A stretch of DNA of 64,000 nucleotides, taken from the NCBI GenBank assembly GCA_035221665.1, contig CM069149.1:29574001-29638000 (forward strand), read 5' to 3'. Below are positions 1-64,000 of this stretch, in pieces. This DNA is from Okamejei kenojei (taxonomy: Eukaryota). The position numbers were made by a program, and so were the translations under genes. Position 1 is the first letter of the stretch. Every line of letters starts with the position of its first letter. The notes beneath the pieces were generated by a model, which had not been told where the DNA came from, searched no databases, and saw only the letters and a list, made by a program, of their open reading frames with translations.

Positions 1-150
1 AGATCTGAATGCCCAAGATAGAATGTGGACCTCCTGGTTCATCCAAGGGTTCTGGTTAGGGAACAATCGGATGATCTTGGTGGGAACTCCATACATTTCC
101 TTGTGAAGTCGGCTCTGTTGCCAAGTCCTTGAAAACCGCCCAGTCTAGCA
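1..150 (-). mobile_element. Rex1/Babar-like LINE fragment (degenerate)
   Basis: Minus strand reads DWAVFKD ... NQNPWMNQEVH, resembling the 'DW..F / NQKPW' region upstream of the RT in Rex1-type ORFs. Confidence 0.5.
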
Positions 151-628
151 GTCACAGAGTTTCTCTGCCTGCCGTGACCAGCTTTGTACAATCTTCACTG
201 CTGGAGCTGCACTCTTCAGCCACAGCCTCTATTTTGAATTAGTGGTTTATCATAAAATTATTAAACATGGTTTTGAACCTTTGGTTGATATCTTGAATAA
301 TGGCAACATGAGATTCCTTAAGGGGAGTTACTCAACTGCAAACTTGAAATGTATCCAGAATTTTCTGGTTATTCTCATCCATCATCTAGATTGGAATTTA
401 CTGTTGCTGCCCAGTTTACCAAAGAATTGTAAGGATTTATTGTTGCCAAAACACCAAGAATACAATTGGGTTTTTTTTAATTTGTTCCAATCAGGTGAAA
501 GCTTTAACTTTGCCCCATCAACAATTGCTATGAATTAATCATGAGAAATTATGCACTATTAATAATGCACTATTTTTATTTTTGCTCTGAGTAAACCTAA
601 TTTTAATTCATGACTCTTTTTGTTGCAG

Positions 629-657
629 ATTTTTACCAAGTATGGTACGGTTGTAAA
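629..657 (+). CDS. ZCRB1: ZCRB1 internal coding exon (29 nt; IFTKYGTVVK), RRM. The preceding coding exon is outside the window
   Basis: tttttgttgcag acceptor and gtaagt donor; peptide matches vertebrate ZCRB1 IFSKYGKVVK; phase 2 joins the exon at 4666. Confidence 0.9.
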
Positions 658-1788
658 GTAAGTGAATATATTTTTGTTGAACTTCTTCTGCAGTAAATTT
701 CAGTTTTCATGCAAAAATTCACTTGGAAATGAAAGTACAGTAATCTAATTGATGCTTAAAAGAAAACTGCTGATGAAAGACTGTGATCCAGAATTTCTGC
801 TATTTAAATGGAATTCGATAATCTTACCTTTAGATTTGAGGTTGTCACCATGAATATCATCTCCAAAACATTTGTTGCATACTTTAAGTTATTCCAAGTT
901 TAAGAATGATGTGCCAGTATTTTTCAATGAGAAATGTTGCAGTATTTGAACTTATCCTGCCACATAAGGAAAGTATACCAACTTGATGGATCTGTATACA
1001 TTTGGGAATACTCCACACTCTCCCTTGTCATTCTGCTTATATCAATGTTTTGAATTAAAAATAGCAGCCATAATTAAGAGGTTTAGAAAATATATCAAAA
1101 TTAGCAGAATACTAACTGCTGGAAAAAGGACGCAGATCAAAAAGCATAGAGAAAAATGTATCAATCTTTTCCAAATTGAATAATTTTGGGAAAATAATGC
1201 ACAACAGGATATTGAGAAATGTAGAAGAGCAGATAAACCTATGAGTGCATACCCAGCAGCATGCTAATACTCTTCATGTTATCTGTTTATGTGATACTTT
1301 TCTTTTTTGGGCAAGGCGTGAATTAATGTCATGGTGGACATGATAGAAATATTTACGTGCCTGCACATAATCAATATCTCTCTATTCCCTGTAAATCCAT
1401 GTGCCTATCAAAAGCCTCTTAAGCACTACTATTGTATTTGCTCCCCCGCAACCCTACCACGTCAAACTACACGGTTACAAACCATTGGAATGTAATTTGG
1501 CATTTTGCTACATCTGTGTAGACAGATTGTCGACACCGTGGCACATTGGCTGTAATGTGATTTAAAAAGGAATCCTCAGGTGTACTCTTTAAACCACCGC
1601 TGTGTCCTATGACTCATGGGAGCCAGAGGGGAGACGCTGCTCGAGTGCAATATCCGGTGACTGACTTTGCCACGCCTTTGTCAATGCTGAGTGGTTTCAT
1701 TCATTGTTGATATAATTGAATGTATTTCTAGGCCCATTTCAGAGAGTAGTGAAGTATCACAACTTTACTGTTGGTGTGGGTTGACATA

Positions 1789-3398
1789 CAGAGCCCTTCA
1801 TAATGTTTGGGACAAAGACCCATCATATTATTTATTTGCCTCTGTACACCACAATTTGAGATTTGTAATAGAAAAAAATCACATGTGGTTAAAGTGCACA
1901 TTGTAAGATTTTATTAAAGGGTATTTTTATACATTTTGGTTTCACCATGTAGAAATTACAACTGCTTTTATACATATTCCCCCCCATTTCATGGCAACGT
2001 AATGTTTGGGACACATGGCTTCACAGGCGTTTGTAATTGCTAGGCGTGTTTAATTGCCTTCTTAATGCAGGTATAAGAGAGCTCTCAGCACCTAGTCTTT
2101 CCTCCAGTCTTTCCATCATCTTTGGAAACGTTTATATTATTTATCAACATGAGGACCAAAGTTGTGCAAATGACAGTCAAAGAAGCCATTATGAGACTGA
2201 GAAACAAGAATAAAACTGTTAGAGACATCAGCCAAACCTTAGGCTTACCAAAATCAACTGTCTGGAAAATTATTATGAAGAAAGAGAGCTCTGGTGAGCT
2301 TACTAATCGCAAAGGGACTGGCAGGCCAAGGAAGACCTCCACAACTGATGACAGAAGAATTCTCTCTATAATAAAGAAAAACTCCCAAACACCGACAGAT
2401 CAGAAACACTCTTCAGGAGTCAGGTGTGGATTTGTCAGTGACCACTCTCCGCAGAAGACTTCATGAACAGAAATACAGAGGCCACACTGCAAGATGCAAA
2501 CCACTGGTTATCTGCAAATATAGGATGGCCAGGTCACAGTTTGCCAAGAAGTACTTAAAAGAGCAACCACAGTTCTGGAAAAAGGACAGATGAGATGAAG
2601 ATTAGCTTATATCAGAGTGATGGCAAGAGCAAAGTATGGAGGAGAGAAGGAACTGCCCAAGATCAAAAGCATACCACCTCATCTGTGAAACACGGTGGTG
2701 GGGATGTTATGGCCTGGGCATGTATGGCTGCTGAAGGTATTGGCTCACTTATCTACATTGATGATACAACTGCTGATGGTAGTAACATCCTATCTGCTCA
2801 AGTTCAAACAAATGCCTCAAAACTCATTGGCTGGCAGTTCATTCTACAGCAAGCAATGATCCCAAGCATACTGCTAAAGCAACAGAGGAGTTTTCAAAGC
2901 TAAAAAATGGTGGATTCTTGAGTGGCCAATCGCACGATCTGAACCCAATTAAGCATGCCTTTTATATGCTGAAGAGAAAACTGAAGGGGACTAGCCCCCA
3001 AAACAAGCATAAGCTAAAGATGGCTGCAATACAGGCCTGACAGAGCATCACCAGGGAAGACACCCAGCAACTGGTGATGACCATGAATCTCAGACTTCAA
3101 GCAGTCATTGCATGCAAAGGATATGCAACAAAATACTGAACATGACTACTTCCATTTACATGACATTGCTTTTTTCACAAACATGGTGCCCTGAAATGGG
3201 GGGGTGGGGGGCTATGTATAAACAATGCAGTAATTTCTACATGATGAAACCAAAATGTGTAAAAATACCTTTTAATAAAATCTGACAATGTGCATTTTAA
3301 CCAGGTGTGATTTTTTTCTATTACAAATCTCAATTGTGGAAGACAGAGGCAAATAAATAAATGATGGGTCTTTGTCCTAAACATTATAGAGGGCACTG
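1789..3398 (+). mobile_element. Full-length (1610 bp) Tc1-family DNA transposon with IR/DR-type ITRs and a frameshifted transposase
   Basis: TA TSD at 1787-1788 and 3399-3400; ~220-bp inverted termini (cagagcccttcataatgtttgggaca ... tgtcctaaacattatagagggcactg) with a repeated taatgtttgggaca; ORFs 2122-2466 (HTH, GRPRKTS) and 2595-2903 (SVKHGGGDVMAWACM); degenerate WP..S.DLNPI motif near 2925-2950. Confidence 0.95.
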
Positions 3399-4665
3399 TA
3401 GGTCCAATCAGAAAACAATGGGAGACATCAGTAAATCAGAAAGACATCAGTAAATCAAATAGGTGAAATCCAGAGGTGTGGTAAGATGCCAAATCAATTT
3501 GTACGAACTGTAAAAGATTCCAGTGATTGCAGTCATACGCTGCATTAAAATAGCGTGTTTTGTCTTGGATGTCAATGATCCCAGTCCAAGAATATTGCTG
3601 CAGCAATTTTTCAAGGCAGATTCCTGGCCCTGAAATTTTAAGCAATTTCCTTCCATGCTAAGATAATAAACGGAATTAGTCTCAAATGAGAATGTAGGGA
3701 GAATGGTGGGGAACAATTTGATTCGTAAGATTTGTGTAAATGGGCAGAAATGATCACTACAGACTTGGATCAAAGGGCTGGTTTCTATACTGTATATCTG
3801 TATGATTCTATGAATGCATGTTCAATTTTATTTTGGAACTCTGAAAATTAAGCAATTCATTCCTGCTTGCAGCAGAACTTTAAGATCAGTTCCAGGCAAG
3901 TAACATTTGTACCATGCAAATTACAGGCAATGACATCTTAAAACAAGAAAGAGTCTAATCACTTCCCACTGCCATTCTCCTACTGGCAACAGCCTGTGAT
4001 TCACATTGACTAGAAAAGAGTCAAGGTTAACTTAACAGGCCACACAAATAGTACAGCAATGGAGTAGGTCAGAAGCTAGGTATCCTGCGGTGAGTGGTTC
4101 ATATCTTGGCACTTCATTTTTTTCCCCTCCATCTGCAAGGTACCTGTATGTCAGGAACATGATGGAATATCCTCCACCTGCCAAGATGAATGTGCTTCCA
4201 ATAAATTGAAGCATGACAACATGTCGGACAAATTACCTCTTACAACCCATCCACTATCCGAAAACCTAATTCCCTCTACCACCACATTTCTATGGCTCCA
4301 GTTTGTGTTTCATAAAATGTACAGCAATTACTCACACAAGCTGCTGTGACTGGATTTCACAAACCTGCAGCCACCATGAAGGACAATTGCCATATTTTCA
4401 TTCGCGTTATATCTAATTCTTGGAACTTCTACCTCACAAAGATTAAGTTATTTTATCTGAGGAACTTCAGCAAAAGATTAATTAACATCTCAAATTAGGC
4501 CTTTTATGGGACAGCGATTAAGTGTTAGTTTTGCTGTGAAGTCCATTGTGAAACATTTTTACTCAAAATATAGTTACTATTTATATTGCCTTCTGTGAAG
4601 AATATTAAAATTTTGAGAGTTGTTTGAAATGTTATTCAGACTAACAATAACATTTTTGTTTGCAG

Positions 4666-4777
4666 AGTTACAGTATTGAGGGACAAGGATTCCAGGAAAA
4701 GCAAAGGTGTGGCATTTGTTCTGTTCCTCGATAGGGAATCAGCATATAACTGTACTAGAGCATTGAATAACAAGCAA
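4666..4777 (+). CDS. ZCRB1: ZCRB1 coding exon (112 nt; [37 protein letters not shown]), contains RNP1
   Basis: tttgtttgcag acceptor, gtgagc donor; [11 protein letters not shown]1 motif; closely matches human ZCRB1. Confidence 0.96.
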
Positions 4778-4892
4778 GTGAGCTGGAAACCATTTTTTTT
4801 CTCCCAATTCTTTTTTTATTGCACTTTTCAATGAACAATAATTTCCTTGTTGTCAACCAAATTTTTCAACCATTTTATGTCTTCAACTGCAG

Positions 4893-5000
4893 TTGTTTGG
4901 CAGAACAGTAAAGGCGAGCATTGCAGTTGACAATGGCAGAGCATCTGAATTTATTAGAAGGCGCAATTATACTGACAAATCCAGATGTTATGAATGTGGA
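4893..5000 (+). CDS. ZCRB1: ZCRB1 coding exon (108 nt; [36 protein letters not shown])
   Basis: ctgcag acceptor, gtgagt donor; end of the RRM and start of the CCHC knuckle (CYECG). Confidence 0.96.
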
Positions 5001-5053
5001 GTGAGTACAAATACTTTTTTAATGAAAATGTCATAAATGTAAATATTCAGTGT

Positions 5054-5179
5054 AGGAAGGAACTGTAGATGCTGGTTTAAACTGAAGGTGGACACAAAAT
5101 GCAGCAGTAACAGCAGGACAGGCAGCATCTCTGGAGAGAAGGAATAGGTGACGTTTCGGATCTAGAACCTTCTTCAGAC
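5054..5179 (-). mobile_element. Penelope-like element terminal fragment with hammerhead motif
   Basis: Minus strand reads CTGAAGA-aggttctagatcc-GAAAC-GTC, followed by the conserved terminal repeat (...cagcatctacagttccttcc). Confidence 0.75.
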
Positions 5180-5390
5180 ATAATCATTAGGTTTGACTGG
5201 CAGGGTTGTATCACCGAAAAGACTTTATGAAAAAGCTATTACATTTACCCAGATCTGCCATCATTAAAATAAATCTTTTAAAAAACTTTTATTAAATCCT
5301 TGGTGGAAGCGTAAAACTTTCCAGGCACAATCCTGCTGAGAACCCCAAACCCATTGCTACCTATTAACCTGTCCTCAAAGCAAAAACACT

Positions 5391-6864
5391 TCATAGAGTC
5401 ACCCGGCACGGAAACAGGCCCTACTGCCCACTTTGCCCATGCCAACCAACATGCCCCATCTACACTAGTCCCACCTGCCTGCATTTTCCCCATATCCCTC
5501 TGAACGTATCCTATCCATGTACTTGTCCAAATGTTTCTTAAGCATAGTGATTGTACCTACCTCAACTACTTCCCCCGGCAGCTCGTTGCAATATACCCTT
5601 TGTGTAAAAATGGTGCCCCTCAGGTTCCTATTAAATCTTCTTCTCCCCACCCTCACCTGAAAACCTATGTCATCTGGTTTTTGATTCCCATACTCTGGGT
5701 AAAAGACTGCATTTACCCAATCTATTCCTCTCATGATATTGTACACCTCTATTAGATCACCCCTGATCCTTCGACGCTCCAAGGAGTAAGGTCCTGGCCT
5801 GCTCAACCACTCCCTATAGCTCAAGTCCTGGCAACATCCTCGTAAATCTTCTCTGCACCCTATCCAGTTTAACACATCTTACCTAGAACATGGTGATCAA
5901 AACTAACACAATACTCTAAATGTGGCCTCACAAATATCTTGTACATCTGTAACATGACCTCCCATTATCTTTACTTCATACTCTGACTGATGAAGGCCAA
6001 TGTGCCAAAAACCTTCTTGAACTATCCAATTACCTGTGGCACCACTTTCAAGGACTTACCAGCACTCCTAATCCCTCTGCTCTACAACAGTCCCCATTGT
6101 GTATGTAGGTCCTGCCCTGGTTTGACTTCCCAAAATGCAATCCATCCCCCTCCTCAATATTAAACTCCATTAACCAATCATCACCCCACCTACCCAACCA
6201 ATCAACATCATGCTGCAATATTTGGCAACCATCTTCACTATTTACAATATCACCAACTTTATTGTCATCTGCAAACTCACTAATCATGTCTTGTACGTTC
6301 TCATCTAAATCATTTATATAGATGAGAAACAGCAAATGGCCCAGCACCAAACAGTGAGACACACCACTAGTCACAGGCCTCCAGTCCAAAAAAACCAACC
6401 TTCCACCATCACCATCTGCTTGCCTCCATGAAGCCAATTTTCTACCCAGTCAGTGAGCTCTACTTGGATCCCATGTGATCCCACCTACCATGAGAAACCT
6501 TGTCAAATGCCTTGCTGCAATCCATATATACATCTAAGCTTTTCCCTCATTAATCTTTTTGGGCACATCATCCAAAATCTTAATCAGATTCGGAAGACAC
6601 AATCTTCTGTACAAAACTATGCTGATGATCAGCTTATGTCCATCTAAATACATGTATATCTTAACCCTCAGAGTACTCCCCAGTAACTTTCCGACTACAG
6701 ATGTTGCATTCACTGGCCTGTAGTTCCCAGGCTTTTCCCTGCAACCCTACTTAAATAGGGGTACAACATCTGCCACCTTCCAGTCTTCCGGCACCTCACT
6801 AGTATTTAATGGCGACTCATAAACCTCAGCCAGGGCACCTGCAATTTCCTCTCTAATCTCCAAC
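5391..6864 (-). mobile_element. CR1-type LINE 3' portion (degenerate RT)
   Basis: Minus-strand peptides WRPVTSGVS..LVLGHLLFLIYINDLD..ISEFADDNKVG and YSLERRRIRGDLIEVYNIM. Confidence 0.9.
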
Positions 6865-7487
6865 AGTTATTGTCTTCCCTTCTTTCTTCATTACTTTATT
6901 ATACCGCTTAAGCTGCTCAACATGATATATATATTGAGAGATCTAACTTTTGTTCAGTACATAAATAGTTCAGTTTTGTTCAGAACATAATTGTGCACAT
7001 TTGTACCCTTTTTAATGTATTTTAGTGTCAGTTATCACCAATGCTGCTGAAGGAAAGCTCAAGAAAAACAGGATGAATTGGACAAAAAATTGACCTTGGA
7101 AGCTGGTGTTTTATATTTACATAACTATAACTTCAGAAAGTCTGATCTCTTTGAATTTTCCACATATCTTTCCTGCACTAATATGGTTGCCCTCCATATG
7201 CCTTATTCACAATCAGGCCAGTTTGCATGGGAATGTATGAGCTATTTTAGCTTAAAATATTTTAATATTTTCAGTTAACTCTACGAGTGATCCTTCAGAT
7301 AATTTAAACATTAAAAATAAATCATGAAGAAGTTTGGGCTTTGGATGGGGTCGATAAGTTAAATGTAACCATTGATTTTAATCTTCACTGCAAGAAAAGC
7401 AGCAAATAAAAATAACTAGATAGACAATTGAAAGTAAAGTTTGCAACATTGATGTTGTGCATTATAAATAGTATTTGATTATAAATA

Positions 7488-7601
7488 GTCTGAAGAGTCG
7501 CGACCCGAAACGTCATCTATCCATTTTCTCCAGAGATGTTGCCTGACCCACGGAGTTACTCCAGTATTTTGTGTCTATCTTTGGTATAAACCAGCACCTG
7601 C
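7488..7601 (+). mobile_element. Penelope-like terminal fragment with damaged hammerhead motif
   Basis: gtCTGAAGAgtcgcgacccGAAAcgtca followed by the conserved tail gcctgacc..gagttactccag..ttttgtgtct. Confidence 0.75.
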
Positions 7602-7619
7602 TATACCTTTTTATTATAC

Positions 7620-7982
7620 ACTAGACTAAGTGTGACCTGTGGGGGGGGGGGGGGGGGGGGGGGGGTGAGGGAGAGGGGGGGGGGTGCAGGGGAGGGGGGG
7701 GGGGGTGTGGGCTCACCGCTGATCTCATGATTTTTTTCATGAGATCAGACCAATCAGACCAATTCCCTCATGACCAATCTGCTGATCTCATGATTTTTTT
7801 AAACCTTCATAACATTTGTAATCTTCCACTGATCGGAGCAGAATTTGGTGGCTTGGAGCAGAGGAGAATGGTGGCGTTAGGTGACGAGTAATCCTAGCTA
7901 TATAGGGTAGCGTTTTTGCGCAAATTTAAAAACAACACAGACCGTAAGTGGTCAAGATAAGGGTTTTAGTAATAGTATAGAT
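7620..7982 (+). mobile_element. Helentron/DINE-1-like non-autonomous element (tentative)
   Basis: Begins ACTAGAC, ends ...gttttagtaatagTATAGAT; same terminal pattern as 21149-22366; G-rich interior. Confidence 0.5.
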
Positions 7983-8416
7983 AATATTTGTATCTTCTGT
8001 GGAATATACGTAAGATTTTTTCTAATATTCACATAGAAGACTGCCCCACTACTTGACATTATCATTTATATTGTACTTGATCCTTATTTTCTGTCCAACA
8101 GCTATGTTATAGGAATTCCCTAATGGAGAGCGCTATGCATTCTTCTTGACACATCAAATATAGTTGCACCATAACCAGCAAATTCAATGCACTTTTTAGT
8201 TTTGCAATCTCAAATGCCAAAATCTTTAATAATCAAAAATTTATAACTGAAATTAGGTGGCATTGGACAATAGTTTTTCATGGAAGTAGCCAATATAACT
8301 TTAATTCAGCGGCAATAAGTAGTGAACTACGTTTTCTTCTTTGCTATGAGCCTATAGAATATTAAAATGTTGACAAGTAGTTGCCATAATTCTTAACGTA
8401 ATTTTTCAAATTCCAG

Positions 8417-8526
8417 GATTACGGTCATTTGAGCTATGCTTGTCCTAAAAATATGCTTGGAGAACGAGAGCCCCCCAAAAAGAAAGAGAAGAAGAAAAAG
8501 AAAAAAAACAATGAACCAGACGAAAT
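8417..8526 (+). CDS. ZCRB1: ZCRB1 coding exon (110 nt; [36 protein letters not shown])
   Basis: ttccag acceptor, gtacgt donor; completes the CCHC knuckle (GHLSYAC) and the lysine-rich segment. Confidence 0.96.
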
Positions 8527-8601
8527 GTACGTATATTATATATATTTATTAAACTGCTTGATTTGAGGGTGTCAAACTGAAAATATATATCTGCATTTCA
8601 G

Positions 8602-8683
8602 TGAAGAAGAAGAGGAGGAGGAAAGTGAAGATGAAGGGGAAGACCCTGCTCTTGATAGCTTGAGCCAAGCTATTGCTTTTCAG
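8602..8683 (+). CDS. ZCRB1: ZCRB1 coding exon (82 nt; EEEEEEESEDEGEDPALDSLSQAIAFQ)
   Basis: tttcag acceptor after a 75-nt intron, gtattg donor; ESEDEGEDPALDSLSQAIAFQ matches human ZCRB1. Confidence 0.96.
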
Positions 8684-10504
8684 GTATTGCATTCTGAGAA
8701 TTCATTCTAATTATAAAATGTTTTGAAGAGCATATAAAAGTGGCTCATAAAGTTAAGTTTATAAACTTATGTTTAATTTTTGGTAAATGAGTTTATCATT
8801 CTCCAGCTTGACAGAAAAGTTTTTTGGAGCACTATTGTCCTGCCACTGTTTGTAATTGAATTACGGACCTTATTGATCTTTTTTGCGTTCAAATTGCAGT
8901 CGTATTGATTCCTATTGTGCTACAATGCAAGATTAATTAGGTATATTTTGCAAGATAGTTGCAGCAGAAATGAAATGCCTTAAGTCATAAAGCTCATGTT
9001 ATGGTTAGTTATTTTAAAAAAAAAAAGTTTGACAAGCAAATTAAACGTTAACTGGAACTCTGTTAAAATATGAATTGAATTTTGTCATAAAAGCTTTGTT
9101 GATTTAGGGTCTTCTTGAGCTTCCTTCCCTATTACTCAATTCTGCTGGCTTAGATTTAGGACAAAAACAAATGGAGTGTGCACAGCTCCTTTCATCCATC
9201 CTCTATCATGCTGATCAAGCCCTTGATGGCTTCATCTTTTGTCCCTTCTGGCCCTCCTTTTCCTAGTCACCCCGTGTCCTCAGTCGTTCTTCTCTCCTAC
9301 CTCCACTGCCTCCCTCATCCAACCCCTACCATTGCTGTCTTCCCATCCTCCCAACCTCTTTTCCCTACCTCCAATTTCAACTAACCAGGCCTCCATCCTA
9401 CAAACCTTTTACTGTATTTAGGAAAGATATTAGAATGTTATTGCTTGGTTCTGATTTACTTAAATGGGGCATTGGTGAGACAGTGGTACACAGCTGGTAG
9501 AGCTGCTGCCTCACAGCACTCGAGACCCGGGTTCGATCCTGCCCTCGGGTGCTCTGCCTGTGACCAAGTGGGCTTCCTCCGGGTACCCATTTAAGTCTGA
9601 GGGGATGTGCAGCTTTTTTTCTCTGAGGGTAATTAATAACATTAATATTAACGTGTTAACATAGAAAACCTCATTGCAATCATGGTACAACTAGAGAAAA
9701 TAGCACGACCTTTTAGCAAAACAGCAAAAAAAAGGCAGATTTAGGCACTCGATCATGGAAAAGGCATTATCTTGGTGCAATCATCAAAAAAGGCATGAAA
9801 AGGCACATGGCATTTATGGCAAAATCCAGGCTCTAGTAATGAATCTATCAAAACTTATTCAGCAGACAGTGGAAGCCAGTCTAATTTTAAGACAGAGGTA
9901 GATAGCTTCTTGGTAAGGGATAAAAGGTTACTTAGCTAGACTGGAATGCAGAGCTGAGATTACAATCGGATCATTTACGATATTTTTAAATGACAGAACA
10001 AGTAGAATTACAGAGTTGCTACCTCCTCTTCCAAATTCGTATTATGAGCATTGGTGGAAGTGTAAGAATGAAAAGATGTCAAATATTTTGACTCTGTCTT
10101 CATGGAAGACACTGAAAATCTCCTGTTAATTGTGAAAGATTACAGTTCTGGAGTTGGCAGAAATTGGCATTAGTTTAAAAAGAAATATTGGAGAAATCAA
10201 TGGCACTCAAAGGTCATAAACCCCAAAACCTGATGATTTGCATATTAAGGTTTTGAAAGAGGTGCTTGAGGAAAATAGTGGACAGTGAAAATGATTGGCA
10301 GATGGAGTTTAATTTGTATAAATGTGAAATGTTACATTTTGGTATGACTAACACTGGCATAATGGACACATTAAAGTATAGGGCTCTGGGGAGTGTTGTT
10401 AAACAGAGACCTAGGGGTGCAGGTACATAATCCCATGAAAGTGGCACACGGTTGGACATGATGGTGAAGAAGGCACTAGTTTGGATGTTATGTTTATTTT
10501 AGAG

Positions 10505-10802
10505 GAACAGCATAGAAACAGGCCCAGCAGCCCACCGAGTGTATGCTGACCTTCGATCACCTGTTCACACTAGTTCTATGTTATCCCACTTCCTCATCCA
10601 CTCCTTACACACCAGGGACAATTTACAGAGGACAATTAACCTTTGGGATGTGGCAGAAAACCGGAGCACCGGGTGAAAACCCACACGGCCACACGGTCAC
10701 GGGGAGAATACGCAAACTCCACATAGACATCAACTGGTCAGGATCAAACCTAGGTCTCTGGCGCTGTGAGGCAGCGGCTCTGCCTCTACACCTCTGTGCC
10801 AC
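10505..10802 (-). mobile_element. tRNA-derived SINE (HE1/V-SINE-like)
   Basis: Reverse complement of the SINE seen at 23084 (A/B boxes, ccgtgtgggttttc.cc.ggtgctccggttt core). Confidence 0.8.
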
Positions 10803-11599
10803 CTTACAGCTGTACAAGTTGTTATTAAAGCATTTAGAGGACTGTGTACAGTTCTAGTTGGTCTGTTGTAGGAAGGATGTCATTAACTGGAAAGTGTGAA
10901 AAATGATTTGTGAGTGGAAAAAAAAGATGGGTATGAGAAGATCTGGGTAGATCAAAAGAGAGAAAGAAGCAACTTAAGGTTTATTACCTGAAATTGGAAA
11001 ATTCATTGTTGGCTACCCAGACGGAATATGAGATGCCACCTGCACCACTCACCTTTACCCCGTTTTTCTCCTCCTCCCCCTCATCACTAACTTTACCCCT
11101 CCAAGTCCCCTTTTTCCACCCCCATTCCCATCTCCCCACCATTTCTCCTCTGGTTTTCCATATCCCTCCACAGATACTGCCTGACCTACTGAGTTCCTCC
11201 AGCAGTTTTTGTGCAAGATTCCAGCCTCGGCAGTATCTTATGTCTCCATGTGTCAGCGTATGTTCTGAATTTGGGTTTATTTTTAATCCATTTGGAATGA
11301 AGTAATGAGATATAGAACTGACTGTTCCCGACAGAACCCAAATTGAACACTGTTATTAAGCACAGCTTGAAAGTACATTTTAATTAATTTCAAAGGAAAC
11401 AGCTGCTGTTTTTTTTCCTACACCATTGAAACCTTACATGACTACCATTCCAGTAAATCTCCTCAATACCCTGCACTGGTTCAAAATTAACTATAGTTTC
11501 CAACTGGCGCCTAACCAATAATTTATGGAGGTTTAGCAATACTTGCTTGCTTGCTATCAACTTGTTATCCGTGTCATTGGTGGGGAGTTATGAGAGTTG

Positions 11600-12380
11600 A
11601 GGTGAAGAATGGGGTTCCTGGAACTCGAGCATCTTGAAAAGAATAATAGGATTGACCAGAGTCAACATGGATTTATGAAAGGAAAATCATGTTTAACTAA
11701 TCGACTAATAAGTTCTTTGAGCATCCAGCTGGTGGAATATATAAGGAGGACTCAATGAATATGGGGTATTTTGATTTTCAGAAGGCTTTCAATCACGGTT
11801 CTACACAGGACATTGGTTAAAAAAGTTAGAGCAGGTAGAACTGAGGGTAATATACTGATTTAGATTGAGAACTAGTTATCTGACAGAAAACAAAAATTGG
11901 GAATAATTAGAACTACAGATGTAGGTTGAGAATAAGTGGATCTTTTTCTGGTTAATAGGGTCCTGGTTGACAGGGTGTGATGAATGGAATTGGCAGAAAA
12001 TCAATGCTTGGATTGCAACTATTCACAGGATAGACCATTTTGCTGAGGCATCCACATGTTATATTTCCAAGTCTGTTGACGATCTATTATTAGATAACAT
12101 TTTGAAAAGGCAGAAAGATGTAATGAGGCTTAATGGGGATACTTTAAGCCTCATTGGTGAGCCAGATGCAACAACATTTCGTTCAGATTTGCATTGGTGT
12201 ATTTTTGAATGACAATAAAGTCATTGATTGATTGATACTTGCAAGTTGAGTGAGTGGACAAGAATATGGCATATCCAATATTATATGGAAAAATATCTGA
12301 AGTTATCTACTTTGTTCCACAAAACATAATATTGGTGACGTTTAAATCGTGCAAAATTGGATAATGTTGTTCAAAGGGAC
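11600..12380 (+). mobile_element. CR1-type LINE RT fragment, old
   Basis: SQHGFMKGKSCLTN (gagtcaacatggatttatgaaaggaaaatcatgtttaactaat) and YFDFQKAF motifs. Confidence 0.8.
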
Positions 12381-12399
12381 CTAATCACTAAAGCTTCTT

Positions 12400-12835
12400 G
12401 GTTCACTCATCCTTTCCCACCCAAACTGGGTACTTAACCTTACAACCGCAGGCGAAGTAACACCTATCCTTATACCTCCTCCCTTGACTCTTTCCAGGAA
12501 CCTCAGCAGTCCTTCCAGGTGAAACTGAGATTTACATGCACCTCTAACTTTTATCAACTGCATCCGATGTTCCCGATGTGGGCTCTTGTACATCGGCGAG
12601 ACCACGCGTGGACTCGGCGTATGCTTTGCCGAACACTCGTGCCTGGTCCGCCAAGGCCAAACTTCCAGTTGCTAACCACTTTCACCTCCCTTCTCATACT
12701 GACCTTTCTTTCCTGGTCCTCCTCAATTGCTAGAGTAAGCTACACACAAACTGGAGGAACAGCACCTCATTTTCTAGTGGGGTTGCTTATAGCCCAACGG
12801 TATGAACATTGAATTCTGCAATTGTAAGTAACTTC
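12400..12835 (+). mobile_element. Penelope-like element GIY-YIG endonuclease remnant
   Basis: Frameshifted FQVKLRFTCTS..CIRCSRCGLLYIGET..LG..FAEH, then KLEEQHLIF. Confidence 0.85.
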
Positions 12836-12892
12836 TACAAACACCTCCCTTCGCCTTCCCTTTCTCACCTCCAACACACCATTCCCCTTTAA

Positions 12893-13495
12893 GCCCCTGT
12901 CCCACATAGGCGATTGTTTCAGTGACTACAGGCGACTAGGCTGTCGCCACATGGTTGCAGGGCGACGCCTGTATGGTCGTGAGTAGTCCCCTCAAGTCGC
13001 CAGAAGAGTCAAAACGATTTTCTGGTCGCTGCTGGATTTTGAAATGTTCAAACCTTTTCGGTAACTGTGGGCTTGATGTAGCTTGTCTTATCCTGTCGTA
13101 GGTGCTGTCGGAAGGATGACGCAGGCTGTCGCCAGGTGACCTTGGTTGTCGTCAGGTGCTGACTTTGGTGAATTCCATTGGCGACTACCTACGTCAACCG
13201 ACGACTGAATTGTCTTCAGTTGTTGCCGACAGGGTCCTTGCTTGTCATAGCTTGTTGCGGGTGGACATAGGTTGAGTTTGGTTATCGTAGGTTGTCGCCT
13301 GTGTGGTTGTAGGTGTGGCAGTAGACGTCCTAATGGATCACCGGTTGTCAGTAGCTTGATGTCGACTAGGTGGTAGGTTGTCGGAGACATTGTCGTGGGG
13401 GGGGGGGGGGGGGGTCCAGTTGCCTTTTTTTCAGCGACCTGCTACGACTGTGACAGTCGCCGGCAGTTCCCAAAAAAAATCGCCGAAGTGGGACA
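12893..13495. mobile_element. Harbinger/PIF-like MITE
   Basis: Inverted termini gcccctgtcccacataggcgatt / aatcgccgaagtgggaca; preceded by TAA; interior full of gtcg/cgac short repeats. Confidence 0.65.
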
Positions 13496-13804
13496 CTTTC
13501 ATCACCCTAAAAAGCCACAAAAAGTCCTCAACTTGCTTCACAATTAACAATATTGCATCCCTCTTGGGCTCACACCAGTTTCTATCTCTAGCCTCCACCA
13601 ATCTGCCTATCTGTAGCCGCTGTGATTTGTCTGGTCCCTTTTCACTTTCAGTTTTCTTTCCCGCTCCTCCCTGCAATCAGTCTGAAGAAGATTCCAGATA
13701 TTAATCATTCCCCATGTTAAATAAACGTATTCCCTTTAAAATTTCTTCCTCTCACCTTAACCTAATGCCCTTTTTTTGATACTTCTACCATGGGGGAAAA
13801 AGAC

Positions 13805-14775
13805 ATCAGAAGATCCTTCAGGAGGGTGAACCCTAGGAAAGTATCTGGACCTGATGTGTATACCTGGTTGTGATCTTAAAACCTGTGCAATTCAACTGGC
13901 TGGTGTTTTTGCACACATCTTCAACCACTCAATACTGAGGTCTGAGGTTCCCACCTGCTTTAAAAGGGCATCAATAATACCAGTGCCCTGGAAGAGTTCG
14001 GTGACGTGCCTCAGTGACTACCAACACTAACGTGATGAAGTGCTTTGAGAGGTTAGTTATGGTTCATATTAACTCCTACTTCAACAAGAAATAGGGCCCA
14101 ATACAATATGCCAATCGCCACAACAGGTCAGGGGAGGATGCAACCTCATTGGCTCTCCACTCTGCACTGCATCATTTGGACAATAAAAACCTATATGTTA
14201 GGCTGTTGTTCATAGACTACAGCTCAGCATTCCACACCATCATCCCCTCCAAACTGGTTACCAAGCTCACAGAATTTGGTTTCTGCACATCCCTATGCAA
14301 CTAGATCCTCGACTTCCTCAACAGACCTCAATCTCTACTAATTGGCAGCGATACTTCCTCCTCGATAATCATCAGCACAGGAGCACCTCAAAGCTGCATG
14401 CTCTACTCACTCGATACTCATGTGTAGCCAGAAACATTTCCATCTCCATCTTCAAAATCGCCGACGACGCCACCGCTGTTGATCGAATTAACAGGTGATG
14501 AGAAGTCAGCATATAAGAGGAAGATCGGTCGACTGGCCATATGATGCCTGAGCAACAACCTTACTCTCAACACGAGTAAAACCAAGGAACTGATTGTTGA
14601 CTTTGGAAGAGAATGGTCGAGGATCCACAATTGTGGAGAGATTCAGAAACTTCAAATTCCTGGGTGTGCATATCTCTGAAGATCTTTTCTGAAGCCAACA
14701 ATTATGATGCAATCATAAAGAAATGTGATCAATGCTTCTACTTCCTTAGAAGATTGTGGAGAATTGGTATGGCAT
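13805..14775 (+). mobile_element. Rex1/Babar-like LINE RT remnant
   Basis: RVNPRKVSGPD..LKTCAIQLAGVFAHIFN, MKCFERLV, RLLFIDYSSAFHTIIP, KIADDATAV, FKFLGVHISEDL. Confidence 0.9.
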
Positions 14776-14778
14776 AAA

Positions 14779-14813
14779 ACACGCACACATACGCGCGCAC
14801 ACACACACACGCA

Positions 14814-14838
<25 letters not shown>
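14779..14838. repeat. (CA)n microsatellite
   Basis: Direct inspection. Confidence 0.95.
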
Positions 14839-14860
<22 letters not shown>

Positions 14861-16888
14861 CATATGACAGTAATATATTGCTGATGCATGACTACGAAAC
14901 AGAAGCAAGAGACTGCAGATTCTGGATTGTGCAACAAAAGCAAACTGCTGAAAGAACTCAGCAGGTCATGCAGTATTTTTGAAGGCAGAGAGGATAGTTG
15001 ACATTTCAGGTTGAGGCACTGCATTAGGACTGAGATATTGGCTTTTTTTTAATTCCATTTAGCCATATATATTATTGTTGCATTATAATTAGTGCCCGCT
15101 TCAATACAGATATATAATGATTACAAGTTGTGATTGTGCTGGCTGATATCACCTATTGCACCTGACTGCATACTCAATTGCTGGACCTTATATTGAAACC
15201 AGTCATGGAGAAATAACTCTCTGAAGAGAGGGTTTGGGCCCCGAACTTGATACTAGTGAGAACAAGTGATGGAATTATAATCCTATCCATTTAAAGGGGA
15301 ACTGCCAGTAGGAAAAATATTAAGTTCTTGAATTATTTTGTTTGATTATTTTTAGTTGTTTGGTTAAAGTTTTAAATAAATTGTACTTTTTTAATTTAAA
15401 TCCCTTTTAATGAATTTTTGTTGGTGTAGTTTTGACAGAGTTTATAAAGATTGTCGCGATATTCTGAGATATTCTTAGGATCTGCTGCCTGAGCCTTTCT
15501 GTTAAGTCAGCTCAATCTACTGCGTTTTGAAAATTGCATCAGGGAGGGACCAAAGCTTGGGAATTCTGTGCATAATGTTAGTTCCTCAAGGCATGCTCAG
15601 GTGGAAATTCCGGTTAATTTTCAGTTTGCATTGTTTCACCGTGAGTTAAGGTGCATTCACTGGAGACTGACAACAGATTTGTTGTATTATAATTAGTGCC
15701 CGCTTCAATACAGACGTCTTGAATTAGAACATATCCATGTTGTGTAAGGTAGTGCCACCAAATAAATTAGGGATATCTGTAACAGAGATGCCAACTGGTA
15801 CGGATTTCCCGTAATTTCTACGGAAAATTGGCCAATTACGGGCGGTACGATTTTCATATCGTAAATCCCGGATTTTGCCGATTTTAAGTTAGCACATACT
15901 TGTTGTGTGTGTTTGGGAGTGTGTGAGTGAGTGTGTGTGTGTGTGTGAGTGTGTGAGTGCCAGTGATGGAAATGGGGGGGTACGCAGAGGGACGACGTTC
16001 ACACTACGTTCCAGTTTCCAGTTTCCATCCTGTGCATGAATTCCCAGCTTTATCCTGCGCTACTTAATCCAAGGACGAGCGAACAATCGGACAGACGGGC
16101 GAAAGGAACGATCATAGATGACATTTCGGATTGAGACCCTTCTTCAGACCGTCAGGGGAAAGAGGAACAATAGATATAGATGGCACTAAAGACAAACGAA
16201 TGGAATATATGCCTCCCGTTTCCCTTTCCCTTGATTGTCAGTCTGAAGAAGGGTCTCTGCCCAAAAATGTCACCTATTGCGCTCTACGATGGTTGCTTTC
16301 GTCCGTCTGTCCATGCATTTCACTCACTCTTGGTGCCGGCGCTTCTCCGCTCAGACTCCGATACACACACACACGCAGATCGGCGCGGGCCGGGACCAGG
16401 AGCAGGGTGCAGGATGACATCAAATGGGTATGGCAGCTATCGAAAAAGTACGGAAAATTATTAAGGGGGGTGGGGGGGCTGGGGTGGCTCAGTGGGACGG
16501 GCGCCGGCTCTGGGGAGTGGATGACTTTTCTGGTCGAGATCCTTCTGCAGATAATCACAAGTACTCTCACCGACAAGAGTTCAGTTCAGTCTGAAAAAGT
16601 CTTCTCTCCAGTCGCTGCCTGTCCCGTTGAGTTACTCCAGCTGTATGTCTAACTTAAATTTCAAGAGTTAAATAAAAAAACACAGAGTGCTGGAGGAACT
16701 CAGCGGGCTTCGCGGCATCTGTGGAGAGAATGGATTACGAGTTGTTTCGGGCCAGGGTTCTTATTCAATAGGAAGGAACTGCAGATCAAAGATACTAGAG
16801 CGGATATTAGTATCTTTGCTGCAGATCAGGCATGATATTCTTCCGATTTAAATCGTAATTTCGATTTTATTGTTTTCCTATTTTTTTT

Positions 16889-17103
16889 TTTCGCGCCCGA
16901 TAATTTGGTGGCCAATCAACGACTGTCTCTAAGGGGGTTGCGTCCAATCACCGACCAGCTACCCTTAAAATTCCCGTCCAATCAATAAATCGGTCTCCTC
17001 CCGCCCAATCAGCCGCCGTCTCCAAGGGCATTGTGTCCAATCACATAATGCGCTGGTCACCAGGCAGCCAATCAGACAGTCTCCTAGGGGCCTTTTGATC
17101 AAT
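16889..17103. promoter_or_regulatory. E2F site plus phased array of CCAAT boxes (promoter-like)
   Basis: TTTCGCGC at 16889-16896; CCAATCA at 16912, 16944, 16978, 17005, 17037 and 17068; TCAATCA at 17099. Confidence 0.5.
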
Positions 17104-17233
17104 CACCGACCTGCTTCCCTCACTAAAGCAGACGATGGCTGCAGCCAACACACACACACAGACAGAGACAGAGTCCCCCCCCCCCCCCCTTCCCAACCTC
17201 AGCTTCACGGACCCAGAGTACCCTTAGTTCCTA

Positions 17234-17379
17234 NNNNNNNNNNNNNNNNNNNNNNNNNNNNNNNNNNNNNNNNNNNNNNNNNNNNNNNNNNNNNNNNNNN
17301 NNNNNNNNNNNNNNNNNNNNNNNNNNNNNNNNNNNNNNNNNNNNNNNNNNNNNNNNNNNNNNNNNNNNNNNNNNNNNNN
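17234..17379. other. Assembly gap (146 N)
   Basis: Run of N. Confidence 1.
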
Positions 17380-17511
17380 ATTGATAATGAACTCGTTCAT
17401 CCAGTCTTTCAATAGAGCATTTTCAATGGTGAGTTAATACATGTTTATGTAATACCAACTAATGAACATACAGGTATGTTAATGTTAACATTATGCGCTA
17501 TCGCTTGCCTG

Positions 17512-18270
17512 TTTTTTTTGTTTTTTTTTGTTTTTTTTTAACAAATGCTTTTATTTAAATCAACAAGTACAAAACATTAAAACAATCAGAAAATGCCTAT
17601 ATTTGGCATTTTACAAACAAAGTTTCAAATTAAAATATTATCATTTTTATCTATAATGCCTTCGACCTCCCTCGGTGACCAGCGTTCGCGGAAAGCCTCC
17701 ACAGTCCCCGTGGACACCGCGTGTTCCCTCTCTAGGGACACGCGGGCACGGACGTAACCCCGGAAGAGGGGCAGGCAGCCGACTGCTGTGCGGCCGTCGA
17801 CTGCCCGCTGCCTGGACCCGCGAATGGCCATCTTGGCCAGGCCCAGGAGCAAACCGACAGGGAGACCCCCTCCTCCCTCCCGACCCTCCCCCCTCTGTAC
17901 CGGGTGCCCAAAAATAAATAGTGTTGGACTAAAATGGAGCCAAAACTTGAGGAGCAGCCCCTTCAGATACTCGAACAGGGGCTGCAACCTCTCGCACTCC
18001 AAGTATACATGGAGCACGGTCTCCTCCTCGCCGCAAAAGTGACAGGCGGCGGACGAGTCCGTGAACCGGCTCAAGTACCTGTTGCATGCCACGGCTTTGT
18101 GCAACACTCTCCACCCCAGGTCCCCGATGTAAAGGGGGAGGACTCCCTTATAGAGAGACCTCCACTGAGGACCTTTCCCCTCGTCAGGTGGTAACACAGA
18201 CCGCCAGGGCGTGTCTGGACGGCTTGCCTGTGGGAGCCGCGCTTGGCATCATGCAGAAAAAAAATTGCTT
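17512..18270 (-). mobile_element. 5'-truncated L1/Tx1-clade LINE 3' end with intact zf-RVT-like ORF end
   Basis: ORF 17625-18197(-) DLGWRVLHKAV..CHFCGEEETVLHVYLEC; AATAAA on minus (~17550) and poly(A) tail (poly-T 17512-17539 on plus). Confidence 0.85.
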
Positions 18271-18396
18271 CGCGCAAAAAATTACTGATTTTGTCTCCAA
18301 ATTACTGATTTTTAGCCTTATGATTACTGATTTGTGCTCTGGAAGGTTGGCATCTCTGCTGTAACCTATTAATGTATTAATACCTGTTCTCAACAG

Positions 18397-18537
18397 CAAG
18401 CAAAAATTGAGGAGGAAGAACTTAGACGTAAACAGACTGCTGGTGACGCAAGTGAATGTTCAACATCTGAACTGTCGAAGCGCCCACGGATAAAGAAAAG
18501 TGCATACTTCAGTGACGAAGAGGAGCTGAGTGACTAG
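18397..18537 (+). CDS. ZCRB1: ZCRB1 last coding exon ([46 protein letters not shown])
   Basis: ttctcaacag acceptor; C-terminus matches human [18 protein letters not shown]; TAG at 18535-18537. Confidence 0.96.
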
Positions 18538-18990
18538 ATTGTATTTCATTACAAAGAGAGTTACATATTTATTTAAAGAGAGAAATGGTGAATCCAGATT
18601 CATTAGACTAGAACTTATGGCTTCTTGGATCCCCAAAACCATTACAAATATACGGACTAAATATTTTGATACTTGGAATATGTGAATTTGTTTTATCTTG
18701 TTAATGATTTATTTAGTCATGGTGAAAGGATTATTGTCAAGCATGCCAACTGCTTCCACATCCGAATACTTCACAGCAAGTACAGATGAATGGACATGTT
18801 TTTGCCTGTCGTAGCCAAATTTTAATATTGGCTCTGCTTTTATGGGTTGCATTTTGTTGTGAAGATCATAATCATGAAATCTTTTGTTGCTGCCCAAGGC
18901 AAAATTGTTGTTTATTCCTGCACTTCATAAAATACTGCATATAAAAATAACACAGAGAGTTGTTTCAGACCAACATTATTCCCACTTGAG

Positions 18991-18996
18991 AATAAA
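18991..18996 (+). terminator. Candidate ZCRB1 polyadenylation signal (a second AATAAA lies at 19386-19391)
   Basis: AATAAA ~450 nt after the stop codon in an AT-rich UTR-like sequence. Confidence 0.4.
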
Positions 18997-19628
18997 CGCG
19001 GGAATTAATTGTCATTTGAAATGGCAGTGTCTCCAGAATTTCTAAAGAATATGCAGAAAGATACTGTTATCTTATAACGGTGTATTAGCCAAAGATTTTA
19101 TTTGCAGCAAAAGTGATATAAAGATGGGTAAAAACAACTTCAAAGCTCCATCCAATGTGAATAATTAATTTGCATTCCAGTGCGCAATTATCAAAAACTT
19201 TAATTTCTGAGGTCATTGTAATTTCTCTTCAACAGATCACATGGTGAATTCAGGTTTTTGAAAATTTCCCATTGTTTTATTGATATTCAATTTCTTGAAC
19301 ATGTAAGAAGTTATTCACATTGTTATATTTGTTGGCAACTTTTATTTCCATTTGTTATATGTTTGGTGCAACTATAATCTATTGAAATAAACCAAAAGAC
19401 CTTGGATTTTAATTAGTTGAAGAACGGCTATTCTGTTCTGTTTTAGAGCTTGTGCAACCTCCAATCTGGGAACTGTTCACATCTGTCATTAAATTCTGCC
19501 ATTGGTTATGTCTTAAAGCAATTCAGCCATATGGACTTAAAGCAGTGTGGCTGGACCGTTTATACCCCTTAAACCCTGGTTGGCTGCCCAAATCTCCTAG
19601 CTATTACTTGCATATTTATTCTTAATTA

Positions 19629-20205
19629 CAGTAAACCCTTGTTATAACGGACCATGGGGGGGAGGGGAAATGGTGTCCGTTATTGCCGATTGTCTATTAT
19701 AACCGAGTATGGTGTAGAAACAAACAACTGCAATTGGTGGTTAATACACAAAAGGACACAGTGCTGGAGTAACTCTGCAGGCTAGACAACATCTCTGGAG
19801 AACATGAATAGGTGTCGTTTCAGGTCGACATCCTTCTTCAGACTATCGTTCTGGAACTGGGCTCGGAATACAGGTGAGTTGACGGCCCCGGCCTGCCGAT
19901 GGAGCCAGTGGTCGCAGGCGGCAGGAGTGCAGGTAAGGGTGGGTGAAGGCAGCAAGCACGGCAAAAGGTCAGGCCTGGAAGCTGCGCGAGCTGGGGGGTG
20001 GTGCGGGGACAGCCGGCACTACAAGAGGCCGGGAGGCGGCACAAGCTGAAGGCGGTGCGGAGGTAACAAGCGCTGCAAGCGGTTGGGGAGGCGGCGTGAG
20101 TCAAGGGTGGCATAGGCGCAGTAAGCGGTATGGGTGCCATAGGTAGGTCAGTCCACTATAACCGAAATCCGTTATAAAGAGGTCCGTAAAAACGAGGGTT
20201 TACTG
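19629..20205. mobile_element. pogo/Tigger-like MITE with a nested Penelope fragment (~19715-19845, minus)
   Basis: TA-cagtaaaccctt..gttataacggacc ... ggtccgtaaaaacgagggtttactg-TA. Confidence 0.85.
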
Positions 20206-21148
20206 TACCTGTTTTTCCTACTGTAATTTTGGGGGATTTTTCAAAAAATATGGTTATTGTTACCTTATCTATAGCAACCATTTGGATCTGAAACTATCTA
20301 ATTACTGATAATAGTAATTTTAACTTGACGAAATCCCAGCAATGCTCTCTTGTGCGTTTAAGTGGCCAAGATGGACAAAGGGTTTAGTCTTAAAGGGACA
20401 GATTGGTTGAAACATAATCTCAGAGCACAATAATCCAAGTGTGTCATTTGATGTAATTATTCTTTCATTGTTAAACAGTGCATCATCCATGTTCCCATGA
20501 GGTGTGATGAAGAAAATTAACTAGTATATGTGAATAAGGAATAAGTAACATTGGTAAATTACTTTCCATCATTTTGACTGTAGGTAAGCTTAACTGCTGT
20601 AAGTACTGCATTCCATTATGCAACTGTGATTAATAGTGTCTACCATTTTGTAAGTTATTTAGTATATATTTAGCAAGAACCAAAAGATGCAGAATGTATT
20701 ATCTTATGGTCTTCAAAGTAAATATGCCTTAATCCTTCATAGCACATTTTAAACCATTATCCTCAGAGCTTGGACTCCTCAGCCTCTTTATATCAACTAC
20801 TCCAAATATCACTGTCTTTTTTAAGCTTCTGTTGTAATTTTTACGTCATTCTGACCAATCCATTTTACTTTTACTATTTTTGGAACACCAGATGTAATGA
20901 GTGGAAAGATTAAACAATATAGCTCAGACTAGGTGTTTAAGAAAGACGAGGTCTACTTTGATCATTCAAATTATCATGTGTGAGTGTGCCAAATAAATTA
21001 GCTAAACTAGCAAACTTCCAGATATTTCTGTTTGATTCCTGAATTAAAAATGAAAAGAAACATAATTGTTAAATATGTAATTGCATTTATCATATTTACA
21101 CGATAAATGCATGTGTACTTGTAATTATATTTTGTACATTTATAGGGA

Positions 21149-22366
21149 ACTAGATCAAAGGGGACCCTTTGCGTGGTGCTGACTTCGGCGTCACACACAC
21201 ACTAACCACCACCCCCCCCCCCACACACACACACTAACCCCCCCCCCCTTGATATTATATGAATATTATTAATTCGCTCCTTTTATCCCACCCCCCCCCC
21301 GCCCCTATCAACTAACACATAACCCCCAACTGCGCAGGCGCGGCTAGAGAGGGGGGGTGGAGAGGGAGGGTGGTAAGAGATTGAGGGGTGGGGGGGCAGC
21401 GTCACAGGGTTTGTTACTGTTGTACATTTTGTGCACATTTGACGTCATAGAGGGGGAGGCAGAGAGGGAGAGGGAGGGGCAGAGAGGGAGGGAGGGCAGA
21501 GAGGGAGGACTCCCTCCTCACTCTCCCCCCTCTGCTGCCCCCTCTCTTCTCCCCCTCCTCCCCCTCTCCTCTTTCCCCTCTCCTCCCCATCTCCTCTCCA
21601 CTCCACCCCCCACCCCCCCCCCGCTCTCCCCTCTCTCTCTTTCTCTGCCCCGGAGAGGGGGAGGGGTAGAGGCAGCACCTACCCAGGTCGTAGTGCAGAA
21701 TCCTCCCCACCAGGCTGCGGCCGGTGTGGACCAGAGCGAGGCCCGGAGCGATCTGAGTACGGTCAAAAGCAGTGGAGGGCCGGCCGAACGTGGCTTCCAC
21801 GAGGGGAAGCACACCCACCAGCGTGACAGACGATCGGGCGGGGGAGACGTAGAGGAGGTCGTCCCCTGTGACGGCAGCCACGGCAACCTTTCCACTGCGC
21901 CTCCCCATGCTGCGATAACGACCGCCGCCGCCATGTTGTAGAGCTTGAAGGCGTCCAGCGGAGCGAGCAGCACGACTTGAGCATGTGTTCAACGGTTTTA
22001 ATCCAGAGCCCTTGGGAGGGCGGCTAAGCCACGTAACTCGCAGCTCGTGGCTTCGCGTTGAAAATTCCGCGCAGCATGCCGCGAGGAGCAGAGGCATTGT
22101 GACGTCATCCAGCTCGCTTCAGCTCGTTAACTTCAAAAAATATCTCAGATTGGTGAATAATTTTAGTAAAATCTCGGGAAATAATGAATCAAATTTACAG
22201 ATGAGGTGATTTTTGCAATCATGAGGTAAATCTCTACCGGAATATGTAAAAATTTCACTGTTGCTGCGTCGGGTTTTCGAGGAGATGTGAATCAAAGTAA
22301 AAGTTCAAGCAAGCAAACAAACCCACAAGTAAACATCCAAGATCAGAGTTTTATATTATAATAGAT
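21149..22366 (+). mobile_element. Helentron/DINE-1-like non-autonomous element, GC-rich
   Basis: Starts ACTAGATC, ends gagttttatattataATAGAT; no TIR or TSD seen; termini resemble 7620-7982. Confidence 0.55.
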
Positions 22367-23083
22367 AACCAAGACAAAAGTTGTGTTCAGGCATGTTTTG
22401 AACATCTTGTTTCCTTTGTTACTGTTGTACATTTTGTGCACATTTGACTGATGCCATTTATGCATCAGTCCAGAACAGCATCCACGTTGCATTAATTATG
22501 CTAGTCAGTATTGGTCCAAAGGATTGAACATTTTTGTCCAGTTCTCTCATCCCCTATATCTCTGTATAAAGTGCTTGTTTGAGTCCTCGTGTAGATTAGC
22601 TATCACTGCAGAGATAGAAGATGACTTGAGATCTAAGTTCGCAATGAACACATGCTACATCCCACGCTTCTTTGTCTCAGGCTGAACATGATTCTAAGTT
22701 CAATTAATCTCAGCCTTAATATGATCCATATCCCTTCATTACCTGCATAAACATGTGCCTATCTAAAATCTTCTACAAATTTCCATGATCTTTTAACTTT
22801 CTGACTACTCTTTAAGAGGCAAGAGTGTTTAACCGTCATATGTCCCGAAATGAAACAATGAAATTATTATTTGCAGCAGCACAAGATATGTAAACATAGA
22901 ACATTGTAAAGACCATGATAAACAATTTAAAAAGTTCAGTGTGTGTGTGTGTGTATATGTATATAGATATGTGTGTACATATATATGTGTGTGTGTGTGT
23001 GTCTCCTATACAGTTTCTCTAATGACCCTACCTGACCCACTGAGTTACTCCAGAATTTTTTGTCTATTTTTGGTATAAACAAT

Positions 23084-23372
23084 GGCGGCGTGGCACAGCG
23101 GTAGAGTTGCTGCCTCACAACGCTAGAGACCTAGGTTCGATCCTGACTACGGGTGCTGTCTGAGTGGAGTTTGTACATTCTCCCTGTGACCGTGGGTTTT
23201 CTCCGGGTGCTCCGGTTTCATCACACATTCCAAAGACATGTAGGTTTATAGGTTAATTGGCTTCTGTAAATTGTCGCTACTGTGTAGGATTGAACTAATG
23301 TATGGTGATCGCTGGTCGGCATGGACACCGTGGGCCGAAAGGCCTGTTTCTACGCTGTTTCTCTAAAGTAAA
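23084..23372 (+). mobile_element. tRNA-derived SINE (HE1/V-SINE-like), near full length
   Basis: A box tggcacagcggt, B box ggttcgatcc, central gtgggttttctccgggtgctccggttt, CR1-like tail gggccgaaaggcctgtttc. Confidence 0.9.
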
Positions 23373-23974
23373 GTCTTTGCTGCACTGAGGATTTGTTTTA
23401 TTTTGTAATAGTATTGTGGTTATTAGTTTATTGAATTTTCTTTAATAGTCATTATCTATGATTATTGTATTTACAGGCCGGTTATGCTGCTGCAAGTAAG
23501 AATTTCATTGTTCCATTGTCATTATTTATGACAATTAAATATTCTTGACCCTTGATCAGAAATGCAGAAAACCCAGTGCAATGCACTGCAGCATCTGTCA
23601 CTTAATACATCCTGCATTTATAGCACTTCAGCCATATGTCCATTTTACCTTTTGAAACTACTTGGTAAATGTTTCCTCTGGGGTTTCTACATTGTCAGGT
23701 CTGTTTTCGTGACTACTTTTGATGCCTCATTGGCATTCTTTGACGTTGTGTCACCAAACCTCAAAGGCATGTTTTAAAAATATTTACAAACACAGCTTCT
23801 CACCAGAAGGATGTTTATTTATGACCAGTAATGGAAACACTCAACAGGAATTGAGTGGTAAAAGATAATTACACCAGTCAGGTAACTGGTGGAGGCCATT
23901 AATCATTGTCAAGATGTAAAATTTGTTCATTTTTACCATTTCAGAGTAGTTCCCAGAAAGTAATTAACCCAGGG

Positions 23975-24069
23975 TAGACACAAAATGCTGGAGTAACTCA
24001 GCGGGACAGGCAGCATCTCTGGAGAGAAGGAATGTGTTGATGTTTCGGGTCGAGACCCTTCTTCAGACC
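23975..24069 (-). mobile_element. Penelope-like terminal fragment with hammerhead motif
   Basis: Minus strand reads CTGAAGA-A-GGGTC-TC-GACCC-GAAAC-ATC. Confidence 0.8.
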
Positions 24070-24479
24070 CAGTTTTTAAGACGAGTAATTAACCCAGGTT
24101 TTATTGTGCTGCTTGTTTTGATAATAGAGTTTGGTCCTTGTTTTTCTATTTGGTGTCAAATGCAAAACTAGTTGATCTGAATTGTCGAATAATATGTTAG
24201 AATCCAAGAAAATCTAGTGCTGTTTAGTGGTGGGGTAAATGTTTTGCCGTTTTGTAATGTCTGTTAATAAATCTGCATATCTGTAGAAACTATATGAATT
24301 AGTCAAATAAGATGTTTGCAGCATCCTTTGAAAGTGTTGTTGACATCCTGCATTATGGCAACGTACAATAGGCACTATGTCTCGCTGCTTTTTCATGGAT
24401 TTCACAATTAGGTCATTTTCCTAGCTTTAATCACATTTATGCATTTGTAAAATGTGTACAGTAAAAATGCACATCCTTA

Positions 24480-25200
24480 AATGTCATGTAAATTTTTCAT
24501 TTTCGTAAGGTAGGCACTCACTACCTTTCCAGACCACTTGTCGCATCGTTCTTCCCATTTTCACTGGTAATTCTGTATTGACTCCTTCAGCTCTGCCCAG
24601 TCTGGGAGCAGATGTTTCGTGTGCCAGCTCCCAGAATATACATTCAAATGATCACTCTCTTTGGAATCCATTATCGTATTCGGAATTATCACCTTGATAC
24701 GAGGCCTTGATGAAGAGCTGATTGAGGAATTTCCATAAGGCAATCTCCCAGCCTGACTATATCTTTCAACATCAGTCCTGAGCCTGCCATGGTGATGGTA
24801 GTCCAGCAACGACCTCTAAATCTTTTTGTTTACACCCCTGGCAGTTTTTTGTCCCTAGAATCTCTGTTTTCCACTCATGAGCATTTCATGTAAAATCTGT
24901 ACTTCCTGTTTTCATTCACTGAGACTTCAGCCTCCATATCAACTAATAGTAAATTCACTGCATCCTTTATCTTCCCTAAATATCTTCCATTGCCCATGTT
25001 CAGAGTTCCCCTTGATCGCAACATTCAGTTGGCATTGATGCTCTCATCGTGGCAATTTGTAAATCAGTCTCTGATCATTTCTTTGCATCAAGGCCTGAAT
25101 TTTAATTTTTCCATCAACCCACCTTGTCTAACCAGGCAAATAAAACACTCTGTCCATTTTCCGCAGTCCCAGCATTCATACTTTTGACTTCATCATGAGC
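24480..25200 (-). mobile_element. Highly degenerate Gypsy-like gag remnant (tentative)
   Basis: Minus-strand fragments NSGLDAKK*SETDLQIATMRASMPTEC and DAVNLLLVDMEAEVSVNENRKYRFY resemble N-terminal gag motifs of Mag-type Gypsy elements. Confidence 0.35.
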
Positions 25201-26339
25201 AGTTGATCACTGCAGAATTTGAAGTCACAACCTCTTCTACCATCTGGGGTATACCTATTGACATTTAAAAAACATAGTTTCTGTCTTTCTCGTCCTTTCC
25301 CTTGAATGTAAGCTTCAAGTTCAAAGTCCAAGGAAAATAACATTTATGTATCGATTGCCAAATCTGATTGTACCACATTTCAGTCAAGTCTTTCTCTCTG
25401 TTGCTATGATCTGCCCATAATGAAATGATAAACTCAGCTTATCTTTTCCTGACCATTTGATTAAAGGACTTTGGTACATGGATAGGACAGGTTTGGAGCG
25501 ATATGGACCAGATGCTGGCAGGTGGGACGAGGGTATCTGGGATATCTTGGCCGCTGTGGGCAAGTTGGGCCAAAGGGCCTGTTTCCTCACTCTATGACTT
25601 GCCTAATCCTGCATCCAAAGATATCGAAGATTCTGTGAAGTTCTTTTCACAAAGGCTGAGGTTTCCCATCCACCTGCAATGTGCCATTTTGCTCCATGAC
25701 CAAGTCCAGAAGGCAGCATTTTCCATTGTGCTTCCTCACCATGTTGGTGGTTATTTCCATTTTCTTTCAATCTACCTGATGGCTTGATCGCTTGTGTTAT
25801 CTCAGGTGTGGGACCTATCTCTTGCTTCTTTAACCCCATTCCACCAATTTGTTGAACCAGCATCTTTCTGTCCATGCTATCTGATTTTACATATATGCGA
25901 ATTACAGTAGGAATTGTTCCCTAAACCTCCCCCCCCCCCCCCCCCCCATCAGTTTAAGATCATGGCTGGTCTGATTGTAAACTCAATTCTAGATTGGTAT
26001 CCAACCGCACTAACTTCTCTCCGTTTTGCCACTAATGGATCTGTATTTATTCCTAAAAAATGTTCAAAGATTCTATTTCCACTACCATTTGAGGAAGAAA
26101 GTTCCAAACACTCGTGACCATCTAAGGGACAAAATTGTGTCTAATTTTACTTTAAATGGAAAATATACTCGCAAGAAGAAAAATACTCTCCACATCTGTC
26201 AAGACCCCTCAGAAGCTTGTGTGCTTCCAACAATAATGCATTAATATATATTAATAATTTTAATATGAATGTATGAGGCATGAATAGTAAGTTTGCTGAT
26301 GACATCAACATTTATGTGAATTCACCCCGTACAGCAGAT

Positions 26340-27195
26340 AATCCTCCAACATTTTTGCCACCTCCAGTGGGATCTCCACTCCTTTCCGCTTTCTGCAGAG
26401 ACTGCTCCCTCCACAACTCCCTGATTAACTCATCCCTTCCCACCCAAACCACGTCTTCACCAGGGACTTTCTCCTGCAACTGCAGGAGATGCAACACCTG
26501 TCCTTTACCTCCTCCCTCGCCTCCATCCAAGGATCATGATGGTCCTTTCAGGTGAGGCAGAGATTCACTTGCATCTCCTCCAACCTCATCTACTGTAACG
26601 GATGTTCCAGGTGTGTATTATATATCAGCGAGACCAAACGCAGGCTCGGCGATTGTTTTGATGAACATCTCCGATGTCCACCTAGGTCTATGCAATCTCC
26701 TGGTTGCTAAACACTTTAGGTTCCTCTCCCATTTGCATACTGACCTTACTGGCCTGGGCCTCCTCCACTGTCAGAGAGAGGCCCTACGCAAATTGGAGGA
26801 ACAACACCTCACATTTCACTTGGGGAGCTTACAACCATGAGGTACAGTATGAATTTTGATTTCTCTAACTTCAAGTAATTCTTGTTTTCTCCCTCTCTCC
26901 GTCCCTTCCCCACTCCGGTTCTCCAATTAGTTTCTTGACTAATTTTACTGATTTTACGCCTCGTTGTCACCGTCCCCTCAGCTAACCATCAACCATTCTG
27001 CATTTCCTTGATCGTCAGCTTTGATCTGTCGTTTTCACACCTTAACCGTCCATATCTCTAGTCTCTCTCCTATAGTCTTCTCTAATCTCTCTCCCTATCC
27101 TCTGACATTCAGTCTGAAGAAGGGTCTCGACCTGAAACATCATCCATTCTTTCCCACTAGTCGCGCTGAGTTTCTCCAGCATTTTGTGTCTACAT
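26340..27195 (+). mobile_element. Penelope-like element 3' part: GIY-YIG remnant plus terminal repeat with hammerhead motif
   Basis: From 26546: FQVRQRFTCISSNLIYCNGCSRCVLYISETKRRLGDCFDEHLR; RKLEEQHLTFHLGSLQP; then agtCTGAAGAagggtctcgacctGAAAcatc at ~27111-27142. Confidence 0.9.
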
Positions 27196-28994
27196 CAAAA
27201 TTGTTATTGTTGATAATTTAAATGAAGAGAATAATCTTAGGTTACAGAACAATATTGATTAATTAATAAAAACGAGATCAATGGCAGATGGAATTTAACC
27301 CTGTTAAGTACAACATGGAATGTCTGATAAAGGCAAGTCATGCAACATGAATGGTAGGCCACTTGAGTGTATTGAGGAACAGTGAGTCCTTGGTGAACAA
27401 GTCCATAGATCCCAAAATGTTTTTAATATTTTGAATGCATTGAGAAGATGGTGGAGGATAGTATTGTTAAAACGTTCAAACAAATATCTGGATGAGCACT
27501 TGAATTGCTTTGGCAGAGAAGGCCAAGAGCTGGTAAATAAGATTGGTATAGATAGATTTTGCCAGCTGATCTGAGGGCACGGCCAGGGACTCCCTCCAGA
27601 CCCGTTGCTTTCTGCGGATTCATTTTCAGAATAAAGTCCCCAAACTAGCTTAATGGATAGGATTGATCCTGTTGATATTTTCTTCTTGGATTTTCAGACT
27701 CCCTTTGGTAAGGTATCGTGTTAGCACCTCGATGTTTCAATGAAAAGTTAATATGCTGGATTGAGAATTAATTCAATTCCAACTGTCCAAAAGCTGTGCT
27801 CATCAGTTGCGAATTGCCCTGGAGTTATCTTGAAGAGATCCATGTTGGGGCCCAGTGCTGATCATTTTTTTTTTAAATGTTCATAAGGACATTTGCGCAA
27901 AGTTTAAACTTTAGAGAAGTGTAATGTACTGCAAAAAACACCTGGTAAATTGTAGCATTATACAAGTAGGTTCAACCAACACAGAATATGCATATTATTT
28001 GTAGAAAACAACACTGAACTGGCAGACAGGGAAAATAATCAAGGTGTTATTGTGCGCAGGCCATTGAAGGCTAATTATCGATACAGAAAAATTATATCTA
28101 ACACAAGATGCATCATCCTGAATATCAAAAGATGCCTTATTAGATCTTGTGTGATGAACCGAGATTTCTCAAGCAAAATATACAAGAACCTATTTACTGT
28201 TGAGAAAATTAATGTTGGTTTAAAATACATAAAGGGCCAGGTTATATAAATTGATGGACAAACTTTGACAGATTGAAATGGAAGCTGGGAAGCGCATTCA
28301 GATCAGTAAAAGCTTGAACTAGGCTGCATATTAGCAGCCTTTTTCCTAGCGAACAGATGGTCTTTTCTCTATGTGCTTCAAAAACAGAGCTTGACCGCAT
28401 TTTTGTTGGGCTAGATTGCATCCTGTTGATGAAAAGTGGAGTAACAATTTAAGGTATGCATAATTAATTTGACCTTCTGTAGTGCTTATAATTGCCTGAG
28501 GGAATTTTTATTATTTTCCTGCCATTCCCTGATTAAATGGCGAGTCAACGCGTGTGTAGTTTAATTTTGTAGCATAGTTGATAGATCTACTGATCCCTCT
28601 TTGCCTATCATTTATCCAAGTTGTAAACAGTTGAGATATATATTGAAAGGCTTCCAAATGTCCAGGCACCCACCACCCTCCATGTAAAGGGTGCAGCTCC
28701 TCCAATGCTAGCCGATCGCCTGCCTAGTGCGGAATGTGCATGATAATGGAGATGAATTCCTTGGGAGATAGAAAGGACGGCACTTCGCTGCTAGATACTC
28801 CAGGTGCAGAGAGCAAGAGTTGGACAGAAACACTACATGAAATGACATGCAATCAGAACCTCAATGTGGTCATTACAGATAAAGCATGGGTTTGCCACAA
28901 AATGATCACCTTAAAGCCCCTGTAGACTGGGGTCTGGCTGTGTTGTTTGGGGACGGGGGGGGAGGGGGGGGGGGAGGGGGGAGGGGGGGGAGGG

Positions 28995-29470
28995 GGTACC
29001 AGGGTTATGTTTCTGATTTTCAAACCTGCAGTAAAACTCATTCAGGTCGTTGGTCAGCTGACGATTGTCCAGAGAGCGGGGGGCTTTCCCTTTGTAGTTG
29101 GTAATTTCTTGCATGCCCTTCCAAACTGAAGAAGAGTCACTAGCTGAGAACTTGCTCCTCAACTTCTCAGAGTACCTTTCCTTGGCAGCTCTGATTCCTC
29201 TTCTCAGCTTGTACTTGGCCTGCCTGTAGAGGTATGCATCCCCGCTCCTGTAGGCCCCCTCTTTAGACCGTCGAAGCTGTTGAGTTCTGCAGTGAACCAG
29301 GGCTTGTTGTTGTTGAACCATGTCCGGGTCTTAGTTGGAATGCAACTTTCCTCGCAAAAGCTGACATATGATGATACAGTGACCGTATTACTCATCGAGG
29401 CTTGTGGTTGCTTCCCTGAACACATTCCACTCCATGCAGTCAAAGCAGGATTGTAGGTTCTCAATGCCTT
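28995..29470 (-). mobile_element. Rex1/Babar-like LINE fragment
   Basis: VSSYVSFCEESCIPTKTRTWFNNNKPWFTAEL and YRQAKYKLRRGIRAAKERYSEKL..VWKGMQEITNYK. Confidence 0.85.
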
Positions 29471-29555
29471 CGCATTGAGAACCTACAAGTAGGAACTGCA
29501 GATGCTGTTTTACAATAAAATACATAAAATGCTGGATTAATGCAGCGTTCATATA

Positions 29556-30437
29556 CAGTGCATTCAGAAAGTATTCAGACTCGTTCACTTTTTCACATTT
29601 TGTTACGATACAGCCTTCGATACAGATGAGAAGCCACTCCTCAGTAAAAGGCACATGGTAGCCCGCTTGGAGTTTGCCAAAAAGCATGAGAAACAAGATT
29701 GCCTGGTCTGATGAAACCAAGATTGAACTCTTTGGCCTGAATGCCAAGCGTCATGCCTGGAGGAAACCAGGCACCGCTCATCACTTGGCCAATAACATAC
29801 CTACGGTGAAGCATGGTGGTGGCAGCATCATGCTGTAGGGATGTTTCTCAGCGGCAGGAACTGGGAATCTAGTCAGGATCGAGGGAAAGATGAACGGAGC
29901 AGAGTACAGAGAGATCCTTGATGAAAACCTCCAGAGCGTTCTGGACCTCAGACTGGGGCAAAGGTTCACCTTCCAACAGGACAACGCAGGAGTGGCTTCG
30001 TGACAAGTCTGTGAATGTCCTTGAGTGGCCCAGTCAGAGCCCCGACTTGAACCTGATCGAACATCTCTGGAGGGACCTGAAAATAGCTATGCATCAACAC
30101 TCCCCATCCAACCTGACAGAACCTGAGAGAAGAATGGGAGAAATTACCCAAATAGAGCTGTGCCAAGCTTGTAGCGTCACACCCAAGAAGACTTGAGGCT
30201 GTAATCGCTGCCAAAGGTGCCTCAACAAAGTACTGAGTAAGGGGTCTGAATACTTATCTAAATGCGATACTTCAGTTATCTTTTTAATTACTTTTCAAAA
30301 ATGTAGCTTTTTTATTATTGGGTATTGTGTGCAGATTGATGATTTAAGAAAATGAATTTAATCCGTTTTAGAATAAGGCTGTAACATAACAAAATGTGGA
30401 AAAAGTGAAGGGGTCTGAATATTTTCTGAATGCACTG
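29556..30437 (+). mobile_element. Internally deleted Tc1-family transposon (second family)
   Basis: TA-cagtgcattcagaaagtattcagac ... gtctgaatattttctgaatgcactg-TA; WSDETKIELFG, TVKHGGGSIML, FQQDN and [15 protein letters not shown] motifs. Confidence 0.93.
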
Positions 30438-31599
30438 TACATGTAGTTGGTGCAGTTGCTTTTGCTTATGAGAGTTGACCTTAACTTACAAAATAGTGAA
30501 AGGCCTGGATAGAGTTAATGTGGGGAGGATAGTGGGAAAGTCTAGGATCAGAGGACAGTCTCGGAATAAAAGGATGCAACTTTAGAAAGAGGATGAGAAG
30601 AATTTCTTTAGTCAGGGGCTGATGAACCTGTGGAATTCATTGCTACAGACGGCTGTTGAGGTCAATGAATATTTTTAAGGTGGAGATTGACGCCCGTACT
30701 CACTAAGAATCGGTCAGAAGTAATGGGCAGTAGGCAAGTGAATTGAGTTGAGAGGGAAAGATAGATCAACCATGATTGAATGGCGGGGTAGATATTTGGG
30801 CCGAGTGGTATAATTCTGCTCCTAGAACTTATCAGGAAGGAACTCGGTTAAAGCAAATGGTTGAATGTCAGTTGTGTGGTTTGAGTTTCAAGTCTCCCAA
30901 CACCGCGCACCATCATCTTTGAGGCCTTCACGTCAACGCCAAATGAATCCGCCGAGGCTTTGAGGAGGCGCATCTGTCTCTGGATCAAGGCTTTATCGAG
31001 TAACAATAAGAAGCCACGTGGCCCCTGTGAAAGACCAGCTAAACGCATTCCATTAGTGATGAAACTACCTAAGTATTTGATATCGAGCGGCACCCTCTCA
31101 TCGCACGCAGATTGGTAACAATAAAAACACACGATACAAGTAACATCACTTTGATGTTGCACTCTGGTCATTGCTGCAGCTGTCTTGCGTTCAACAAGCG
31201 CCCTACATTTTATTAGAAAGTAAACTCAACACCAAAGTTTTCGAGAAACAAGGAACTGCAGATGCTGGGGGTTCACAAACAGAAACTACTTTGAAAACGA
31301 ATGTCATTTCGAACATTTCTCTGGCGTTGATGTCTTTGTTCTAGTGGCTACCCACCAAGCTCCCAGTGTCGCACAAACTCCCGCGGTCCCATTCATTCAT
31401 TCAATTGCTGCCTCTGATATCCTGCCGTGGGGCTGCTGATGTCATTACATTTCATCATAAAAGGGGGTGGGAACTGGCTGTGGGATTCTGCTTCCTCTTT
31501 GACGGAGGGAGGGGGAGGGAAAAGGAAAAGAGAGAGAGAGAGAGAAAAAAAAAGTCACTTCACAGCGATTTGCTAACGAGAGCAAAGATAAATTTCATG

Positions 31600-32250
31600 G
31601 TGCCTGCCCGCTACGGACGGCGTTGGGTGGGGGGTGAGGCGCAAGGCTGCAGACCTCGCTGCCGTGCGAACCTACCGCCTTGTGCAGCCTGCCAGTGGTT
31701 CATTGCAGTCCTTGCGAGCTGGTTGGCCCCCGGCGCGCCACGTGAGGCGAGTCACCGGACAGCTGGGGGCGGCGGGCTGGGTGGGGGGGAGGGACGGGGG
31801 GAATCCAGGCGCTAGCAGAGGAGCCCTGAGCCATCCCGACTGCTTTCAATAATAAATAATAATAAAAAAAAAAAAACCAACAACCAGAGGACCTAACGCT
31901 GTTATGGGAGACAAGAAGAGTCCCACCAGGTAGAGTACTTTCGGACCCGCCACTCCCTCCGGGGAGGGGGCTGGGGGAGAGAAAGAGAGAAGAGGAACAG
32001 GAGCTCCCTTTAAATGTTTTCATGGTGGAGGGTGACCGATGGCAGAATGGGAGCCGATGGCTGTGGAGCAGAATGTCGGGGAGCTCGATACAATGTAGCA
32101 GCCATGGCGGACGGGATTGTTACAGTCGCCAGTGTGCGTGCTTGCGTGCGTGGGAAATTGACATGGGAAGCTGCGATTTCGCTGAAACGATCTGGCCCTT
32201 TTTTCTTTTGATCGGCACCGATTGCCGCGAAGGTCTTTAGAGGAGGAGAA
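31600..32250 (+). promoter_or_regulatory. CpG/GC-rich promoter and first-intron region of YAF2
   Basis: Local CpG and GC enrichment (ggcgcgcc, ggggcggcggg) around the ATG exon in an otherwise AT-rich region. Confidence 0.6.
31904..31929 (+). CDS. YAF2: YAF2 first coding exon (MGDKKSPTR)
   Basis: ATG GGA GAC AAG AAG AGT CCC ACC AG|gtagag; identical to the human YAF2 N-terminus. Confidence 0.93.
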
Positions 32251-32417
32251 GTGGCGGGGGAGGAGGAGGGAGGGAAGAAGAAGAAGAAGGAGGGAGGAAG
32301 AGGAGGAGGAGGGGGAGTTGGGATCAGCCAAAAAAAAAAGCAAACTGTTCGCAGGATAAGCCGGTGTACCTATGTATTTTTTCCTTCTTTCTCCATTTCT
32401 TTTGTTGTCCAAAACAG

Positions 32418-32543
32418 ACCCAAAAGGCAGCCAAAGCCTTCCACAGACGAGGGATACTGGGACTGTAGCGTCTGTACGTTTAGGAACAGCGCAGAGGCTT
32501 TCAAATGCAGTATGTGTGATGTCAGGAAGGGCACATCAACACG
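32418..32543 (+). CDS. YAF2: YAF2 exon 2, RanBP2-type zinc finger ([42 protein letters not shown]). Remaining exons lie beyond the window
   Basis: aaacag acceptor, gtgagt donor; W-x-C-x2-C-x3-N-x6-C-x2-C motif. RQPKP/EGYW (rather than RYBP-type RQAKP/EGFW) and adjacency to ZCRB1 favour YAF2 over RYBP. Confidence 0.95.
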
Positions 32544-34149
32544 GTGAGTATTTCCACTTCCCTGTTTTATTTAATCTCGTCCTTAATATCTCTTTAAACA
32601 AATTAATGTTGCACTACTTGAAATGTGATTGGTGAAGGGGGGGGGGGGGGGGGGGTTCTCAGCGTTCATCATCTGAACAGACTTAGACATATTTGTCGTT
32701 CGAAATTTAGTGCTTCATTTCAAACATTAGTCGGCATATTATCTGTTGTGCAGATTTAGAGCCACATGTCAGAGAGATCTGTGAATGGAATTGTGTTTCT
32801 GGGGTCACTTAAAAGATATTTCTAGACCATTTCTTCTCGGTAACGTCTCATGCTTTGAGAATCTGGCAGTGTAATCACTTGGCCAACCAAACAAAAAGGC
32901 TCTGCCCTTGAATAGAATTATCTCAAAAGCTTGAAGGGTCACGCTAACCAAGCAGCTTTAGCATATATTTCCCTTCAAAACTACATTGTGATCACTGTTC
33001 TAAAAATTATGGACTAATTGATAACTTGGCGTAATTTGTCATACATTGAACTGAAATGGATTTTGCAGAAAATACTCAGCAGGTCGGCTAGTGTTGGTGG
33101 GAAGAGAGACAGTATCTTGGGTTGATGACTTTTCATCAGTACCATCTGAGTTTATCTTGAAACCAGTTTTCTACTGTATTTCCCTACTTGGGCTTTCTAT
33201 TACATACTTCAGCATTGAGGCAAGAAAGCACTGAGCCAGTTGAAATGCTAGTTTGATGTAATAAAATTGGTTTGAGTCTATTGTGAGTAGTTGTGCTAAA
33301 CTGACCATCCTGCAGTGAATGTGGTATCAGTGCAAAGTTTAATTTCCCTCAAGCTTAATATTCATAAGATATTTCTTTAGGAATAGTGTATTGAAAATGT
33401 TTCCCAGTGAAACCATTTGAATCAAGAAATCCAAAGTATGCATTATTTGTGGTTTAGTGGTAGGGTTATTACTTTTCCATAAGAAATACTTATGAAAAAT
33501 TCAGAATGACTTCAAAAATTGTATTTCATTCATATTCAAACATTAGTGCTGTGGGCAGGCATGAAGGAAACCTCTGGTGAAATCAAATAATCATCGTAAA
33601 CATTGCCATTAAGTTGGGATGTTACAGTGCTCATCTCATCTCCATTTCATTCATCAGCTCCTTTACAATGTTCGCTTCAGTAACCTTTTGCTATTTCTCC
33701 CAATGATTAGGTCAGGACTGGGAGTTTTAAAATAGGGAGTCAAAAACCAGCAGGAAAACAAAAATATTTGTTTTGCACACGTCGTAACTGCTGAAACAAA
33801 TAGATGTTCAATATTTAACTAGATTTATTTTTGTGAAATGGCGAAGCACAAATCATTTTTATGGTATATAATTTCTAAATTCAGCACATGAATCACACCT
33901 GATTTTAAGGTACTGTATATTAGCAAAACTGGAAACTAGGCGATTGTTTGCCACTGGACTGTCAGTTACCATGATCTCGTAGATTCATTATGCAGCACTG
34001 CTTCAGCTGTGTGGCGTGTATCAGAAAAGTGAGGTTCTTTTTATTTATTCTCTTTTTTTGTTTTCCATTTTGAAGCCATTGACTTGGATGTACCAGAATA
34101 TCTTTGACTGGGCAACAGTATTGTCCCATTATAACCATATAACAATTAC

Positions 34150-35050
34150 GGCACGGAAACAGGCCCTCTCGGCCCTTCCAGTCCGTGCCGACCATTTGTT
34201 TTCCCCTAGTCCCATCTACCTGCACTCAGACCGTACCCCTCCATTCCCTTCCCGTCCATATACCTATCCATTTTACTTTTAAATGTTAAAATCGATCCTG
34301 CCTCCACCACTTCTGCTGGAAGCTCATTCCACACAGCCACCACCCTCTGAGTAAAGAAGTTCCTCAGCAACTTTTTACTGGCAACATTCTAGTAAATCTC
34401 CTCTGTACTCTCTCTATTTTGTTGACATCCTTCCTATAATTAGGCGACCAAAATTGTACACCATACTCCAGAATTGGTCTTACAAATGCCTTGTACAATT
34501 TTAACATTACTTCCCTACTCCTATATTCAATGCTCTGATTTATAAAGGCCAGCACACCAAAGGCTTTCTTTACCACCCTATCTACATGCGATTCCACCTT
34601 CAGGGAACTATGCACAGTTATTCCTAGATCCCTCTGGCATTCCTCAATGCATGTCCTATTTTGATTTGTCCTGCCAAGATGTAGCACTTCACACTTAACA
34701 GCATTAAACTCCATCTGCCATCTTTCAGCCCACTTTTCCAAATGGCCCAAATCTCTCTGTAGACTTTGAAAATCTACTTCATTATCCACAACACCACCTA
34801 TCTTAGTATCATCTGCATACTTACTTATCCAATTTTCCACCCCATCATCCAGATCATTGATGTACATGACAAACAACAGTGGACCCAACACAGATCCCTG
34901 AGAACCTGCCAAACAGCCATCCACCATTACTCTCTGACATCTCCCATTCAGCCACTGTTGAATCCATCTTGCTACTCCGCCATTAACACACAAAGATTGA
35001 ACCTTCTTAACCAACCTTCCATGGGGAACCTTGTCAAAGGCTTTACTGAA
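34150..35050 (-). mobile_element. CR1-type LINE RT fragment, relatively young
   Basis: ORF 34364-35014(-) QGSVLGPLLFVMYINDLDD..ISKYADDTKIGG..RPILEYGVQFWSP. Confidence 0.93.
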
Positions 35051-35099
35051 TTATTGGAAGGATGTGGAGACTATGGAGGGAGTTTAGAAGTTACAGTGT

Positions 35100-35520
35100 A
35101 TGGATTCGAGTGTATTAGCTACAAGGAGAGGTTGGACAAACTTGGATTGTTTTCTCTAGAATGTTGGCGGCTGAGGGGAGACCTGAGGAAGTATATAAAA
35201 TTAAGAGAGGCATAGATAGAGTAGATGGTCAGAACCTTTCACCCAGTGTGGTAATGTCAAAGACTAGAGGGCATAGTTAAAGGAGATGTGTGGGGCAAGT
35301 TGGTAGTGGTGGCTGTTTGGAGCACACTGCCAGGGATAGTGGTGGAAGTGGATACAACGGGGATATTTAAGAGGCTTTTGGATAGGCATGTGTACTTGTT
35401 GGGAATGGAGGGGAATGGATTGTTTGTAGGCAGGTGAAATTAGTTGATCCTGGCATTATGTATGGCACAAACATTATGGGCCAAAGGGCCTGTTACTGAT
35501 CTGTGCTTTTCTATGTTCTA
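35100..35520 (+). mobile_element. CR1-type LINE 3' end
   Basis: SYKERLDKLGLFSLE..RLRGDL; tail gggccaaagggcctgtt..ctatgttcta. Confidence 0.85.
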
Positions 35521-36467
35521 AATATCCAGTTTTTATGTATGTGCCTTAACCCCTCCAGTCAGTATGCCACCCGATATTCCTTTCCACATCACATGTCCGC
35601 ACAGGCACTCTACATCAAAACTGGCTGCATACTGAGCTGATTCCCTGGCTGATATTTCTCTCCTCTCCACCAGCCTTTAGTTAATTGAGGAGCCAAGGCA
35701 GCTAAAGCCGCCTGTGTTCTATGTATGTTGTAACTTCTCCAACTAAACCGTTGCAACCCTCCTAGTCCATGCAGTCCAATCACTCATCGATGATGTGTCA
35801 TTTGGAAGTATTTTTTTTGAGGCGCCTTTTTCTACGAAAGGTTGAGTGGTTCTATTGAATCCCCTTTGGAAAATGAAGGGCCCAAAAAAAATTGTCATAT
35901 CAGAGTGAAGTTGAAAAATATTGTTTAGCTCAAAGGATTGGTCAACACTGAAGATCTCTTGTTTTCAAAATGATGGGCCTGTACAATCAATGGGAAACGG
36001 GTGGATTGAGTAACATCAATGGGAAACTGGTGGATGGGATTGCAAAAATGGCATTCACTATGCTTTCCTTCATAAGCCAAGCGTGCGTGTTTAAAAGTTG
36101 GGATGTCATGTTAAAGCCATTGCAAATCATTGCCTAGACTGCATTTGGAGTGTTCCGTACAGTTCTGGTTGCCACAATACAGGAGCGATATGGTAGCAAT
36201 AGAGACACTGCCAAAGAGGTTCACCCAGAGGTTGTCTCAAATCCTCTGAAGATGTAACCACATTGATTGAGGAAGGCAGGGGGATACATTTGTTTCAATT
36301 AACTTTGGTAAGGCTTTTGACAAGTCTGGTTGAGAAAGTTAAGTTAAAAGAGATCTGAGATGTGTTGGCAAACTGGATCCCAAAACAGACTTGTTGATAA
36401 GAGGCAAAGGGAAGTGGTGAATAGGCAGTGAAGAGAGTGGGTACTTTTTTTCTGACTGGAAGATTGT

Positions 36468-37240
36468 AACATAGAAAACATAGAAAAATAGGTGCAGGAG
36501 TAGGCCATTCGGCCCTGGGAGCCAGCACTGCCATTCAATATGATCATGGCTGATCATCAAAAAAACAGTACCCCGTTCCTGCTTTTTCCCCGTATCTCTT
36601 GTTTCTTTTAGCCCTAAGAGCTAAATCTAACTCCATCTTGAAAACATCCAGTTAGTTGGCTCTGCCTTCTATGGCAGAGAATTCCACAGATTCTCAACTA
36701 TCTGGGTGAAAACGTTTTCCTCATCTCAGTCCTTAATGGCCTACCCCTTATTCTTAAATTGTGACCCTGGACTCTCCCAACATCAGGAAAAATTTTCCTG
36801 CATCTAGCCGGTCCAATTCTATGATCCCCTTTCAGCCTTCTAAATTCCAGTGAATACAAGCCCAGTTGACCCATTTTTTCATCATATGTCAGACCCACCA
36901 TCCCGGAAATTAACCTGGTGAACCTACGCTGCACTCCCTCAATAGCAATAATGACCTTCCCCAAATTAGGAGACCAAAATTGAGCACAATACTCCAAGTG
37001 CGGCCTCACCAGGGCCCTGTACAACTGCAGTAAGACCTCCTTGCTCCTAAACTCAAATCCTCTCACAATGAAGACCAACATGCCTTCACTGCCTGCTGTA
37101 CCTGCATGCTTACTTTCAGTGACTGATGTACAAGCACACCCAAGTCTGCACCTCCCCTTTTCCTAATCTGACACCAATTAAAATAATAATCTGCCTTCCT
37201 GTTCTTGCCACCAAAGTGGAAAATCTCACATTTATCGAAC
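36468..37240 (-). mobile_element. CR1-type LINE 3' end with (tagaaaaca)n tail
   Basis: ORF 36698-37081(-) LQLYRALVRPHLEYCAQFWSP..LGLYSLEFRRLKGD. Confidence 0.9.
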
Positions 37241-38300
37241 TGTATTAAATGATGAACCCCTCAGATCATTAGTGTTTGTACTTTAATTATAACTAGCGTA
37301 CGAGAATGTAGGGTTGTGATTATTAAGTTTTCAGAGAACACAAAATTTGGTAGATAAAGAACATTGTTAGAAGGTACTATGGGACACAAATAAGCTGTAA
37401 ATTTGTAAAAAATTGTGGCAGTTAATATTTAATCCTGAATACATTGCAGGGACTTGAGAAGCATGGTGTTCAGAGAGATATTGGGTGCAAGTCCATAGCT
37501 CTCTGAAACTGGTGGCTCAGGTGGAGGTGGGAGTGAAGAAGGCATTTAGGATGCTTGCCTTCATAGGCCGAGGCTTTGAGTATAAGAAATGGGATTTCAT
37601 GTTGCAGCTGTACAAGGCACTGATTAGACTGCTCTTGGAGTATTTTGTTGCCACACTACAGGAAGGATATGGTAGCAGTAGAGAGAATACAGAAAAGTTT
37701 CACCAGAATGTTAAGCAAAACAGAGCTGGAGGAATTTGTGGGTTAGCTGGCATCTGTGGATGGAATGGACAGATGGTGTTTCGGCTTGGGACTGGCCATC
37801 TTCAGACTGGCCCGGGGGTTTGCCTGGAATGGAGAGCTTTGCCTAAAAGTAGAGATTGGGTAGGCTGTGTTTATGTAGAAGGCTGAGGGATGATCGTGTA
37901 GAAGTTCATAAAATCAGAAGGGGCACAGATAGTTAGTATTTTTAGGACAGTATAGGGCAGGGGTTTAAGGTGAGTGTGGATAAATTTAAAGGTATTTGAC
38001 CATGTACTTGGATGTCAAAGGTGCAGAGAGATACAAGCCTAAATGTAGGCAAATGGGATTAGCATAGATAGTCATCGCAATCGGCATGGATGAAGTGCGC
38101 TGAAAGCTCCCGTTTGCCCTTACCCGTTACCCAAGAGAGAGTTAGATAGAGATCTTAAAGATAGTGGAGTCAGGGGATATGGTGAGAAGGCAGGAACGGG
38201 GGTACTGAATATGGATGATCAGGCATGACCACAGTGAACGGCAGTGTTGGCTCAAAGGGCCAAATGGCCTACTCTTGCACCCATTGTCTATTGTTTCTGT
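37240..38300 (+). mobile_element. CR1-type LINE fragments (composite)
   Basis: QVHSSLK..VKKAFRMLAFIGRGFEYK..LQLYKALIR plus CR1 3' tails. Confidence 0.75.
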
Positions 38301-41300
38301 GCGGTATGATTTGATAAAATGATACATCTGTGTGCAATAGGATTTCCTTGAGCAAAGATAACAAATGATATGGTGCAGAGTCATGAAGGAAGGTATGAAG
38401 TGCAGATTTCCTTGGATCTACTTGAATAACAGAAAGGTCAAATAATATTTATTTTACCTTTGTTTACTATGTTCAAATATCATGGTATGTTACAGATGGG
38501 ATGATATAGCCAAATATGGAAAATGTTATGCCCAGTTGAATTGATTTTTAATCTGAAGGATGTGTTGGAATTAATGAAAGAATGGTTCTGTCCCCTATTG
38601 TGAGAGTAATTTTAATCCAAAAGTGAGTACATTGGTTGGTCTGCCCCTTAAAATTCCAATCCCATTAACACTTTCTTTTATTGTGACAATTATTCTCTGT
38701 TTCCTGCAAATGGAATTTGGCAATTTGATGCCGTTGGAGTGAGGTGGATATGAAGGATGGTCTGTCTGATTGAGCTTTGAATACATATAGAGTTACAGAT
38801 GCACACAGTGGGTGCCAGGGTAGAAAATGTCCCAGACCGTGAAACTAACATCCCTTAACCTGATGGGCATCTAAAAAAAGAATGAAATGATTATTATGAA
38901 CTTCAACTGAAACATTGCTGAGCATTTGCAATGTGCCCGTCTTTTGTAATGATTTCCAGGTCTGCGGCATTGGAAATGGTGTTTTTTAGAGAATAGTGAG
39001 TGTGAACTGTAACTGTGGTAAATCTGAAGAAAGTATTCATTGTGAAACATGATTTATTATGGCTCTAGCCTGTCTGTATGTATGTGCTCAGGCCTGAATG
39101 TTGAAATTTTAATGATTTGTCATAACTATTTTTAACAAATAAAGCTAAATGCTTCAAGCTGGGTAGTTTTACATGCAGAAGCCAAATATCTCGACATCAG
39201 TTTTTTTTTTAACTTGGAAGTATTAGGAGTTGTAATGATGCGTTTCACTGAATTTTACTCATTCATTGAAAAGTAAACTGCCAACACTACCACTTTTTAT
39301 AAAACCTTATTTTGTACAGTTTGTGATAACAACATGAGATTATCGGGGTTTTTTTTATATTATCTTTTTTTTTGCTCCTTTGTTATTTTGGTTGCAGAGT
39401 TCTTAAGACAAAATGCACTCTAATGTTTCTGTCGCAGTTACATATTAATGTATCTTTTTGGCCAAGATCTCTTTGCTACATTTATTTTTGACTAGTGTGT
39501 AAGATATTTCAAATTTAAGTGAACGTTTGTATTGCAACATTTTTAACATGTTTAAAATATTGTCAAATCTAATTATTAGTAACACGTTTTAGTTGTAAGA
39601 TCAGTGTTGCTGAGGCACCGCAGGAGACTGGAATGTTTAAGGCATTATGACGTTCATAATTCTTGTCTGTATAACTTTAGTTTATTGAGCATTTTGGAAA
39701 CCTATATTGGAACAGGGGCAGAATCGGGTGGGGTGCGGTTTCATAAAACTACCAGCAAAGGAACAATATATCCCGAAACCTGACGTGCGCATTATTGTTG
39801 CAAAATCCATTTGTCTGCCAAACAGTGTAAAAGGTTTTGGAGAAAGTACTATAACTGCTGCTTTCCTCGTGAGCCGTTAACCTTTATCATTTAATTTCTA
39901 AATCTTTTCCACATGGAAATAAAATGACAGCTTGAAAAAGTAATGAACTAAAACTGCCTTTTATATTGTGATCGCTCCGTTTGAAAGTCTGCATGAATGT
40001 TTAATTTGCTTGACATTCAGCCCTTCTAAGTACCGCATGATAGTTAGAATAAAACTCTGACCTCAGATTTCATGTGTAGATAGATATTCAACCAATTTGT
40101 CTAGATTTGGTTGGAGGCCATCTATATAAATGCCAAATCATTCTCAGTTGACAATTAGTTGCAGTAATTTTGCATGGTTTAGTTTACAGAACTCATTTTC
40201 TAGTTCAGGACTTCCTGCAGAATAAATGTGCAACTTATGCAAAATTTCATTTGTTAATTGTGGATAGAATTCTGTCTCAAAATGGAATGCAGTTGTTTCC
40301 AAATGTGGAATGTTATTTCAACTTATTGCCTTCAGTATTAACTGTTGGTTATAGATCTGTATGTGCACGACGCAGGTACGTCGAATAATAAATAAGGATC
40401 ATTGAGCCGTTTTAAAATCGTACCCGTTTGTGTGTGTTTGTATGTTCACTCACTCTTTCTTTGAGTCCTTGCTGATCCTGTTGCGATGTCTCATTTCAGT
40501 CTATCCTCCAAGGGAAATATTTAAACCTAGGGCATCTGAACTGGTTGTAGTCAGCATGGCTCCAAAACAGCCTGCAGCTCGGCACAAATAGGGAATTGAG
40601 ATCATTTGGAGAAACCTAAATGATAGCTTGTGGACTTTAATGTCAGTTATGTTAAAGTTGTCTTTTGGTTATGCATTTTTCTGAATTTGGAGCTAAATGT
40701 GAATGTTTAAACCCAAGTTAGCATGGATGAAAAAGATGTGATTCAGCCCTTTCAATGCTTCTTTCTCCCATGGCCCAGATATAAACAACATCCACCCAAT
40801 ACTGTTGGTGATCTGATGAAAATAAAATAAAATTAGATACAGAAAGATTTGTCCAACTTTGTGGTTTTGCCTATTAATCTCAGTTGGATTGTAATGGATT
40901 TGTTTACTTGCCAGGTTTGTTCTGCTCACTTTACTTTCTAAAGACAGAGTAAAAGGGCCAAAGATTCTGTTGCCAGTGATGGGAGAGGAAGAGGGTTTCT
41001 CATCCATACATTTACATGTCTCAAGTGTGGACATTGTTCATCAGGAAAGCAATTGCAGTCAAGTTTGATCCACTGTCAATGCAACAATGCATTTCTTTGT
41101 AGAATTTGATAGATAACAGGGCAGACTCGCAAGCTGCTCTGTCCTTTCTAGACTTTGGCACTGAGGCTAATTATAACACAATATCATGAATTAAGATCAG
41201 TTCATCATATAAATTGGTTGAATGTGAGACGTTCCTGCGATTTGCCCATTGATTGGATCGAGTCATTGATCAATCCCGAAAAGTGAAGAGCAAATCATTT

Positions 41301-42209
41301 GATCTCAGCATTGCATTGTAATTATTTAAATAATTGTATACTTTCTGCAAAGACCTATTTTCCAGTTATTTGTTCTCAATTTGAAGACCAAGTGTCTGAA
41401 GAAATCTGCATGTTCCGATATTGCCATTTAGGTAATATAGGTCCACCACCGATTTTTCCAGAACCCCTAGCTCCAGAGACCTTGCTGGATTATCTGCTTT
41501 TACAGACCAATGGAGGTCACAGCCTCTGAGAGGAGTTGAATGGACAACCTACATTGACGGGGAGGTGAGATACTGGCCCACAAAACCGACCTTGGAAGTC
41601 GACTATGGGAATGGATCTGCTGGGTTGGAGTTCAAGAACCTTGGCTGCAGGGGACAAATTCAACTTGCTGATCAGCTGCAGAAGTCCTGGTGGGGTTAAG
41701 ATCGGCCGCCTCACCTGGCCTAGGTGCCACATTTTCAGAGGGATTTCAAGTGCGACCTCGTAATTTCATCCAGATTAAAGGAGGTGCTGGAAAATCCCAA
41801 GGCAGGAAACTCTTAGAGGCACAAGGAACTGCAGATGTTGGAATTTTGAGCAAAACCTGCTGGAATAACTGAGCGAGTCAGGCAGCATTTGTGCAGGGAA
41901 TGGATTGGGCATGTTTAGGTCAGGATCCTTCCTCACACTGTAAGTGGAAACTCCTACCTTGGTTTGGTTAATTGTGTATTTTACTGCTTTCTGTGAGGTT
42001 TTCTGCACACTTTCTTCCCTCTTTTTGAATAGTCTCCTCTTGTCTGAGTAATGGAATTCCGCATTTTGACAGTAGCACCGAGGTGTGTGATTGTTGTCTG
42101 ATTCTGGCCTCTAGTGTTTCAGCAAGTTCATCAACGATTGCAGGCATGATCATAATTGAGCGTGATCACACGTGCAACGGAAGTTGCCAAATGAGATACA
42201 ACCAAAGGT

Positions 42210-42935
42210 ACACAAAAAGCTGGAGAAACTCAGCGGGTGCAGCAGCATCTAAGGAGCGAAGGAGATAGGCGACGTTTCGGGTCGAGACCCTTCTTCAGAC
42301 TGGTAGGGATCAGGGAAACGAGAGATATAGACGGTGATGTGGAGAGATAAGGAACAATGAATGAAAGATATGCAAAAAAGTATCGATGATAAAGGGAACA
42401 GGCCATTGTAAGCTGTTTGTGGTGTGAAAATGAGAAGCTGGTGCGACTGGGGTGGGGGAGGGAGATAGAGATAGAGGGAATGCCAGGGCCCAAGGGCTGA
42501 GGGAGAGGTGGGAAGGGGAGGAGACAGCAAGGGTTAACAGAATTGAGAAAATTCAATATTCAAGCCCAAAGATGTCTCCTCCCCTTCCCACCTCTCCCTC
42601 AGCCCTCGGGCCCTGGCATTCCCTCTATCTCTATCTCCCTCCCCCACCCCAGTCGCACCAGCTTTTCATTTTCACACCACAAACAGCTTACAATGGCCTG
42701 TTCCCTTTATCATCGATACTTTTTTGCATATCTTTCATTCATTGTTCCTTATCTCTCCACATCACCGTCTATATCTCTCGTTTCCCTGATCCCTGACCAG
42801 TCTAAAGAAGGGTCTCGACCCGAAACGTCGCCTATCTCCTTCGCTCCTTAGATGCTGCTGCACCCGCTGAGTTTCTCCAGCTTTTTGTGTACCCTCGATT
42901 CTTCAGCATCTGCAGTTCCTTCTTTAAAAAAAAAA
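42210..42935. mobile_element. Young palindromic Penelope-derived insertion (inverted terminal repeats, two hammerhead motifs, A-tail, 17-bp TSD)
   Basis: Arms 42207-42526 and 42573-42893 are reverse complements; gagatacaaccaaaggt is duplicated at 42193-42209 and 42936-42952. Confidence 0.92.
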
Positions 42936-45900
42936 GAGATACAACCAAAGGTGGCAGGTTGAACGTTGGAACCTTCCTTTTTAGTTGACCTCGCATTTTC
43001 TGGGCAATCATCTAAATGACTTGAATGGTCTTGTCATGGTATCTACAATGTTGGAAAATGAAACATTTGCACTTTGCAGTGGAAATGGAGCTAGCACTGA
43101 TCCTTTGGCGAAGACCAAACTGCTGGAGGAACTCAGTGAGTCGGCTCCAAATAGACAGGTGGCATTTTGGATCAGCGCCCTTCTTTGGACATGGAGATTG
43201 GTGGTCGAACGAGGTGAGGGGAAAGGGCATGTCTCCAGCACTGAACCTTTACTGGATGACCCAAGAAGGTAACCTACTTTGGGTCATCCCTGTGGAGGCC
43301 AAGAGTTTTGGAGGTTCTGTCAGAGACAATAGATTGGGTTTAAGAAGTTTTGTACAGTATATGGCCAGAGGACTGAATTTGTGGGAAAGGGTGTTCCAGA
43401 GTACCAGACTGAGATGATTGAAGGCTCTTGCCATGCTATGGCACTGTGTGCAAGAGATGGATGATCTCAAAACTTGGAAAGGAGGGAGTGGAATGGACTA
43501 GGATTATAATATTAAGATTGGCTTACGTAAATTGGAAAGTCTAGTTGAAATTTGAAGGGGGCAAAGTTCGGAGCTGAATAGGAAATAGTGATTCCCGCAG
43601 GTTTAAACTTAATCTTCATATTCAGGTCTCCTCCATTTTCACTTCCACAGCAATATCCATAGTAATTTCTGTTGTGATGATTCAATAGCCTGTACATGAA
43701 GCTAAAGTCTGCTTAAAGATTTTCAACACCATATTTCTAACATCCGTTGTTTGAAATCTAAAATTCACACTTGCTAACTTCAGCTGTCTTATCAGCAATC
43801 AATTAAGTGCATAATATTGCTGTAGTTGTTTGCCCCTCATGCGTTTAAATATTAGTTGCAATGAAGTGCTGACAACAGGCCTGATAAGGCTAAGAGGGGG
43901 TAAGCCTTTGGAAGCTTGTTGATATTCTTTGTCTGAGACGGGGAACAATAGCTCTTGTTGGAGAGAGTGCTCACAGGTTAATAATACACATTTTGTATTC
44001 ACACCCAAAAGATGTTTACTTGCCAACGGTACTGGAGAATGTCCAATTCTATCCAAGAGTGATATTTTCAAGAAGTGAGAATGAAACGGTGGTGAAGAGA
44101 TGATGAAAGCATATTTTTGTTGATTCATTTTTCAGGTTGTTGACATTGTCAGCAAGGCCGGTGTTCACTGTCCATCCCTAATTGCCCTAATGAAGCAGGT
44201 GGTGTGCTGTCACCTTGCACGGCAGTGGTCCTTCTGGTGAAGGTGCTCCTGTGGGCGGCGGGATTCCCATACAGCCATGGCCCTGTCATCCTAGGTGGTA
44301 GAGGCTGAGAGAGTTGGAGCTGCAGTCAGTATTTCTGCATTGCTGGTGGAGACAATTAATGTTTGCAGTGATGGCCAGGGCACTACTCAAGTGGACTACT
44401 CTGGCTTTCTTGTTTTGGGGCATCTTGTTGTTGATGTGCTGATATAGGCAAATTGAGGGACATCATCCTCTTGTCATGCCTTGTGGAAAGGTCTTGGGGC
44501 ATCAGGATGTGAGCAGGATACCCACATCTCTTTTAGGCATAGTTTGAATGTGACCAGTCAGTTGAGTTTCTGGTTGATGTTGGACTTGGCAAGAATATTA
44601 TCTCTGAACATCAAGGGCATATCAAGGGTCAGAACTGCCCTTACTGGATATAGTGATTGCTGGCAAATATTGACTTGCCTCATCAGCCCATGTCTGAATA
44701 TGGTCTTGGTGGTACTACACAGAGGAGTAGGCTGCTTCAATTGCTGACGAGGTGGAAGAAAGGTGATGCAATCATCAGTGAATGTATTCACCTTATGGAG
44801 GTTGGAAAGTCACTGATGAGGCAATTGAAGGTGGTTGGATCTTGGACACTGCTCTGTGGAGTTCCTGCAGAGATGCTGGGTTGTTTCACCTCCGACAGCC
44901 GTGGTTATGTACCTTTGGGCAAGGTATGCCTCCAGTCACTGATCCCCATCACAGTTTGATCCCACTCTTAGTTAAAATGCTGCCTTGATGTCAAAAGCAG
45001 TCATTCTCGTTTGCCCTATGCAATTCTGTGTTTGGACCATGGCTGTGATAAGGTCTGGAGCCAAGTGGTCCTAGGCATCAGTGGATAGGGAAGAAGAGAG
45101 AAGCAAGGAACTGCAAATGCTGGAATCTTAAGCAAAACACAGAGTGCTGTAGGAACTCAGTGGGTCAAGCAGCATCAATAGAGAGGCAACATTTCTGGCA
45201 CAGAGCTCTTTCCACCTGAAGAACGGTTCATACCCAGAACGTTGTCTCTCCATTTTCCTTGTAAATATTTATCGAGTTCACTTTTGAATATTATACTTAA
45301 TTCTGTCCAGATAAGTACTCTTAACAATCGTTTCCCCTTGTGTTCGTTTTAATATAGACTATTTCTCAGTGTCCTTTGTTTCCGACCATCCTCCAATGGG
45401 AATAGTGTCCATTTAATTACCTTTATGGGTTTAAATGCTTCTATTAGATCCTATTTTGACCCAAGGAGAACAGCTTTAGCTCCTCTAGAACCTCCTCTCC
45501 AGAATCATCCTGATTAGTTTCATCTGCACCCACTTTGATGCCTTTAGATTTTTCTGAAATTGTCATGTCTAATACTGCAGATCGGATATCGTTCTTGAGG
45601 AAAGATAAGGGTGCCCTTATGACCCACTTTGATGCCTTTATGTTCATTCAGACTAGCTTGCTCAAGCATCTGAGCTTTGTGAACCTGCTTGCTAATGTAG
45701 ACCCTGCTTTCTCATAGTCGGCGGAATCTCCCTTCTACTTTTAGCAGTTTTCCAGCAGAGGTGAAGGGGTCTGCAGCAGTCAAGTCCTCTCGGTTTCAGG
45801 TCCCTGGCCATGTTCCTGGTACTTTGTTCTTTCAAGCTGTGCTCGTGATGGTAGAGGAGAATATTTTCCTCTTGCGAAGCAACCTTTACCCTTCCCCACA

Positions 45901-46516
45901 ACTCTCTCTCCCCCGCCTTCATTTTCTCTTGAGTGTAGTGATTATGTTACTCGTCCATCCTGGAGTCTTGATTCCTATCCACACAGCCAGCAGGCATCCT
46001 GTACCTGTTGGACAACGTTCCTGCATCACTAGATTTTACTTAAAACCTTTATTTATTCAAGGCATGTTGACATTGTTAGTAAGGTTGGTGCTTATTGTTT
46101 ATCTCTAATTGCCCCTCACATTAGAGGGGCCAGGTTAATATGGCTGCTGGTTCAATAAAGGATGGTGGGTTCCTTTTTAGAGTGGTACTCTGCATGGTTT
46201 CTTCTGAAAATCTGGCAACTTTATGTTTACCAACATTAATTCTAACTTTTTATTCCAGAGTTAATTAATTGCTTAAATTTAAATGTGGGATTCAAACTCG
46301 TGCCTCTGGATCAATGGTCCAGTAACACAACTGCTTTACGGTCACCCTCCGAGACTGACATTTTGTCCCTGACCACTGCGCCAATCTAGGCTGGTACCCA
46401 TGCGGTGCAACAGTCAGCTTTTCCAGGCAACTTTTCCCCCTTGGCCATGGCAGTGTCTTCTGCAGTTTGGACTCCTGCTCAACATCTCTGAAGCAGTTCC
46501 TTAATACATGTATGTG

Positions 46517-46646
46517 TAGGAAGGAGCGGCAGATGCTGGTTTAAACCGAAGACAGACACAAAAAGCAAGAGTAACTCAGCGGGACAGGAAGCGCCTCTGG
46601 AGAGAAGGAATTAATGACATTTCAGGTCGAGACCCTTCTTCAGACC
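46517..46646 (-). mobile_element. Penelope-like terminal fragment with hammerhead motif
   Basis: Minus strand reads ggtCTGAAGAagggtctcgacctGAAAtgtca; ccttaatacat occurs on both sides (46499-46509, 46645-46655) as a TSD-like repeat. Confidence 0.8.
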
Positions 46647-48029
46647 TTAATACATCTTCACTGACAACAAATGTGTTCCTTATATGTGATTGCAATAATC
46701 CTCTCCAACTGTGCTAGTGACAGTATATCACTCAGCTTGCCATTTCTTTCAAAACTAGTTTTATATATGTTCAGATTTTGTTTTACTTGTTGCCTAATTT
46801 TGTTGCTTAACTAATTTCATATTTAAGGTTAATTACATTATTTTTTTTCTGAATGCAAGACACTAGCTAATTATGTAATTAGACACTTCCTGTCACAAAC
46901 CATCACATGCATTGGAGGGACGGAGGAGCAAGGTAGGGAGGGAGGGAGTGAGTGTTCTGTAGGTATGACTGTTAGCCTGTTGCCACAACTTTCCCTTTTA
47001 CTCCGGTCCCCTCACGTTTCCGATCAGGACTTTGTAAGGTTGATTGGGCATGGAACAACTTGATCATATGAGTTGCAGAGGTCAATGTGAGGTGGTGCAT
47101 CCAGTTTTATTCATTTTTTGTTTCAGCAGTGCAGTTACAGTACAACAAAGTGGCGTGCGAGACCATTTCAGAGGGTAGGTAAGAGTCAAACAAATTGCCA
47201 TAATTAATAAACCATGAATCCATTCAATCTTAATCACCGCACTATTGCGTGCATTGACTACATTGTCCGACAGTTCGGCTAAAATGACTACATATTGTAT
47301 CTAAAATGCATCCTGTATGAGCATGTTTTAAAGATAAATCTTTCCTTTTGTAATGCCTTTTGAAAATGATAGTGCCTTAGCCTAGTTTTGTGTTACTGTT
47401 TTAAGAAGAGGAACAAAATACTGCAAACATTGTGGTTGACCATAAGCACAGTTTAAAGGAGTAATTTGAAATAAAACTCCAAGCTGCAGTCAAATAACCT
47501 TAATCTTGTAGCTTTGAGTTTGGTACACTTGGTCCTGACCAGGTCATCTGTGATCTGGCTGCAGCTGACAATGAGTTGGAACTGCTTGTATTTTGGGTAC
47601 CCATTTTGATCAGATGGATATTGTGCACAAAATGGCAGGTTTGATTCATAAATTATATATACGCACAGTCTCGTTTACTGTTAATGTAGGTGCACTGTCT
47701 CAGAGAATAAATACATAACAGGGTGGAAGATGTAATTTGTTTTAAAGAGTTTCTATTCTGCAAAATAAATACATTTGACCAAAAAGTTGCATTTCTGCTT
47801 GATTCTTTCTAGTCACACAGCCTTGTTCTCTGTGATCTACAAGTGCAACAATTTGTTGAACTATTAAGATCTCCATCCCCACTGCTTTTTGTTAGAGAGA
47901 TGCTATCACACAACTGTGTTTTTCCTTGTGCATGCTTGTTCTCTTCCTGTTGATGTACCGTGTGTGTGTGTGTGTGGAAATATATACATATATATGTATT
48001 CTCTTTCTATTCTTATTTCTTTGCTGCAG

Positions 48030-48071
48030 ACCGAGTTTTGGCAGGACAGCAAAACAACCAGGATGTTCCAG
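48030..48071 (+). CDS. Candidate 42-nt alternative cassette exon of YAF2 (PSFGRTAKQPGCS)
   Basis: Long polypyrimidine tract + tgcag acceptor, CAG|gtaagt donor, phase 2/2, open in the YAF2 frame. Confidence 0.5.
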
Positions 48072-48364
48072 GTAAGTCACTGCAATGGTTCTTATATATG
48101 ATCCAACTGGCCCTGCGATTCGTGGATCCTTCCAAGCCCCCAGCCGGCTTCATTCATCTTGATTTGTTGGTTGGCATATTTTGATTTAACTATGGCATTT
48201 AGATATGACTCTTATTTAAAATATGAGGGCTATTGTTAATTTTGTGTGAAGATTCGCACGGACAAATTCCATCTAAGTGCACCAAATAAATTCTAGAATC
48301 CCAGCTGTACGCATGAAGCAGTAGACCACAATTAACTTGCAGCAGGTGTAGTATTACTTGTCAT

Positions 48365-48408
<44 letters not shown>

Positions 48409-48699
48409 TATATATAAATAAATAATATATACTGTTCTTTTGGTATCAGGCTTGTTAAATATTTTGACCTTGACATAAATACTGCAGGTTCGTCTCCAAA
48501 TACTTCATCAAAAACATGTGTTGTGATTGGTAATGCCAGCTCAGTGCACAACAGCAGTGATGCTGTCTGTTAGATGCTGGCGTATAGCAGCATGGACAAT
48601 GCTTCAGTTTAATATCTACATTCCTTGTTTACAATTTAAAACCGGTATTTCTGCTAAAGTTTGACCATTTGTGAAAATACATACTCAACTTTATAAAAA

Positions 48700-50330
48700 C
48701 GAGGAGCACAAGACGTGGGAGCAGAATTAGGCCATATGGCTTATGGAGCCTGCTCCACCTTTCGATCGCGGCTGATCTATTTTTACCTCTTATTCCCAAT
48801 CTCTTGCCTTCTCCCAATAACTTTTGATGCCCTTACTAATCAAGAACCTATCAATCTCTATCTTAAAAATACCCAATGACTTTGCCTCCGCAGCCAACTG
48901 TGGCAATAAATTCCACAGATTCTCCAGCCTCTAACTAAAGAAATTCCTCCTCATCACCATTCGAAAGGTACGCCTTTTTATTCTGAGGCTGTGCCTTCTG
49001 GTCCCAGATTCTCCCACTAATGGAAACAGCAGGCCATTTAACTCCTAGTGCCTGCTCTACATTTTATTAGGACTGGCTGATTTTCCACCTCAGAGCCATT
49101 TACCTGTGTTCTCCCCAGAAACCCGTGATGTCCTTAAATATCCAGTATTTTTTCAACCTGTGTTTTGAATGAACTCAATGACCTGGCTCTACAGCTCTCC
49201 CTGGTAGAGAATTTAAATGATTCATCACCCTTTGAATGAAAATATATTTGCTCATCTCAGTCGGGAAAGGCCCAAGTCTCTCACCCCTGCTTTAGATACA
49301 TTAGCACACAGAAACATCCTCCTGCAGTCAGCCTGTTACATCCAGTGTGAATTTTCTACATTTCAACAAGATTCCCTGTCATTCTTATTAATTCTTGAAG
49401 TTTTGGGCGTATTCCATTCATCTCATACAGCAAACCTTCCATCCCCAGACCCATTAGTCAATCTTCCCTGTATACTTTCTGTGGTAAGTATATCCATTTT
49501 TGGATAAGGAGACCAAAATCATGCGCAATACTCCAGATGCAGTCTCACCATTATTCTCTACAACTGTAGTAAAGCTTCATGTTCTCTCAAAATCCTGTCG
49601 TAAGACTGTCCTATATATAATTTGTCTTGTCTCTCCATATAATATTCCATCTGCCATGTTCACGCCAACTCAGTCACTTTTGAAGGCTCTTTACATACTC
49701 TTTCATGTTCACAGTCCCCATTAGTTTGGTATTTTTAGCAAACTTGCCTATATATGTCATTTAGTCTCCTTACACCAATCCGTAGGGTCCTCCACCAGTC
49801 ACACCCGGCCAACCTGAGAAAGTCTGCTCTCTTCCCACTCCACTTTCTGTATTATAACCAATTCTTAAGCCACATCTGTATGTTCCACACCCCACCCATC
49901 CCCCTCCATCCCCTTCCAAATTCAATTTGCTCGAAGCGAGTTGATCAAGATTCTTTGCAGAACCTTATCGAATGCCTTCCAAATATCTAATTTGTTGATT
50001 TTTCCCTCATCTGCTCCAGTACGTAAACTCTAAAATCGTTTACTGGCAGATTAGTCAAATGTTTTTTCTTTATAAATCCATGCTAACTTCATTTTACTTT
50101 TCATGTATTCTGTTTTTAATCCTTGATTTTAGATTGCACCTGCACTGATGTTAGGTTAACAGGTCACTTGTTTCCTGTTTTCTCTCTCTAACCTTTAAAT
50201 GGGATCACATTTGCTATCCTCCAATCCACAGAAATAATTTTAGAATCTGTGGAATGTTAGATGATGAAATCCAGAGAATCCACGATCTCTAACCGCCTCT
50301 TTCAAAAGTGGCATTGCATGTGTGTTGATC
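48700..50330 (-). mobile_element. Degenerate CR1-type LINE fragments
   Basis: CR1-like 3' tail (ggagcagaattaggccat) and reverse RT motifs (aaccttatcgaatgccttc = KAFDKV; ataaatccatgct = HGFI). Confidence 0.7.
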
Positions 50331-50818
50331 CAAGGAAATGTCAATAGTTTGAAGTATTTGAAAAGCTTGAATAGGGCAGTGTTGCTGCTTGACAATATTA
50401 GAGTTCCTTGTTCAATCCTGACCTTGGGTGCTGTTTGTGTGGAGTTTGCATGTTCTTCCTGTAACCGCACAGGTTTCCTCCAGGTGTTCCCAGTTCCTTG
50501 CACATTTGGTTGGTTAATTATCTTCTGTTTTTCACCCTTTTTCTAGATGAGTGTGAAAGATTCAAAGGTGAGATGATGGGTTGTGAAAAAGTAAAATATA
50601 GAGATACAGGGAAACAAAAGGGAGGAGTTACTGATAGGGACACAAACTCCAAATGCTTCAATCGTCAGCAAAGGAGAAGATGCTGCAGGACCTCAATAGG
50701 CCAACAGCTTCAGTAGAGGGAAATGGATAAACAATATTTTGGGTTGGAACTGCGAACTGATTGGAGTAGGGCAGAGAAAGCTGGAAAGGTGGGGGTGGGA
50801 CAAAACCTGCCACAGTTA

Positions 50819-51125
50819 GGGCAGTACGTGGCGCAGCGGTAGAGTTGCTGCCTTGCAGCGCCAGAGACCCGGGTTCGATGCTGACTATGGGTGCTTGTCT
50901 GTACAGAGTTTGTACGTACTCCCTGTGAACTGTGTGGGTTTTCTCCGAGATCTTTCTGTTTCTTCACACACTCCAAGGACATACAGATTTGTAGGTTAAT
51001 CGGCTTGGTGTGAATGTAAAATTGTCCTGAGTGTGTGTAGGATTGTGATAATGTGCAGGGATCGCTGGTCAGTGCTGACCCAGTGGGCCGAAGGGCCTGT
51101 TTCCGTGCTGTATCTCTAAACTAAA
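50819..51125 (+). mobile_element. tRNA-derived SINE (HE1/V-SINE-like), inserted in a Penelope fragment
   Basis: tggcgcagcggtagag A box, gggttcgatgc B box, tail gggccgaagggcctgtttccgtgctgtatctctaaactaaa. Confidence 0.9.
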
Positions 51126-51549
51126 AAAAGCTAAACGATAGTGCTTGGTGGATACAGGTGAGGAAGTGAGTGATTGGCACATGGTTGGAGCAAGTGGCAA
51201 AGGCCAAAGGTAAAAAAGAAGACAGACAAAAGGGTGCCTGATAAGCAGAGGAGGAATGAAATGTAAAGCCGGAGGGAGCAATATGGGTGGCAGTTGACAG
51301 GGAAGAGGGTGGATGAAAGGGAAATGGAGGACATGGGGATGAGTGGTTATTAATGGAATCGCTCTGCTGGGAACTAGAATATTCCCACAGTCAGAAAGTA
51401 CCTGCTTTCTCTGGCCTTGGCCCTATTTTTTAAAAGAAAATGCATTTCTGTCACATCTCCCCAGCCCCAAGGGAACACGTGTTTTTCAACTCTGACGTTC
51501 TATAATATTTTTTGTCAGAGAGATGTGTAGCAATTTAAAAGTTTTATAG

Positions 51550-51950
51550 GAATGAACAGCAGGTGCTGGTTTATACCGAAGATAGACCCAAAATGTTGGA
51601 GTCAATCTGGCCACATTCTCTGGAGAGATAAAAAATAGATGACGTTTCTGGTCGGAATCCTTCTTCAGACTGAAAGTAGAGGTAGGGGGAAATCAACTGG
51701 AGGTGAGAAAAGGCCAGAACAAATCAGAGCCGGCAACAGATGTCCTCAGGAAGGGTGTAGCCCAAAATTGCCCATTGTGGTCTGGGGAAGGTGTGACAAC
51801 CAGAGGGCTACAAGGATGTGACCGGTGGTACTGATAGGACAACTAGGGTGAGGGAGGGTAAGAAAAGTGGGGAGGGAATGCAGGAATTACTTGAAATTAC
51901 AGAAGTCAATGTTCAAATGGTTTGGTTGTAAGCTGCCCAAGCATAATATG
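51550..51950 (-). mobile_element. Penelope-like terminal fragment with hammerhead motif
   Basis: Minus strand reads agtCTGAAGAaggattccgaccaGAAAcgtca at ~51640-51671; tacttgaaatt..gaagtcaatgttca marks the ORF end. Confidence 0.75.
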
Positions 51951-54900
51951 AAATGAAATAATTTAAAAGTTGCTTAGAAATACCACATGGAAACCGGCCC
52001 TTCAGCCCACTTTGACGACCATTGAACGCCCATTCACACACATTCTATGTTATCCCACTTTTGTATCCACTCCTTATAAGCTAGGAGCAATTACAGAAGC
52101 CAATCAACCTATAACTCTGCACATCTTTGGTATGAGGGAAGAAACTGGGGCACTGGGCAAAACTCACAGTGAGAATGTGCAAACTCCACCAAAAGAGCAC
52201 CAAAGGTCAGAAACAAACCTGGGTCTCTGACAGCAGCTCTGCCAGCTTCGCCACTGTGCCGCATGACGGGTGCCGCCAAGTTGTGTTCGATATTTGCTAC
52301 TACGCTATGTGACGTTTATGCACAAAACTGGATATTGAATGTAGGTGTTTGACTTGTTGAACAAGCAGTGATGATTATTGGTAAATGTATTTAGTTTTTT
52401 TTCCACTTTCCATATTGGGATCCATTCAGATCCATCTGAAAAATGGCCTTCTAGGATACAAGAAGCGAATAAAGGTGGTGCTGATCACTGCTATAATGGA
52501 GTGGGGGGTTGGAATTTGAAATCAAATTTTAAAATATCTGGGAACAAAAGTAATTGCAGTCTCCACCATTGAGGCACTCAATACCTCACATATTGCTGTC
52601 ACCTCCATCAGTGGCACATGTTAATTTCAAAGGCACTGCCTTGTCATTAAAGAGCATTGTCTGCGCTCTAGAATTCAGTCTCTGGATGATTCTGGTGACA
52701 ATCTGGACACCGGTCAGTTTTTAAACTTTGTTGTACAGTTATCTGAATACTATTGGTTTATTATTATCATGTATACAAAGAAACTGCGTGCTATCCAGAC
52801 ACATCATGCCACACATGAGTACTTTAGGGAGCACGAAAGAGAAAGTAAACAGAGTACAGAGTATAGTATAGCTACAGATTTTTTTTTCATGTTCAAGGAC
52901 AGCATGAAGGTAGATTGGCAGATTGGGAATTCATCCTTAGCAGAAGAGAGATCTGTTCAAGTGCCTGATCACAGAGAAAAAAGGTTGTCTTTGAATCTGG
53001 TGGTTTGTGCTTTCAAACTTTCTTGAATTGCCTGCCTGATAGAGGAGGGGTGTGAGTGGTCCTTAATTACGTTAGCTGCTTTCCCGGGGCAGTGTGGAGT
53101 ATAGGTGAAGTCGATTGGGTTTTTTTTGGGGGGGGGGGGGGAATATGCTGGTTTGAATGATGGACCAGGCTGTGTCCCCCTACACTCTTCCATTTTTTTT
53201 GCAGTCTTGGGAAGAGCAGTTGCCACACCAAGCTGTGATGCATCCCAATAGGATCTTTCTACATCTGGAGTCATTGGAGACCTGCTGAATTTCCTTGCTG
53301 AGACCCTGGATGGAAATTCAAACTCGTAGTGTTTGCACCATTACACCAGATGTAAGCTTGGGGTGTGAGGTGGAGAGTGGGAATGGGCATAGTATTGACA
53401 AAGGTTTATTGGATTGATATCTGGAAGGAGCGGGCTGTTGTACAAGGAAAAGTTGCTCGTGTCCATTGGAGTTTAGAAGAGTGAGAGGAAACTTGATTGA
53501 AACATACCAGATCCCGAGGGGTCTTCTGGGAGGGCCAAGAACAGGTCACCGTTTAAAAATAAGATGTTGCCCATTTAAGCCTTTAAAACACTCTTCCTCC
53601 AAGGGAGGTTGGTGGTGAGTCTGTGAATGACTTTAAGGCAGAGCTAGATGGATACTTGTTAAACAAGTCACCTGAAAAGTCGCCATGGGCATATGGGAAT
53701 GCAAAGTTAAAGTTGCAATAAGATCCACCGTGATCATACGAATCGGCAGACTAGCCTTGAGTAGATGAACAGCATATCCTCTAATTTGTGTGTTTGTGTA
53801 AAATTGACCATTAAATTAATGTATCATTGTAATGATACCAATAGTTCTGAGGGAATGAAAGAAGTTGTTCTGGCCAAGTCAAGAAAGGACACGACTTCAG
53901 TCCCATCTTGAAGTGGCTGACATTTGAATTTCTCCTGAAGTGGTCTTGCAAGGTAGGATGGTTTTCATTTTCATAAATCTTCGATGGAGGAACAAAATCT
54001 GAGCAGTAAATTGGGCCTAACTCGCTGGATAACATTTGTTATCTTCATTCAAGCACGAAAAAATGTTTATTGTTTCTCATGCAATGTTAATTGTTATTTT
54101 GGCTGTGGTGAGGTATGTGCTAAAACCTGAAAGGGCAGACCTGATACACTCTAACCCATGCAGCTGAATAATATTTGTGGAATCTCTTCATTGTGAGCAT
54201 CAATGTCTTCTCTTTTATTTATGAATACTCAGCAGTATATTTGGACCTCCTATTCAAAGGGATTTAAATAAACGTTGTCGGGAGCCATGAAGATTCCCGA
54301 AAAGAACAATGATTTGCTGAATGGAACAATAGGGCAAAAAGGAAATCTCTTACGGTGGACAAAAGAATAGAGAATACTTTATCTTGACCTTTACCTGAAT
54401 GTTGTGGTGGGAATGAAAAAAGATGTGGGTTAATTAACCTGGACTGGCACATCGAACAATCTCAGCCGATCGATCTACATTTGTGGGGAGAAAGGAATTG
54501 GCCATGATTTCAAGCATCCTTGACAGCTGCAGAAAGAATCAAGGATCTGGTCTTTCAGACAATATATGAATTTGAATTTATGCCTCTGGTTTGTCAATGT
54601 GGCATCTCTTTTCAAAAAGAAAGGATATTATCAACTATGTCAAATATAGCCTGGTCAGTCCAGCACTGAGGGTGGAGAATTAATTTGCACTGGATGAAAT
54701 GTATGGAATGGAGACAGTGCAGATTGATAATTGACGTAATTCGTAATGAGTTTAACAGTTCTTCAAGGGAGGTAGGAATATGCTGATCGTGTACATTGAA
54801 GTGTGTTGACACAATTAAGGTATTTGTTAATGGGAACAGAGCAATGCAAATAAAGTTAAAGGCTTTAAGAGAAACAAATAGGTGGCTGCCTGCTGAAGGT

Positions 54901-57369
54901 ACATTTCAGGATGTGACTGGATCTTGGTAAGAAAGAAAATAGCCAGTGATGAAACGTAAAAGAGAAGAGCATCTTTGAAGTTATAATGCAAGAAACTTGG
55001 AAAATTACTTTGCACAAAAACTTTGGGATCTCAGCACTTTAAAAAAATTGGATATTTTTCAGAAATGAAGAAAGCACTAAATGCAGGATGAATCATTTGT
55101 TATGCTGTGATGGGTATATTGTAGAAATGTTCAAGATCTTTATTAGGTAAGCTAGTGAGACCGTAGAAAGATGAATATTTGGAAATGGAGAATTTGAATG
55201 TTTGTGGAGATGATCAGAATTCTTTGTATTGTGTGGAGAGCTCTCTGACTGTTGACATGATGTGTTATAACTTAAAATGGTACCTTTTTGCTTTTGGACG
55301 TGAATTATTTTTGTTAACGGGTACAGGAACTGTCAAACCTGACATCATAGATGCAAAGATTATGAAAGCATAGATAAAGACTGTATTAACTACCAAGTCA
55401 TTACTGGTGTATTTTTCCCATTCACAAGTAAATTGGTCTAATTATCCTGCATTCTAAATGTTCTTATGTTTTAAAATATTTTTATGTTAGCTATCTTTTA
55501 ACATTTTTGATTCAATAAAATACATTTGTGGCAGATAAATTAACCATTTAACTTTAAAAAATAAATGTTTTCAAGGTGTTTCTCCCCCCCCCCCCCCCAC
55601 ACACACACACATATGTCTTGCCAACTCATGAAAGTGACCAGTTATGCTGTCATCTTCCATAATCACAAAATATATAGGTATGCCCATACCCGATCAACCA
55701 TGAGATCTTGTGACGAAAGCACTAACTTTTCAAACTTCGCCTCATCACATTGTCATTTGAGTCTTGTGCAAATCATTCTCTGATAGTCGCATCTGCTGAA
55801 TTTCCAGAGCTTTCAAAAAACGTAATCAGTTGGGGAAGCATTACCTCCTCCACAAGGTTAGGTGATGCATGAGTGATGATGCAGAATTAAGTCTCGTGCA
55901 CTGACATGAGCAGCACAGAAAACACTCTGCAAAGGCTTGGAAATTTCTTATCCAAATTAGTAATTGAGTCGGACACAAAATGCTGGAGTAACTCCTCAGC
56001 GGGACAGGCAGCATCCTGGAGAGAAGGAATGCATGACGTTCCGGGTCACTTCTTCAGACTGTCGTACAGTATGGAAACACAGAAACTGCGATCCAACTGA
56101 TCCATAGTGACCATGATGCCCCATCTAAGCTAGACTGAATAGCAGGCAACAAAAGCTTTTCACTGTACCTCGGTAAATGTGACAATAAACTAAACTGAAA
56201 ACCTTCTTCAATATCTGCTTTTGACCCATATCTAAATCTTTCCTATCTGTGTATCTGTCCAAATGTCTTTTAATGTTCTAGCAGAAAATCAAAAACATTT
56301 AAAAACATCTGCCACTGCTCAAAATGTCATTCTGAGGAAGTTATTTCACATGTGCTATAATCAAAACACTGCAAGTTAAACCACAGCAAGACATCCTTTA
56401 TTTTGATGCTAATTGTTAATGTACTGATAATTCATTTGTTTTCCTTAATCTTGTATACAATTACATTCCAAAGGCAGTAACACAAAAGATGACTCGAGAT
56501 CAATGTTATGTTGTGTTATTGACAAGAAATTGATTCACACTTTTTAATCATAATTTTCTTTTGTAAGATATCACAATCGCATATTCTTTGTGCCACTAAA
56601 ATTGTTTCCTCAAAAGTCTTGACCACAAGGCGACCATTTTCTGCCATTGTGCTTGAGTAACAAGACTGGTCTATTGTGTATCTGTCACCAAGTCAATGCT
56701 GTTCAAGGGCAGTGAGGGGACATTGTGTCTTAGCAAAGTAGATGCTAGGGTAGTTAATAGGGGTGGTCATCTCTTGTACCTGTGCACTCATAAATAACAG
56801 CTCATTGAAATACTGCGATCGTGTTTTGCTGTCTTGCGCGTAGCTGTAATTTTAATCAACTCTCGTGCTAGAGCTGACATGATTTGTTTGCTTCGCTTTG
56901 CTACGCGTGGGCCCAAGAAGGAATGTATTTGTTCTGACTGATAAATTAAAACTTGGACAATACTGCTTCAGATTTTAATAGGTAATAAAGGTAATGGCTC
57001 TGTCCTTTTCATACTGTGTTAACGTTAATATGGTTGCATCTGAATGACAAAAGATTGAAGGAACTTGAGTGCTGGATTGATAAGTTACGTGATACCACAC
57101 AAAGCAGCTTCACAAGTGAAGCAGACGCAATTAAGGCTTTGCAGTGACCATTTGACCTTTACTTTTTGTGAATTTGATGATAGGTGAGAGGCCTTTATCA
57201 GCCCTAGATTTATAGGGTATTTCCAAAATAAAAGTCTACACTTTTCAAACTTTTGGTAGGAATTTGAATTCTTTAAGACGGATTTCTATTTGCTATGAAA
57301 TAGACTAACCACTTCAACCAGTCTAATATGGTGTTTCTGCTCATTTTGCAAGTCTTTCTATTGGACTGA

Positions 57370-57850
57370 CATAGTCATACAGCATGGAAACAGGCCCGTC
57401 AGCCCAACTTACCCATGTGACCGAGATGTCCCAACTACACAAGTCTGCATTTGGCCCATATGTATCCATTTTGACCGTTCCTATCCATGAACCCATCCAA
57501 ATGTCTTTTAAATGTTGTTGTAGTACATGCTTGAATTATCTCCTGGCAATTCGTTCCATATACCATCTGTGTGGGAAAAGTTGCCCCGCTGGTTGCTATT
57601 AAATCCTTCCCTCTCACTTTAAACCCATGTACTCTGGCCCTTGAATCCCTCACTCTAGGTAAAGACTCTGTTTACTTGCCCTGAATGCTTTCAAGAGAGA
57701 GTTAGGTAGAGCTCTTAAAGATTGCGGAGTCAGGGGATAAGGTGAAAAGGCAGGAACAGGGTACCGAATGTGGATGATCAGCCATGATCACAGTGAATGG
57801 CGATGCTGGTTTGATGGGCCGAATGACCTACTCCTGTACCTATTGTCTAT
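57370..57850. mobile_element. Two CR1-type 3' ends in opposite orientation
   Basis: catagtcatacagcatggaaacaggccc (minus tail) and gggccgaatgacctactcctgtacctattgtctat (plus tail). Confidence 0.75.
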
Positions 57851-59409
57851 TATACTCAATTAGCCAATCCTCAATGAACTATACCAGCTCATCAAGAGAT
57901 TACTGTGTCTTTCATAATCAGTTTGTGCGAGGATATTGAAAAACAAACAGAAACCCTGTGGGAAAACATGCAAACTGCACAGACAGATAGCACTCAAGAT
58001 CAGGATTAACCCAGGTACCCATCTTCATTGAAATACAAGCAAGGGCAGGGGGGGCCATATGAAGAGAACCTCATACTAATGCAAAATATTTGTTAAGTAT
58101 TAGTTTTAAAATTCAAATATCAAAATGGGGAAGGTATGCTAAGCATTTAAAACTCAATGGGGGGGGGGGGTCCTACAAGGAGCTATGTATCAATTTCTGG
58201 GCACCACATTTTTGGAAGGCTATCAAGTCCTTAGCAGGGATGCAGACACGTAAGCTTCAGCTAAATGGTAATACGAATCTGTGACTTGTTCCACATGGAG
58301 ATCCAGCTGAGTTTTTTCGCTTCTGAATCAGGGAATGTTTAAGGGAAGAATCAAAGAATTATTCCAATTAGGAACAGTTCTGATGCAATACATACACAAT
58401 TGCCACTGCCAGATCAGTTGTTGACTAGAGGATGTCGAGATGTTAGGTGGCATAAAAATTATTGTGAGCAGAATGTTTCAATGACATTATCTGAAGAGCA
58501 TGGCATGAGAGAGCGAAGTATGTTTTAGTGGTAACTTTTTTTGGTCTTAAACCTAAGCTCTTTTCGGTGGTTGAAGAGGAAAATATTTGGATGTCTCTTT
58601 CAATGTATAAATGGCCTCTTGTTCTGTATAATTTTGCAGTTTTCATTCTCATAAACAACGTAATTTCCCCTGTATAATTATGTGCAATGATGCTCTGCGT
58701 GTATGACTTGATGATGTTGATGCTATAAATATAACTTGAATGGCTAGAATAATTTGCTCATTAGCACTAACCCAGTTTCCTATGTTTCCCACTTGGAAGT
58801 TTTGAATCACAAGTTCTCTTTCATTCATTCTCTTTAGATCCCAAGCCTGACATTTGGTCCCATTGGAGATAGTTTATCCACATCTGCTCTGTTTACAATG
58901 ATTCTTGTGCCCATGCATCACGTTATATCCTTATCATTCATTCCTCTGCATCTTCCCTGTAGTTACTCCTGTTTTAATTTAAAATGTATTTACTTTCGTT
59001 GCAGAAGGCACTTGGTTTTTGGGACAGGGTTCTGTGAACACATTAATAACCTCTGCTATTTTCCACTTGATCACGGGTATGATCCAACTATTTAATTGCA
59101 AGGTAGCTCGGCCAAAACACATCCTCTTTTAACAATTACTTTTATTTCAAGAATGCACTTTGTTTATAAAAATGGTCAATGTCTAGTCCATGTAATTTAA
59201 TTTACTTTGTTAGCATGTTACCTTCAGCAAACAGGCTAGTTTGCACTTGCTCCAGCACCCCTGCATCCACCATCCCCACCTACGCTCTGTACAATAGTAA
59301 GAGGACCTCTCCCTTTGGAACCCTATGAAGCCTTGGACTTGTAGCATTCTGTTGTGGACAGCCCCTTGCACTGGCTGAGTAGTGAGCTTCACACTGACCC
59401 GGAGTTTTA

Positions 59410-59660
59410 AGTTTAGTTTACGTTTCGAGGTACAGCATGGAAACATACCCTTCAGCCCATCGGGTCTATGCTGACCAGCGATCCCCATATGCTAGTTCTA
59501 TCCTCTAGGACAACCTACAAACCTGCGCATCTTTGGAATGTGGGAGGAAACCGGAGCACCCAGAGAAAACCCACGTGGTCGCAGGGAGAACGTACAGACG
59601 TAATTCGTAGTCGGGATTGAACCCGCGTCTCTGGCGCAGTCAGGCAGCAACTGTGCCACC
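59410..59660 (-). mobile_element. tRNA-derived SINE
   Basis: Reverse complement of the 23084 family (ggaggaaaccggagcaccc.gagaaaacccac). Confidence 0.85.
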
Positions 59661-61139
59661 CATGTGTTCACCGGGTTGATACCCTACCAGCAGTTTGTGT
59701 GTGTGTGTGTGTGCTCCTGGAACAGTCCATGGTGCACAAATTCCTGAATCATCCAGCTGTGTTGTATGAATGTTAACAAAGACCACTGTGTCTCTTTCCC
59801 AACTGCCTTGGCAAATGCACATTCTGGAAGGAGATGGATGGTGACCACCTTCTTAGTGAGCTTGGCTTGATGGCAGTATTCGGCCATAGTCATACAGAAT
59901 GGAAGCAGGCCCTTCAGCTCAACTCGTCCATGCCAACCAAGAGGTCCCTTCTAAGCTAGTCCCATTTGCCCATGTTTGGCCCAAATTCATGTAAGCATTT
60001 CAGATCCATGTACTTGTACAAATCCATTAAAATGTTGTTATTGTCCCCACTTCCGCCATTTCCTCTGACAGCCTGTTCCATATACACACACTGTGTGAAG
60101 AGGTTGCCTTGGGTCCATTTTAAATGTTGTCCTCTCTCATCTTAACATATGTGCTCTAGTTTTTGAACCCCCTTGCCTGGGAAAAAAACTCCACATTCAC
60201 TTTATATATGGCCCTCGTGATTCTATATGAACACCCCTCATCTGCTTGTGAATCAAGGAATGAAGTCTCAATCTGCCCAACCTCTCTCCACAGCTCAGGC
60301 CCTCAAGTTGTGGAAGCCCATTTGTAATAGTTTAGGGACAGTTTGAGCTCGGGTAAATCGTGAGATAGCTGACAAAATAAAGGGAGGGGTGATGGTTCAC
60401 ATGAAGGGCCAGGGAATCCTCACAAGAAATTTGAACCAACAAACCAGGCTAAGTGACAGAAGGAGTTGACTGGGCAGGTTCATGAGTGTGATTTACTTTA
60501 GTAATGGCACCAGCAGAGGAAATTGAGTTTGCAGTAAAAGAAAGATACTGGGACTTGCCTTCACATTCTAAGGCAATTGTAGACGGGCCAGTAAGGGACT
60601 ATGTGTGGTTCAACAAAATCAGGCAGTGAACATCTGCAACATCGCTTGGATTTTAGGAAGCATGATTTCGGGAAGTAGATTAGGAGCGGAGAGATCAGCC
60701 TGGCTGGAGAGCAGCATGAGGATACAATGGGAGACAGATTTGGGATTAGAATGAGGTGAGTGTAGAAATGGAATGGTCAAGTGATTGGCCATGCATGTAG
60801 TTTGGGAACTGTGTGTATGGAGACCATGGAAATTTGTGTGGAATGAGCATGAAGAGGGTTGTGTTGCCTCGATTTGCAAGTCACTTGACGATGAGGTTGA
60901 TGGATTAAATCGGTTAAGGAACGTTGATGGGTGGATAAGGAAAGAACAAGGTTTTTAAATGAGATGGAAAGGATTGACTAGAGTGAAGTGCCCGGAAGAG
61001 AGACGGTAAGGTCCAGAAGTGCAGACAAAGGTGTCATTGGTAAGAAGAGTTGCATCACCACTCTTGTGATCTTGCAATGGGCAAGTTTCATTTACTCAAT
61101 GGTGTTATTGTCCCCCAGCCAGGATTATTCAACAGCCAG

Positions 61140-62330
61140 GCTGTCCTCATAGAATGAAGAGGAGGGTGGTGGTGGAATGTTGTTTTAGACAAGAGATCTG
61201 TCCAAGTGGTGTACGTCAGGAATCAGTGCTGTTTGTGGTTATATCAACGATTTGGATCTAAGTGTACATGGCATGATTAATAAGTTTGCAGATGACACAG
61301 ATGTAGGTGGTATTATAGACAGCGAAGATGGTCATCAAAAACTACAGAAGCTGAGGAATGGCTATTGGAGATGAGTGTGAGGTCTTGCATTTTGGGAAGT
61401 CAAAGCAGGGAAGTACCTTCACAGTCAATGGTAAGGAACCGGGGAAGTGTTGTGGAGCAGAGAGATCTGGGTATATAGTTCCCTGAGACTGGCGTCACAG
61501 GTAGATAGGATGGTAAAGGCGGCTTTTATTACATTGCCTTTCACCAGGCAGGGTGTTGAATAAAGAAGTTGTGAAGTGACGTTACATTGGTAATGCTGCA
61601 TTTGAATTATTGTATTTGTTTTTGGTCACCCTGCTATAGGAAGGATGTCATTAAAACATAGAAAAAAAACATAGAAAATAGGTGCAGGAGTAGGCCACTC
61701 GGCCCTTTGAGCCTGCACCGCCATTCAATATGATCATGGCTGATCATCCAACTCAGTATCCTATACCTGCCTTCTCTCCATACCCCCTGATCCCTTTAGC
61801 CACAAGGGCCACATCTAACTCCCTCTTAAATATAGCCAATGAACTGGCCTCAACTACCTGGGACAAACTAAGCTGGAACAAGGGCAGAGAAGATTTCTGA
61901 GGAGGCCCTGAGCTAAAGGGAAAGGTTGGGCAGGCTAGGACTTTATTCCTTGACGTACAGGAAGTTGAGGGGTAATCTTTAGAGGTATATAAAATCACAA
62001 CGGGAATCAATAGGATGAATGCAGTGTCTTTTACCCAGGGAAAGGGAATCAAGAACCAGAGGATGTAGATTTAAGGTGAGAGGGAACATATTTAATAGGA
62101 ACTTGGGGGGGGGCAATATTTTCACTCAGAGGATGGTGTATTTATGGAAAGAATGGCCAGAGAATTGAGGAAGGTACGATAACAACATTTGAAAGACACT
62201 TGGACAGGTACATGGATAGGAAATGTTTAGAGATATAAGGCAAATATGATTACCTCGGATGGAGCATGTTGGTTTGCATGGGCCAGTTGAGGCGCAGGGC
62301 CCGTTTCCATGCTATATGACTCAATGACTA
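61140..62330 (+). mobile_element. CR1-type LINE RT/3' fragment with a nested antisense CR1 tail (61657-61860)
   Basis: INDLD..INKFADDT (atcaacgatttggat..aagtttgcagatgacac); 3' tail gggcccgtttccatgctatatgactc. Confidence 0.85.
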
Positions 62331-63779
62331 GGATGTTGATGGTGCCCAAACTCGCAAGGTTGCCCGTTATGCGGGCCCTTTTTATTTTCCAATTGAATTA
62401 GCTTTCTGCACAGAGAGGAGGAAGATAGACCACACGATCATCAATGTGTTGGACCAAAAGACTGGTGAGAGTAATCACCAGTGAATGAGCTGGGTGGGAT
62501 AGTTGGTGTAAAAGTGGGATTGGGGTTGCAATGCTGAATGCCTGGCTAGTCCTTTTGGAGACTACCTGGGGAGACACAAGGGGACATTTTGGCTTGGGAC
62601 CTTTATTCAGACTCAAATTAAAACAAAGGACCCTTCCTCTAGAAAAAGGCCAGGTGGCAGAGGCGACAGGAGAAGATATCATCGCAGTGGGCTTGTAAAT
62701 TGTTGTGGTGTGAATGCAGGGATACAAAGGTCAGATCTCTGAGGATCAACTGTTCCACACCTGAAAAAGGGAGGTTGGAGGATGGCCAATACATGAATAG
62801 GGTAAGAGCTGGCGTCCGAGGGAGGGTGTAGAGAGGGGTGGAGGGAAGCTCAGAGGAAGTACTGTGGGGGAGAGATGATAGGGGCTGAGTTGGGAATGGG
62901 TAGTGCAAGTGTGCTGACTAGGAGAAGTAGCATGGTTATATCAGGGGGAATGCACCTGAACTGGACCCAGTGGTGCCATTAATGAGGTTCCCTGATGGAA
63001 AGGGGGAGCAGTAGGACCCAGGAGAGTCCAAAACACAAATGCACAGAAGGGCTGCTTGTCAGCACAGGAGAGGTTTGTAATTGATGAAGAAAATAATGTG
63101 GGAAGAAATAGGAGATAAAAAATATATAAATACAAGTGATGGGTCTGGCTTCAGAATCATAGTCAAATTGTGCATTGGAATGGATCCACTGAAAATGTAA
63201 GTTCCACGGATCTGATGCATAGACATTGAATGCGTGATCATCCCAGCCCAACATGTCATTTTCTAAACAAATCCCTGCTCACTGCCCTTGATTAACGTTG
63301 GTTTTCCAAGTGTTTTTATACAGCCCCTCAGAAATGTTTCTGATTTTAGGTCGACAGTCCAGGTATTGTTTTGCCAGGACTGGTATTGGTATTCATAGGC
63401 ATAATAATTCCCCCTCTCAAGAGCCTGAGATGTATCTTGGCTATTTATACTCTCTTAGAATGCTGAACTCCTTAATATTTTCTCTCTAACTAATATTTTG
63501 CAACCTTCCCCTCGATGAAACGGTCAGTTTTGTGTGTGATATGTTTCAAATGGACCTGAATTCAGGTTCCAAGTGTTTAAAATGGGATTTTTCTTGTTTA
63601 AATCTTGCCAGGTGCTTTGACATGGAAATGATGATATGCAATTTAAATGCCAAAGCGCCTGGGTATTCGCCAAACCTTTCCATCACTCACTAATCTCGTT
63701 AAATTCCCACCATATCCCTTCAACTCTTCCTGGATGCCTCCAATCAGCTGCACAGAGGCTGAAAATCCAAAGGCCAATT

Positions 63780-63948
63780 AGCCTAACATCCCATGCATTG
63801 TTGGGAATGTGGGAGGAAACTGCAGCACGCACACAAAATCAACACATTAGTGGAGAACCTGCAGACTCCACATAGACAGTGCCAGAGATCAGGTTTGAAC
63901 CTGGATCCCTGGACTTGTGAGGCAGCAGTTCCACGAGCTGTGCCACCC
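63780..63948 (-). mobile_element. tRNA-derived SINE (degenerate)
   Basis: gaatgtgggaggaaac ... tgaacctggatccctgg..tgtgaggcagcag..ctgtgccacc. Confidence 0.75.
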
Positions 63949-64000
63949 TGACCAGCAGTTTCCACTGAAGCTCGAGTTTCCATTCCTAATGGGTTCATAC

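Follow-up and report, generated by a model that had tools for sequence, protein, structure and literature searches.

The window, that is, the whole stretch of 64,000 nucleotides analysed, holds the first coding exon and the zinc-finger exon of YAF2 (table 1), further exons of which lie approximately 99 and 108 kb downstream. The exon-2 peptide scored 68.6 bits to YAF2 and 64.0 bits to RYBP, and a second locus of the YAF2_RYBP family was located on another contig. Intron 2 of YAF2 (approx. 99 kb) contains a palindromic insert derived from a Penelope-like element (PLE), with its plus-strand arm as the sense arm.

Table 1. Features of the YAF2 locus and of the palindromic insert.
Feature	Position	Strand	Remarks
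YAF2 first coding exon	31904..31929	+	
YAF2 exon 2 (zinc finger)	32418..32543	+	
TSD, left copy, 17 bp	42193..42209	+	direct repeat; final GGT overlaps end of inverted copy
Inverted 5'-truncated PLE copy, 365 bp	42207..42571	-	reference positions 859-1224; 'short' 3' end, no tail
Hammerhead motif, intact core	42271..42298	-	CUGAAGA, extra A, stem II, GAAA, ACGU palindrome, GUC site; 2-bp stem I
'Loop': final GIY-YIG frame codons (LGLNIEFSQFC-stop) and a few 3' UTR bases	42527..42571	-	left arm only
Head-to-head junction of two truncated 5' ends	42572	.	genome-unique
Direct 5'-truncated PLE copy (3' UTR / pseudo-LTR)	42573..42925	+	ends at 'long' 3' end
CCAGTCT, initiator-like	42797..42803	+	most short family copies begin here
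Hammerhead motif of sense arm (CTAAAGA)	42802..42829	+	G5A at 42804; motif comparison
PLE 'tail', approx. 33 nt	42894..42925	+	right arm only; tail type described in PMC8557442, PMC3846280, PMC11167929
A10 run at tail end	42926..42935	+	usual family endings AACAC or AAAAC; A runs in some copies
TSD, right copy, 17 bp	42936..42952	+	direct-repeat comparison

The arms of the insert (42207-42526 and 42573-42893) were re-aligned over 321 columns, giving three substitutions (paired positions 42296/42804, 42434/42665 and 42492/42607) and one indel (approx. 42304), in agreement with the four arm differences of the preliminary description. These four changes are private, two per arm. The youth of the insertion was upheld, and a related species was found without the insert. 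The flanking direct repeat is exact over 17 bp (21 bp if one mismatch is allowed) and, as had been described, its final 3 nt lie inside the left arm; this GGT overlap at 42207-42209 is likely to be priming microhomology, and like overlaps were seen in other family copies. The tail and the A run following the right arm were both found as reported. The A10 run is likely to be a product of slippage or untemplated addition and not a poly(A) tail; in full-length family copies the element sequence runs on beyond the position matching it.

The non-arm stretch described as a 46-nt loop exists, but it is no separate spacer, since 42527-42571 continues the inverted copy as the end of the GIY-YIG frame, of which the final 11 codons are the portion within the window. 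The left and right arms each hold sequence absent from the other. The junction contains an additional A or, read differently, a TG microhomology where one G was lost. The proposed PLE origin and 5'-inverted repeat were upheld; the insert consists of two head-to-head 5'-truncated copies, and its 40 best family matches showed 96-100% identity.

The parent element and its fold-back copies

Exact matches to a 34-nt word from the 3' end numbered 42,390 in the genome, so the family has at least this many copies. The long copy L232 carries a 647-aa frame with YIDD and YIGET motifs and with matches to RVT_1 (E 5.6e-6) and GIY-YIG (E 0.0019), both scoring under the curated Pfam cut-offs (26.6 of 29.6 bits and 18.9 of 22.6 bits, respectively). 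A CX4CxxC linker was read as CNRKKCNTC in L002 and L234 and as CNCKKCNTC in L235, and had no match in the L232 frame. A CX2-5CxxC linker before the GIY-YIG motif is the criterion given for Neptune/Nematis (PMC8557442); judged by its sequence, the family is a Neptune-type EN+ PLE, with a linker that fits Neptune or Nematis alike.

Pseudo-LTR tandems were seen in the long copies: in four out of five, a partial copy that ends in the tail stands in front, and the fifth begins at the hammerhead. Two fixed 3' ends were found among 98 sampled arms, the short end (reference positions 1222-1238) in 57 and the tail end (1258-1261) in 38. The 5' starts of 19 of 30 copies, and also that of one full-length copy, fell at the equivalent of 42795-42804. 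The motif CCAGTCT resembles the initiator consensus, and is likely to be the RNA start of the element. A spliced-exon reading of this 5'-end cluster was rejected, as the copies keep CAG and their upstream flanks are unrelated, and a fixed 5' end suspected at position 598 of L002 proved to be that copy's own truncation.

Among 100 consecutive family matches (5.7 Mb), 15 head-to-head pairs within 2 kb were counted versus one tail-to-tail pair, which extrapolates to roughly 6,400 head-to-head pairs in the genome. The search proposed earlier for other fold-back copies with duplications was productive: fold-backs with both canonical ends were present in 10 of 88 sampled regions, and eight of these carry a duplication of 8-16 bp. 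The short end was paired with the tail end in 38 of 40 fold-backs. Arms of the same fold-back agreed at 212 of 218 polymorphic sites (shuffled 67%, maximum 84%), and those of the insert share a variant found in 4 of 84 arms.

The layout of the insert, a 5'-truncated PLE with an inverted 5' copy, is already published. An inverted 5'-truncated copy placed head to head and flanked by a TSD is shared with Adineta Pen2a_Av (PMC3846280), the general PLE scheme (PMC8557442, Fig. 2) and D. virilis Penelope (PMC2377424), the TSD being 17 bp in the insert versus 8-10 bp in Adineta (PMC3846280). Endonuclease-bearing PLEs and the insert alike have a tail of 30-40 bp at one end only. Unlike in inverted-pLTR PLEs, both copies of the insert are cut to approximately 360 bp, which leaves the repeats without a reading frame between them. 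A literature search with few subscription papers in its scope found no paper on this skate PLE family or on a two-cDNA model.

Integration of the insert

The insert is best read, with a probability of about 85%, as two 5'-truncated Neptune-type PLE 3' ends joined head to head, likely in one event with both nicked strands priming, and with the G5A change likely neutral. The steps given here were reconstructed from what was determined directly, namely the anatomy, the family, the copy numbers, the two fixed 3' ends, the uniqueness of the junction and the equality of G5A with its controls. The element endonuclease would have nicked the target strands at staggered positions separated by 17 bp. One 3' end would have annealed by GGT/ACC at the short initiation site and been extended by 365 nt, the other would have primed at the tail site, approximately 33 nt further 3', and been extended by approximately 355 nt, and end joining would have united the two cDNA ends. 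Both cDNAs would stem from a single source lineage, as is indicated by the sharing of source variants between arms (212/218), and the four private changes would have arisen after insertion, two in each arm. Later gene conversion could also yield arm identity.

In LINE-1 twin priming, both target strands prime, the 5' segment is inverted and microhomology is found at the second primer. The two LINE-1 segments are adjacent on one RNA, whereas those of the insert overlap by 321 bp; the same region was therefore copied twice. In vitro work on the protein of one PLE showed cleavage and extension of both strands, starting at two internal sites that lie side by side (PMC11167929). This element, Anolis Poseidon PAc, resembles the skate family in its two adjacent internal RT start sites defining the tail, with a hammerhead just upstream, in the extension of both target strands and in the uncleaved RNA as template (PMC11167929). 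The skate family differs in its Neptune/Nematis CX4CxxC linker and in junctions that often overlap the target by 2-4 nt; the start of the Anolis element needs no homology to the cut DNA in vitro (PMC11167929), whereas the junction of the insert has a 3-nt overlap.

An unlikely alternative is snap-back self-priming of one cDNA, or template switching, as the origin of the hairpin, with G5A neutral in this case too; a model of this type was proposed for antisense templates (PMC3846280). It would produce the head-to-head orientation and near-identical arms, and it allows for the 8 of 32 unequal pairs whose short arm lies wholly within the tail arm. In the insert and in the other 24 pairs, however, each arm has sequence that the other lacks, and such unequal content is beyond what simple snap-back can account for; the outer ends, moreover, lie at two fixed initiation sites and not at random points.

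Joint priming of both nicked strands may be given a more specific form, advanced here tentatively and at odds well short of even: PLE fold-backs might be the trace of a dimer whose two reverse transcriptases travel one behind the other along a single uncleaved RNA; the first would start at the short site, primed by one nicked strand, and the second at the tail site, primed by the other. The same stretch would then be copied twice, source variants would be shared, and the short-end arm would usually be longer 5'. Of the 32 unequal pairs, 24 had the short-end arm extending further 5' (p 0.007), as had 13 of the 16 pairs with both arms long (p 0.02). If the proposal is true, a single mechanism would account for both the one-sided tail and the inverted pLTR, and two-site initiation in vitro would be tied to genomic structure.

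Hammerhead motifs and the G5A change

Both minimal hammerheads with an ACGU palindrome, one per arm, were located as described. The core (C3 U4 G5 A6 G8 A9 G12 A13 A14 A15.1 U16.1 H17) is complete in the left arm and carries G5A in the right; helix II with G10.1-C11.1, the extra base after A9 and the palindromic helix III are all present (GGGU/ACCC, CUCG loop, extra A, ACGU). The described form stood for the core and the ACGU palindrome, but not for a 5-bp stem II: 4 bp with a CUCG loop were found, because 5 bp would leave a 2-nt loop, which is rejected by the folding program. Stem I has 2 bp in either arm (U-G, G-C), fewer than the 4-5 bp of helix I in most min-HHRs of metazoan PLE pLTRs, among which 2 bp is described only for D. 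virilis (PMC4209133). The putative ribozyme motif of the insert shares the minimal type I hammerhead form with min-HHRs of PLE pLTRs and is unlike most of these in its helix II of 4 bp and helix I of 2 bp (PMC4209133). The minus-strand motif has a private 1-nt deletion just upstream (approx. 42304).

An Rfam scan (E<=10) matched no hammerhead family, and the assignment therefore rests on the motif and on published work; hairpin-driven miRNA matches in the same scan were all under gathering scores and were discarded. Folded singly, the motif adopted no hammerhead structure (z 0.13, 0.28 and 1.12), and in a two-molecule fold the best pairing was an intermolecular palindromic stem II region, with no hammerhead. 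In a biased sample of 85 truncated 5' ends, eight lay at reference positions 1161-1165, adjoining the cleavage site, versus 46 at 1129-1135.

The preliminary description took the G5A hit on the catalytic core of the sense arm to be a meaningful event. The change is, as stated there, private to the sense arm and absent from the family majority; G was also present in 98 of 98 sampled arms, which were picked by that motif. Genome-wide counts, which pool all copies and would miss selection confined to sense-intronic copies, gave 44 A versus 17,236 G in 17,280 copies (0.25%). The same G>A change at two matched sites outside the ribozyme was found in 126 of 42,516 (0.30%) and 131 of 42,521 (0.31%) copies (Fisher p 0.45 and 0.32 against G5A, respectively), and a further control gave 13 of 4,505. 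With G5A at an ordinary mutation rate, it is likely to be a chance, neutral, later mutation and not a protective adaptation, and the earlier reading was abandoned. The first G>A control tried lies 9 nt upstream of G5, likewise within CTGA, and was set aside; the change is present in 1,237 copies (6.7%) and was read as a source-lineage variant. Non-core variants can thus spread through the family; G5A has not.

The long hairpin proposed for YAF2 pre-mRNA was borne out by prediction, with a fold of -689.5 kcal/mol far beyond chance (z -54; as stable in 0 of 20 shuffles). At each of the three transcript lengths folded, the whole sense motif was predicted to pair with the left arm, which is transcribed first. 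In YAF2 pre-mRNA the arms would zip into a 321-bp duplex hiding the sense motif, so that G5A would change nothing, and in read-through antisense RNA the intact motif would be hidden likewise.

It is very unlikely that G5A owes its fixation to selection against an active sense hammerhead, which would otherwise cut YAF2 pre-mRNA by dimerizing with the plentiful PLE RNAs or by acting ahead of hairpin formation. The change private to the sense arm is known to abolish hammerhead cleavage (PMC4027429), and in YAF2 introns sense motifs are altered in 3 of 3 cases, with 4 of 7 antisense motifs intact, and are outnumbered by antisense motifs 7 to 3; neither comparison, each with few motifs, is significant, however (p 0.17 and 0.34, respectively). 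Tandem retrozymes are depleted from Xenopus introns (bioRxiv 10.64898/2026.07.22.740005). Against selection stand the frequency of G5A, no higher than at matched controls, the predicted pairing of the sense motif while it emerges, the 2-bp stem I and a monomer without a predicted hammerhead fold. Related minimal motifs, furthermore, were inactive as monomers and cleaved little as dimers (PMC4209133), or needed the element's own protein (PMC11167929). The chance that one of four changes falls in the 12 core positions is approximately 7% if the sense arm is considered and 14% if a hit in either arm counts; over thousands of fold-backs such cases are expected, and fold-backs with one intact and one G5A motif recur at at least two other loci (L049 and L051).

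Assembly support, mobility and significance

The left junction is crossed into the inverted copy by contigs of two same-species samples from two studies (41875-42230 and 41876-42228), and the right junction is crossed out of the direct copy by the same two samples (42910-43312 and 42909-43500). Among the contigs listed for runs X1, X4, X6 and X16 none bridges the inner junction, a gap which proves nothing and which, as regards X1 and X4, is the one point in favour of an assembly artefact. With both outer junctions in contigs of two samples, four private arm differences, a flanking duplication and a layout recurring across the genome, an artefact is highly improbable.

That the palindrome is a non-autonomous MITE- or retrozyme-like unit moving whole is scarcely credible: it is compact, duplication-flanked and almost free of coding sequence, and loci L094 and L176 share the same 45-nt junction context, but its own central junction has a single genome match (its own locus) at up to two mismatches, and arm lengths and junctions vary between loci. 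The earlier labels of a MITE-like and protein-free unit were accordingly dropped, the former because the junction is unique and the latter, in the strict sense, because the loop is a coding-sequence stump. Non-LTR retrozymes (bioRxiv 10.64898/2026.07.22.740005) are like the insert non-coding, PLE-derived and provided with a type I hammerhead, but are head-to-tail tandem repeats, whereas the insert is a one-off head-to-head insertion.

The single locus is of little weight, being one of roughly 6,400 head-to-head pairs with G5A at background rate. The family, whose young copies number in the tens of thousands and have two fixed 3' ends and a single preferred 5' start, constitutes a natural record of PLE integration. 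It also allows a powered test of selection against sense-strand intronic hammerheads in a vertebrate; a positive outcome, which nothing here indicates, would count among the few pieces of evidence for in vivo cutting of host RNA by minimal PLE hammerheads.

Anatomy and age of the YAF2 insertion

The arms of the fold-back Penelope-like element (PLE) insert differed by 3 substitutions and 1 indel over 321 aligned columns, which bears out the preliminary description, and the 17-bp direct repeat was confirmed on both sides of the insert, its 3-nt overlap with the left arm being GGT. The claimed pair of hammerhead-type motifs, one intact and one carrying G5A, was also found. The right arm continues into the tail of the element, then A10, and the "loop" is the final 45 nt of the inverted copy, i.e. 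the end of the PLE reading frame. Since this ORF end is confined to the left arm and the tail to the right arm, neither arm is a self-copy of the other.

Features of the YAF2 insert, its surroundings and the family
Feature	Position	Strand	Remarks
Left arm	42207-42526	-	inverted copy
Right arm	42573-42893	+	direct copy
Hammerhead-type motif, left arm	42298-42271	-	core intact
Hammerhead-type motif, right arm	42802-42829	+	G5A at 42804
YAF2 exons	31904; 32418-32543	+	within window
Older PLE ends, YAF2 intron 2	41823-41940, 43110-43190, 45105-45176, 46520-46645, 51635-51672, 55973-56061		68-82% identical
Older palindromes, YAF2 introns	114621-114901, 122820-123100, 131067-131266, 136890-137054		extended window
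LINE-type open frames	34367-35050; 17628-18248	-	resemblance
G+C-rich region	21348-22118	both	long open frames
Second 5'-end cluster	L094, L150, L153, L176, L239, L241, L242, L247		other family loci

The left junction was crossed by same-organism contigs from two samples of two studies (41875-42230; 41876-42228) and the right junction by contigs from the same samples (42910-43312; 42909-43500), one of which may itself have been used for the assembly; the inner junction was bridged by none of the contigs listed from four runs. For the empty site that had been proposed as a check, runs X12 and X6 were used. In a contig of organism D, another species, 83 letters separate 42168 from 42942, against 30 for a clean empty site, so that the 743-bp insert is missing there, with an unexplained surplus of ~50 letters (window 42169-42192). 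Organism B appeared similar. Divergence was 0.6% per arm, a value that arm-to-arm conversion would make appear too young, against ~1.8-2.1% per lineage for the right flank compared with organisms B and D, and this difference suggests that the insertion likely postdates the splits from both.

The exon-2 peptide matched YAF2 more nearly than RYBP, further exons lie ~99 and ~108 kb downstream in neighbouring DNA, and the insert is in intron 2. The YAF2 exons are on the plus strand, as is the G5A-bearing arm, which is therefore the sense arm, as claimed. RNA folding of the insert gave -689.5 kcal/mol versus -230 for 20 shuffles, and a 321-bp duplex is predicted to form in YAF2 pre-mRNA. Long dsRNA is a substrate of ADAR editing, and the predicted duplex would be a plausible one. 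There are four older palindromes (74-82% self-complementary; contig G000:C19) at more distal points of the YAF2 introns, and a hammerhead-like motif is present in two of them, so hairpins are not unique to the insert and nothing sets it apart. The older related PLE ends seen in intron 2 are antisense to the gene. Two minus-strand open frames in the window resemble fragments of other LINE-type retrotransposons, presumably a CR1-like reverse transcriptase and an L1/Tx1-like C-terminus. The G+C-rich region ~10 kb upstream of YAF2 is possibly the 5' end of a minus-strand neighbouring gene.

The PLE family and its fold-back copies

Many copies of the right arm were present at 96-100% identity. A 31-nt word spanning the start of the hammerhead had 17,236 exact matches in the genome, and a 34-nt word on its 3' side had 42,390. 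Upstream, copies extend into a reading frame that contains a CX4CxxC linker, gives a GIY-YIG match and closes with LGLNIEFSQFC-stop. Such a linker is a feature of Neptune and Nematis (PMC8557442). Long copies are ~4.1 kb, mostly behind a partial tandem copy, and one contains a single frame of 647 aa with reverse transcriptase and GIY-YIG matches, both under Pfam cut-offs. At ~41.69 Mb of contig G000:C3 (L003, L008, L014) there is a complex array in which fragments of the element end, 160 bp and 1 kb in size, are repeated in tandem and inverted.

Layout was sampled in 88 regions covering the first 100 listed matches of the 31-nt word, from which 98 arms were recovered. The short site was the end of 57/98 arms and the tail site, ~33 nt further, of 38/98. 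Head-to-head pairs with both canonical ends occurred in 10/88 regions, two further inversions being left out, and eight of the ten had an 8-16 bp duplication. The first 100 matches of the 34-nt word gave 15 head-to-head pairs within 2 kb versus 1 tail-to-tail, which extrapolates to ~6,400 head-to-head pairs genome-wide. The fold-back layout is a habit of the family. An inverted 5'-truncated copy with a one-sided tail and a duplication is a known PLE layout (PMC8557442, PMC3846280), and minimal hammerheads paired on opposite strands 100-700 bp apart are described in PMC4209133. The central junction of the YAF2 insert occurs once in the genome; it was thus built at insertion and did not travel as a unit, which speaks against the MITE-like unit previously proposed.

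Arms were compared over all fold-back loci collected, a biased set from which flank duplicates were removed and in which one complex locus was counted three times. The short end was paired with the tail end in 38/40. The short-end arm was longer toward 5' in 24/32 unequal pairs (p 0.007), although the 33-nt offset alone would slightly favour the short arm in very short pairs, and in 13/16 pairs with both arms long (p 0.02). Arms agreed at 212/218 polymorphic sites versus 67% in shuffles, a concordance that gene conversion could raise. We infer that a fold-back consists of two separately primed cDNAs of one source, perhaps one RNA: they would be primed from staggered nicks, one at the short site and one at the tail site, and their truncated ends would be joined. 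That two reverse transcriptases copied one RNA in file seems rather unlikely. Twin priming is a process of L1. For an Anolis PLE, PMC11167929 describes a protein predicted to dimerize, extension of both target strands and two adjacent internal start sites bounding the tail. A literature search, with subscription papers mostly outside its coverage, found no published work on this family or on the two-cDNA model.

Most short copies (19/30 matches) start at the hammerhead 5' edge, at CCAGTCT (equivalent of window 42795-42804), which we liken to the initiator consensus; one full-length 4.1-kb copy, L236, has the same start. This point is likely the RNA start of the element, with uncleaved RNA as template, and the cluster would fit an internal promoter. 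Drosophila Penelope has an internal promoter (PMC2377424). A weak second cluster 0-4 nt past the predicted cleavage site (8/85; five at one position, two with a common junction) possibly represents cleaved templates.

The G5A change

The four arm differences are each private to one arm, two per arm. G5A was a rarity (44/17,280 copies, 0.25%), although selection acting only on sense-intronic copies would go unseen in such pooled counts. Outside the ribozyme, CTGA>CTAA was at 126/42,516 (0.30%; Fisher p 0.45), a CTG>CTA control at 131/42,521 (0.31%; p 0.32), and TG>TA plus CA>TA changes in sampled arms at 13/4,505 (0.29%); G5A is thus neither the family majority nor enriched. A further control at 6.7% was discarded as a source-lineage variant. 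One of four random changes would strike the 12 core positions with a chance of ~7% in the sense arm and ~14% in either, and the significance earlier attached to the core hit was not upheld. The intact/G5A pairing recurs: 30 of the 44 loci with G5A were examined, and two of these (L049, G000:C7; L051, G000:C8) are other fold-backs, in which the tail arm has the intact motif and the opposite arm has G5A.

G5A abolishes cleavage in canonical hammerheads (PMC4027429). The present motif has a 2-bp stem I, and folding of the isolated motif gave no hammerhead fold; related minimal motifs are inactive as monomers (PMC4209133), and related PLE motifs need the element protein (PMC11167929). On these grounds there was probably little activity for G5A to abolish. 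The sense motif was predicted to be paired at 3/3 transcript lengths tried, the left arm being transcribed first. Against a neutral reading, sense motifs in YAF2 introns were altered in 3/3 cases whereas antisense motifs were intact in 4/7 (p 0.17), and in Xenopus a depletion of retrozymes from introns is described (bioRxiv 10.64898/2026.07.22.740005). G5A is nevertheless likely a neutral core mutation, and the fold-back is both real and ordinary, a young PLE insertion of an already known kind.
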